Below, one piece after another: positions 1-64,000 of a stretch of DNA of 64,000 nt. Location of the stretch: NCBI GenBank assembly GCA_010015805.1, contig ML978134.1, positions 682,001 through 746,000 on the forward strand, in the 5' to 3' direction. The notes beneath the pieces are model-generated. The model made no database searches. It worked only from the letters and a program-made list of their open reading frames with translations, and was not told where the DNA came from. The DNA is from Rhizodiscina lignyota (taxonomy: Eukaryota). Positions within the stretch are counted from its first letter, which is position 1; the number at the start of each line of letters is the position of its first letter. A program made the position numbers and the translations under genes.

Positions 1-1771
1 TGAGAACATATCTGGGGAGCATGCCGCACATCCTCAATTGAAACGACCATAGGCGAAGCACCGATGATGCTAGCGATCGCTGCATCCCTGGCACGTCAGC
101 TGCATAAGCGCACCTCATCGAGAACGAACAATTATCTCTCTCAGCCGCGCTAACTTCTGTCACTTGAAGATAGACATATTGCCAACCTCGAACACCCAAT
201 CCACAGTCCAGGAACGTGGAGAGCTTCGCATGCGAGGAATGCGCGTTCCCACGTCCATGCCAGCTCTACCTGCATTGAGGATCGGTTGTCAGTGCAGCGA
301 ACGCCACGCTTCTTCTCAGGCCGGTTCAAGTTTCTGTGACAGCGCCGGGTTGCTCCCCTTCACAGGATGACAGCACCCACGCCATGCCATGCTATTCACC
401 CATTCACGTGGGATACGCAGGTGCACATGGACTCGCAGACCACAGGCTGCCTAGAGAACTCTCCTGAGATGGCATTGTGCAACTTGTCATGCAATTTGTC
501 CTTGAGACAGAAGGGAAGTGGCGCTCGCTCGTCATGTCCCGCTTGCGATGGCCTGGCATGCGTCAACTAGTCGCTACTCACGACCATCGCCCTTAGGATG
601 CCGACTGGGAGATCTATGCTTAAAGCAACCCCACAATTTGAGCACGGCCAACTATCCAGTTCGCGAGCCAGTCTCTGCAAACGTTTCTCTAATCACAGAT
701 CTAGGACGGCTTGGGTAAATTAGTCGAGACCGTATCCCAAATTGACGGATGCGGCAATCTCCCAGAAATCGCCGTCTTCAGCATTCCACCGCAAAGGCTC
801 TCATACAAATACTGACCCGTGACGCTTAGACAAAGAAGTTCTTTCTAAACTCCTCATCTCTAAGAGATTTTGCAGAAAAGGACTTTGGGAGAACGGAGCC
901 AGGAAAAAGAAGAGCTTATTGCACTTGCATAGCGCGTCTTCATTGACAGCACTAACGTGGACGCGCAAGTTTCTTGTGCTGCCATACCAGAACAAAGGGG
1001 CAACCAGTGCTTTCCACGCGACTTAGTGGAGAGGAATGGAAGAGGCTAAACAGCCTGAGACATCGAACACCAGGCAACTTGCAACAGAGGCAGCTGTCGT
1101 TGCAAAGCCATAACGACTTCAAGCGGGTTCGAAGTGGGAGCAATTCCTCTTCCACCAACGATTGCTGCGCAGCACACATCTGCTGCGTCTGCATTGACCC
1201 ACTGCTTGTTCAGGAACAACCTCACGGCTGTTCGCAAAACAAGGTCCGTTCACCTTCCCGCTTGACGGTTCTCACGTCTTGCATTTTCCCCATTACCCTT
1301 CGCTAGCTTGGTCGGCCTTTGGAGAAGCTTCTCTTGTCCCGCTGCATCTTCGCGAGACACTGGAGCAAGCAGCCACAAGCTAGCAGCCGCACCAAAGAAT
1401 CTGAGACCAACTAAAACATATCCAGATAAGAATAAAACATACCGTTATCCTTCCAGGCTGTTGGAACACCTGCAGAATTTGGAACCGATTTCCAGAAAGG
1501 TTCCTTAAACGGCTGAGTGCGCTGTCTGCACTGCTAGACGACTACGATCAGTGCCTGTCTCCGTTCGATATTTCCAACTCCGCAATTCTCATCGACGGAT
1601 CGTCGCACTTGCAATACGATATCTTCGACATCTCAGAGTCTATCTTCACGACCCTGTCCTTCGATTGCAACCTCGGTCCGCACCAATCCTCCTCACAACC
1701 TCCTAAGTACCAGCCTTACCGACCGTGACCTTCGTCACCATCGCACGTCATTATCGTTGATAGCAGAAGCG

Positions 1772-3460
1772 ATGACATCTGTTACTCCACAGTCTCCACC
1801 ATCAGGCTCCGGAACAACAGAATTGCAGTACAACCTCCACCATCTTGTCGCGCACAACGCTACGACGCCACCTTACGACCATCCTCCTGACGCAAAATAT
1901 CTACGATCACACCCAGCATCATCCCAGTTCAGTTCGCCACAACCAGCCGAAATGTCTGTCGTGCAGGATCCGTACCTGACGCCGGGGTATGGACAGTACC
2001 CTGAATTGCATGGGGATGGTGATGTGGGGCTTGGAATCCAATACGTGAGACCCTCCTCCTTTTTTGGTTCTGCGTTCAGCGCAGGCGCAATGTAACGGAA
2101 TTAATGTGCTGACGGAAATAATGCAGGACGCATATGGCGCCCCAGGTCCTGCGTATTACGATGGTGGATATTCCCACTCCAGCTCTCCGGTAAGCTCTAA
2201 TAGAAAATACGCAGAAGGCTCTTCAGAACTAACCTCTTCTCGTCGAAGTATATTCAAGCATTGCCGGCCACCCCTCATTCCAACCACAGCGATGCTGGTG
2301 TCCGTACGCGCAGTGGCCGCCGCGTAGGTCGGGAGTCATCGCCTTCGGGACACAAGTCCAGTGCAGTCGATCGAAAGCGCTCACCCAAGCCGTCGAAGAA
2401 GTCCAAAGCTTCGAAGAGTGACAAGACTAAAGCTCCCAAACTCACGCAGCCCCTGAGCCTCCTGACGAAAGACATGGAGGCTCCAGTCAAGGACATGGAT
2501 GCGTGGGTCAACCGATCAGCTTCAGTTCGACGCAAAGAAGTCGAAGACCGGAAAGGCTATATCACGCGGCCGATGAATAGCTTCATGCTGTATCGTTCCG
2601 CCTACGCCGAGAGGACCAAGCAATGGGGCCTCCATAACAACCACCAGGTGGTGTCCAGCATGGCGGGAGAGTCGTGGCCGCTTGAGCCGCCGGAGGTCCG
2701 AGACCACTACAATGAACTGGCCAAGCTTGAACGCGCGAACCATCAGGCTGCGCATCCGGATTACAAGTTCAGCCCCAGCAAGACCAGCACCAGCCGGAAG
2801 AGAAGAATCGGAAGCGAAGACGCGGATGAGGATGACGAGCCGAGTGATTTCGATGATCCAGATGCGGAATGGGGTGCGGGCCGCAGAAATCGAGGCAAAA
2901 AGCAGAGGACCGACCTCAGCGTGCACTCGCCCTTTCCGCAAGCCGATGCCAGAGCAATCGGAATGTGGGAAGCACACTCGGACGGCAAGCCACTGCCGCA
3001 AGCCATCAGCGCAGATCCCTACGCGCAGTACTATCAAGCAGGCCTGTATCCCCAATACGCTATGTCAATGATGGAGGATATGACAGCACGCCGCTTGTCG
3101 AATCAGGGCATGCGGTACGCCGTCGCGTCTCCGCTCATGAGTCAGTCTCTGCTGGGCCTGCCGGGTGGGCAGCACCACGAGCAGTACCACGGGTTACCCC
3201 AAGCTCCGCATGGCATCGCAACTCCGCCGCCTTCGTCGCAGCTCGATCCAGCTCTGATGGGCTATGCAGTGCAGCCAACGTATATCGATGGCATAGACTA
3301 TGCGCCCTTCTCAGGCACCGAACAAGGTTCGCAAATCCCGTCGGATTTCCTGGGTACTGTGCAAGATGAGTGGCAGGTCGATCCGGCACTTGCGCCGCTG
3401 GAGACGGGAACTGAGTTTGAGAAGTGGATGGACGAGGAGATACAGCAGGGGAGTGCTTAG
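1772..3460 (+). CDS. HMG-box transcription factor (MATA_HMG / Ste11-like class)
   Basis: HMG box 'ITRPMNSFMLYRSAYAERTK...VSSMAGESWPLEPPEVRDHYNELAKLERANHQAAHPDYKFSP' followed by a basic NLS-like tract. Introns 2045-2126 and 2190-2248 (GT..AG with branch sites) join three ORFs in frame. Confidence 0.9.
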
Positions 3461-4123
3461 ACTGGAAGAGTGATTGAGAGCAAATTGTTGAGACGTGATG
3501 AAGATCTGTAAAGATAATGAGGAGGTGTGGATGTTGTATGATTCAATTCGATGCTGTTGTCTTTTTTCCCTCGTTTCCTACTGTCGGCTTCGGGGTACAT
3601 GTATTGGGCGGTTGTGGGGCAACTTGATAGAATATTCATAGCGCGAAGTATCTGAAATGACGGTGGGCTCGTCACGATACCGCAGAATATAAGTCACAAG
3701 GCTGATGGAGATCTGGAATGTGTTTCTGCGCTACTTAACTCGTATTGCTCTGAGACACTTCGAAAACGGATGTGTGGTGCATTTCAGAGAGTAGGTAGGA
3801 TAATGAACCCACTTAAATGTCTGAACGGATAGAAAATAAGAGGCTGGCAAATGTTTCACTGCGGGTCGAGGCCATGTTGCTAAAGCCATCTGCTTCGAGA
3901 AGTAGTGTGGGATGAAGGGTGGCGAAAAAGATATATGCCGAGGTCCGCCGTAGGATATTTGGCGGCGAACTATAACTGAACTAGGGACTCTACCCGGCGA
4001 CCACTTTCAAGGCTCCTTAAGGTAGCCTCAAGAACACGAACCTCACGTGTCCTCGTGTTTGCGACGCGACTTTTAAGTTGCGCAAAATGATCCACCATTT
4101 CCAACTACCTGTCAACCTTCAGC

Positions 4124-5334
4124 ATGCCTCGCAAATTGCCATGGGCACAAGCCGAGGCCAGCACGAGCGCGTCGCGATCAAGGACGCCCTTGAAGAGGGA
4201 GCGACAGAAATCATTGTTCGGAAACGACGAAGGCGATAGCCTCAATAGCTCGCGGCGACCACGGAAAGTCGCAAGAACCGGTACAGCTGAAGCGCTTATA
4301 CCTTCATACAATTGCTTCAGTACAGAAGCTGATTAAAAGTAGAGCGCAATCCTTCTTCATCCCCGCCCGCGCAACTTCCCCCTCCACCATCTGAGGAGCT
4401 TATGAAGGAAGGCTTGGATGCCGACGACATCTGGATCATGGTCGAAGACGAATTTAATACGACTGCATCGTTGTTCACCAGGCACATCCATCATGCAGAG
4501 TACAAGCGCTCGAGGGAGCTTGCAAAGGCGCACAACGCTGCAGCAATAAGCGACATTGCAATGCCTACGGACCCGCGGTATTCGCTCAGCAATGAGGCTA
4601 AGAAACGCGTAGAAGCAACTGCATTGGCTGCGAAGCAGAAGAAAGCTCTCGAGCCGTATGCCGAGAGTGAAGACACCGACGATGAGCTATGGTCCCTGAA
4701 TCCAACGCTTGCAGACCTGATGTCTCAGCCGAAAGAGCTATCCTCTCGATTGGCCAGCGTTACAAGAGTTCAATCTAGCACGAGGGCTGCGGCCGGATAT
4801 GCCAAGGCAAAATCCGACGTAACCGGGCCAACTACCACGAAGAGCTTTTCCTCAATGGAAAAGGTGTTGATCGACAAGAAATCAAGGCGTCAGAATTATG
4901 AGATTCGTGTATCTGAGGATGAAGATTATGATGACCTTGACACCCCGGCATACCCGACCAAGTCAGATTCGGTTCAAACGCAGAAAAAGCCTTTGTCCAC
5001 GGGTGGGTTCCGTACACCGCAAGAGAGAAATCAACGTCCAGATGCGGGACAAGTCGAAAGCTTACCAAATGGTACATATGAGGCCACAACTACGCTCCCT
5101 GAAAGTGTCTACGTCAGCCAAGGGGCGAAATCTACATCTGTCAGGTCAGTCTCATCGTCAAAGACACGTCAACCGATTCCTGATCTGTTTGACGATTTCC
5201 CTGCCCGCCGAGCGATGCCAGAGAGCTATGCTGAACGCCTGCTTGCAAAACGAAAGGCCGACATGGCGAAGAAGGAGCAGGACACGAAGCCGAAGTCGGT
5301 GACTTTGGATCAAATACCGACCTTCTTAATTTAG
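4124..5334 (+). CDS. Conserved fungal hypothetical protein
   Basis: Start MPRKLPW; intron 4281-4342 joins in frame to the 310-aa ORF. It contains 'DDIWIMVEDEF..TASLFTRHIHHAEYKR' and ends 'IPTFLI', motifs I recognise from a conserved Pezizomycotina family of unknown function. Confidence 0.75.
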
Positions 5335-5616
5335 AACGGCTAAATGCCATAACGAGCGATGAATGATACCCAACACTTGATTGAATCTTGAAACATTATG
5401 TTTCCAAAGATGCTGTTTTCACTATGGTGCGCCGGCGTTTCAAGTTGGGTCGGCTGGCACAGCAAAATCTTTGGATTTGCAATTCAATCTTTATCCGTTG
5501 AAATAAAGTTTTGTCAGTACGTAACATCTTTGTGGCCTGTGGCGTTCTAACCGGCATGTTGAACTTGTACATGACATGGTACCACTAAAGTCCATTTCTT
5601 TACATAGTAATACATA

Positions 5617-6474
5617 TTACCACTTCTCAACCCATGGCCTGACATCGAGCTCCACAGTCATTGTGGATCGTGGCTGTATGTGCAAATTCCAGTAGGCGTC
5701 CGCGATCTGAGGTCAATTAGCACATCTGAAATTCCAAGTAGTCATGGACACCAAGCCTACCGCGTCAGGGCTCATCTTCGCATCTGGACCAGCACCCTGC
5801 ATCCACTCCTTCGTTCTTGGAATGTCAATCACTCCGTCGACAATGACATGCGAAACGTGAATTCCTTTGGGCATGAATTCTCTCGCCAGACTCTGAGACA
5901 AAGCCCTCTTTGCAAATTTACCCGCCGCGAAAGGAGCAAAATTAGCACTGCCTTTAATGGACGCCGTTGCTCCGGTGAAGATCAGAGTCGGTGGATGCTT
6001 CGATCCTGTATCGACTCCCTTCAGCAGAAGTGGCAGAGTTGCCTTTGAGAAAAGGAATGCACCCAGCCCGCTGACTTTGAATCCGTTCATGAAATCTTCT
6101 TCCGTCAATTCAAGGAAGGGTTTGCGGCCAAAACCGCTGGCATTGAAAATTGCTGCCTGGGAAGAAGTGAGCTGTGTGGAACTGGAGTGCCCTCTAATAG
6201 AGCCAATTTTGACACATACGGCGGCTGCCACATCCTCTCCGAATTCTTTCTTGATCTGAGCGGCAGCATTATCGACGCTCTTCGAGTCAGATACATCCGT
6301 GCTAATGCCAATTGCCTTCCCACCGCTGCTGTTGATCTCGTTTACGAGGCCCTCGTAGTTCTCAGGCTTCCTTGCCATGAGCACCACAGGGTAGGAGGCT
6401 GCAAACTTGCGAGCCACTGACGCCCCTGTCCCTGCCCCCACACCAGCGACGATTGCAATCAACTTGGAGGACAT
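5617..6474 (-). CDS. Short-chain dehydrogenase/reductase
   Basis: Rossmann motif 'IVAGVGAGTG', 'IFTGATAS', 'FAAGKFAKRALSQSLAREF..GIHVSHVIVDG'. Introns 6157-6219 and 5707-5760; last exon IADAYWNLHIQPRSTMTVELDVRPWVEKW*. Confidence 0.9.
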
Positions 6475-9400
6475 AATGATTTCAGATACGTTTGTGTTGG
6501 AATGGATTCAAATGAAACTAGATAGTCAAGAAGTAGAGAGATGGAAAGTACAAAGATTATGCATAAAATTGCTGGATAATGATGTCGATCGATTTGTAAA
6601 CATAGATTTAGATTACTCGCGGGGAATGGCATCATTCGGACACTTCATCGGAAGCCGGATTTAATCCGAAATTTAACCATTGACCCTTTGCCCTTCCTGG
6701 AAGTCGGTCACGTTGACACTACGCTGCGTGTATCAAACATCATCTCCCTTTCCAACTTACCATTCCGAAAAGCCTTCGACTTCTGCCTTAGTTTTCGATG
6801 TTAGCGGGGCCGTATAACCAGAGTATATAGCGATGTGTTTCCTGCAAGGGCTAACTGAGACATAGGTCCAACGTCCGCATTCGTCTCCTTTGAGTCTTCT
6901 AGTAGTCACAGAGCAAAGCTGAGAATCAAATTCTTCAAGTTCTTCAAAGCTTTCACATAGTTCAAATCGACGACTTTATCCTACGAAGCTTCAGTCCAGA
7001 TGGAACATTGAATCATGACTGCAAGCTCTGGCTCATTTTCCGCCGTGACGACGTACGATATTGGGGGTTGAAACTTATCACATTCCAAAACAGGAACACT
7101 TGTCCTCTTTCGCTTTGGCATCGCTCGAATTCATTGTTAACTGTCTCGAAAAAGAACACGTTAAGAAGGGAAAAGATGAAGTGGCAGAAATGTGCTCCAT
7201 GCACCGCATATCGCGCTTTGATTGGACGAGGTATTAGGAATCGCATCCCTTCCTTCGATTCAGCGTTTCGGGTCGGCGTCCTTGGCGTTTTGCAGATCTT
7301 TGTTCCCTTTTCAACTACGTACTTCGTACTCGTATATCGGTTATTGGAGTGGACACCTTCGGCGAAATAGAACTTCGAAGCGCCGCTTTGACGTCAGTAC
7401 CAAATCATGCGCACACCATCAGTCCATGACTCGGTCGGCCCGTTCCGTGGGTGCAGGAACCTGTACCGAAGTTCACGAGGCCCCGACTGCAGGGATTGAT
7501 GAGATCAAGCCGCATGTACGAGCCTCAATTCTGGGACCCGCATGATTACTTTGGACCTCACAGGCAAGATTACCACAGTTATAAGAGCATCTGCGACCAC
7601 TCTGTTCCAATCTTCAACTTCTATGTGCTTTCCGCAGCAGCGAGTTTGACATGGCGACATGAAAGTAGCCTTCGCGCTCTGAGAGATCTGGAACACAAAG
7701 ACGTATGATGGGTCGAAGCGGCTAGAAGGCCGCTTGCATTTGGATGGAGTCGACTTGCCTTTGGCGTGGTCTATTTCTGACAGGGGCGTCGGGCTCGACA
7801 AATCGACTTCACATGTATTGGTCCGTGCGATTCAAGCGTCTCTATAAGTTCGCGAAAGCATTGAAACGCCAGACGAAGAACATCTTAGACGAAGCCTTCC
7901 ATGTTGCAATGCCTGCTAAATCAATCTAGCCGCCAATTTGGATATCTATATGACCAGAGCAAACGCGCCTCCCAATGATTGGGTTCCTATCTATCCCGAC
8001 AATAATACATATTGGTTGTACGCTTTGCGTCAAGCAAAGTATTCCTGACACTCCCGGCATGCGTGGTGTCCGCACTTGTGACAAGTGTCCGTGAGAGCTT
8101 TTGGAATCGATCCCTCGCCACAGTTATGCTGCGAAAAGAGTTAGTCGAAGTCCCAATACTTGGAGATCTGAGGCGAGCTTACGCAGTTCCAATACCATTC
8201 TGCATCGTAGGGTTTCCCAAACGATCCTATTGGGAGAAAACTTTCCGGACACGATTTAGTGAAGCGAGTCTCTGCGGCATCGACAGGACGGTGCGATGCA
8301 TCGCAGATAACGGATCCGATCGCTCCCAAGTCTTCAGACTCTGAGCCTTCCGCACAGCGATTCGACGGCTTTCGGAGCATTAGCGGGCCTGGTCAGTCAA
8401 CTATTAAAGAGTGGAAATGGCCTTACATGTTGAGGAAACATTCGATCGTATGCGATCCAAGGGCGTGGAGAGAGGTGGTGTCGCGCTGCGAATTCCGAGT
8501 CTGTTGCTCACTGCTTTTTTGCCACAACGCAGTGTATAGACTCGCGATAGCCGTTTTATGTCATTCGGTACGGAGCGCAAGATGACGGGCCTACATGCCC
8601 GCAGCCACACCCCTATTACCTGGTCCGCGTGATTTGGGGCTAAAGCATCTGCAACCGCTTCCAGTAAAGTCACAGCAAACAACCAACTTTCAAATTCCAG
8701 GACCTGCCGAGGCCCTGACAGCACTGCAATTCGCCATCACCAAGAATCGGATCCACACGGGCGAAGATCGCACAAGGGTAGCCCCGTTTTGCCGGTTTTT
8801 AGCTTCCTGCAAGGCTGTGTTTAAGGCTCCGACACGAAGCGGACCGCTTGGTTTCTTATTCGCCGCCTTCTGGAAATACTTTCAGGGCTGCCGAAGTTAC
8901 CGGGCATCCAAGGTGGCGTGGGGTTCAGACGGAGCCATAGCCAGCCAGTGGTTAGCAGGCAGCAGTCCTTCATCTCAACTCAGCTCTGAGAAATTATTAG
9001 AATACGTGGCTCGGCAACGAAAACCTTCGTCATCCTTCCACTATACAAAACCCACCGAGGCTGACTTTCGTTTGTTTCATCCTGCCGTATCGTCGATCCT
9101 TGGGCCAAATCTCCGACTCGCGAGTCAATGGATTGTTCTTTAAAATGCGCATCATGTCCTGAGATGCGCGTCATGGCGAGTCTGAGCTGCTGCGTTGGCT
9201 CCGGGCGTTGGTTTTGATACGCTGGATAATGGTGCTGAAGCCTTTTTTCCCTCACGACGTAATACCACTAGATGGCCCGACGTTGTGGGTATTGGCACCA
9301 CGTCCTGCTTTTCCCTGAATTTCGCGACGTTGATTGGCTCGCCGCCTGCAGGTGTATCCGAATCTAGTTTACCGGTCACCATAAAACGAAGTGCCCTTTC

Positions 9401-11818
9401 GCTGTGCCCTTTCGCCTGCTCTCGTCCGGCGCTATGAGAAGCGAATCCTCGAGCCGAAGGTACGCAACGCCCTCCTAGCCAGAGCCAAGGCCGGACGACG
9501 CAAGCTCATTGTCGTATCGTCGGCTATGCTATGCACCCGGGAGCCGTGAGACGATTGACGTTGTCAGCGACCCCTAGCCAACGCTAGCGAATGAGGCTGT
9601 TCTGGCAATAAGCCGGACAAGACTTCACCAAGAAATAAAAGACGCAATCCGCTGCACTGGCTCGTGAATGTGGTGTGATATTGGCTATCATACTAGGCAA
9701 GAATGGCACAATACCTAATCCTATCTAGATCCGGTAAAACTACTATGTAAGAGGATGAGCGCAGCCGGCATTTCGTAATATTTCCCCCATGTCATGATCG
9801 GCAAGACTCCTTCTTGATTCACCTCTGACGTCTTCTCGTCAATCTGACATTTGGTTGTTCCAGGGTCTAAATATGGCGACGCTGCCCCAGATCCTGCGGT
9901 TTCCCTAGATTCGCGAAGCTATGTAAAGACGCATCGCCCCGCAAAAATCGAAGTCAGGGCTAAATCATGAAACGCGGCTAGTAAATTTCTAATGGAATAC
10001 GTCTTTGGGCGATTCGCAACCTGGCCCCAAGCGGAAGGACCAACTCGTTTCGAAACCGCTCTTCGCGAAAGCGAAACACATATTATCCTCGCCTTAGTGT
10101 CGGGCCTAAAAAAGGAAGTCGGAATAGAGCTTAAGACCCTTTTCATATATTTAATTCCTTTATCGTAAACGTGGCCCACTTGTGGTTCTATGTAGCGATT
10201 GGTTCCGCTCATCTCCCTTCATTTCGATGTCCGTCCAATAGCCTCTTTAACCTTTCATATCTTGGATTCGACCGTCGGAACGAAGACACCTTCATATATG
10301 ACGCTATGCTTGCGTGTTCAAAAGTTGCAGAGCGCTTGATTTTGCTGATTGCGAGTCAGTTGTCACAGTCACACCAACTCAAAAGCAATTCTGTCGCTCA
10401 TTCCAACTGCTTACCTAGCAACACAATGGCCGTGCTCGAAACCTCCTCGTAACGCTACCTTAAATTAACTAGAGCAGAAGACACACGTGTGCCACCCGTG
10501 AGGTACCAGCTTCGAACCGCCATATGCCACTCCAGGTAATAGTTGCGCGATGATGCGAACTTCTTATGGAGGCACAACGTGCTCCAGGAGTGGCCGATGG
10601 CGAGGACAAAGATGGATTGTACAACACGTTATGTCAGAACATTATATTTGTCAAACCCTGCAAGGCAGATTTTTGCAAACTTGCACTGACAACTCATCAT
10701 CATCCATGAGCAACGTTGCACTACAGACCTGCAATAAAGGCTGCACATCCCACTTCATTCGGGAATTACAACTTGATACATTTAAGCTATGATTTCCCTC
10801 GGCAACTCCCAAGTATCGTACGACAGATTCTTACAATGGCGTGGGGGGTGATGGCGCTATCAAAAGCAGAGAGCTGAGGCCCGAGGAGCACAGATCCTAA
10901 GATGTTACACCTCTAATCCTTAACACATTCGACCATGACCGGGCTGTCCTTTCTTTGAGGAGTAACAAGCACACAGCCTCGCTTCTATTCGCACATATGT
11001 ATCGAGCTTGATAGCTCATAAGCGAGAACATCATTCTCTCAATCACCTCGACGGTCTCTCGCACGACGTTGACGTGTGAACTTTTGTTGGATACCGATAA
11101 CTGACACAGCATGGTATTCTAACCCTAGCTTGTGCGTCACTTATCGCTGTCGACTGAAGCTTGCCCTTGCAATCTCTCTCCTGACCGCTCTATGAAAATG
11201 GATGAGGTTGATGTGCTCGCCGTCTCCTCCGAGCAGTATAAGGCGTCCCCCTTTGAGCCGGCACTACAGGCACAACCTGCCGAGTTCTGGGCTACCGAAC
11301 TCATGCTGTCCGTTTCTAACCGGAACATGCCCATTGCCTTCAAATTAGCGAACCACGGCAACCTAAGCAAGCATCCCCCTATCCGGTTAGAACGTGCGAA
11401 GTACAGGCGGGACACGGCCGAGATATGTTAATCAGCGCTCTCTTCAGGCGAGTACGGTCCATGTACATCCCCATCAGGGAAAACCGGAAATTGGTGAAGC
11501 TCGACGAAAGAGGAGGAATCTCATGCTAGGTCCAGACCATTGCCCCGAACGTGATTGGCTGGGCCCTCTCCACACCCGACGATCCGACGCTTAACCACCT
11601 CGATTCGAGAGCAGCGCAAGCGCGTTCGCGTTTCTCGGATCCCGTTGCATCACGGTCAGTGTTGCCGAGTTGCGCTAGCCGTGAAGTATGAAGTATATAT
11701 GAGCAAGGCTGAAGCTCAGGTTTAAGGGTGAAGTAAAACTCCATTCAAGCTCTGTACTGCCAATTGACCGCGTCCGCCATCTTTCGTACTACCTCCAACA
11801 GTTCCAACAATCACAGAT

Positions 11819-12283
11819 ATGTCGTTTCTCGACGCGTACAACAAATCATTCCTTGCCATCCCGGCCTACTACGTCCTCTCCATCTTCCCCCACAGCTACG
11901 CCGTGGCCCTCGCGAGCGGAGGGAACCTTAAACAGTTCGACAACCAACCTCGAACGACGAACTTCAAGAAGCGCGTGCAGGAATCACTGCCTCCGGAGAC
12001 ATTCGCAAAGTACGAGCGTGCCGAAGCCGCTCACTACAATGGCATGGAGAATCTGCCTCTTTTTGCCGCAGCAGTCATTCTGGGCAACCTGGCGGGGCTG
12101 GAGAAGAGCGCAATGGATAGGTTCGTCGGCGCGTTCCTGGCATTGAGGGCGGCGTACTTCGTGCAATACATCAGCAACTCCAAGAAGGAGTATACGTGGA
12201 TTAGGACCGTGCTCTGGATGGGCAGCGTGGCGCTGTCTATCAGAACGATCGTGCAGGCTGCGAAAGCCATGGGGTCGAAGTAG
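11819..12283 (+). CDS. MAPEG-family membrane protein
   Basis: Intronless 154 aa with about four hydrophobic helices, 'RAEAAHYNGMENLPLFAAAV' and 'LRAAYFVQY...IRTVLW'. Confidence 0.85.
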   Translation: MSFLDAYNKSFLAIPAYYVLSIFPHSYAVALASGGNLKQFDNQPRTTNFKKRVQESLPPETFAKYERAEAAHYNGMENLPLFAAAVILGNLAGLEKSAMDRFVGAFLALRAAYFVQYISNSKKEYTWIRTVLWMGSVALSIRTIVQAAKAMGSK

Positions 12284-12737
12284 AGTTGCAAGGGCTATCT
12301 GCCGGTTTCCGGATTTCGAGTGGAGCATACCGTTTCACCAACATGTGGCAGCATCTCCACTCCTCTGTGGCTTGCTCACTATACCGGTAGATTGGTAGAG
12401 GCGGACATTATAATGGAAGGGAGATCCCTGGCAAGGGGAGACGTGGAGTTTGCCCTTACTATTTTTAACCTCCACTATGTATGTAACACTACACATGAAA
12501 GCTTCCTGCAAGAACATCGCTCCTTCCCTCTGTTTCAAGGATCCTCTCTGAGATCGTTCACAGTTCTTAAATTTAGGAAATTAACCCCAACCGGCGAGAT
12601 ACTTCAAAGTCGCTGCGTCAATGCGTCAATGACGTTCCTCTTGTCAGCTCCAAGCATCGTGGTATACACTTCCTTTCAAGTTTGTTGGCACCTTCGCGCG
12701 ATGAGTCCGTGTGATAAAGCGAAGTTACTACTATCCT

Positions 12738-14769
12738 TCAAATAATCTGCACCGTTCTCCACCCCCACCCTCCACTCTCACAATCGTCTAGTGCATGATG
12801 TTCTATAATGAAACCAACTCCAACTCTTCTATAACATCCGGCTACCGAAGGCCGAAGAATCAAACAATAAGCGCTAGGCTGTCCTTGCCTGCTGCGCGGT
12901 ACAACTCGACCGAACCTGTGTCTCTTCATTAACAGACACACTGCGGGCGTATTCGCATTTCTTTCCTCAGCAAGATCGAAGATAATGGTGAGTTTCGTGT
13001 CCTCGCTCAGCGTTACCTTTATTTCACAGTCCTTGACTCTCAGCCCGTCACCGAGAATCTTCACCGTGTCGACTTTGCGTCCTTGATCAAACACAATCTC
13101 CTGGCAGAGCGCATCTAAGGTTATATTCCCGCCTAGAACCGGAACTGTGGAGTCATCTACGCTCGCGCTCTTCAATGTCACAAGCTCTTCGACGTCGGAC
13201 CCCTCATGTCGCCATCTGTGAGTTTCTACAGTGCCATCATACGCAGCCCAGCTCCAAGATGGAGTTCCGGAACCCTCCAAGGCGACGAACCCATTCATCT
13301 CACTCTTCGAGATATCGGCGTAAACTACTAGACTCCGGCGCCAGAGTAGGCCATTGACGATATCGCTTTTCCATAGTCCCGCGAGATACGTGTCCCCTGT
13401 CAGTCTGCGGACTTCCTGGGCAATAGCCGAGATCGCGAGGAGTTTGTCGGTCGCCGGATAAGTCAATTGCTTCCTGGAATACTCGTCTACGAGGTGGTAC
13501 CAATTTGACTTGCGGATTAAAGACTGCACTTCATTGGTCGACTTTCCCTTGCTTGTACGCCTGCTTGCCATTATCTGCTGTTGTCCATGATAAAGAGTCT
13601 GGACCTGGGGTTTAAACGCCCCGATTATCGAGTCCTCGCGACGCCATCCCTTTCGGCAGCTCCATATCATGTTATTGACGCCATAGTACAGTATTCTCCT
13701 CGATAGTTGTAACTCTTGGAAGACCCAGGCTCTTCGGTTCAGGGGGGCATTTTGAATCTCGTCTTCGAAAGACTGGACCCTTTTCCGAAGGTAGAGATTG
13801 AATGGAGGCTCGCCCAACTGAACGTAATGCAGCCCGGCTTGCCTCTCGCGAAGGAACTCTTCCTGGGAATTGGTGGACGACGGGCCTGCTATAGTAAGAT
13901 AGCCATTTGCAAAGATCCCAGCCATCCTGCTCAGCTCCGTTTTCAAATCTCCTGGCGAATCTTGGATAACACAGAGAGAGTCAATCCACAGGTAGCGAAT
14001 GCCCAAAGCTTGGGCCACTTGTACCGCATTTCGAAACGTTGGACTGAGCGATGAGATTGGAACACCTTGCTGCATTAGCGCAAGAGTGTCTCCGGTGGTT
14101 GTCGTTCTTTCCACCTGGCCCCAGCAGTGGCTGAGGGTAGCATATTTGCCCCTCATGTCTGCCACCATACAAGAGTCAATCAGACACACTGTCCCGTTTC
14201 CATCAGTAGGAAAGACGTCTAGAAGCCTAGATGGTAAGAGACTGTGTTCCGAACTGCCGCAGAGTGTATGGGACGTCCCGCATTCTTCGATCCAGGCTTT
14301 CGCCATCTCCACCGAGGACTCTGACAACGGATGTGCTGGAACGCCGTACCACATGGTCCACGTACCACAGTCCGCACCGGGCATATCTTCAGGGGTTAGT
14401 ATGTTATTGCCTCTACACAGGGTTCACATCGATCGTACCTCGCATGGTGAAGAACTCCAGATTTACTTTCAATAGGCTTTTAGATTCCCAACCTTGAGGA
14501 TTAAGATATACATAGGCGCCACCGCCCTCCACCCCACCTCCCCTCCACCACCTAAGATACACAGGCGCTGCGTTTACAGTGGCTAATTCATACTTGTGAA
14601 ACTCCGCCTTCGACTCCAGGTAATACGTAAGAAGGGCACAGCATCGGCAGCCTGCTTTCGCTGACGCCTTCATCTGCTTGAACGACGATTTGAACGGATC
14701 GAGGAACGTCTGATATTTCCCCGTCGAGGGTTCTGGAACGCATATTGTCTTGCACGATTCGCAGAGCAT
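12738..14769 (-). CDS. HET-domain (heterokaryon incompatibility family) protein
   Basis: Motifs 'YATLSHCWG', 'IRYLWIDSLCVIQD', 'PLNRRAWVFQE', 'YLAGLW', 'PSWSWAA'. N-terminal MLCESC exon joined in frame through intron 14387-14438. Confidence 0.92.
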
Positions 14770-15648
14770 CGTCGTTCAGTTCCATGAGTAATTCGGACGC
14801 ATGAGACCCCGTGTTGAATGAGCGGATGGATGACCCAGGAAAGCTCAATCGCCTTCGAGATGTATGTCAATGAGCTGTTCCAAACACAAATATTGAGCCA
14901 AATGGCTTAACAAAATCAAAGGTACCTCCTCGTTCTCCGCTCGAGCATCAAAAAAAAGACGAAAGAAATCGGTGAGTTTGCGCTAATTGTGTGATTGAGT
15001 CCGCAGAGTGCATGAGGCTGAGCGCTGTGGCGCTGCTAGTAAATACTTCAGGACGAAGGAAAAGATTTACAATATCAGCCTCGCTAATTGAAGCCATGGT
15101 TTTGCACTGATGGAAACGCTGTAGGTTTTCGGTGTCGAGGCTAAAAAGATAGGTTTTGCTGTTCACTCTCCCCAGGTTTATGCAGCGTGATGTGGTGCAA
15201 CTACGCATTTGGACACCGCAGGAGCCGCCTTAATCACCCCTCTAATCTTATACAAATACACCGGACTTCACAATTGATAATATTTAATTAGCCGTCAGTA
15301 TTTTTGTTGTGGATTTCTGGATTGGTCTGAAGCATCACTTACTGCACAATGGACAAGTCCCATTATAATTAGGAATCGGCACCCCACTCGCTGCCGAGCA
15401 AATTCATTATGTATTACAATAGCCAAGGGCGTTGAGAAGCGCTGCCTAAACTTTCAATTTTGCAGGCGACGAGTAACAGGCCTATAGCAACAAGAGGCGA
15501 AGTGAATCCTCAAGACATGACGCCCAGCTCCAGTCACAAGTATTGTTCGAGAGTCTTCCATTATGGGACCTCCTCAGCCACGGCATCAAAGCCAAATCGA
15601 CCATGAGAGTTGAATCTAAAAGGGGTCATCCCCTCTCCTATTCGCCGC

Positions 15649-17402
15649 CTAGTTCTTCAATTGCCAGTTCTCCCCATAGATAGAATAGACCGCATCAATC
15701 TCCTCTTTATACATATTCAACGTCCTCCCTCTAATGACAGTCTCCTTACTCGCCCGCTCAAACGGCTTTGCCTTTTTCCCGATAATCAACATCTCCTTCC
15801 TCACGAGCGCGTGTTTCGGCGCGGCCGCGTTCGCTTCCTCGACCGTCGGCCAGATCTCCTCCAACGCCTCCTCACTCGACATCTCCGGGTCGACCAGCTC
15901 GATCAGCAGCGCTGCGCATGGCCGCTGGATGCCCACCATAACGGCCGCGCGGACGAGCTTGTTGCCCATGATGTGCTCCTCGTACGCCAGCGGGCTGTAC
16001 TTGGCCGCGTTGGCAAAGGCGATCAGGTCGTCGGTGCGGCCGACGTATTTGTAGAAGCCGGACTTCGAGGGGTCCGGGTGCCGCTCGAACAGGTCGCTGG
16101 TGCGGTACTCGCTGATGTCCGGGAACATGCTGAAGATGGCGTTGATTTCGTTCTCGGGGTTGCGCACGATGACCTGTTCGTAGTTGCCTGGTGATTGCTC
16201 GTGGAACTCGACGCCCTTGTGCTCCGGGGAGAAGTGGAAGTAGTCCCATAAATCGCGCTCCTCGGGGCCGTTCATGAGTTGGAGACCCTGGCAGTAGCAC
16301 TCCGTGCTGGCGATGAAGGTTTGGAGGGTGACGTATTTTGAGACGCGGTCACCGGATGCCTTGTCGACGGAACCTATCAACAAATGAGTAAAGGAACACT
16401 TGAGCTGAGGTGTGTGACCTAGTTTGGTCGAACAATAAAGTTGTCATGTGCACAGGGTTCTGGGAGCCACATACCTCCTCCAAACATCACCCACTTCTGA
16501 GTCCCAAGCAACTTCAGATCCTCCTCTGACCTAGACATATCCATAACGATAATCGGGTTTGCCAGAGTCTGCTCGACGTTCGCATATTTCAGCACCTGCC
16601 TTGCCGTATCTCCAAACGGCGGGATAAGAGCAGGCCCGCAGACGTATATCAATTTGCCGATGATCGTCGCGCCGAGACCAGCCATGAGTAGGCCGGCAGA
16701 ATGCCACGGCGGCACGCCGATATACGATCTGTGATGACCCATTATGACGCTCGGGATGGTGGCTCTGCCGTCCACAGGCGGCACAAAGCCTTGACTGGTG
16801 CCGATGTTGCACCACTCGGTGGACAGATACCGGGGTTTCGGCATGCCGGTGCTGCCAGAGGTGTGGATTATGGCGAGCGGCATGTCTTTGATCTCGTCAT
16901 AAGTCTTCGTGTAGGGGTAGGACTTGGGTTCCGGGCCGCTCTCGTCAAGGACATCTGCCAGACTGGGTAGCTGGAAGGTCTGCATCTCCCTATCACCAGT
17001 GACGGCTTTCGGCGGTATCTCTTTCGTATGAAGGAGTACGTTGCTGTTGGTCCTCTCAAAGAGATTCAAATGCATCGCCTCCGTGTTCCGAGGTGCCGAC
17101 CAGAGTCCAACATGTCCGAGTTTGAGGAGCGCGAGACACACAAGAATCGGGGCTGGATCGATCCTCGCAGTGACGTTGGCGACGACGTTGGATCCGTCGC
17201 TGCGGCCGATGCGCGGCTCCAGGAACTCGCAGAAACGGTTCACGGCGCGTGCGCCTTGCGCGAAGCTGACGTCTCTCCATCCTTTCGAGAGCTCGTTGTC
17301 GTCTATAGGCAGGGAGAACCAGGGGCGGTCCGGCGTCTCTCGCGCGATCTCGTCGACGCGAGAGGGGAAAACGACATTCGGGATTTGAGTCGGATGCGCC
17401 AT
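15649..17402 (-). CDS. Stand-alone adenylation domain (NRPS-like / acyl-CoA synthetase-like)
   Basis: ANL motifs 'HTSGSTGMPKP', 'IASTE', 'YRTSDLF', 'GRTDD', 'FERASK'. Intron 16374-16474. The stop comes directly after the A domain. Confidence 0.88.
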
Positions 17403-18139
17403 CGTGCTGCTGCGAGTAAAGTATCTGGTTGCGGAGAGGAATTTTTGAGAATCATTTTCAGTGGTCTTTTTGTAGAAGGATGAAATATCATGCGTTTGGC
17501 AGCGCCACTACGCGAGCTGACTACCGGGACCCTCAGTTGCTGACATGAAGCTAAGAAACGCGGAGCTAACGGTGTAAGCCCCAGTAGGGTTGGGTGCCCT
17601 GACCACCCCAAGCACAAACCGAAGCAACCAAGGTTATTGGCTCGTCAGACCTAATACACATGAAGAATGACAATTTTAGGTTAAGGTGGAGGCAAAGAAA
17701 TGAACTTCCAGAACATGAGAAGAGAGACAGGAATGTTCCACGTTAGCGGGTGACGAGGCAACCAACTTTCTCACCGTCTATTCGTGTGAGAAGAATAGAC
17801 TTGCGAATTCTTGACCAATTGGGGGACCAAACGTCTGAAGTATTAGTCAGATTAGAAGTATGTCTGGCGACTTTTCGTCGACATCTGTATGAAAATGCTC
17901 GCAGTTATCAGTACACGTTCGCGGAAGTTCCGCTCATACGACGGTACATTCCCACTTCCGTTCCGAATGATTCGCCAACGGTGGGTGCTGCAGTGTATTA
18001 ATTAATGCCGGTTTGTTTCACCGAACGTTTTGACGTAAGATTAGATGTACACCTCCCTCTTTCGAATTCCGGTTCGCCGTGCCAACTCTCGCGCGATTCG
18101 GGGCGCGATCACGCCCTTATGCCGACGAGGGCCGTGTTA

Positions 18140-19936
18140 TCATGGCGGTTGAAATACGAGCGCGTTTATAACGTGGCCTTCTCGCCAGCCTTGCGTCGCT
18201 AATGACATGGAAGGATCCAGCATCTTTCCAAGGTATGCGAACTTGACGCGCGATCGAGGAGGCAACTGCGACGGCCAAAGTAAGCATAAAAGCATAAACG
18301 AGGCCACAAGCATGTTGCATGTGCGCTGGATATATAGCATATAGCTCGGGCAAGCCGAGATCAAATCATGCAAAGCCGAAAGAGGGATAAGGTCCGAGGC
18401 GGCAAATAAAACCCAGATACGACAACCGGCAAGGAAGAGCTTCAGATATCAATACGAAAGGGAAAGACAGCTCTCATCACTGTTAATGTGAAAAGTGCAT
18501 CCAACTGTGGATGACAGGAAGCAGAAAATATATATCAAAGGGAAAACGTTAGGCTTGCGGAAATGATGGAAATCCAAAAATGGTGTGAGCAGCCGTTGTG
18601 TCACGTCTGACTGAACTCTACAAATCAAAATCCACGATTCCAGATTTTGACCAGGACACCGGATGGCAAGGGAAACTCGAAAATGGGAAATATCACTCAC
18701 CTCTGCGCTTTCCTTCACCCTCCTCCTCAGCATCACCACATTTTCCTCCAATCCCATCCTGACCACGACGTCCGTCCCACGATCGCTCAGTCTCGCCCTG
18801 ACCTTCACGATCCTGCCCACATCTACCTCGCGGCCTTTGCCCTTCTCCTTACTCAACATGATATCATCGTCATCCTCATCACTATAACCCTCTTCCCTCT
18901 CCGCCTCTTGCCCTCCCGCCCCGCCTTCCCGCGGCGTCTCACCGGCATTGTGCCCATCCTCCACCACGCCCTCGGGATCTGCCATGACCCAGAGCGGGAC
19001 CTGATACCGCTCTCCCAACTCATCGTAGACTCCGCCATCTTTCTGCTTGTCTCCGGCCCTCCGCCTCCACCCCCTCACGCGCTCGCGCTCCACCTCGCCA
19101 CCGTCCGCACCAGCAGCCCACACTTCGCCGGTTGGGCACGTCAGCCCGGCGGCGTCCAACACTGCCTGTGCGGCTTCGAGGTCCTGCTGCCGCAAGCTCT
19201 CGCAGATGAGCTTCACTGCAGCCCAGACCTCGGCGCGGCCGGACCATCGGGTGTCGAAGAAGGCTGCGCGCTCGCGCTCTAGCTGTGATCGTGTGACTCG
19301 AGGTGTAGACGTCAAGAGAGAAGTAGCTGCGTGTATGATATCGGGATCTTCGCCTTGCGGGGCGACTGAGGAGCGGCGGTTTTGCGGATGCGGATGGGAT
19401 GTCTGATGTTGTAGGGTTGGCGGGAGAGCGATGCGCTGGCCTGACTGTGGGAGTTTGAGTGGACGATTAGGGATGTCGGGCGACGGTGGGACTACGGCCT
19501 CTGCTGTACCGTCTCCGGTCTGTGAAGGTGTGCCAGCGCCTGCTTTGCGTTCTGCCTCATGATGTGTAGATATCCGCGGACTGTCTGATGATGTGTATAC
19601 GTTTGGCCGTGAACTTGCTGGGCCTGGTGCCGCGTGTGTAGTCAGGCCTGCCGTCGCACTTGCATTTGCAGAGGAGTGGTTCGTAATGACCCTTGTGTTG
19701 GGAATTGGGGCATTCGGGTCATCGTATGGGGAGTCGTGGGGAGAGGAAGGAGAGGTTGGTGTCGACGCGCAGCAACCCTATAGCAGTAATCTCGTCAACT
19801 ACAAGCCGAACAATGATTCTTGTTGTGGATGTATGATGTTGGAAGTGATTTGAGCTTGCGTGGACTCGACGACTCGAGGCACATCCAAGCGCTCTTTTGC
19901 CCCACTGACGGAGCAAGAAATGATCAAACTCACCAT
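18140..19936 (-). CDS. DC-UbP/UBTD-like ubiquitin-binding and ubiquitin-like domain protein
   Basis: 'LERERAAFFDTRWSGRAEVWAAVK...AGLTCPTG...GVYDELGERYQVPLWV' plus C-terminal UBL 'VKFAYLGKML...QGWREGHVINALVF'. ATG at 19936; introns 19778-19933 and about 18267-18700; N-terminus MGCCAS. Confidence 0.85.
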
Positions 19937-21476
19937 GGCTCATCCTCGCTGGTCACTACCAGCTTCCAGCATGCCCCGTTGCTTTTGAAGATATGTCGTT
20001 ACGTCGTAGGCGTTCGCAGTCTTATCACAGCTGGTGAGAGGGTGCAGTCCCTCGGCAAGCCCGCAACAGCTGTGGGACCCGATTTTCTAAAATTGGCGGC
20101 GCGATCTAGATCAGGCGTTCGCATCCAACAGCTCGAGTGTGGGAGGGAGAATAAGAGATCCAAGAGGAGAGCTATATGTATCACAAGATGACGAAGCTTG
20201 AGCTCGAGCGAACAGTGAAAAGAGCGTTTTCGGCCAGCGAACGCTCGCATACAACGCATAAGGTGTTTAGCTGGAGCTAGGACTGCGGGCAGCGGTCATT
20301 TGAACACCCACCCTGCCCTTGCTCCGCTGCGCTTTGCGAGTCACGAATGGCTGCAGACGGCGAAAGCTTGCTTCGGTGGAAGGGCAGCAGAAGGGTCCGA
20401 ATTGATCGGCGCGTCCTTTTCGTGCAGCATCTCGTTCGCGGCTCTCTCGGCGGCACTTGCTCGAATTGCGATCCACGTGCTCCTTTGCCAGATACGTACC
20501 TTTGGCCTGCGAAAATGCCCTCAGTCTATTGAAGTTTATTCCCATTGCCAAAGCTACGCAAATTGTGTAACCAGTTCGTTTGGAGAGCGTGCTGGATACT
20601 GGGCACCAGTGTTATCTCGCAATGCAATGCGACTCGGCTAGACAGAGACGATGACTGTGACAAATCAAGAAACCAACGCATCCTCTGGAAGCGGAAGTGC
20701 CTTCTCCAGGATAGTCATAAATGCAGCCTAGATAGACCTCCAGTGCACCTGACAAGACGTATTGCGTTCATCATGTTCTTTCAATTCTACTGGATGATCT
20801 CGCTCTTAAATGCCGCATCACTGCCAAATGACGACGTAGACCACAACGGGAGGGTGTGAAGAATCTCAGTCATCTTATCTAGAGTAGAAAACGGAACACG
20901 TTCTATTAATTATTAAGCTATTCGAATTTCTGTGCCATTGGCCGTAACTTCTCAACTTCCGCTCCGTCCATCGCTCGCACTGATAGGTGCTGACAGACTC
21001 CCCTAGTAACCAAGCAAACCTCCAGACAAAAAAACAGAGACAAAGCTGCATGGGTATCAAAAGACAAGCGAGAGATATGCTGTGTTGGGTATTGGGTATC
21101 CTGCATGGGGTATATTTGGGTATCATCGACCGTTTTGTTTTTTGAATTTTGAGCTGAGGGTATACGCGCAAGTGAACCACAAGCACAAGCGACATGAGAA
21201 AGCCAAAAGAGACAAGACAATGTTGCAATCTGTTCGAAAGGAAAGCGTGATCGATGTATGCGTTGCGCGTTGCGGTCAAACGAGGTCGTTCCATGGGAAA
21301 CTGGTGTGAAGAGAGGTTGTTGAGAGAAGACAGCAACCATAGCAAAGAGCCGCCGTAGAGTTGCTCGTACAGAAGTGCGAGGTCCGAGGTTCGACGAGGC
21401 AAGGCCAACACAACTTCTCTGAACGTCCACATCATCAACACAAGCTTCGCCCGACTGAGAACTGACACGGAGATGT

Positions 21477-23693
21477 TTACGCCGTAGCAGAGACAGCAGG
21501 CGTGGCAGCGGGTGGCTGGCCAACCTGGACGGCCTCAGGCACAACATCTCCAATGCTGTTCTGCGGCTTGGTCTCGGTCTCATCGCTCATCTGCTTGGAT
21601 CCGGTATCCTTGGGCTCCTCGATCTTCGGGGCCTCGTCAGAGACCTTGGTCTCCTCGTCGACCTTTGCGGGAGCAGAGGCCTTCTTGCCCTCCTTCTGGC
21701 CCTTGATGAGCTTGCTGGGGTTGCGGAAGATGCCACCAAACTTCTGAGAAGGGCCCTCCTTCTGTTCGCCCTCGGCCTTGTCCTTCTTGACGGTGCCAAG
21801 GTTGCCGAAGAATGAGGTGCGGCGCGGCTTGTCAGCCTGCTCTTCCTTCTTCTCAACTGACTTGTCGACGCCGTTGGCCTTGGGTTCCTCAACAGCAGCA
21901 GTCTCCTCCGGCTTGGCTTCAGTTTCAGCGACGGGAGCAGCCTCAGTAGCAGCGGCAGGAGTTTCCTCCTTGGCTGGCTCCTTCGTGGCAGGTGGAACTT
22001 CACTGGAAGGAGACCTGATCTTCTCAGCACGACCCTTCAGCTTACCGAAGAAGCTCTCTTTGGGAGTGCTGGAAGACAGCTTCTTCTCTTCCGGCTTCTC
22101 TTCCTTCTTCTCCTCGGCGCCGGGAATGGCCATTGGAGCAGTCTCAGTTGCGGCAGGTTCCTCAATCACAGGAGTCTCAGTTGGAGCAGCAGGAAGATCC
22201 TTGTCTTTGGCAGCTTCGTCCTTGGGGGGAACGGTAGGAGCAACCTCGGATTCCTTCTTCTCGGTAGTAGGGCTACGAACCCCGTCCAAGAACCGGCCAA
22301 AGATCGAGCCACGCTTGCCAGCCTTGCCAGCAGCAGGAGTAGCCTTGGTAAGCTCGTCCTTTGCGTCCTCAGGCTTGTTCTCAGTAGCTGGAGCCTCAGT
22401 TGCAGCGACAGGTTCTTCAACCTTAGGTTCGACAACTGGGGCTGTAGATCTCTTAGCCCAATTTCTTGATGAAGCACGCGCCGGGAACATACCAGATGTC
22501 TCAGCAGGGGCAGCAGCTGCTGCCTCCTCCTTCTTATCCTCCTCCTTGTCAGCCTTCTGCTCTTCCTTCTTTTCCTCTTTCTTCTCCTCAGCGTCCTCCT
22601 TCTTGCCGATGATGTTGCCGAAGATGCTAGTACGCTTGCCACGAGAAACGGAGCGGCTCTTTGGGGCCTTCTTCTCCTTCTTCTCTTCTTCCGGCTTGTC
22701 AAGGGTAGCGCCGTTGGCGGGCTTGTCAGTGCTCTCCTTGGGGGTCTCTGTCTTGGCAGCGGTGGTCGCGCCAGTAGCAGCAAGTCCGGCCGTGACAGGC
22801 TTGTCTAGACGTACAGTCAGCATTTAAGATATGGTATGACGTATGGTACCTTATTCTGGGGCCATAAGATAAATGAGGTCTTACTAAGGTGTGTCATGGT
22901 ATCCTTGTACTCAGAGCTGTTCTGAACCTCCTCTTTCATGCTCTTGGCCTCATCAACGATGGTCTTGAGAGCGGCAACCCAGCCAGAGCGCTCGTCGGCA
23001 GTCTTGGTGTGGAAGACATGCTTCGCACCGTCAAGCTTGAAGGAGAATTCGTTCATGCCGTGGGACTCGACAACGTCAGAAGCATCGGCCTGCAAGGGGT
23101 AAAAATTAGCGACTGCAATTTATCTTTCGATAAGCCGACATACCAAGAGAAGAACACCAGCCGGGCTGGCCTTGTCATCGGCATTCTTGACAAAGTAAAG
23201 AAGACCCTTGCCAGTCTTGCTCGACCAGGCGGCAGCAGGGTGGGAGATCTTGGGCTTCTCGCCACGGAGGTAGGTGTTGAGGTTTTGCGTGGTGATCGGG
23301 GCTTCCTCGCCGAACCAGAAGTATCGCTTCTTTGGGCCTTGGAACACAGCCCTGACGGTGAAGAACCTCCTGATTAGCATAAAACGCGTTACTATTAAAA
23401 GTCTTCTTGCCGTGAACTCACTTGATGCTGCCCTCAATGCCAGACTGGTGGACCTGATAGCTCAGCGGGCCCTTGTAGATTGGCTCAGCCGGCTTCTTGT
23501 CCTCTTTCTTCTCAGCAGCCGGAGCAGATGTCTCGGTGGCCTCCACAGGAGCGTCGGTAGTGGCCTCGGTTGTAGGAGCGTCAGTGGTAACAGCTGGAGC
23601 CTCTGTGGACTCGACAGCAGGAGCAGGAGTTGACTCCACAGCTGGAACAGCCGGGGCCTCGATGGTGGTGGGCTTGGTTTCTTCGGTAGACAT
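21477..23693 (-). CDS. PH-domain protein (Meu6/PH_6-like) with long Ala/Glu/Lys/Pro-rich disordered tail
   Basis: Multi-exon gene starting MSTEETK. PH-like core 'KRYFWFGEE..HPAAAWSSKTGKGLLYF..PAGVL..FSFKLDGAKHVFHTKTADERSGWVAAL', then a low-complexity tail with repeated 'KRxSIFG' motifs and strong codon bias. Confidence 0.8.
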
Positions 23694-26600
23694 CGTGTTT
23701 TGATTGCTGGGTATTACCAAACAAATGCGTTGTCTCGTAATCTCGTGATTGACACGTTAATCCGCGGTGGAGTGATCCTCGATTTTCTCTCAAAGAACTA
23801 AGGAGGGTGAGAATAGACGGCTTTCCAAGCAAACGACACGCGTGTGGCTGGAGGAAGCGCTTTAAGGGGTATCACAGGTATTAAAAGGTGAGTAGGTGGT
23901 GCAAGGAGCAACTAACAACGCGTTCCAAAAGCTGCAGGCGAGAGTGCTGAGCTGAAGAGAAGCGGGTGAAGGAGGGTGGTAAGCGTGCGTTGCGGGAGCA
24001 AAGGTGTGCGGTGGAGGAAGAAGAGAAGAAGCTGGGAGAGGCGCTGAGAGCGTAAATAAGAGCCTGGCAAATTGTGGCCGGGGTGCGTTGGCCTGAGCGG
24101 GCGTGGGCCGTGCGCGCGCAGGTGGGTGTTATTAGTTGAGAGTAAGGGGCCCTTTCGCCTCCTTCCAGCGTCCGCCGGCTTGGTTCGCTTTTCGGCGGGC
24201 CGTGAGCGTCGAAAGCTGTTGGAGCGCGTTCGTGTGGCCTGCCGCTCGGCCACTGTGCGGTCCCGCGCTTTAATGAGGAGGCAGAGATTGAGGAGCACCC
24301 AAGCTGGCGGTGCAAAGCGTCGCCAGAATAATGCGAGTGCAAATGTCCGCTCCACTACACGCCTCGGAGGACTAGCAGCTATAATGTTTCAAGAGCAGAG
24401 ATTACGCGACGAGCCCAGCTCGACGCTGTCGCCGTGGCCCTATTTATGCCCTCACCACCATGCTGTCGAGTTATCGGCGCTCGATCGTGGTTCTCACTGG
24501 CTGGCCCAGCTGCCGTGGCCTGCCGACTCTCGTCGCTGCCAGCTCGCGCCCACTGGCTGTTCAGGTCTCATGACCCTCCAGGCGATCGCATGCATCGAGC
24601 CATCTCACGAGAGCCCCCGGCGCGTTCACGAGCGCTGAGGTACAGCTGTATTTCTTACGCAAACGCGCCTGGAGCATTCCGAGTCAACGCTGCACGCCAG
24701 AGCCCGCAACCCTGCATGGCGACATGCACTGGACATGCAATGCACGCCGTCCGCATATTGGCCGCCGTTGAAGCCTGCCCTGTCAAGCGCCAATCTGCTC
24801 CGAGCTTGTCATGGGCCATGCAGAGCGACGCGCTACGCCTGCACCTGAAAACCTGCGATAGGAAAGCCTGAGCAGCATCTCGTGATGATGGCCTTGCAAC
24901 ATCCTGTCTTCGTCGCCGCGCTCTCTCAGTCACCGCTTTTCACCATGCCGGGCGTTGAGATAGGAAGCGATACCCACCTGCCCGGGCAGTTGGCAATACG
25001 GCCTCGACGATCTCAACCTCAATCGGCGCCCCTTTTTCTGCTTCACGGCGGTCAACAGTCCTATTAGTTACAAGTGCTCGCTTCCTTTCCCATTCTGTCT
25101 CTTTAAAGCAACGTCAAGACCGCATAAACCAGTTCGGTGGGCGGCTGTTTGAGGAAGAGCGCTCGTCATCCAGGGTGCATGAAACGTGCTGTTCGTGCAA
25201 CCTCCACGCAGCATGACGAGTGGCTCGCCTCTCACCAACCTCCAACAGCCATATTTTGATTATTTCTGGGCCCTGGACGAGCTCTTCCTCGTCTCGCTCG
25301 CCGACTGGAATCTCATCTTATGATCTTTATGATCTGTTTCGCCTTCCCGCCCTGGACGCGAGCCGCACGAGGTCAAAGCGGATCCCCACATGTGCCTTGA
25401 GGGTTTCACGGTTTCACAAAATTTTGTGCCGCAAGCGTTTCAACCTCTCAGCAAATTCGAGGCCGCCGCGCTGGCCAGCACCACCCAGACCCTGACCGCC
25501 ACACTCTGCACATAAATCGTTAGCGCTTGCGCTCGACCCACCCAAATCTCGCAACCTTGACCTCTGCCCAGCAAGCTCTCCAACTCGTTCCTTTGAAAAG
25601 TGATGCAATCCTGCGATTATCCGCATAAAGGTGAAGGCAGACTCTCGTCGCAACAGAGTCCACCACGAGCGCCTCGGAAAAGTACTTGATTTAGCGGATC
25701 CCCGCGATCGATTCCTTTTACTTTTCTTGCAAGTCACCTCGCATCTTGGCCCGCATGAGACAAGACCCTTCACGTGATGGGGGCACGATTACGCAGGAGC
25801 TGAGCCAACCATCAACTTCTCTCCCCACTTCAGCCTTACCACGTTCGATTCACTCGGCGCAACCCTATGCCACTCCGCAAGATTCCGCGTCTCGTACCTG
25901 CAAGCTGACCTTACACGCTCTAGAGTTCTCAAGCACTGCCTCGATGAGATGACGAACTTCAGCGAAGAATTTGTCCTAACCTTATCTCGATTGACCTGCG
26001 ACTCATGATTATGACGACACATTCGGCTTATTCTTGCTTAGTACATACGTGACTAGGCTAGGTTCTATTTGCCCTTGAACTTCTCGTGACTACTGCTGTA
26101 CGTCGATTTGTTTCCCTATCATAGAGTCAACCTCGAAGTTTTAGTCTTAATAAAGCTGGGAAAGACCACAGATTGATGATTAGATTATCAACACACCTTT
26201 ATTCACATCCAGGCGGTTCTAACCCAGATATTGTCTCTATCGCTTGGCGATGAAGACGTAGAAATAGACCCATCTGGTAATTATTAGGATTCCTTATTGC
26301 TCTATAGATAGTCTCTGTTCATCTTCAGTGCGAATTCTCCCACAAAGCGTTCCAAAATAGCATTTACATTCGTAACCTTATCCACACACAGCCACAACAA
26401 GGTGCGGAACATGTTATGTGATGGCGGCCGACCCTGGCTCCGATCCCCCGTTAACAGATTCCTGCAATGCTCAGGAAGGATATCTTGTGCATTGCATTTT
26501 CTAAGAGTTGCGCGTGAAGCAAATCTGTTAAACATATGCCCAATCCTTCAAACGTCGCAAGGAGCTCCACGGAGGTACTGAGCATCAACCGCTAGTCCAC

Positions 26601-27922
26601 CGAGCCTGCTCAGTTTATCAAGCAAATTGCTAAACATACCACTGGCCGCCAGAGCCCCTACGATTGTTCGTTGCATCCGTATTGGCCGCGCCATCCAATA
26701 CTCAGCATCACCTTTCTTGGCCTCCCCCGCCGGTCTCCGCACCTCCGAAGACTATCGAATTAGTTCTGGGACATTCTTTAAAGACCCTTACTTTCGTCGG
26801 CCAGATATCCCAGGTGTCACATGCAACGTATCTTGGATGGTCGTTGCCGTCAGAAGGCCATCCGCTGGTAGAGGGGTTGGGAAGGGCAATTTGGGTTAGA
26901 TCAGCCGAGCAGCCCGAACTCCACCAAAGAAGCTTGAGAGACTCCGAGATCAACCCTCGTTGTGCCCATGCGGGAAAAAATATGTACCGCGCAGCCATGG
27001 CACCGAAGTGCATCCTCGGCATCCGAAGACTAGGATTTCGACTTCATTCCTTCGCAGCTTGGATTGCTGCATACTGTTCCGTTCCCAGTGGGTGATCCCT
27101 CGAGCTTGATACAAGTGATCTACAGCCGTTAGTGGCCGACATTGTTGAAGCTGTTCATCACGCAGTCTTCAACTCTGTTTGTGCGCGGCGCCCTCGGTTC
27201 GACTCATTGACACCCTCCGGCCTCTCTTGCTTCCTTCTACATGCATAGGCATACTCGTCCTCACATCGATCCCCAGGATTGTAACGTAAGCGGCCACCGC
27301 AAGTGTCTCATCGAGTCGGTGAGAGGCCGTCGTTCACTCGTTGGACATGCGAATCGCCACAGTTGGAGCACTTCGCCGTAGCCACGATCGTGTCGCGGCC
27401 GCTCAACCCTGAGAAATGGACTGGTGTTTCAACCTCCTTGAGCTGGTTCTCAAACTTCCGCTCGAGGGCCAGCGTGTCGAGCAGCACCATATCAGAGTGT
27501 CGAGGACCTGTATCGTACGTTATGGATTTTCCAGATGTAAACCTTGCTACACGACACGATCTTTCCCATCCAGTTTCTAAGAATGGCACTGCTGACATCT
27601 GGTCGTTCCACTGCACTTAATCTGGTTCGGCTGCTGAGAGGAGCATGCAGAATTCAGTTTATTGTTTAATATTGTAAAGGAGTGTCAAAAACTATATCGC
27701 GAAAGGAGATTCAATGCCGTGGCTATGCTAGAGGGAGAGTCATTATACAAGTTACTGCTATGCCTGTTTCACTTCTAGTTCCAGCACATCCATATACTCG
27801 ACCGACAACGAATCAGGAGTGAATACCGCCATTCCAGAACGCAAACTCGCCTCTTCGATGGTCTATATCTTCAGCTAGGGATTGCACACAGCCGCAAACC
27901 CCCCAACGTTCTAGAATTTTCA

Positions 27923-28506
27923 TTAGACAGCTAGTTGGCCGTTGGGGCCCGGTTGAGCATACGTCGACGGAGGCGTATCTACAGGATCGTTGCAGTCTGC
28001 AAAGCCGACGATGACATTATTACCTGCCGTATCGAAAACTTGGCCGCTCCAGCTGCCTTGTGACTTCTGTTGGCAGGCAACTCGAAGGCTGTCTTGAGCT
28101 GTTGTGGCCACTGTGGCACAGGTAACCGAAAAGTCCGCGTTGGGACCCTACAAGACGTGAGACCGCTATTCGAGCCCGCGGGGCGGAAAGGCGATGTACT
28201 CACTGCGCACACGTACACGCCACTGGTATTGATGCATTCGATACGCGAACACGAGTTTTGCGACGCTGTACACGTCTGTTGGTTGTTGGCGGTGTTGCCA
28301 CTATCGCCGAGGTTCGACAAGTTCGTGTCAGTGTCGGCACCGCTTGCAGTTGCAAAGCTGCCGCAAAAGCCTCCGTTCAGAGCTAGCAGTTGCTAGCGTT
28401 TTCCAAGGGAATCGTGGTGTGCCGTCGCGTTCGCCAGGGTGTCGGGAGGCGCTGCACTCGCCGACGCTATGAGTGTAAGAACTGTTGCAAGCATGAAGGC
28501 CTTCAT
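27923..28506 (-). pseudogene. Small secreted cysteine-rich protein, paralog A, with in-frame TAG at 28393-28395
   Basis: MKAFMLATVLTLIASASA signal peptide, ...LGKR*QLLALNGGFCGSFATA...CTASQNSCSRIECINTSGVYVCA; intron 28148-28203; ...SGQVF...CNDPVDTPPSTYAQPGPNG. Collinear with the gene at 29763. Confidence 0.8.
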
Positions 28507-28805
28507 TGTTGATGGAGTTCTACGTTCTTTGCTAAGTGCCTGCTGAGAATGGACAGGAAAAGTGCAGGAGCGCTTGTAGATGATGCTTCGCCTCTGCTTT
28601 CACGGATTAGGTAGAAATGAATACGTCAAAGGAAACACAGATTAGGATAGGAAAAAATGAGAATGGAAATAAGGAAAAAGAGCAAGGAAATGGATGCTTC
28701 TGATTGATCTTTAAGGTGGTATGGATAGTAAGATATGAAAGAAAGAGACAGTACCATATATATGCACGAACGAGATCGACATTGATTGTTGCTTAAATTT
28801 CATTA

Positions 28806-29064
28806 CCGTACTTTTCGTGGAGAGTCGTTGTACGCTGAAAAGCCTACTAACCCTCTAAGGTAGATAGTAGATACCTCCCTATACGTTAGCTTAGAGGATA
28901 ATCTTGGGAGATATTATTTTTAGTTATTGAGGCGTAATTTTAAGAGCGTACTCGATTTACGAGCGCTAATTGTATTGGCTATACCTTAACCGTACACTGA
29001 TCGAGGACAGCCTACCGAAGCCACGGCTTTTTTAGCGTATAACGACTCTCCACGAAAAGTACGG
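28806..29064. mobile_element. MITE, Tc1/mariner-type (TA target), 259 bp
   Basis: TIRs of about 40 bp (CCGTACTTTTCGTGGAGAGTCGTTGTACGCTGAAAAGCC and its near-perfect reverse complement ending at 29064), flanked by TA at 28804-05 and 29065-66. AT-rich, non-coding interior. Confidence 0.9.
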
Positions 29065-29762
29065 TAGTCTCGGAAGCTTTATGTAGTGCAGGCTCAAGTG
29101 AAGTTGTTAGGTGAAGTTGTCTAGCGGACCAGCGTTAAGCGGCGTCACCGCCAATCAAACGGATGTACATAGCCGATCGCTAACCTATTTTAGTTCCCCC
29201 CTTACCACATCAAGACATCAACGTTTCCCTTCAGATATACCATCAAAGTCTCCGGCCTCGCCTGCCAGACTCGGCGTCTATTGGCCAACTTGATCAGGAT
29301 GCAGTAGCCGAAGCGCAGGTTCTACCGTGAAATTCGGCCGACATTCGCTTTGCGCTAAAAACGGGCGGTTGTGCAATCTCACTGTTGCTAACTCAAGCAT
29401 TGGAGGTATCGACTACCTCTACTTGCCATTGATCTATTGGTCAAAAGGTATCTGTGCACAGCCATCCATTTTTAGCGCAAAGCGAATGTCGCCGAATTTC
29501 ACGGTATCCTTGTGCCATGTACTCCGTAGGGTTGGTAAAGGCCGTGATAGCGTCATGGAGCCTCATAGGTACAAGTATCTATCACCGCTCTACGCTGAAC
29601 TTGGCTCAAGACAAAACAGCAACAAACATAATCTACGATATTTTCCTAAATACTCTATTTCCTTTCGTTTTCCCTTACTTTCCTTGTTCCCTTGTTAATT
29701 GCATTTCTTCCTTCATTTTTCCATTCGATCTTTAACCAACCCAAAAGACACTACTCTTTACA

Positions 29763-30399
29763 ATGAAGTTTTCCCAATCATCAGCGATCCTGGCATTCGC
29801 TGCCCTTGCGTACGCCGCGCCACACCGCAACATGCCCATCTCCAAGCGACAGCATCGGGCAGACCTGGTGCTTGGCTTGAACGGAGGATTCTGCGGTGTA
29901 TTTGCAACTGCGGATGGTGATGATACGCAAACGAACCTCGACAGGATCGGCAATAACGGCGAGACCTGCACCGCTACCAAAGGAACCTGCTCAAGGATCG
30001 GCTGTCTCAACACCTCTGCCATCTACATCTGCGCATCCCAGAACTCGGACTTTAGCCAATCCTGCGCGAGCGTCGTACAGACAATCGGGGAAACCATCCA
30101 GGGGACCTGCTCAGCGAGTAGTGCTGTCCAAAACGGCGGCCCGCTCAGTGGTCAGCTTTTCCTTCAGGACGGGACCAACTTCGTACGCCTGCGACTTATG
30201 TGATGAATTTCCCTGACGCGTTGCTAACACTTCATGATAGGTTATTGGTTTTGGGAACTGCAACGATCCTGCCAGCACACCTCCTTCGAGCTACGCGCAG
30301 CCTGGTCCGAACGGGGCCCCAGCAACAAACTGCAAGATGAGCGCCACCGACAGCGTTGATGGCAACGGTGACTTTAGCATTCAATCCTCATGCCAGTGA
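29763..30399 (+). CDS. Small secreted cysteine-rich protein, paralog B (intact, about 192 aa)
   Basis: Signal peptide MKFSQSSAILAFAALAYA, Kex2-like KR, 'NGGFCGVFATA..CTATKGTCSRIGCLNTSAIYIC..SGQLF'. Intron 30183-30240; exon 2 VIGFGNCNDPASTPPSSYAQPGPNG...SCQ*. Confidence 0.88.
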
Positions 30400-31158
30400 A
30401 GCGCTGTGTGCTCCGCCTCGTCGAGGACACAGAGTGCCTTGCATGGCTGTGAAGCAGTATTCATGTTGGCAATACGACTTGTATCGACTGTTGCAGCCAG
30501 CACGTAGCTATACTTGTTGTTGTCTTGGGCAAGCATTCTCATGCATATCGGTAGCGTTTGGGATGCTTCCTTTTGTAGTGTCATTTTATTCGCTCTTTGA
30601 ACCTGTAAATTCTATCATAAAACTCAAAACCACATGTTCTTGCTTAAACACTTCCGGCATCTGTCAAAGTAGTACAGAGACGGTTACATTACGCCTGCTT
30701 CAATAACTAAGTGCTATTGTCGCTGTTCCTACCTTATGAGGTTCAAGTGCGGAGTACTTACTACGTAGCGCTGCCATCTCCAGCACCCGAGCCAAGTGAG
30801 TCGAAGAGACTTTCGGTAGTTAGGACCATGCATTCCACAGCCGTGCGCCACAAGCAGAACGAAAATCTGCGTATAACGCCAGAGGACTTGCGAATTCTAC
30901 TTATAGCGCTCGTAACGATGCTGTTGTACAATTGAACGTAGTAAAACAAAACACCTCCCGACTTTTGAGTGCACCAGACAAGTTCCACCCACCGCTGTAT
31001 GAGAACGCAGGAACGCAAAAAACCAACCGAGTACAGACAATCGGCCGTAATGTCAGACTTCGTCAATCCTTAAACCCCAAACCTCACTCTTTTCAACAGT
31101 ACCGGTCGAACGCGAAATCTAGTCGTACACCTCTCTGATCCGCATTGATTCACCGCTC

Positions 31159-34100
31159 TCAACTAGCATTGACAAGCACATAGCTTGTCACTGCTCCCAT
31201 TCTCTCGCTCGTCAATCTCAAGCCAACTCTTAGAAGCTCCATCTCTCCCTCCGGCCACTCTCTGCCGAGACGCTCCCACTCTTCCTTTCTCAGCACCCAA
31301 GCTACACCACCCTTCTCAACAGTGACCGTCGCGCTGCGCTCGACACCCGCGAAGAACGGTAGCTCGCCGCACGTCGTGCCTGCCACTATGCTTTCCTGAT
31401 AGCTGCCTTGCTCGAGGTCGTACGTACAGGTCAAAATGCCTTCTTCGAGGAGATAGAAGCCGGTTGCGCGGTCGCCCGCAGAGTATAGCACAGAGCCCTG
31501 TTCGAGGGATAAACGAGAAAAATATGGCACGGAACGATACCAGAAGTCGATGTCCTTGTCGGAGTAGTTACGGAATGTCTGCAAGATCAGCAGCAGCGGT
31601 TGACTGAGGCCAGACCATTTCGGCGGAGGTATGGCGTCGTTATCCTCCAGCGTGGTTGTGGCCGCTTGATGCAGAAAATTACGGCGCGGGCTGGCAAAAC
31701 TTGCATCCAGGCTCGTGGCACGGGGTGATGGGCTCCCAGAGACACCAACGGGAAGGGAGGCGGTCACGGGTTGTCCTAGCTGTGTGGAAATAGCGTCGGA
31801 GCGTGCTTTAAACGCGATGAGTTGGTCATTCTCGCACGCTTCGAGGGCCTTGTTGAGGTCTTCAAAAACACGTGGAGGAGTGTCGAATCGGTCATCCTCA
31901 TCAGAATTGAAGAGGCCAACCATAGCTAGACTAAGACCGAGCTCGCCAGACATGCTAATTCCCGAAAGCACCATTGCGACATTCTTGTGATGCAGAATGC
32001 GTCTAAGGCGCGCAAAAGCTTCCGCGGCCGAGAAGTCAAGGCCAGTGACATGACGGAAGTCAAGGACAAGAAAGCGGATCGGCTGTCGGGAGAACTCGTC
32101 TTCGTCGATGAGCCGGCGAACTTGCTTCTCCACGTCGACAATGGTGCCGAAGAAGAGATATCCTGCAAGTTTGAAGACCCGGAGTTGAGAGCCGACTTCA
32201 TGCAGAAAGCGGCGGTGGACAGGATGACGGCGTACGGTCGATTCTGCGATGGATCCTGAATAGACTGCCCGAACGGCGGAAATACGGGAGGTCTGAACGA
32301 CGAAAATGAGGGACGAGAGGATGATGCCGATGACAATGCCCACGACGAAATCGTGAAAGCCCATCACGAGAACGATGACAAGGATCTGCGCAATTAAGAT
32401 GTCAGAGTTGTTGCACATTTCATAGTAACGGAGAACCAATTTGAGACATACCATGAGATATTCGAGCTTGTGTATGCGCCCAAAAGTATCCCACAATGCT
32501 TCCTTGACTAGATCAATGCCAAGGAGATAGATGAGCGTGCCGACAATCATCTTGGGGATAAACCCAATCGCCTCTGGGCCAGCCATCCACGTCGCCAATG
32601 TGACAAGCGCGAGGAGGAAGCCCGCAAGTCGGCTGTTGCCACCGTTTCGGATGAACATCTGACTGTTCGCATAAACCAAGTAGTTCTAAGCAAAGTAAGT
32701 AAACTAATTCTGCTTAGCGGTTAGAACGAGTGTACCTGTATGCTACCGGCAAAGCCAGAAATGGTATTCGACAAGCCATGATTGATGAGCTCCTGATTCG
32801 TGCTAATATCGTCCTCCTGCACAGCTAGCGCAAGAGCAGGCACGTTTATGGGAACGTGGATGATGCCAAAGAACGACAGTGCAAACATAGTCGGGATGCA
32901 CTTCGCGATCGCAGTCCAGTCCACGATTTTAAGATCTGGTCTACGTCAGCATTTTAGGGCTCAGATGAGGAATGATGACTCCTTACTGTAAAAGGAATAG
33001 AAATGATAGAATGCCACACCGGATTGCGGCTTTTCAAACACCCAACCAGAATCCCGGAGGTCTTCCAGGCTGAGCTTCGGAGTGGCAGCAACAATGATAT
33101 AAAAGAAGGCCATAATGGAAATGAAGTACGCTGGGACAATCCAAGGTCGCTCTGAGAAAAGCTTCATGACAAATAAAATGATTGCCAGCACTAAAGGAAC
33201 CGTCCACAAAGGCAACGTGTCAAGCCTGATCAGCTTCTGCAGTGTAGCTATATCATACTCCAGGTTGCCGTTGATCCCAGCAGAGACTTCGATGCCAGTT
33301 AAAAAGAGGAAAACACCAACACCGCCAATGCAGCCTGTTAGAATACTCCGAGGGAAGAAGCTCACGAGATTGCCCAGCTTGAAGATCCCCAGTAACAGGA
33401 AGATGATGCCTGTCATAACGGAGCTCATAATGTAGGAGACGTAAACAGTGGCCATAATCGATTCAGTAGCAGCTGCAGCGCCCATTTGAGCCATGATGAG
33501 ATATGCCATCTTGTGAAAGAAGGGAACTACCTCGATCATTTCAGATCCTAATCAAGCGATACACATTAGCCGTGTTCATATTACAATAACTTCAGCTCTG
33601 ACTGAACGTTAAATCTGAGCAATCTCGAAGGTCCCAAACCCTCATGGCCCCAGAATCGATTGTCCACTAGCTTAGAAACGGAGTATTAAAATTTAGGTTC
33701 TTACCAACGCCTCCTTTGAATTTAGACCTGCACGAATATATCACTTGGGATATGACTGTGCTCACGAAGAAGATGGCAATACCATCAGGTCCGGTGTCTG
33801 CAAAGATGGCTTCCCCAAGTGGAAATAGGATCGTGCCGTATGACAGAGCATCGAGAACATTAAGGAGCCAACCCAAGAAAACAGCCGGTAGAGCAGTGGC
33901 GACAGATTTCATTCCGTACAAGGCGCCTCCCCCCAGACTCTTTGGAGTCCATGTTTTCGGAGTGGTCAGTGTTCGCCAAAATGCGGCAGTCTGACTGCGT
34001 GCATCTTGTAACGTTCCCTTTCTGACCGAAGCTTCCTGACTCTCCACTTGGCCTGGATCCTTGGATGTTCTCTTAAAACCTGTCCTTGGCATCCCGGCCT

Positions 34101-34828
34101 TGGGTAGCAGCGAGGTTCTCTCATCAGGCTCGATTGTATCCGCATTTTCTACGACAACTTCAGGAACATTGTTGGTGCCCATATCTGAAGTTGGATCCTC
34201 TCGTGTAACCGATGTATAGCCATCCGCTATTGGCATTTCAGCCGTATCTTCTGCTTCCGGCGATACTGGCTCCGATACCTCTTGAATAGCGTCCGGTAGC
34301 GCGGACTCCAAAGAGTCTCTCCCTTCCCCTTGCTCTGAATCACTGACTAATGACTCGGAGCGTCTTCGTGAGTATGTATCGGCATCTGCTGAGGGTGTAT
34401 ATGGCCGTTGTGTGGGTGAAGGGCCGCGAGGAAGTGAACTTGATTGCTCCAATCCCCAGATTGCTAGCTGTTGGGTTTGTTCTCTCACGCCCTGAGAGGA
34501 ATAGTGTACGGGTTCTAAGTTTTGTTTCTATTAGTAGGTGTTCCCTATTCACAGTCGGGTGTAGAAAGGTAGAGTGTAACCTACCAACTGATCCTGATAT
34601 ATTGTGCGCGAAAGACCGTGTTGGTATGCGGTGACCAACTGACGATGAGAGCAATTGGCCGGAGGATGAAGCCGATCGTTTTCGTGGAGCAGGTAGTGGT
34701 CGACTGGAGGAATGAGAGGACAACTGTGACACGTCTTCGTCTTCGACTTCATCGTTGGTGAATGGGAGTCGCCGTTGCAATGACGCCGGTGAGCCACCAG
34801 AGCGGCTCCATCGCGGCGGAACCGACAT
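31159..34828 (-). CDS. VSB1: SLC26/SulP-family transporter with STAS and cNMP-binding-like domains (Vsb1/YGR125W-like)
   Basis: Multi-exon. 'LLNVLDALSYG.ILFP', 'SEMIEVVPFFH', 'FFGIIHVPINVPAL', STAS 'LAGYLFFGTI..LDFRHVTGLDFSAAEAF', C-terminal cupin/cNMP 'GFYLLEEG..GTTCGELPFF'. Confidence 0.85.
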
Positions 34829-35898
34829 TGGCCTCTACGACGGAGGGGGTTACTGAAGAGACGGGTAAGGGACTGAAATACACCACAGCTCTGACGAGCT
34901 TTCGTAGCTGCGGGAGCTGTGAGGATTAAGGTTGAAGCTATGCACGGGAGCGATGACGGCTAAGGCCAGGGCGAGCCATCAAGGCCAACGAGACGGCATA
35001 TCAAGTAGTGAGGGGTAGTGCATTGTAGCTATACGGTTATATTTTAGAGAAGAAGTCTAGAATACACAGCGAGCAGTAAACCTCGGGAAGGGCAGACAGG
35101 AGAGATGAAAGGATAGCTCTTGCCGGGGTTGAGATAGTTGAGATGAAAATCTGAAGGCCCCACACGGAATGCCACTGGCTGGGGTAAGTCACGGCCCGTT
35201 CAGATACGCGTCTTGCCGCCCGGTCGTTATCTCAGACACACCAGCGATTGGACAATTACGAGCGATGGAGTATAAATTCCAGCTATGTGGCGAGCTACTC
35301 CATATACAGAGAGGTGATGTGGACCGTCGCAACTTTTGCTCGCGCTCCTGCAGAGCGTCGCGTGGCGTCATCCTTCCCTGCAAATTTCAGCCTCGCGCTG
35401 CTGCCCCGCAATCGATCTCCAAGCGGCCACTCGAACGTCGCTGGGCCTGCACGCTGCATGCGCCAGGAGCATGGGAAAGGTCGCAAAGAAAATTCTGCAG
35501 CTTCACGTTCGCCTCCAACCCAGCATTCCGGTAGAGGGCCTTTGCTCCACCAAGAACACTCTCCAGATTCAGAACATTGCCCTCATTAGCGTCCTCGGTT
35601 GGCCACAAAGAGCGTTCGTTCGGGACACCGGTCCGCCAATGCTTGTTCCACGCTGCATATTCCCCGCTCATGCCATACCTTTCTGTGACAATTCTGCTCT
35701 GATAATAACCTCCGCATCTCCTCATCTTCTACCAGCGTGTCCAGCTCGCCGTGCATTCCCAAGCTGTCATGCGGACAATAGCGAGAGCTTCTCCGGAACT
35801 CCCACCTTTCGAATTGCCGAGTACCAACGGATGGTGCGAAGTCGGACAAGTCGAACAGATGAATTCGCCAAGCCGGACTTGAAGAGTATGGGCAGACA

Positions 35899-36684
35899 TC
35901 AAGTCAACTTCTGCAGGTATCCCTGCGCAATAAGCCTCTCCACGTCACCCTGGCGAACGTAGAATTGGCTGTTTTTGCTCAATGTAATGGATCTGCAGCT
36001 CTTTATTAGCGTGAGAACCGTTTGACGCCATATCATGAAACAATTGGCATGAAAATAACGTACCCATATTCCGTCTGTATCTCCCCAGCGTCTTTCAGCA
36101 CCCTTACATCAATGAACAAATCTTTCGGCGGCTCCAGGCTTCCCGTCAAATCGATGTCCGTCCACTGGCCCTTATAAGCAGCAAGCAGATCTCCATACCG
36201 CCGCACATACTCCTCCTCTTCCGGACTCAGATTATTTCCACTTTCTCCTTCAGCACCAAGTGCAGCTCCTGCTCCTGACCCGCTCTGCTCTGCTTCGTCA
36301 CCACCTCCAGTTCCTTCTAAGACGTCAACCCCTGCCCAGCACTCCTCCTCCAATTTGTCTGTCCTTACGCGATGGTACGCTAGTAAGCATCTCTTGTTCC
36401 GGCGCATGGCAAGATGGTTTACGAGCAGCGCACACGCTGTGGCCGGATCGGAGGACGGGTCAAACGCGCCATTGAATGGTGCAAGCAGCGTCGAAACTTC
36501 TTTGTCGAGTGAGCGCACCTCTCGAGTCACACCGCGTACAGTGTCGGTGTGGTATGGCGGGAGATGCGCGAGAGATTGCGTGCGTTTCGCGTGCTGGGCC
36601 TGGAGGCATTCCATATTAGCTGGGGTCGGGGAATGGGGTAAAAGGATGCTGGCTCACCAGCTTCTGCCCCAATTCGCCGTACAT
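35899..36684 (-). CDS. PSF1: GINS complex subunit Psf1
   Basis: MYGELGQKL start, 'RRNKRCLLAYHRVR', 'DLTGSLEPPKDLFIDVRVLKDAGEIQTEYG', last exon SITLSKNSQFYVRQGDVERLIAQGYLQKLT*; two introns. Confidence 0.95.
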
Positions 36685-36760
36685 CTTGATGGTGTGGAGG
36701 GTTTGATAGAGGCAGTGGGGAGCAACAGAGTCGCGACTAGAGTTAAAGCATACAGTAAGG

Positions 36761-36805
36761 GAAGACGCGACCCCGCGACAAGGATCCGCGTCAAGCGCGG
36801 AAACT
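36761..36805. promoter_or_regulatory. MCB-like (ACGCG/CGCG) cluster upstream of PSF1
   Basis: GACGCGA, CCGCGA, CCGCGTC and GCGCGGAAA lie about 80-120 bp upstream of a replication gene, as expected for MBF-type G1/S regulation. Confidence 0.45.
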
Positions 36806-36841
36806 TCCGCCGAGCGACAGGGGTACTCTATCGTAGAGCAC

Positions 36842-37075
36842 CACGCGGGTGACAAAATAGTCGAGCCCGCTTTAATTGAACGGTTGTTATAAGAACAAGT
36901 TTTACTCTTCAGCACAAGCGAGAGCATCTCTAAAAGCTTGATTAAATATATGCTAGAGCGTATTTATCTAAAACGCGCAGCGTTAGTATGTATAATCTAT
37001 ATTAACTAGCGAGGGTATACACCCTTGCGGTTCAACACATTATAGCCATAACTCAACTTTTTTGTCACCCACTTA
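36842..37075 (+). mobile_element. Non-autonomous TIR element, 5-bp TSD family, copy 1
   Basis: CACGCGGGTGACAAAATAGTCGAG ... CTCAACTTTTTTGTCACCCACTTA; exact TSD AGCAC/AGCAC. Confidence 0.9.
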
Positions 37076-37303
37076 AGCACATATAAGCCCTGACAAGAAG
37101 GCTTCATGGTACAGATATTTTATGTTGTTCCAATATGTCGGCGGAGCTTCAAGCTCCGCACGTCGCCGTGGCATTTTGCGGGAGCCATTGAAGAGGGGTA
37201 ATGAAGTGGTTAGTCTGTACAACCCTTCAAACTCTCATGCAATTAACTAGCCTTTTCTTTGTAGGGCATTTCGTAGACAGAGACGTCCTCCAGCTCAATC
37301 ACT

Positions 37304-38505
37304 ATGACAGACATCAAACCTTTCAAAGTTGATATACCCCAAGCAGAAGTCGACCGACTATATCAAAAGCTCAGAGACACCAGAGTACCAACTCAGGACA
37401 TTGTGCCGGGAGCAGGGAGCGATTATGGCTTCACGACTGAATGGGCGACAAATTTGTATAATTACTGGCTAAATACATACTCCTGGTCCAAGGCACAAGA
37501 TGAAATGAATCAATGGCCGCACTTCACGACGGAGATTGAACATTTGAACGTTCATTTTATCCACCAAAAGTCTGAAGACCCCAATGCCATTCCCATTCTA
37601 CTGGTGCACGGATGGCCGGGCTCCTTCCATGAGTTCAGCGAAGTCATCAACCCACTCAGCGAAAAGCAGACTGGGCTACCGAGCTTCCATTGCGTCGTCC
37701 CAAGCCTTCCCGGTTACTGTTGGAGCTCTGGACCACCTCGTAGATGGACAATGAAGGACACCGCACGGGTGATGCATGCGCTGATGCGAAAGCTAGGATA
37801 CCATCAGTACTGCGTCCAGGCAGGAGACTGGGGCTCGCCAGTTGCCAGGGAGCTCGGGGCGAAGTACTCTGCGCACTGCAAGGTGATACATCTCAATTAC
37901 TGTCCCGGAGCTCTTCCAGAAGGCATAGAGGCCACAGAACGGGAGCTGGCGGTACAGGCGAAGGGGGTGGACTGGAGGACAGCGCATATCGGATATGCAG
38001 TACTGATGAGAACACGGCCGCACTGTGTTGGTTGGATGTTGCAAGATAATCCTGTCGGCCTGCTTGCATTCGTCGGTGAAAAGGTAAACCCTCCGTTGCA
38101 ACTATAGGTTGAGTGATCCCTGCTGATGTACCGCTTTAGTATGATGAAGCTGCAAATCCACAGATGCAAAGCAAGGATTCATGGAAGGACCACACCCTCA
38201 CCACAGTCTGTCTATACTATTTCAGCAACTGCATCATGACCAGTTGCCTGGCGTATTACGAGAACCCTCGACATGATCAGTTTGCAGCAGAAGCATTGAA
38301 GGAAGAGAATCTCATCAAAAGCCCATTTGGCTATACCAGCATGTGGTACGACACTGCTCCAAATAGCCAGCGAGCTGTGGAGCGCACAGGTAACCTCGTA
38401 TTTTATCGAGAGCGAGATTATGCGGGCCATTTTGCATGCCTCGAGGATCCAACTGGAATCGTCGAAGATGTTCGAGAGGTAGTTAGCAAGCACTGGCATA
38501 ATTAG
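37304..38505 (+). CDS. Epoxide hydrolase (EHN + alpha/beta hydrolase)
   Basis: 'IKPFKVDIP', 'LLVHGWPGSF', nucleophile 'QAGDWG', 'GHFACLE'; intron 38084-38139. Confidence 0.93.
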
Positions 38506-38619
38506 AAGAATAGAGCACGACTCAGTCCCTCTGACGTGGCAGATCTCCCGTCCCCACTTCAGGAACTCGACGCTGAGAAATGTGAATTCTGGTGAATCTT
38601 CGGCCTCGTGGGGATAATT

Positions 38620-39530
38620 AAAGAGCATTATCTGCAGACGTCAGGGGTACCGTCGAAGTTTGCTCAAGTGCTCGCGGTAGCGACGAACTTTGACATATGG
38701 TATTGGCAAGAGTTGGCCAGGGACGTTTGAAAGCACAGTCAGATTACAGAAAATTGGGAACTCTTCGAGGCAAAGTACGGTTGATGATGAGTGCCAAGAG
38801 GGATACTGAAGATACTCAGAGCCGAAGTCTGCATAGAAATCGTCCAATGACCAAATCAATTGGAGAGAACTGACAGCATCAATTGATCAGAAGTACTTGA
38901 CGAACGTGAGGAAAGATGGGCGAGGAGAGCGGAAGTGAGGCCTCCGAAAGATACAGCTAGCTCGTTAATAATGAAATATTTCAATGCTTGGCGCCAAGCG
39001 CCAAAGCTCATCTTCAGCTCTCAGCTTTTGGAGTTCCAGGTTACGAACTATTAACGATGCTCACGAGGCCAGAAAAAGCAAGAATAATCAAACGCACTCC
39101 GAAGAAAATACAATCAAAGCTTCAGACGTAATATCGTGTCCGTCGAAGACGGAGACTGCCTCATCGTAGAGTATTACCAACTTTATCACACTTGCTATTT
39201 CATCACTTCCAAGACTCGAGGAAATGAGGTGTAGCCTCTAAGACGGACGTTTCAACCATGCCCCAAAGCATGTGTAACCAAACTTTCAGAGATGCTCTCG
39301 CGAAATTCGAAGAGTAATACTTGTATGCATTACAGCGCTACAGTATACAGGCTGGCACTCCCAGCCGCACCACTCGACTCGGCCTCACCACCCGTCAGCA
39401 CCACGAGCAATCGCCCACACCTTACATGAATCATGCTCAAACAAGAGACAATGTCCATACCAAGCCCATTACTTGCTTAAATAGACATGCGCAGGACGTT
39501 ATTCATTTTCGAAAGGCCAAACTTTGACTG
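38620..39530 (+). pseudogene. Decayed ORF relic of unknown family, partly homologous to the core of the 5-bp-TSD element
   Basis: Long reading frame broken by scattered stops and a frameshift. Segment 39279-39324 matches the reverse complement of MITE copy 1 at 36/46 nt. Confidence 0.4.
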
Positions 39531-39570
39531 GTGGTCTCAATCTCGCCAACAACCACTTACAGTATCCTCC

Positions 39571-39779
39571 CACAAGGGTGACAAAATAGTTGAGTCCTAT
39601 GAGGTTTCGTCTTCAACGCAAGCGAGAGTATCTCTGAAAAGTCGATAAATTATATACCGGAGTTCGTTTATCTAAAACACGCAGCTTCAGTATGTATAAT
39701 TTATGTTATTAATCGAGGATATATATCCTCGTAGTTCTATATATTACAGCCACGACTCAACTATTCTATCACCCACTTA
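39571..39779 (+). mobile_element. Non-autonomous TIR element, 5-bp TSD family, copy 2 (internally deleted)
   Basis: CACAAGGGTGACAAAATAGTTGAGTC ... GACTCAACTATTCTATCACCCACTTA; TSD CCTCC/CCTTC. Confidence 0.9.
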
Positions 39780-40584
39780 CCTTCGTAGCCTCGAGCCTCA
39801 AAGTCACGTTGCATGGCACGTCAAGGAAGCTTTTTTCCCACGGAGCTCATACTGGAAAGAGGTTAGCTAACGATTGTCTGGGGTACTGCTCGTCAAGCCT
39901 ACCAATCGAAAAGGACAAGTTCTCTGCAGCGTCAATTGTGACGGAACTGTGATGTACCAATAACAGCTCGTAGTGTTGACTACACTTCGAAAGTCTGTCC
40001 AGGCACGCTTTTATCCGCGAATTTTGATTGGACGAGAATACGGTGACAAGACCGCCAGGCTTGCCTCGGCCGGCCTAGCTCAGCTGATCCATGTCTCTCC
40101 ATGCAGAAAATATGTATTGCCTTGGAAAGCTCCATTGGATGAGCACTGACGAAAGACATACAGTTCCCTTCTGGTGAGGCTCGATACGAAGTAGCACGCA
40201 ATTGACATACAACGACAGCATTGCTCTATTTATATTTAAGCACTTTGCAGGTACTTCCGACCGTGGCGCTTTTACCCAATCAAGAAGGCCGAAACAATCA
40301 GTTCCTCGTCCCCGTACGAACACCAGTACACATGGCAGTCATGTCTTGAGAAAGAAGGTAGTGTATTTAGCATACACCACAGCATCTCTCTGTCTTCACT
40401 CTTTTTACCCTCTCTATTTATTCCACAATCTCGCAATGCGGGGCCACTTGAGAAGTTCATAGACTCTTATCCGTTGTCACCGATGTTCAAACTGCTTTTA
40501 CACATGGACGTATAAAGTATCTTAGTGTGCATTTATCAGCATCCACTGGCATCCCTTGGCTTCCACTTCTGTCTTCCGTTCATC

Positions 40585-41954
40585 ATGCAATGGATCACTT
40601 CCCTGATAGCCTTTGCCGGCCTTGTGGGCTCAGCTGTTGCTTCTCCCATTGCGAGTCCTGAGAAACGTACCAGCTCTTTCCGTGTGAAGCAGGTTCAGCG
40701 CGGCGCAAAGATACGATCCGGAGCTGTTGAGATGGAGAGAGTTTTCGCTAAGTTTACAACCGCTGTACCTAGTAATATACGTGTAGCCGCCGCTGCTGCC
40801 GTATCGGGATCGGCCACTACCACACCAGAGCGATTTGATAGTGAATTTCTTACGCCTGTGATGGTCGGTGGCACTACGCTCATGCTGAATATTGATACTG
40901 GCTCTTCAGACCTGTGTGTTTCACCAATCTGCTCTGAATTCTGACCAATTCAACATTCTGACTCTTTATATAGTTGGGTCTTCTCGAATCAGTTGCCAGC
41001 AAGTGAAAGCACAGGTCATTCTGTCTACACTGTTAATGCAGCGAAGAAACTGGTGGGAGATACCTTTTCAGTTTCCTTTGGAGATGGCAGCTCGGCTTCC
41101 GGAAACGTATTCGCAGATACCGTAGTTGTTGGTATGCAAATAGTGTCGATTTCTCTACCTCTATGTACTAACAAAGTTACAATAGGTGGTGTGACTGCCA
41201 CCCGCCAGGCTGTTGAAGCCGCTACTTCAGTGTCCGCATCATTCACCCAGGATACTAATGTCGACGGGTTGATGGGACTTGCATTCAGCCCACTCAATAC
41301 TGTTCAACCGCAACAGCAGCGAACGTTCTTCGATAACGTCAAGTCGACACTGGACACCGCATTGTTCGCCGCCGATCTCATATCTGGCGGGCCAGGTGAA
41401 TATGACTTCGGAGTAAAGCCCCGCTTAGTTGAATCCCTTTTAGACAGACAATGCTAACTTCCGCGAAGTTCATTGATACGGCCAAGTTCACGGGCACGCT
41501 TGACTTCTCCCCGGTCGATAATAGCCTCGGCCTCTGGGAATTCACCACTAGTGGCTACGCTATTGGCACCACACGTCATGCAACAGCGATCAACGGTATT
41601 GCAGACACTGGTACAACTCTGCTCTTGCTTCCTAGTGCTATTGTCACCGCATACTATGCCCAGGTTAAAGGCATACAAAATAGTACACAATTTGGAGGCT
41701 TCATCTTCCCTTGCAATGCAATCCTTCCGACGTTCTCTCTTATCATCGATAGCAAACTGCACACCGTCCCAAGCGACTTCCTCAACTTTGCTCCAGTTGA
41801 CGCGGCGAATACGAACTGCTTCGGAGGAATTCAATCAGCCGCGGGTCTCCCTTTCTCAATCTTTGGCGGCATATTCTTGAAGAGCCAGTACGCTGTCTTT
41901 GACATGTCGCAAGCTACGCCAAGGATAGGCTTCGGCCAGCAGACAAATACTTGA
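40585..41954 (+). CDS. Secreted aspartic protease (A1, aspergillopepsin/penicillopepsin-like)
   Basis: Signal peptide and pro-region; two catalytic motifs 'IDTGSSDL' and 'IADTGTTL'; 'DGLMGLAF', 'CFGGIQ', '[15 protein letters not shown]'; three introns. Confidence 0.93.
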
Positions 41955-42031
41955 GTCCTGGGAATGTCTACTGTCACTCTGTTCATGCTGTTGATCGGAC
42001 CAGGTAGCTGCATGCGGAGCAAGTTACCAGG

Positions 42032-42276
42032 TAAGTGGGTGACAAAATTAGTTGAGTCGTGGCTGCAATATATAGAACTACGAGGATATATATCTTCGAT
42101 AATTAATATAAGTTATATACGCTGAAGCTGCGTGTTTTAGATAAAGGGACTCTAGTATATAATTTATCGACCTTTCAGAGATGCTCTCGCTAGCGTTGAA
42201 GAGGAAACCTCGCCTCTGCAGGCTCTGCTAAACACGTTCAAACTTCACAGGACTCGACCATTTTGTCACCCTCGTG
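42032..42276 (-). mobile_element. Non-autonomous TIR element, 5-bp TSD family, copy 3
   Basis: TAAGTGGGTGACAAAATTAGTTGAGTC ... GACTCGACCATTTTGTCACCCTCGTG; flanks CCAGG/CCGAG (both derivable from CCGGG by one G->A change). Confidence 0.88.
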
Positions 42277-42838
42277 CCGAGACTCTGGAGTTACTTTATA
42301 ACAATACCGCCTCTTTGACGACCTTTGGCTCAGCGACCGTTGCAAGCATTTGAATGACAACGAGAGAAACCGGCTCATACATCATACATAAGCCACGTTT
42401 TCGCCGGCTAGATAGAAATATCATTTACAAAGATGCCGAAGAATATCTTGCCTGATCCGGTTTAAACCTAAATGGGTCTAATCTTGAGAAGCGGCTTATC
42501 TCACCAAATTTCACCTCACATCCACATCCACAATAGGCACCTCAACCCTCGTCATTTTTCTATTCGTATGGAGTATCATTGAGGAAATTGTCTACGAAGG
42601 ACCTCTGATGTTGCTTGCACAAGTTTCATTGACAATTGGAACATCCATCAAACACAAGTGGCAGTACCCCCTCAAATTGACATAAATGGCATTACCAATA
42701 GTAAGAGTATTTGCATCTCGCAGTGAGTTTGTATCGGACGCAGTATCATCTCGTTACGAATAGTTTTTCTTGTTTCCATCAACCCAGCCCTGATTTGTCT
42801 CCTTCCGAGTAAAGTCTTCCTCTTTCATAGACCCGCAA

Positions 42839-44516
42839 TCAGCGGGTGTACGTAAAGAATACGTTTTCCCTGTCAGTAAGATCAAGGAAGGCAACCCTCT
42901 CTCGCTCACGGTTGACGTCCTCTTCCGTCCAACCGTTATCGGCAATAAGCCTCTCAAGCTCGGCCTTCTTCTGTTTGTTCCAGCGGACGTTGACATACGC
43001 CATCGCAACACAACACAGCATCATTACTACAGTCAGAACGACAATAGCCGCCTTTCCAGGGATGTATCCGGGCGCATTCTGGGGCAGGAAGATGTAGGTA
43101 CCAACAACAGATCCGACGCCGAAGGTGAAGAGGGTGAAAGAGTTCACAGTGACCTTCTTGGTGTGGCCACCCGTGTTACTCGCGTTCCAGGCGTAGCAAA
43201 GCGGGAACCCTGGAGCAGACAGATTCTGGAACAGCTGAGCGAACTGGAGCACGCCCTTTTGGCCCGAGTACTAAGCCACGAAATTAGCATCTGACCCGTG
43301 ATAATCATTTCGAGCAAAGAACGTGCCTGCATCGTGGTCATAATTATCATTCCAATCAGCGTAGGGAGCGTGAAGAGGAGGATCAGAGTCATGCGGTCGT
43401 TAATGCGGTCGGAGAGCCAGCCAACGGCGACCACAGCGACGCCACCGATCGCGGCACGAGGCATGTCCAGCAGCAGGCTCTGACGAGATGTCCACCCGAA
43501 ACTTTTGGTGATAATATTGCTGAACGCAGAGTTACCGCCGTTAGGAATCCCTATACACATGATAATTAAGAACATAATCCAGGTGCGGATATCTTTGAAG
43601 GTTTCGGTAATTTGGTATCTCTTTATCTTCGAATTGTGGGTGCCGGCTTGGTCAAGGCGGATACGTTCCAGCGCAGCGATTTTCTCTTCCTTGGACAAGA
43701 AAGTAGCGGTATTAGGCGAGTCAGGAAGGAAGAGGATGACAAGAATGCCGTTGGTGATGGCGAGTGCGCCAAGGATGAGGTACAAGAGTTTCCATGGCTG
43801 GATGGCTCCCTGGTAGAATGTGGCACCGTATGCGACAGCACCACCGACGACCGATGTGCTAAGATTTCCCGCATAGAACCAGCCGATGCGAGTCGCGCGC
43901 TCGTTTTGCTTGTACCACATGCTGACGATGAGGATAAGACTTGGAGAGACACATGCCTCCAGCATACCGAGGAAGAATCGAAGCGCGTAGAAGCCCGAGA
44001 AATTACGGCAGACAGCGTGGAGCATGACAAGGCCGCCCCATAGAATGATATGTGTGCCCAGATACTTGGCGATTGGGAACTTCTGGCCGATGTACTGCGT
44101 GGGAAACATCCAGACGAGAAACCCCATATAAAATGCCTGGGCAACGTCGTTGTAAAGGATGCCAGTAACGGGGAAATCCATGATCGATGCGTAACTTAAG
44201 ATATTCTTGTCCAGAAACTGGGTAAAGTACACAAAGATGAGGAGTGGCATGACACGAAGGTCCTAGTGAGAAGCAGTCAGCCAGCATGTCGACCTTCACA
44301 GCTCAGTTTGAGATGGCTTACAATCTTCCGCCGGAGACGGGAATAGTACTTGTCGTCGAACTGGTATCCATGGTGGGCACCCGCCAGCTTGAGAGCATCA
44401 TCGCCTTCCGCGGAGCTAACTTCATCTTTATCAAATGCAGCAGCATCCGTGTCGGCTGTAGGCCCAACCTCAGCCTCGACGGGCTCGATGGTCTTCTCAA
44501 CATCGGAAGGGGCCAT
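42839..44516 (-). CDS. MFS transporter, allantoate/DAL5-like (ACS family)
   Basis: 'RLRRKID..VMPL..YFTQFLDK', 'LRFFLGMLEACVSP..SMWYK..E...R', 'LPDSP..A.FL', 'IPNGG', 'SNTGGHTKK'; two introns. Confidence 0.9.
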
Positions 44517-44629
44517 ATTGAAAGATGAATCTTGACACAGCAGGAGAGTAGAAGCGGAGGAGTGACGTCTCAAACGTTATGAGAGATCAATACACTTACT
44601 AGTCCTGAGGAATTGCCTTCGTTCCGGCG

Positions 44630-45060
44630 CAACTTATATCTCTTAGAGCCATGTAGAATCTGTCAAGCCTAAATAATCCGTCTGATAAGAAGACATGATT
44701 AATCGAATGGATAGTCGGATTGTCCGTTATCATCCTAGGAAAGAAGTCGGGATAGTAGCCGATGTTGCAGACAGAAATGAATTGATCTGAGGTCTAACCC
44801 AAGAAAGCAAGATAAGTCATTGTGCGGGGATATAGGGGAGCTAGCATCCGGTTATTCTCAGTATCTTCGGTGGCGATAACCTAGCTACTGCAAGATATTT
44901 GCCTTCAGAGATCGTAAAAGGAAGCTGAATATGTCCACGAGATAAAACTAGATAAGGGCCACGCGACTGACTGCAAGCGACTCCCTCGACGTCTATTTGT
45001 GAAAACAACGAGTAGATAAAGAATTGACCACTGACGACCGAAATGCAGGATTTTTATCTT
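44630..45060. promoter_or_regulatory. GATA-site cluster (AreA/Nit2-type nitrogen regulation) upstream of the allantoate-type permease
   Basis: About a dozen GATA/TATC cores in about 430 bp, many as GATAA (e.g. 44684, 44811, 44875, 44941, 44951, 45015). Confidence 0.65.
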
Positions 45061-45389
45061 CAATCATAGTAAAAGGGTACATACAAGCTGTGATCACGTG
45101 AATGTAGTCAGGTGCGCAGTGGAGTCCACAACAGGCGACCAGGTTTTTGCCCCCTTTTCGTTCCTTTCTGGAGTTTCATATGTACACAAAATTGATCCTA
45201 ACTTTTCATCTTTGTCAGAAGCTTCATAGCCACCCATAGAGATTCACAAGGAAGCACTCATTTCACACCTGCTGTAGGTGTAGTCCTCAGCGCATCTCCT
45301 TTCTTACATACGTCATTTTACTGAGTTACAAATTTACACTTTCTGGTTCGCAGAATAGGACCCTACAAATGCGACCTTTAGAAGTCCAG

Positions 45390-46642
45390 CTACATTTCAA
45401 TCAAAACTTTAAGAGTCTTTTGAGTTGCGGCATTTTGGAAGTTTGAATATGCTGCGATCATGTCACTGAATTTGAAATCTGATCCAGGTCAGCACGATCA
45501 TAATAAATGATGTTCAGAGCTTACGGTGTGTGATCAGTTTCTCAGCTGGTAGTTTCCCTGCGACAACCATTTTGAGAAGCGTCGGAGTGGTGACAGCGTC
45601 CACTAAACGAGTTGTGATAGCTATTGATAGTGAGCAGTGTAATCAGTCACACTTAGCTTCATGACTTACAAACGTTCTTGGCCCACAACGTTTCCAAGTG
45701 GAGCTCGACACTGCTGCCATGCACGCCGACGTTTGCGATAACTCCGCCTGGTGCAACTAGCTGTTGACACTGCTCGAAAGTCGCGGGAATGCCAACGGCC
45801 TCGATGATGGTGTCACATCCTTTGCCATCTGTGAGCTCGTCGACGACTTTCTGTGCAGTATTCGGCTCAGCAATGTATTGCACGCCCAATTCTTGCGCTA
45901 CTTTGAGACGGTTCTGGTCCGGATCGATCATGAGGACCCAAGACGGAGAGTAGAGTTGAGAGGTCAAGAAGGCGGCCAAGCCCACAGGCCCCGCTCCAAT
46001 AATGGCGACTGTACTTCCCGGTTGCACCTTGCCATTGAGAACACCACATTCAAAACCAGTTGGGAATATATCAGACAGCATCACTAGAGTTTTCGGGTCT
46101 ACTCCCTGGGGGACTTGGTAGAGCGACGAGTCTGCATGAGGAATTCGTACGTACTCAGCTTGCGTGCCGTCGATTGTGTGGCCAAGGATCCAGCCGCCGG
46201 TTGTACAATGCGAGCTCATTCCCCTTCTGCAATATTCGCATGTGCCGCAGGATGATATACATGAGAGCAATACTTTGTCGCCAACTTTGAACTTGCTCAC
46301 GCCGGAACCGGCCTCTTCAATCGTACCCACTCCCTCGTGACCAAGAGTGGTTCCAGGCGTCGTTTCAGGAACGTCTCCTTTGATAATGTGCAGGTCCGTC
46401 CCACAGATGGTGGTATAGTCGACCTTGACGATGGCATCCGTTGGATTGACTAACTTTGGCTGAGGCTTATCCACGATGGAGATGTCTGATTTCCCGTTGA
46501 AAACAAGAGCCTTCATGGTGCTGATATACCGTAGGTTGAAATGTCTGTTTGCGTTGAATGCCCTGGCAGCAGGAATACGGCTTTGACTGACTTGTTTTGG
46601 CAATGTACAACGAATGAGAGGGAATATGCGAGATGAGAACAT
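45390..46642 (-). CDS. Zinc-dependent alcohol dehydrogenase (MDR family) with possible mitochondrial presequence
   Basis: 'ICGTDLHI', 'GHEGVG', structural Zn 'CGTCEYCRRG..SHC', 'GAGPVG'; two 3' introns, ends ...TLKVLIEM*. In-frame ATGs at 46642 and 46516. Confidence 0.9.
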
Positions 46643-47340
46643 GTTGTGAGGATCAAGGTAAAGAAGAGAACCGGGTGAAGGGATTGGGATTGAAATACTG
46701 TACGGAGGTACCAGCTGAGATCGTCGTATCATTCTTACATGGTTAATCACGCCACGCTAAAATACCTTATGGTGGAGCTACATTCCACTCGGTCACGCCA
46801 CCCGAAGGCCGAAGGTCTCGGAATGAAAAGGACGACAAGGCCAAGCTCCCAGAACGGACCATTATGATAGCTCATTCGAGTCCTTCTCTTCCTCATTTCG
46901 CGAATACAATTGCTGCTCGACTGGAATTTTGAAAGTTTCGCGCGGATGGAAGTCTCGATGAGCGTCGAGCTGACAGAGCGGGGTCATCCCACCAAACAGC
47001 GCGGGGCTCTACGACCTCATCTCTTCTGCGGAGCCGCAGTTCGTGAGTGCTGGCTACCTGACCACAGAAGTTTTGAGTAATACTAATAGAGTCAGTAGTG
47101 AGATTTACGTGTTGCGTTTTCAATTACATATCCATCTAACTCCGATTTCGCCTTTCTTACGTGTTCACAATCTCACCAATTCAGACTTTTGTATTGTGGT
47201 AGTCCAGAGTTTCTCTTCTGGGTTCCCTTTCAGGATGACTGCTATTTTTTTCTCCGTTCTAGTCACAACATTGTCATTTTGTACTCAGGGACCTCCTCCA
47301 CTTACCAGACATAAGCACTGCTACATAGGATCTAACCTGG

Positions 47341-47574
47341 CAAGTGGGTAACAAATAAGTTGAGTCGAGGTGATAATATATCAAACCACGAGGATGTATA
47401 TCCTCGTTAGTTAATATAGGTTATATATACTGAAGCTATACAGTTTTAATAAATATACTCTAGTGTTTATTTAATCGAGGTTTCAGAGATGCTCTCGCAT
47501 ATGCTGAAGAATAAAACTTGTCCTTACTATAGCCGTTCAGGTCAATCGGGCTCAACTATTTTGTCACCCGCGTG
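47341..47574 (-). mobile_element. Non-autonomous TIR element, 5-bp TSD family, copy 4
   Basis: CAAGTGGGTAACAAATAAGTTGAGTC ... GCTCAACTATTTTGTCACCCGCGTG; TSD CCTGG/CCTAG. Confidence 0.9.
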
Positions 47575-47757
47575 CCTAGCACGAAGAAGCTGTAGGTCTC
47601 TCATTTCAAAGCTCTCGTTCATCCTGAAGGCTGTGTGAATATCTAGTTTTAAGCAGCCCACGCGACCAAAAGTCCATGAGCACTTTCATAAGACCCAAAG
47701 ACAACTTGCTGTGGGGACCCAGATCTAACAGAAGTCCTTCACGGATCTCTCATTCTT

Positions 47758-48237
47758 TCACTTCGGCGCTCTCTGCGCCTCCGTCAGCTCTCCACCGACA
47801 GCCTCCACGCCTGCCTGACAGACCTCCGTGTCTTGCTCTACGGTGCCGCCAGAAATGCCAACCGCTCCAATGAAGAAGCCATCTACGAACAACGGCAAGC
47901 CACCCCCGAACACAGCAAGGCCATTATTCGACTGTTCAATGCCGTATAGTCCTCCGCCAGGCTCGCTAGTTTGCAGCAATTGTGCGGAGGTGAAGGCACC
48001 ATTGAACAAGGCCACAGTCCTGGCTTTCTTTATTGCGATATCAATGCTACCCTGCCATGCGTTGTCGGTTCTAAGGAAGGCAACAAGAGTGGCGCTCGGG
48101 TCGACGACAGCAATGTTCACTGGTGTAACCTTCGCGGACTTATCGGCCGCTGCTGCAATGATTTTCAAGGCTTGGATTTGGTCGATGAAGTGACGTTCTG
48201 CTGGCGATGAGCCTAGACCATTGTGACTGGCACTCAT
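47758..48237 (-). CDS. GlcG/HbpS-like heme-binding protein (DUF336)
   Basis: 'VNIAVVDPSATLVAFLRTDNA..GSIDIAIKKARTV', 'FGGGLPL..DG..IGAVGISGG..EQD'. Confidence 0.9.
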   Translation of the reverse strand: MSASHNGLGSSPAERHFIDQIQALKIIAAAADKSAKVTPVNIAVVDPSATLVAFLRTDNAWQGSIDIAIKKARTVALFNGAFTSAQLLQTSEPGGGLYGIEQSNNGLAVFGGGLPLFVDGFFIGAVGISGGTVEQDTEVCQAGVEAVGGELTEAQRAPK

Positions 48238-48913
48238 GGCTGTGAGACTACGGTGAGGTAGGTTTACGAGCTTATGGTAAATGTTAGCATAACATCTTCA
48301 GAGTCTCCCGCCACACCGTGGGCACGAAGCGGAGAGCAGTCCTTGGGGCTTTTGTACATGTAGAATACTTTGTCGATAATCGCGATAACTTCTCCTCTGA
48401 ATGTTTGAGAATGTACTCCAATTGCTGTTCTCTTCGTCCTGCTTTTGGTTTGCAGATGCTAACCTGGTAGAAGGATTTCTCCTAATCCATAAGGACAGCA
48501 ATAGGGAGATGAGGTCATCTCGAGCGGGGAAGACCTAATGGTGGTCAGGAATACCAAGGCAAACCATATAATGGCGAAATGCCTGAGATCCAGGGTGGTC
48601 GCTATCCGATGAATCGATATTTGGAAGTGGTTGACATGATTCGGCGGGTAGCTGCCCTTCATTACTCATCCAATACCGAGTTTCTCATTATGATTGAAAC
48701 CGTTGCGTCGGATGTGGGCCTTGATGAATTTTCCGGACGAACCGCCCTTACTTCGGCGTGACGAGGATGGTTCTAGAGAGGGGGGATTAAGCGTGCTGCT
48801 GCGTGTTGGAAAGTTTTAAGCACAGATCTGTACTCCGTATCTCAAGCTGCGAAAGTGGCTTGGCACGCTATCCTAGGATAGTAGCCTTAGTTAAAGTAAC
48901 TCCAGAGTCTCGG

Positions 48914-49148
48914 CACGAGGGTGGCAAAATAGTCGAGTCCTGTGAAGTTTGGACGTATTTAGTAGAAACGAGATTTTCTCTTCAATACTAGCGAGAGCAT
49001 CTCTGAAAGGTTAATAACTTATATACTAGAGTTCGTTTATCTAGAACATACAGCTTTAGCGTATATCACTTATATTAACTATCGAGGATATACATCCTCA
49101 TAGTTCTATATTGTGCAACTACGACTCAACTATTTTGTCACCCACTTG
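48914..49148 (+). mobile_element. Non-autonomous TIR element, 5-bp TSD family, copy 5
   Basis: CACGAGGGTGGCAAAATAGTCGAGTC ... GACTCAACTATTTTGTCACCCACTTG; exact TSD CTCGG/CTCGG. Confidence 0.92.
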
Positions 49149-50044
49149 CTCGGCAGCGACAGAGGCACCCGGAGATCAACCAATTCTAGGGGCTAAGCGT
49201 ACCTAATATATGGTTACTATCCCACCCAAACTATTATATATATAATTCTTTTTTCCTTCTTTTTCCAACTTCAATGACCTCGTTCCTGTTCTAATTTCCC
49301 CCTATATTGAATACTTCTTTTCTCTATCTAAGTAAGGCCAGGCTACAGGAGTCTATTTACAAACAGTATTGTGTAAGAAGGGTTACGCAAATGATGAGCG
49401 AGTAGGCAACTAAGTGATCCTAATAGAGGAACCAGTTGGTTAATCGGTCGAGGTGGACTCTAAAGAGCCGATTCATTTGCTTGAAAATAAGTAAATTCCT
49501 AAAGAATGTCGGACCCTTTGGAGAGATTTGAAATATTATGCTCTACGTGGAGACGGAGGATAAAACAGACTGTTGTATCTGGGTCACAATGGCCAATAAT
49601 TGCAGTGTTCCTGTAGAAAACATAGTTATCTAATAGAACTTCTGAGTGTAGGAGCAGCTTGCAAAAATGAGAGAGCCAATGACAAAGTATGAAGATATCG
49701 TGACAAATATACCGGTGCCGGTTTGGACTAGCGCATCGCATCGCGGAGTTTGGGCCAACTTCGCCGCCAAAGCGATCGGCTTCCTTCTCATCACGACAAT
49801 TACGCTACAACCTTTCTCCAGTCCGCAATCGCGCATTGCAGCTCATACACGCGACCGGAGATGAGAGTGGAAATTATCCTTCTCTCCCAGCTTTTCGAGA
49901 AGGGCGCAGCAAGCAAGCAGCGATGAGCAGTCACATCATCCCTGGTTTACCCATCAAGGTGAACCACCGCAGTCAGTAAGTTTCCAGCTTCCATACTCTC
50001 CACCACAGCCACGCAAGACTCTTCGTATGGCATTGTGAAACGCT

Positions 50045-51743
50045 ATGGACCTCTCCGACGAGTCCGATCCCTTTTACTTTCTGATTGAGGATCGCAATCG
50101 GCCTCCCTTCGATCCCTTTACGCTCGAGTACATATTCACACCTGCTCCCTTCTCTCTATCAAAGCTCATACTGACATGCGTGTTGTAACAGGCAAGACCT
50201 ATTCTCCGCCAATTATGACACAATACCCGCTCCTCAGCCCTCAAAAGGCCCTTCTGCAGTACCTCCTTCGAATGCCGACGCCGGCGCCTCGGCGCACGGT
50301 GTTCGCGAAGACATAGAGCAGCCCCGAGACGACTTTATGAATATGGGAAACGACAGCTTTTGGCAGCAAGACCTCGATACTTGCACATTTCACTGCTGCG
50401 ATGACCCATGTCCACCGCTCACAGTTGCGTGCACTGACGCCGACTGCAACATACCCAATCGATGCGATGATGTCTGTGGGACATGCAATGACACTGGTTG
50501 CGAAGCAGAGCCGTGCGAAGATACATCATGCCCACTATCTTTCCAGCACTTCGATGTATGCTTCCAGCCCGCTTGCGCTCCATCGCCAGAGGCCGGGCCT
50601 TGCACTTCCGCTCCGTGCAACCTTGACAACTGTGGTGGAACTTTCATAACGGATACTTGTCCGGAGCCCTCACACCAAGGCTGGGATCCGGACTGCCCCA
50701 ATAGTACGCTATGTCCTGATGTGCTGCATAATTATGGCACTCAGCCATGGTCCAACTTTCACCAGGAACACCCAACCGCAGCAGATCCAATCAACTGGAT
50801 AACCCCGGAAGAACTTCATCAAGATTGGCACTATGATACTTCACTTCCATCATTAAGTCCAGTAGCTTCTTCTCTAAGTGCGCCTACTCCTTCTTTTGAA
50901 CTTCCGGTTGCCGACCAGATGGAACCTCAGCATGTTCGAGATGGGCGAGTACCAAGATCGGCTGGAATTGTGCCACGAAAGCGAGACGAACCCTTTCATC
51001 ACAAGCCAAAGCGAATGCGGACTGAACCATCCGTACGAGATGAATCCACACCAGAGTCGACATTACATGGAAGTATCAGTGCATCACGGCAGAGTACGTT
51101 CACGCCTACTCCACTTCATAACGGAGAGTCTCCTGCCCCACAGCAACCTTCGCTCTGTCACTGGGTCCTCAACCCCTTGGATCCACCCTCGCAACAACAA
51201 CTGTGTTCTTTCACAGCGGCATCTGCAGACGATCTCCATAACCACATACTCAGAGCTCACACTCAGCACCTCAACGCTACGAAGGGCTTCGTCTGTCACT
51301 GGCACGGCTGCCCACGTTTCGCATCTGCCTCCTACGGCCAAAAGTCGAAGCTCAATCGACACGTTCAGACTCACTCACACTTCCTCCCGTACGCCTGCTC
51401 TTTCACAGGTACGCCTTACTTCTGCACCAAACGATTCAGCACCAACGACCAGCGTCGCAACCATGAGGCGACGCACACAGATGACAGGAAATATCAGTGC
51501 TCTGTCTGCGGAGCACGGTTCAAGCACGCCACGAGCTTAAGTACGCACAAGTTCACGCACACTGGAGAGAAGCCGTATAAGTGTTGGATATGCGGTAAAG
51601 CGGAAGGCGATCCGAGTAACAGGAGCAAGCATGTCAAGAAGGAACATCCAGGATGGCCAAGAGTCCGGCCAACCGATTGGGATGACGCCAGGGTTGAGCA
51701 GGAACGGCAGCTGAGAGGTATGACGGGCGTAAAGGAGTCATGA
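50045..51743 (+). CDS. C2H2 zinc-finger transcription factor, Zap1/ZafA-like, with Cys-rich N-terminus
   Basis: Five C2H2 fingers: the first two of tandem CxW type, plus 'QKSKLNRHVQTH' and an 'HTGEKPY' linker. A short first exon from ATG 50045 is joined in frame via an intron at about 50128-50191. Confidence 0.8.
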
Positions 51744-52636
51744 AGGGAAATGATTAATGACTGTACGATGTTGGCTAAGTGGCTTGCTGGTATCAGCCGT
51801 AGAGCTAGAGATACCATTGGGTAGATGCTCCAAAGTGAATGCATCAGATTATAAGCTTAAAAAATCGTCTGATGAAGCTAAAGCTAAGACCGAATCCATG
51901 ACGGACTCAAAACATATTCAAAATAAGTTGCAGTCCAGAGCCCTCACAGGTTAAGGCACCTCGAGTTCACCTCCACTATAAAAGCGTTAACTCTCTGCAT
52001 CGATCTCTGCCTTCTATGTGAAGGTTAAAGCTATTGAATAGCTGACGTATCCCTGCCCAAAAAAGAAGATTGCTCGCAAGGGCTTGCAAGGGCAAGTTAG
52101 CCCGGCCTTACCCTAACTTTTCTAAGTATTGCTTGGAGTGGTCGCATCTCACACGAGCACACCAACGAGCTCGGCAAGGTACACTAAGCTTATACCTCGC
52201 TTACCAAATCGCGAATCTCCTGGGTAGCTGGAAAGGCTACAATTGCTTCCCTAATAAATTGTTTTCCTAACCGTGATTGCCTTCATAGCGTGGAACTGAG
52301 CGTAAGAGATTAGCGGAAAGATTACGCATCACCAACGAGTGCAGGCACTTGGTATTTACATACGCGTAAGACGCGGCGAACAAAAGCTCACCCCGAAGAA
52401 CCGTGATAAATACCTTGACTTTATCTTCGTGCTCACACGCACGTTGTGCAGGCAGCCTTGAAAAGTCGAAATTTCGCTCTCAATTGGGCTATTGCTTGCG
52501 CGTGACGGAACGAGAGCTGAGTCGGAGCTGAGCTGGACTCTAATCGGCCCTTCGATATATACCTATCCTATCGCCAAGAAGCATTTCTTTGCATTGCCGC
52601 AACTACTTGTCATTTCAAGCCAACTGAAAATCCACA

Positions 52637-54259
52637 ATGGGCAGCAAATCGTACGATTTTGACGCTCTACGGAAGAGCCTGTCGTCAGAGGCATTGGTTG
52701 TGACTCCAGACTCGGAAGGGTACGAGGATAGCCTCAAGAGGTGGAGTGAAAGCAATGTCAAGAGAGCTGTATGTTTAGCGTTTCCTTCACGTCCACGTCT
52801 CACGTTTTTCCGGTTGTCTGAAACTATATTGAGCCTTTCAAAACTGGCCTTGATTGTCTCAATGTTTCCCGGTTCATGTCGATCACAATGCCGATGCTAT
52901 TTCTCTACGCAACTTCTATAATCTTGTCGTGACCCTCGAAAACACCTCTCTACGCAGAAAAACGTGCATATTTATACTAACAGCCACAAGCTCGCGGTCA
53001 TCCAGCCTACAACAACAGAAGATGTCTCCACAGCCATCAAATTCTGCACTTCTAACAAGCTCCCCTTCGTGGCCGTTTGCGGTGGTCACTCAACTTCCGG
53101 CTCGAACGCCACTGACGATGGTGTTTGCATCGACTTGGGCAAGAAGATGAAAGGGGTCTCTGTGGACCCTGCTACGAAGACGATCACCGCGCAGGGAGGG
53201 GCTTTCTGGAAAGACGTCGATGTCGCAGCAGCTGCTCACGGCCTCGCTACTGTTGGTGGCACTGTCAACCATACCGGAATTGGCGGCCTGACGCTTGGTG
53301 GCGGATATGGCTGGCTCAGCGGCAGGTATGGCATGACCGTCGACAACTTGTTGAGCGCGACGTGCGTTCTTGCGTCCGGTGAGATTGTAAAGTGCTCTGA
53401 GAGCTCAGAGCCAGATCTGTTCTGGGCGTTGAGAGGCGCCGGCCAGTCCTTTGGCATCGTTACGGAGTTTGTGTACAAAGCATATGACCAGAAGAACAAA
53501 GTGTTCGCGGGCATCGCCATCTTCACGCCGGACAAGCTGGCACAAATCACGGAATTCTCAAACAAGCTGATCGCATCTGGGAATACGGATGTGGCGATGA
53601 ACTGGGGCTTCACTGCACCACCACCAGCAAACCAACCTGCTGTGCTGGCTGGGATCTACTACAACGACGGAGACGAGGCCGTAGCCCGGGAGTATTATAA
53701 GGAATTGCTCGATCTGGGACCCGTGATGGACACGTTGACCATGATGCCCTACGAGTTGCTCAATGGGGTGCTCGCCGCGGCCGCGGGCTACGACGGCCGC
53801 AAGCTTTTCGGCGGCAGCAATTTCACCGCACCGCTCGATCCTGCCTTCACCCAGGCCGTGTTTGACAAGTTCACCCAGACCATCATGAGCGAGAAGGACG
53901 CAGGTGGGAGCGCCGTTCTGTTCGAATGCATCCCGAACAGTAAAATCAGGAGCGTGCCGAGGGACGCAACGGCGTTCGCGAACCGCGGCGACTACTACAC
54001 ATTCGGTCTGATCTGGAAGTGGTTCGACCCGGCGCTTGACACGAAATTCCGGCAGCACAACCGTGAGCTCGCGGAGTTCGTACGGAACGAGGGCGGGACG
54101 AAGAAGGCCGGGGATGTGGGCAATTACAGTAACTACATTGGACCGGAGGAGAAGACGGAGAGCGTGTTTGGGGTCAACTCCGCAAGGCTGCGGACGCTGA
54201 AGGCAAAGTACGATCCGGATAATTGGTTCAACAAGTTTCACCGGCTCCTGCCGAATTGA
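52637..54259 (+). CDS. FAD-linked oxidoreductase (BBE-like / 6-hydroxy-D-nicotine oxidase-like)
   Basis: 'CGGHS' (covalent-FAD His), 'GGLTLGGGYGWL..RYG..VDNL', 'DLFWALRGAG..FGIVT', 'RLRTLKAKYDP.N.F'; intron 52769-52990. Confidence 0.92.
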
Positions 54260-54644
54260 GGCCAAAATGGCTGAGCGATGGATGCCCGGAGTTTAGCCGC
54301 GAAGAGTTCGGCGGCACGCCATCGCCCAAGGGAGACTAGCTCCTTCGTACATTCAATCTCGCGGGCAAGAAGCCTGTTGCATCGCGTTCGGCAGATCCAG
54401 CACGCGATTCCAGATTTTAGAACCTGGTAAAGAAGCATCATTTTCCCCGAGTGGCTTCGTGTGTCCCCGCAATTAACCCCGCAAAGCTTGACCTCGATGT
54501 CCATGATGAGTTGCATGATAAATCCGAAGGAATTAGAAGAAGCCCGATGGCTGCTGCAGCAGTTCATGTAGGTACGCCCATTGCTCTGGTAACTGCCTGA
54601 GGATCAATCCCATTGCCGTTGAGTTGGGTTTACAATCCTTCAAA

Positions 54645-56552
54645 ATGAACATTCCTAAATTTCTCTCTTTCTTGACTTTGGTCGGGCTGTCCGCGGCAGG
54701 GAGTTACAATAACCCAACCGTAGACCTAGGCTATGAGATCCACCAAGCGACTTTCAATGTATGTTGAATGGACTGGAAACGCGTTGATCCAATCTAGCTG
54801 ACGTTTATCAGGAATCCGGCCAATATTACAACTTCTCGAATGTGCGCTACGCAGCGCCTCCGTTGGGCAACTTGCGATTTGCACCACCCGTGGCACCCAC
54901 AGGCAAGAAGGTCTTCAACGATGGATCGAAATCCAGGATCTGTTATCAAGGCATCCCATCCTGGACAGCCCTCAGCGCGGCATGGGTCGCAAATGGCACT
55001 GCAGCTTTCAATCTTTCCGCTGGCTATCAGCCTCCACCAATTACGAGCTTGCCGCCACAGGATCCTGCGAGCACAGAAGATTGTCTCTTCTTGGACGTCA
55101 TGGTTCCAAAGACGGTCTTTAACAAAGCAGGGAAAGGACCTGGAGCTCCGGTGTACGCGACATATGCCTTTCTCTTATAAGACTTTTGATCCTTACTGAC
55201 GACACAGGATGGTCTGGATTCACGGCGGCGGCTACACTTTAGGATCGAAGCTGGAATACAGCCCCTCCGCTGCTGGTCTGATGTTAGAGAGCCAGGACGA
55301 CGGCAGCGAGGGAATCATATGGATTGGACTGAACTACCGTATCGGAATTTTTGTACAGTTCAGCCACCTCGCTTTATGCCGAGTTCTCATGTCTAATGTT
55401 CTGTGCTCGTAGGGGTTCCTGTCCGGACCAACATTCGTTAGTGAAGGCGGCACTGCTAACAACGGGCTCCGCGACCAGCGATTCGCTTTAGAATGGGTTC
55501 AGCAGTACATACATTTGTTCGGCGGCGACCCGAAACGCGTGACGATCATCGGCGAGTCTGCCGGAGGTGGCAGTGTGACGCACCAGATTACTGCATACGG
55601 AGGTCTGAAGGGCCCGGTTCCATTCCAACAGGCCATTGTGCAAAGCCCAGGCTTCCAAATGACGCCGAGCACATTTCACGAGGAGTCGATATTCCAAGAG
55701 TTCTTGACTACGGCCAATGTGAAAACACTACAACAGGCCAGAGGCATGTCCTCTGAGCAGCTGCAACTGGCCAATTGGAAGATTGTTGGAAACTCGTTCC
55801 CGTATGGCACGTTTACTTTTAGTAAGCCACTCTTTTCGTATCTGAGTAAAGCGGCAAGATTCGACTGACCTTGGTGACGAAAAGATCCCGTAGTCGATGG
55901 CGACTTTGCACCAGATCTCCCAGGGAAGCTGCTACTGCGTGGTGGCTTCGACAAGAGTCTCCGCATCATAACCGGCCACAACATCGATGAAGGCTACAAT
56001 TTCATGGATCCTTGGGCCCAGACCAACGCCGTCTTCGAGGAAGACCTCCGCATCTACCAGCCCACCATCACCAATGAGGCCGTCCAGTACATCTCCAAGA
56101 CACTCTACCCAGAAAAATATGACGGTTCAGTAGGCAAAAGTGTGGTAGGATTCCCGAACGGATACACCAATCCGACAGGAAGGATGGACCTCCTCATTAC
56201 CGAAGCATTCTTTACCTGCAACACAGCCTGGCTCATGGCCGCCTTCGAAAACCGGTTCTGGTCTTACATCTTTACCGTGCCGCCTTCGTTGCACGGCGAC
56301 GACATTGTGTACACATATTACAATGGCCCAAATTTCCCCGCTGTCGGGAACAATACTTTGGCTCAGATCATGCAGCGGTATTTTACGAACTTCGCGCAAA
56401 CAGGGAATCCGAATGGGCCCGATGTGCCCTTCTTCCCAACGTATGGCAATGACCATACGTGCTTGAACTTGAATCTAACGTTCATTGACACAATTCCGGA
56501 TAATACGAAGAACGAGAGGTGTGACTGGTGGCAGAAGGGATTGTATGCCTAA
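54645..56552 (+). CDS. Secreted carboxylesterase type B / lipase
   Basis: Signal peptide, 'PTVDLGYEIH', 'EDCLFLDV', 'WIHGGG', 'FGGDP.RVTIIGESAGG', 'HNIDEG', 'SLHGDD'; four introns. Confidence 0.93.
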
Positions 56553-59500
56553 ACCCTCATGTCAGTAAAATATATATCGAACCAATTGAAGAAATAGCAC
56601 ATGCAAGATTTGAGAAATGATAATGAATAATGAAATGCAATGTGGGAAATATTCTTTCCAATGCTAGATGGTTGACGGGGCCGTCACCTTAGACCTTGGC
56701 CTCACAGTGGTGGTGGAAGACTTTGACATGGCTTAGCCATCGGTCCAGTAGATCAGACAGTTGGAACAAATGGCGCCTTTGTACACTCAGCATCTCCGGA
56801 AGGCCAAATACTGCATCCCTGTTTGCCAATCGATCGGGATTAATAAAGCGGTGAGCTGCTTCACAACATCCAATCGCTGGAGAGAGTTCGGTCGAGCTTC
56901 ACCAACGGAATGCATTGTACTTGTGCCTGCCTGCTTGAGGTGACGTAGCTGGGCTCGAGGGTCGCGGATCATCGAGGCTCCGGAGCGCAATACAAGGTCG
57001 CATTGGCGGTAACTGAGCGAGAAGCAACAAAGTTCAGATTTGTCCTTACGATTCAGATGTCACTCCCTGTCTTAGACTTCCGCCGCCCAAGCTTGGATTC
57101 TCCGCCGGTATTGAGTTTGATGGAGTTTATCTGGTTGGTGATAGAGGCTGGGACGAGGCAGGAGGCCGAATTGTGGCGGTGACCTGTAGTTCGGAAGGAG
57201 AGGAGAATGTGTAGCATCGCGTCGGAGATGTTACGAGACGGGTGAAGCAGCGGCGGTCAGGGAAGCGGCGAGTCTCCTGCATACTGCATGTAGTACAATT
57301 TCATCGATCGCACTGTAAATGTTACAGGTCAGCAAAATGTTAAGAGAAATTGTGATAAACTGTGAGTAGAATTCAATGGACCTCGGATGCCCCATTTCAA
57401 AAGCCGGTCGTGGCTTGGTGGGCTCATGGAAGAAAACGGACGAGTCTACGGTAATGGAGCGAACTCAAGACGCCCTTTGCGCTTCTCTCTTATTTACCCT
57501 TGTACAAAACATTATGGTTATCCTCACGGCGAGATATGAAACTGTAGCTTCGCGTAAGCAACCCTTGATCAGTTATGAAAAGATCTCTTCAAAGCGGTGT
57601 GCACAGCAGAGATTGAATTCCTGGTGGAGCAATCCGAACTTGTCGGACTTAACGCTCGCCTTTTGCTCGCACTGGGCCAAGTAGAATTAGGAAATGCTTT
57701 GCATTCTCATCGGCCGATAACAATGTCTGATATCCCATCAGGGGCTTGACCCTAATCAAGAGCCATTGGTGGCCGCTTTTGAACTCGACTTCGCGCCTGC
57801 TGCCTAAAGCTGAGCGAGGTTTCGTCCTGTGAATCTCGATCCTGTCAATGAAAGGTCAGTATCGCAGTCACAATGAAGGCAACCGACTCAGGGGAAGTCA
57901 GCTGACCGCCTCAGCCTCGTGTGGCGACTCATACGCGTCGTCTCGACTTCGGATTGGATATTCGCCACCGTGCTCAGCCTGGATACAGGGCCAGTAACGC
58001 CGGACAACGACGTCGCCACGTGATGTTTTTATACAAGATGCCTTTCCAGAGTTATGACTCATGGCAATGACTGAGCCACAGTGTCGTCTACAGTGTTTTG
58101 GACATCTTTGTAAATGTTTTGCAGTCTGTAAGTGCAAGTGCCGTGGTAAGCGGACTCCACTCGACTTGCGCACGATGCTGAACAAGCGCATCTTCCAACC
58201 CCCGCTGCAGCGTTGTCATTATGCCAGAAAACCGGCGGCATGGTTCTCCGGATGTCATACGGGAGCTCGCATACTCCTCAGTTGCAGCAGGTAGTGCTGG
58301 AGACGCGCTCGTTGGGCGTGGACAGGAGGCTGGCGGCATCGGACGGGTGTACTCCAAACAAAATCAAATTTCCATGTGCGATTGCTTCTGCGCGGGCCAC
58401 ACAAAGTCTTCCTGGCTCTTCCACCGCTTTCTTTGTTGGGCGAGACAGTAAGAAACATACGAGAGGGGAAATCAAGTTGTTTGGCTGCACGATGCGTTGG
58501 TAGCATGCTGTATTGATACCTTACGGGCCAGTGGATAGCCCAAATATTCATGCTTCGAAAGTGCGCATGCGCAAGTGTGAAATCATCGCACCTTCGCTCG
58601 ACGCCACGGCACGCGCGAGGGTTTGCAGCCAATGATCGGGAGGGCGGGAATGCAAGATGGACGGGGATGGGCGTTTGGTGGAGGTGATAGGCGCAGAGAG
58701 GAGGTTCTATGCTAAGACAGCGCGGCGGGACAAGAGCCGGAGCGGGCCCTTAACCGTGCCGGGGCTAGCTCTTAGGAGGGAATTGGCATGAATCCTTGCT
58801 GGGAGACTGCGACGAAGCGAATCAAAAGAACTGCTACACAAGCGAGGCCACAGGTCGTGGAGCGGATGTTTGCTGGCGCATCTCGCTGCATGCTCCTCGT
58901 CCAGGAGAGCGGGCCTTGCGCAACTGATATGACTCCTTTTCCTTATTGCCGCACTTACGACGCCGGACACTGGGCAAAAGTCAAACAGTGATCGTGTTGC
59001 GGTCAGCGATGGCACGAGCCAGTAAGGTTAATGATCCTCACAGAAAATTTTTCTCTCCAGCCAATTTTGAAATTACGCTGATGGAGTGTGCGGTAGAAGC
59101 CACGCTCGTATTTTGGCGAGACGAACCACTCCCCAGGGACGCACTTGGACACCGTTCTAGAAACTGGAAGGCAGAAAGGGGACGCATTGGCAATTTTTCG
59201 TGTATTAGGTGAGGCTCAGCTCGTGTGGGTTTTAAAACACAAGGCAAATCCCAGGAGCGGGAGACCAACCGCAGCCAAGGGGAGCTTTTTTGACTCGTCA
59301 AGCCACTGAGATCCGGCGTCGCGGAGTGCGTTCCAGCAGCATGTCGCTTGCCGCTCCTCCTCGCCCGGCGCTCTGTGGAGTCGTGGGTAATGAGCGGGAA
59401 GAACCCTGAAGGCAATCCAATTGAACAAACGGGCGGGCATGCGCGTGTGAAGAGCACGGCGACTTCAGCTCAGGAATTGCGCCGAGGAAGGATCAAAAGG

Positions 59501-60836
59501 GTGCACGAGTTGTCGCAAGAGCAGACAGTTCGATCGCCTTACGTGACAGCAGCGCGGAGGGTTTGCAGCCTCTCGAAACGCATGAAGCTAATCATGGCTG
59601 GGTCCAGCTCGAAATTTCGCGGTCGCATTGACACTGGCACCACGAAAATACGTATGATGTTTGTGCGAGGTAAGAAGCGAAAGGGGCTGGATCCGGATCG
59701 ACGAATTCCATATTTTATTGCTCAACTGGGTGTGCGCACCGAGCGTGTGGCTATGATCTATCGCATGTATCCCAGGGTGAACGTTGATTGCGAGTCAATT
59801 TGGATATACTGTGTGCCATGACGAGTTCCCTGACGACTCCGTGGGTGGCAGGCGGCGCAAGAGCGGCCTTTACGGACGAAGCACTGCTTTTAACGGAGCG
59901 AAGGTGGTGGAGGTGGTGGAACTTGAAGTCGAGCCGGGCAAACCTACTTTCTTCTGCTGACTGATACGTCTGGTCGAGGTGGAGGTGACGCGCATCACCT
60001 CTCTTTTCTTGTTCTTTCTACGGCGCTCTCCTACCAAATGTGAGTAATCTCCAGTCAATGCGAGAAAGAGGCAGTGTCCCATGACGCGTTTGCTGCGAAT
60101 GAAACGGGCATGATGGATCTTAATAGTCATATAGGCCGCAACGCAGGGCGTCAACACAGGGAATTTTGTCTCTGAACGCACCACTCACAAAATCGAGAGA
60201 AGCGCTTTCGAAGCGGATTTGCCAGCATCACACTCACACCCTCACCGATTCTCTCACTCCTTCAGGGTTCCAGCCACCTGAATTCCCCCAACCAGGGGTA
60301 GTGGGTCTGAGCGCCTAAGCCGCCGCAGCTCCCAGGATCCCAACTGTGTACACCGGTTTAGAAACCCAGGTAATATACTAGCAGGGGGCAAGGGTGCAAG
60401 TGCCGCTCAGAACCCATCCATAAAGAGTTGGGAGCCCGCTGCGGAACTTGACCAAGACTCGCGCTTTTCAAGCCAATATCCCATCCACACCAAACGACAG
60501 AACCACCACCACAACGTCGGCCACGACGATTCCACCGCGTTCCAACAGGGTCTATCGAGATAGATCCTACCAGAGTTCTCAAGACTCAGCAGAATAAACG
60601 ACCAAATGTGTGAAAGACGAGTCAACGGCGCCGCTTCCACTCCTCTTTCCTCACCCACAAACTTCACATACATACAACAACCACCACCTCAAGATCGACC
60701 ACGTCGCGCGCCGAGGTGAGACTGCGCCTCGGCGCATCAATCGTTAACGCCGTCCAAGGCCATTTCTCTATCTCCTCTTCCTGTCATCATATAAATACTC
60801 ATCGACGCCACACGACATTGCGTTCAATGTTCAGTC

Positions 60837-62036
60837 ATGGCGTACGCCCAATACCCCCCAGGACTCTTCGAGTTCGAGTACAGAACACCACCGCGCAACG
60901 CGCAAACGCCACAGCCTGGATACTACAACACACACAGATTCAGCAGCTACAACACACCGTCGCCCCGAGGTAGTCCAAATCCAAAGGCTCATCATACGAG
61001 GCGGGCAAGCCAAGAGTACTACAGCTCAACGCGACCCCCCAACTACACTTCACATTCGACGCCGCGGCCATTCGCGCAGAGCACGCCGCTGCGTCCCGAA
61101 TATGTAAGTGGTTTTGATCGTATGGGGGCCAAGGCCCGCCGCTTCCGCAACTCGGACGGCCCACCTCGTGGTGCGTCCGGCTACCCGCAAAGGAGCGACA
61201 GCAAGCACCAGTCCTCGACCCGCTACTTCCACAATGTGGTCGAGGGCGACGAGTTCGACTACTTCGACGCACCGCCGCCGTACGAGCCGTTTCCGCGATT
61301 CCCTGGTGCTGATCATTTTGGTTTTGGTACACAGGATCCCTTTGCTCGCCACTATTCAGCTGAGCCAGAGGCGGAGCGGCCCCGAACGGCCAGACGACCG
61401 ACGACTTCAGCGGGTCGCACACAGCAGTCACCTCCCAAGCGACCGTCGACGACGAAGCCACAACAACCCCCGAGGCACAAGGCGTCAGAGGACGACGCGC
61501 GTCGAGCAGGCATTCCAGCCGGCTACTCTTACAAGAATTGGGACCCTACCGAAGAGCCAATCACCCTCCTCGGCAGTGTCTTCGACGCCAACTCTCTCGG
61601 CAAGTGGATCTACGATTGGACAGTCTTCCGCTACGGCGCCGCCACTCCCTTCTCCGATATTGCCGGTGATCTGTGGTTATTGTTGATCCAGCTCGCCGGC
61701 AAGGTCAAGCGTGCCGACCATCTCATGCCAAAAATCCGACGCGAAGACAATCGCGAGATGGTTGAGGACTTCCTCGAGAGTGGCGAGAGGCTGTGGATCC
61801 GATTCAAGAAGTTACTTAAGATTTGTGAAGATTACATGTGGAAGGCCGCAAAGAGAAACAGCGGCGAAAAGAAGCCTATGCAGATGGGCAAGGACTCCGG
61901 ATGTGAGTTTGTTGACTCACTATTCGGACGGGACAGGGAACTGGACAAGACGGAGAAGTTGATGAGCGCTGTCAGGCTCTGGAGTATGCGGTTCGACGCA
62001 AACTGCGAGGAAATTCTACGCAATCCTTCTGCCTAG
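60837..62036 (+). CDS. Conserved fungal hypothetical protein (family often auto-annotated 'vegetative cell wall protein gp1-like')
   Basis: Intronless 399 aa; disordered N-terminal half and conserved C-terminal domain 'IPAGYS.KNWDPTEEPI.LLGSVFDANSLGKWIYDWT...FVDSLFGRDREL..TE..M...RLW..RFDANC'. Confidence 0.85.
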   Translation: MAYAQYPPGLFEFEYRTPPRNAQTPQPGYYNTHRFSSYNTPSPRGSPNPKAHHTRRASQEYYSSTRPPNYTSHSTPRPFAQSTPLRPEYVSGFDRMGAKARRFRNSDGPPRGASGYPQRSDSKHQSSTRYFHNVVEGDEFDYFDAPPPYEPFPRFPGADHFGFGTQDPFARHYSAEPEAERPRTARRPTTSAGRTQQSPPKRPSTTKPQQPPRHKASEDDARRAGIPAGYSYKNWDPTEEPITLLGSVFDANSLGKWIYDWTVFRYGAATPFSDIAGDLWLLLIQLAGKVKRADHLMPKIRREDNREMVEDFLESGERLWIRFKKLLKICEDYMWKAAKRNSGEKKPMQMGKDSGCEFVDSLFGRDRELDKTEKLMSAVRLWSMRFDANCEEILRNPSA

Positions 62037-64000
62037 CAGATGACTCATGGCTTGGTTTGCTTTTCACTGGCATTTGATTTTCACACGGCGTTTCATCAGG
62101 ATGGGATGGCTATCTTGCTTTCTCCACACGCGTTTCTTCTTTGGCTCTTCTCTTTAGTCGCTGCTTTTGCGCTATATACCCCAGCCTTTTTAATTGCATT
62201 TTCGTGCGGGTGTCTGTCAAAAGTCCTTTTACGCTTGTACAACTAGTCGCATCGTCTGGGATCTCACGGCATTGCATCTTTCTCATGGGCCTTTCTCTCA
62301 TACATCACGGCGGGCTGGTGTCATCCGGAATGCCGTCAGCGCTCTCTTCGTCATGCTTGAGTCATCGGGTCGATGATATTTGGGACTTGCATTGCTAGGG
62401 CACTCAAAAGTTGGAAATACCCCCTTTCAAAGACTGTTTGGCTTCTGTTCTTCAGACTGGACATCATAGCGACGGATGGGATAGGGGTACACTGTGTATT
62501 TTGGTCATGTTGTCTTGCTAGCAAATATAATACATCCTCATTGGCCTTCAAACTCGACGTGTGCCAACTTGACTGACTCGACTTATGCTTTTGTGACGTG
62601 TGCGGCCCTCCTCCTATCTCGCTATCAAATTACCCCTCTTTTCTTCGGCTGCCATGTTTCCCAGGTGCGCGATATGCCCCACGCGAGAACGGACGTTACT
62701 CCTCCTCCTGCGTGCCGTTTCGAAACGTCCCCGTCCCCTCCCGCTCTGCCTTTTTGCCTGTTCTTAAACCTGGGAGCCCACCCGTTCACACGGCATCACG
62801 ATTCGTGAAACCGTCCACCTTCGCTTCTGCTTTCGTCCTCCACCATTGTCATTGCCCGGCCGCACACCTCCGCGACCTTCTATCCGCTTGGAACCATCCC
62901 TCTGCATTTTTAGCACGCTTTCAGCCTCGGCGCGTGGACATGTGCGTGGGCATGTCCATTCACATACGTGTTCTTCGCACCGTATCTGCACTCCCTCGTA
63001 CGCGTCGCCCAATTCGCCATCCGCCCTCGATGACTGGGTTACCAAAACCACATACGTCCAATGCGGCAAGACACTCGACAAGGTGTCACCCATTCCACCA
63101 TCCAGCTCGCTCGGAAGGATGCGGCAGCCCCTGTATCCGGGCCTCAGATGCATCTTACTATAGGGCGGCGCAGTGGGTTATTACTAACGCTCCTTGAGGA
63201 TTACGCCGGCGCTGCGAACGTCAATTGGCCATAACTCGCCTAGAATGCAATCGAAGGTTCGGGAACCCCAGCACGATGCTTACGCGTGGTGAAAGTCCGC
63301 CTATAGCGATTGCACGAAGAAGTAAGGTGTGGCTCCCGGCGGCTGACGAACATTGCAGATGGTGGACAGGGTAAGATGCTTATTCGCGATTCCAACTGGC
63401 TCAGCCTTACGGCTACCTGCAGTGGAACTGTTGCTATTTCTTCCTGTGAGGCTCGCGAGCGGTAGTGGAAATAGGTAAGGCGTCACTGCAGTAATACTGT
63501 CTTGATATGGACATCTTGGGCGCTGGGGGCTGTTGCCGTTGTTGCCGCGAACAGCACACTCCCCCATTCGGTCTGTATGCGACATCTCCCATTATCGCAA
63601 CTGTTTAAATGCTCCGGATGGCTGTGGATATGCAGATGTCATAGATGCTGCATGGTCGAGCTACCCGATGCCTGTGCTCCGCGTTGGATGTACAGTATCG
63701 ATTTTTGCTCTTTCTGTTATTTCCCCATTGTGACGATCGGTCGGATGGTCTTACATGTGAACCGCGAGATACTTTACGGATTGGAATTGTACTACACACC
63801 GTTCTCGATAAAGTAACTATTTTCAGGTGGCGCTGTGTTCCCCGGCATTGTGCTCCCCCACGTTGGAATTGAGCCTCGAGATTTCCATGTCATTTTGCTC
63901 GAACGGCAGTGGAAGCGTACAGGGCGGCTCATCCGTCTCCACCATATTCAAAGCTGAGATGATTTTTCTTTTGTGATAGGCTTTTTAACCGCGAAATGAT

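Follow-up and report, generated by a model that had tools for sequence, protein, structure and literature searches.

Duplication of a 5-bp target site is presented, in the parts of PMC1131882 available to us, as unique to Transib transposons, which insert into GC-rich targets, and palindromic 5-bp targets are described there for non-autonomous Transib families of mosquitoes. According to the same parts, the Transib terminal inverted repeat (TIR) consists of a heptamer, a 12- or 23-bp spacer and an A-rich nonamer, in a 38-bp consensus with CAC at positions 1-3. Termini of the form 5'-CA...TG-3' and target site duplications (TSDs) of 2-5 bp are given in the accessible text of PMC12730594 as shared features of the CACTA-Mirage-Chapaev-Transib (CMCT) clade. 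The combination of a 5-bp GC-rich TSD with CA...TG ends has been attributed in these excerpts to Transib (PMC1131882) and to the CMCT clade (PMC12730594). As for fungi, the sections of PMC5751038 at hand describe a kingdom-wide genome survey without any transposase carrying the RAG1 domain (PF12940), and those of PMC4522978 report TSDs of 5-6 bp in two of the 13 MITE families of Zymoseptoria tritici. The text of a paper on the MITEs of Epichloe makes no mention of '5 bp' or '5-bp'.

The window analysed here is a 64-kb stretch of DNA from a Dothideomycete, its ADH being identical to a protein of Rhizodiscina lignyota, and five repeats within it constitute a genuine MITE family, that is, a family of small, non-coding, non-autonomous DNA transposons with TIRs. 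MITEs are common, and one more in a little-studied fungus would in itself be ordinary; what distinguishes this family is a well-supported 5-bp GC-rich TSD together with CA...TG ends. The five copies measure 209-245 bp, lie in both orientations and occupy 12.3 kb (36842-49148). A first-pass annotation, made from the letters of the window, had described such a cluster, and a BLAST search of the copies against the whole window confirmed it, returning the five copies, a 50-bp internal fragment and nothing more. Its division of the copies into two subfamilies also holds: identity is 79 per cent within subfamily A (c1 and c4) and 81-89 per cent within subfamily B (c2, c3 and c5), against 72-76 per cent for pairs drawn across the two. 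Differences between copies are mostly transitions, with 18-40 transitions versus 5-29 transversions per pair and ratios of 2.6:1 to 5:1 within subfamilies; where the copies were compared with other genomic copies on the contigs of a public sequencing run, 100 differing positions were tallied and 77 of them are transitions.

Copy c1 (36842-37075, + strand, 234 bp, subfamily A) lies between the divergent genes for PSF1/GINS (36033-36653, - strand) and an epoxide hydrolase (37277 onward, + strand), and is bounded by a perfect 5/5 TSD, AGCAC at 36837-36841 and again at 37076-37080. Copy c2 (39571-39779, + strand, 209 bp, subfamily B) has suffered an internal deletion of about 35 bp; its flanks, CCTCC and CCTTC, agree at four of five positions, the mismatch being C/T. 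The third copy, c3 (42032-42276, - strand, 245 bp, subfamily B), lies 78 bp past the point where the last aspartyl-protease ORF ends, and its + strand flanks, CCAGG (42027-42031) and CCGAG (42277-42281), form a 3/5 TSD. On the same strand, c4 (47341-47574, 234 bp, subfamily A) has the + strand flanks CCTGG (47336-47340) and CCTAG (47575-47579), again 4/5 with a C/T mismatch, while c5 (48914-49148, + strand, 235 bp, subfamily B) is enclosed by a perfect CTCGG/CTCGG pair (5/5). The additional fragment (39275-39324, - strand) is the relic of a sixth, mostly deleted copy, a 50-bp conserved core with 78-86 per cent identity to element positions ~54-103 by BLAST; a search for a TIR near it found none. 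All five copies are intergenic, as judged from the ORF list and a Pfam scan of the window. Five neighbouring genes with metabolic and regulatory roles have the copies in their promoters or 3' regions, and their expression may therefore be affected.

Read in element orientation, the 5-mers on either side of the copies are AGCAC/AGCAC (c1), CCTCC/CCTTC (c2), CTCGG/CCTGG (c3), CTAGG/CCAGG (c4) and CTCGG/CTCGG (c5), in full agreement with the first-pass annotation, and they are identical at 21 of 25 positions. In 200,000 draws of random window sites, the mean was 6.30 (sd 2.18) and the highest value 18. The match is specific to k = 5, the other lengths from 2 to 10 being at chance (5/20 at k = 4, 9/30 at k = 6), and all four mismatches are C/T transitions. 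One site calls for caution: the 22-nt flank of c3 (42277-42298, - strand) is identical at 22 of 22 positions to the left flank of c5 (48892-48913, + strand), which includes the CTCGG of c5. Since the left 5-mer of c3 lies inside this shared flank, it is not an independent TSD, and the TSD reading rests on five insertions with c3 compromised. Leaving c3 out, 18 of 20 positions are still identical (null mean 5.06, maximum 16). All other pairs of flanks score 9-17 and display no similarity. The TSD letters are rich in G+C (36/50, against 46.6 per cent in the 100-nt flanks; five sites only), and the pattern C[C/T]NGG, which describes 0.6 per cent of the pentamers of the region, fits three of the five target sites. 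An 8-bp duplication is excluded (6/40 matches at k = 8), and the TA duplication of Tc1/mariner/pogo is absent (3/10 matches at k = 2, no TA pair flanking any copy).

The elements end in a real but imperfect inverted repeat. The TIRs of about 25 bp proposed in the first-pass annotation need correction at their tips: pairing starts only 5 nt in from each end, so that the inverted repeat common to the copies is ~21 bp long (nt 6 to ~26), and the outermost 5 nt are specific to each end: the left tip reads CACG[A/C], or CACAA in c2, the right tip [C/T]AAGT in reverse complement. In an ungapped comparison 14-20 of the 24 terminal positions are complementary per copy, the lowest value being that of c3, which has a 1-nt insertion. 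The TIR core GGGTGACAAAATAGTYGAG occurs nine times in the window at no more than three mismatches, against 0.03 expected by chance, and every one of these matches falls inside the five copies; the tenth TIR is the right end of c3, which carries the insertion. An A-rich block, ACAAAATAG, occupies nt 11-19 of both ends, and complementarity stops at about nt 26. The left terminus is CAC in all five copies, and the right terminus, read inwards, is CAA in two and TAA in three, CAC in none. Thus every element begins with CA, and c4 and c5 finish with TG, c1-c3 with TA; a single C-to-T transition (CpA to TpA) separates the TAAGT of c1-c3 from CAAGT. All five copies contain, about 50 bp from their right end, an 18-bp palindrome (CGAGGATATATATCCTCG in c2, 39714-39731) whose stem is kept throughout, one pair being retained in c1 by a two-sided change (A-T to G-C). 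A single strand of c5 folds through its TIRs (z = -3.96).

The family extends well beyond the window. One public sequencing run contains the window and may itself be its source; 229 contig pieces of this run align to the window at a likeness of at least 80 per cent. Summed contig depth is 7175 and 11142, compared with 155 for single-copy DNA, a 46- to 72-fold excess that is a rough guide, depth not being a copy number as such. By this rough estimate the copies in the genome number on the order of 50-120, and their flanks are unrelated. The 'five-copy' family of the first-pass annotation is correct as a count of full copies in the window, but the family is not limited to the cluster and is high-copy genome-wide. 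Contigs turn unrelated at the element edges, 17 of them at 47574-47576 (c4) and 11 after 49148, the right edge of c5; extra depth in the bin at 42277-42298 is about what the 22-nt flank of c3 alone would contribute. One contig, on which 5072 letters separate two element ends, was examined as a possible long element and rejected: both ends are left termini facing away from the spacer, so that it represents two separate copies. In a metagenome scan the 19-nt TIR core hit nine loci, isolated 19-mers in contigs of 32-62 per cent GC, and neither a second TIR nor similarity to the element body was found at any of them; these are chance matches. Four 14-nt TIR strings searched in full-text literature matched only texts on human stem cells or microRNA decoys, which are irrelevant.

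The window offers no candidate for the enzyme that moves these elements. When all 132 stop-to-stop ORFs of at least 110 aa were compared with Pfam, no transposase, integrase or reverse-transcriptase family was detected, in agreement with the first-pass annotation, which had seen no transposase gene there. Rfam at gathering thresholds and a tRNA scan each returned nothing in the window, and because both scans are empty a SINE-like or RNA-gene origin is not indicated. TIRs, a TSD of fixed length whose sequence changes from one insertion to the next, small and uniform size, lack of coding capacity and numerous copies with unrelated flanks together identify a MITE family, and the earlier description of a non-autonomous TIR transposon with 5-bp GC-rich TSDs is supported by BLAST, contig depth and the TSD and TIR-core statistics.

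Could the repeats nevertheless be immobile, having arisen by local segmental duplication or forming a regulatory repeat of dispersed type, with flank matches that are incidental? The clustering of all five within 12.3 kb, with none elsewhere in the window, and the 22 nt of flank common to c3 and c5 speak for this reading, but the duplications are far above chance and 5-bp-specific, flank pairs other than the left ones of c3 and c5 are dissimilar, and the run contigs hold dozens of further copies whose unrelated flanks start exactly at the element ends; we regard it as close to refuted. An integrase-type origin, as Ginger/TDD-like DNA transposons or as the solo LTRs that belong to a small LTR retrotransposon, appears very improbable. 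TSDs of 5 bp are found with LTR elements and with TDD-4/5, and Ginger1 targets are GC-rich CCGG, as far as the available text of PMC2836005 goes, and Ginger-type integrases are widespread in Dikarya in the corresponding part of PMC5751038. However, all 10 ends were tested and read CA...T[G/A], not the TG...CA or TGTNR used as criteria in the same text of PMC2836005; moreover, LTR tips have just a few inverted bases, far short of the ~21-bp inverted repeat seen here, and Pfam scans of the window ORFs found no LTR-element body near the copies.

A hAT lineage with 5-bp instead of 8-bp duplications, comparable to hAT5, had been put forward as an alternative, and the short imperfect TIRs are indeed those of many hAT elements. 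It fails on the third terminal base: all five copies have C there at the left end and A at the right end, whereas hAT 5' termini are reported always to have G at this position (PMC1131882, legend of Figure S7); hAT5 and hAT6 are also placed inside an animal hAT lineage in the portion of PMC12730594 consulted, and we consider this origin improbable. The lead of the first-pass annotation, in which the MITE is of Transib type and owes its mobility to a RAG1-like transposase, fares better and yet remains doubtful. The enzyme would in that case be a RAG1-like DDE transposase of about 700 aa. The 5-bp TSD, the GC-rich and partly palindromic targets, the CA...TG ends and the left CAC all agree with it, and 20 Transib-like proteins have been reported in fungi (PMC9435367, in the part available). 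The right end does not: it is CAA or TAA in five of five copies, while Transib termini have a perfectly conserved CAC, and the TIR of ~26 nt places its A-rich block at nt 11-19, not after a 12- or 23-bp spacer, so that the heptamer-spacer-nonamer arrangement is missing (both by comparison with the available text of PMC1131882). Transib is absent, too, from the fungal genomes surveyed in the consulted part of PMC5751038, and none of the 132 window ORFs matches a transposase family.

The structure of the 209-245 bp non-coding elements suggests that they very probably owe their movement to a cut-and-paste transposase acting in trans, its gene lying elsewhere in the genome. Such an enzyme would bind both ends at the GGGTGACAAAATAGT core and cut GC-rich targets, often C[C/T]NGG, with a stagger of 5 bp; repair of the staggered cuts would produce the 5-bp duplication, and later C-to-T transitions, RIP-like or due to deamination, may have blurred both copies and duplications. 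Judged by its terminal dinucleotides and the length of its TSD, the family fits the CMCT clade best, tentatively and at somewhat less than even probability, with part of this share falling to a possible Transib proper; it is a best fit only, and what is left of the probability is divided among transposase lineages that are different or not yet described. Unlikely as it may be, the driver in this Dothideomycete could be a Transib/RAG1-like transposase or come from a branch of the CMCT clade that makes 5-bp TSDs and is still undescribed. The TIR would then be a compact variant, with a terminal heptamer, 3 bp and an A-rich 9-mer, and the element would be the first of its kind in filamentous ascomycetes known to amplify a MITE family of about a hundred copies. 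If the partner were RAG1-like, the transposon lineage ancestral to V(D)J recombination would have a wider range of hosts, and a system that looks active would be available in a fungus; with any other partner, a lineage making 5-bp TSDs would join those of fungi.

Among described fungal MITEs, those of the mimp/impala type (Tc1/mariner) are of similar size and also occur in promoters, but they differ by their TA duplications, of which there are none at the five copies. The TIR of mimp is loosely like the right TIR of this family. The Z. tritici MITEs with 5-6-bp TSDs, compared by description only, are likewise short, from a Dothideomycete, situated in gene-rich regions and without a superfamily in the accessible part of PMC4522978. 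The hAT5-type elements, in the excerpts seen, have a 5-bp TSD and short imperfect TIRs in common with the family, and differ in belonging to an animal lineage and in the third terminal base, which here is not G. In the part of PMC12730594 available, the CMCT clade (EnSpm/CACTA, Mirage, Chapaev, Transib and Plavaka, together with ESTA and Lanisha) shares its termini and TSD range with the repeats, CA being present at all left ends and TG in c4 and c5; membership is defined by the transposase, and the likeness drawn here is one of termini and TSD alone. Its fungal members EnSpm, Plavaka and ESTA make 2-3-bp or TA duplications, in contrast to the 5 bp observed here. With respect to the mosquito families Transib-N1_AG and Transib-N2_AG, as presented in the available text of PMC1131882, the family, known here from non-coding copies alone, is set apart by the missing right CAC, the ~26-nt TIR without heptamer-spacer-nonamer and the ascomycete host; shared by all are 5-bp GC-rich, partly palindromic targets, small non-coding copies and CAC at one terminus.

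The five elements constitute a MITE family, as follows from their inverted ends, a site-specific target duplication of fixed length, a small uniform size in both orientations and the existence of many copies with unrelated flanks. A repeat search of positions 36000-50000, in which direct and inverted repeat families link five places, was combined with sequence reading, BLAST against the whole window and MAFFT alignment with flanks to fix the boundaries of the copies: c1 at 36842-37075 (+ strand, 234 bp), c2 at 39571-39779 (+, 209 bp), c3 at 42032-42276 (-, 245 bp), c4 at 47341-47574 (-, 234 bp) and c5 at 48914-49148 (+, 235 bp). The first-pass annotation had described five copies of 209-245 bp in both orientations, and BLAST, MAFFT and sequence reading agree with it. 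The two subfamilies that it proposed are also recovered: pairwise identity is 79.1% between c1 and c4 (subfamily A), 89.0% for c2-c3, 87.2% for c3-c5 and 80.9% for c2-c5 (subfamily B), and 72.2-76.1% for all pairs across subfamilies. BLAST of the copies against the 64 kb gave no further copy beyond these five and a 50-bp internal fragment (39275-39324, - strand) located 247 bp upstream of c2. This fragment carries the conserved element core without the terminal inverted repeats (TIRs) and probably represents what is left of a sixth copy, largely deleted.

By Pfam analysis of long ORFs, all copies are intergenic. c1 follows a GINS/PSF1 gene (36033-36653, -); an epoxide hydrolase gene (37277 onward, +) separates it from the fragment and c2, and an aspartyl protease gene (to 41954, +) lies after c2 and before c3. 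An MFS transporter gene on the - strand and a zinc-type alcohol dehydrogenase gene (45659-46756, -) come between c3 and c4, a HbpS-like protein is encoded between c4 and c5 (47758-48297, -), and a C2H2 zinc-finger protein gene (50175-51743, +) follows c5. No transposase, integrase or reverse transcriptase was found by Pfam among the 132 stop-to-stop ORFs of at least 110 aa in the whole window, as anticipated from the sequence, and Rfam and tRNA scans of the window gave no matches. ORFs for a HET-domain (heterokaryon incompatibility) protein (561 aa, 12741-14423, -) and an HMG-box protein (418 aa, 2204-3457, +) are of a kind usual in filamentous ascomycetes. The alcohol dehydrogenase ORF matches a protein of Rhizodiscina lignyota, a Dothideomycete (NCBI, UniRef), at 100% identity across 77% of the query. 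It shows 68-69% identity to bacterial enzymes (named Rhizobium, Luteibacter and Mesorhizobium) and 61-70% to fungal homologues of named species among the matches listed, so that the bacterial enzymes are as close as many fungal ones; judged from these identities, an old transfer between bacteria and fungi is possible.

The family stands out for its target duplication (TSD) in combination with its CA..TG ends. Left and right flanking 5-mers agree at 21 of 25 positions (5, 4, 3, 4 and 5 for c1 to c5), and all four mismatches are C/T. Random 5-mer pairs drawn from the window with the spacing of the real flanks (200,000 draws) agree at 6.30 positions on average (sd 2.18, maximum 18). Among lengths of 2-10 bp, those other than five remain at background (5/20 for 4 bp, 9/30 for 6 bp, 6/40 for 8 bp). 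The left 5-mer of c3 is not independent, because the 22 nt to the left of c3 (42277-42298) and of c5 (48892-48913) are identical at 22/22 positions, all other flank pairs giving local alignment scores of 9-17; without c3, agreement is 18 of 20 (null mean 5.06, maximum 16). The claimed 5-bp duplication stands, the left 5-mer of c3 set aside, as do the GC-rich targets, since 36 of the 50 TSD letters at the five sites are G or C, against 46.6% G+C in 100-nt flanks and 47.9% in the region. The pattern C[C/T]NGG, picked after seeing the data, fits three of the five sites and covers 0.6% of the pentamers of the region. At 47575-47586 the TSD CCTAG of c4 is followed directly by CACGAAG, a heptamer similar to the left-terminal CACGAGG of the element, probably by coincidence.

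Read in the orientation of the element, the left end is CACG[A/C]GGGTGACAAAATAGTYGAG, with CACAA in c2, and the right end is, in reverse complement, [C/T]AAGTGGGTGACAAAA.AGTTGAG. The two ends are complementary from nt 6 to about nt 26, and in every copy the outermost five letters of one end differ from those of the other. With up to 3 mismatches allowed, the TIR core GGGTGACAAAATAGTYGAG matches the window nine times (expectation from shuffled sequence, 0.03), each time inside c1-c5; the tenth TIR carries a 1-nt insertion. Compared with c4 and c5, copies c1-c3 show a CpA-to-TpA change that puts T at the first right-end position. Folding of c5 as a single DNA strand pairs its TIRs, with an energy of -30.6 kcal/mol where shuffled sequences give -17.5 ± 3.3 (z = -3.96). 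All five copies retain an 18-bp palindrome some 50 bp from the right end, CGAGGATATATATCCTCG in c2 (39714-39731), and in c1 both members of one of its pairs have changed, from A-T to G-C, with pairing preserved. The palindrome may act as a hairpin or as a subterminal site for protein binding.

The only public sequencing run containing this stretch (X1, used as Logan contigs) includes 98% of sampled words of 39400-49300; it is possibly the window's own source and therefore not independent for the locus, yet it samples the rest of the genome. Alignment of its contigs to 47200-49300 at a likeness of at least 80% gave 229 pieces: 27 at 99% or more, 30 at 95-99%, 50 at 90-95% and 122 below 90%. Word depth is 155.3 in single-copy bins, and summed depth reaches 7175 in c4 bins (46-fold) and 11142 in c5 bins (72-fold). 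Since summed depth does not translate directly into copies, it serves only for a rough estimate of tens to roughly a hundred genomic copies. Among the loose ends listed, contigs diverge at 47574, 47575 and 47576 for c4 (6, 5 and 6 contigs) and at 49148 for c5 (11 contigs). Consensus agreement at these points is 0.42-0.49, and therefore unrelated flanks start at the element ends.

Of 100 differences from other genomic copies that were classified by type, 77 are transitions (A>G 24, T>C 25, G>A 17, C>T 11), and copies in the window thus more often have A/T where others have G/C. Transitions also exceed transversions in every pair of c1-c5, by 2.6:1 to 5:1 within subfamilies, and of the 19 singleton changes of C>T or G>A type, 10 lie in CpA context. 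The pattern appears RIP-like, although for elements this short it is not conclusive.

Despite their identical left flanks, the c3 and c5 elements are 87% alike, and the excess of X1 depth in the shared-flank bin is about what the 22-nt flank of c3 alone would add. This suggests that one copy derives from the other and took adjacent DNA along, perhaps by break repair templated on a neighbouring copy or by aberrant transposition. One X1 contig (5356 nt) carries two further copies whose left ends face each other across 5072 letters; the arrangement is like that of c3 and c5 and is a hint of clustering among copies. In three contigs a left and a right terminus on opposite strands meet within about 0-5 nt (47577/49150, 47577/49147 and 47574/49143), with exactly five letters between the ends in the first. 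Such joins would represent head-to-tail neighbours with a single TSD-sized spacer between them, or some other end-to-end junction.

A DDE-type transposase encoded elsewhere would bind the conserved core just inside each end, excise or copy the element and insert it through cuts staggered by 5 bp, the repair of which would yield the duplication. The superfamily of this enzyme is the part that would make the family interesting, and a Transib/RAG-like affinity had been raised at first pass. According to PMC1131882, 5-bp TSDs are made by Transib alone and its targets are GC-rich; the TSD length, target composition and CA..TG ends of the family all agree with the proposal. The same source gives Transib a 38-bp TIR in which CACAATG is followed by a spacer of 23 (or 12) bp and then by an A-rich nonamer, CAC being conserved perfectly. 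The right end is CAA or TAA in 5/5 copies, and the spaced layout is lacking; an A-rich block, ACAAAATAG, sits 3 bp past the terminal heptamer at both ends and recalls a compressed RSS, by resemblance only. As for fungi, PMC5751038 reports no RAG1-domain transposase and counts Transib as the sole superfamily missing from the kingdom, and PMC9435367 reports 20 Transib-like proteins. We regard Transib proper as unlikely.

The broader CACTA-Mirage-Chapaev-Transib clade, within which Transib is counted, is our tentative preference, held at somewhat less than even chances: according to PMC12730594 its members share 5'-CA..TG-3' ends and TSDs of 2-5 bp, and the present family has both. A hAT-like origin seems improbable, as the third base of hAT termini is invariably G (PMC1131882) and that of these ends is not; hAT5 and hAT6 are placed in an animal hAT lineage (PMC12730594). 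An integrase-type enzyme is less probable still, the ends departing from the TGTNR termini given for Ginger (PMC2836005). Tc1/mariner was rejected on its terminal criteria. The remaining probability falls to other or undescribed lineages.

Full-text searches with the TIR strings returned nothing relevant, and the literature searched on Transib, fungi and 5-bp TSDs, or on the species name with transposable elements or MITE, where none of the papers listed contains the species name, gave no description of the family. Judged by the literature searched, it would be an addition to the MITEs. The nearest report concerns Zymoseptoria tritici, in which PMC4522978 describes two of 13 MITE families as having 5-6-bp TSDs and being unclassified; the likeness to our family is one of TSD length.
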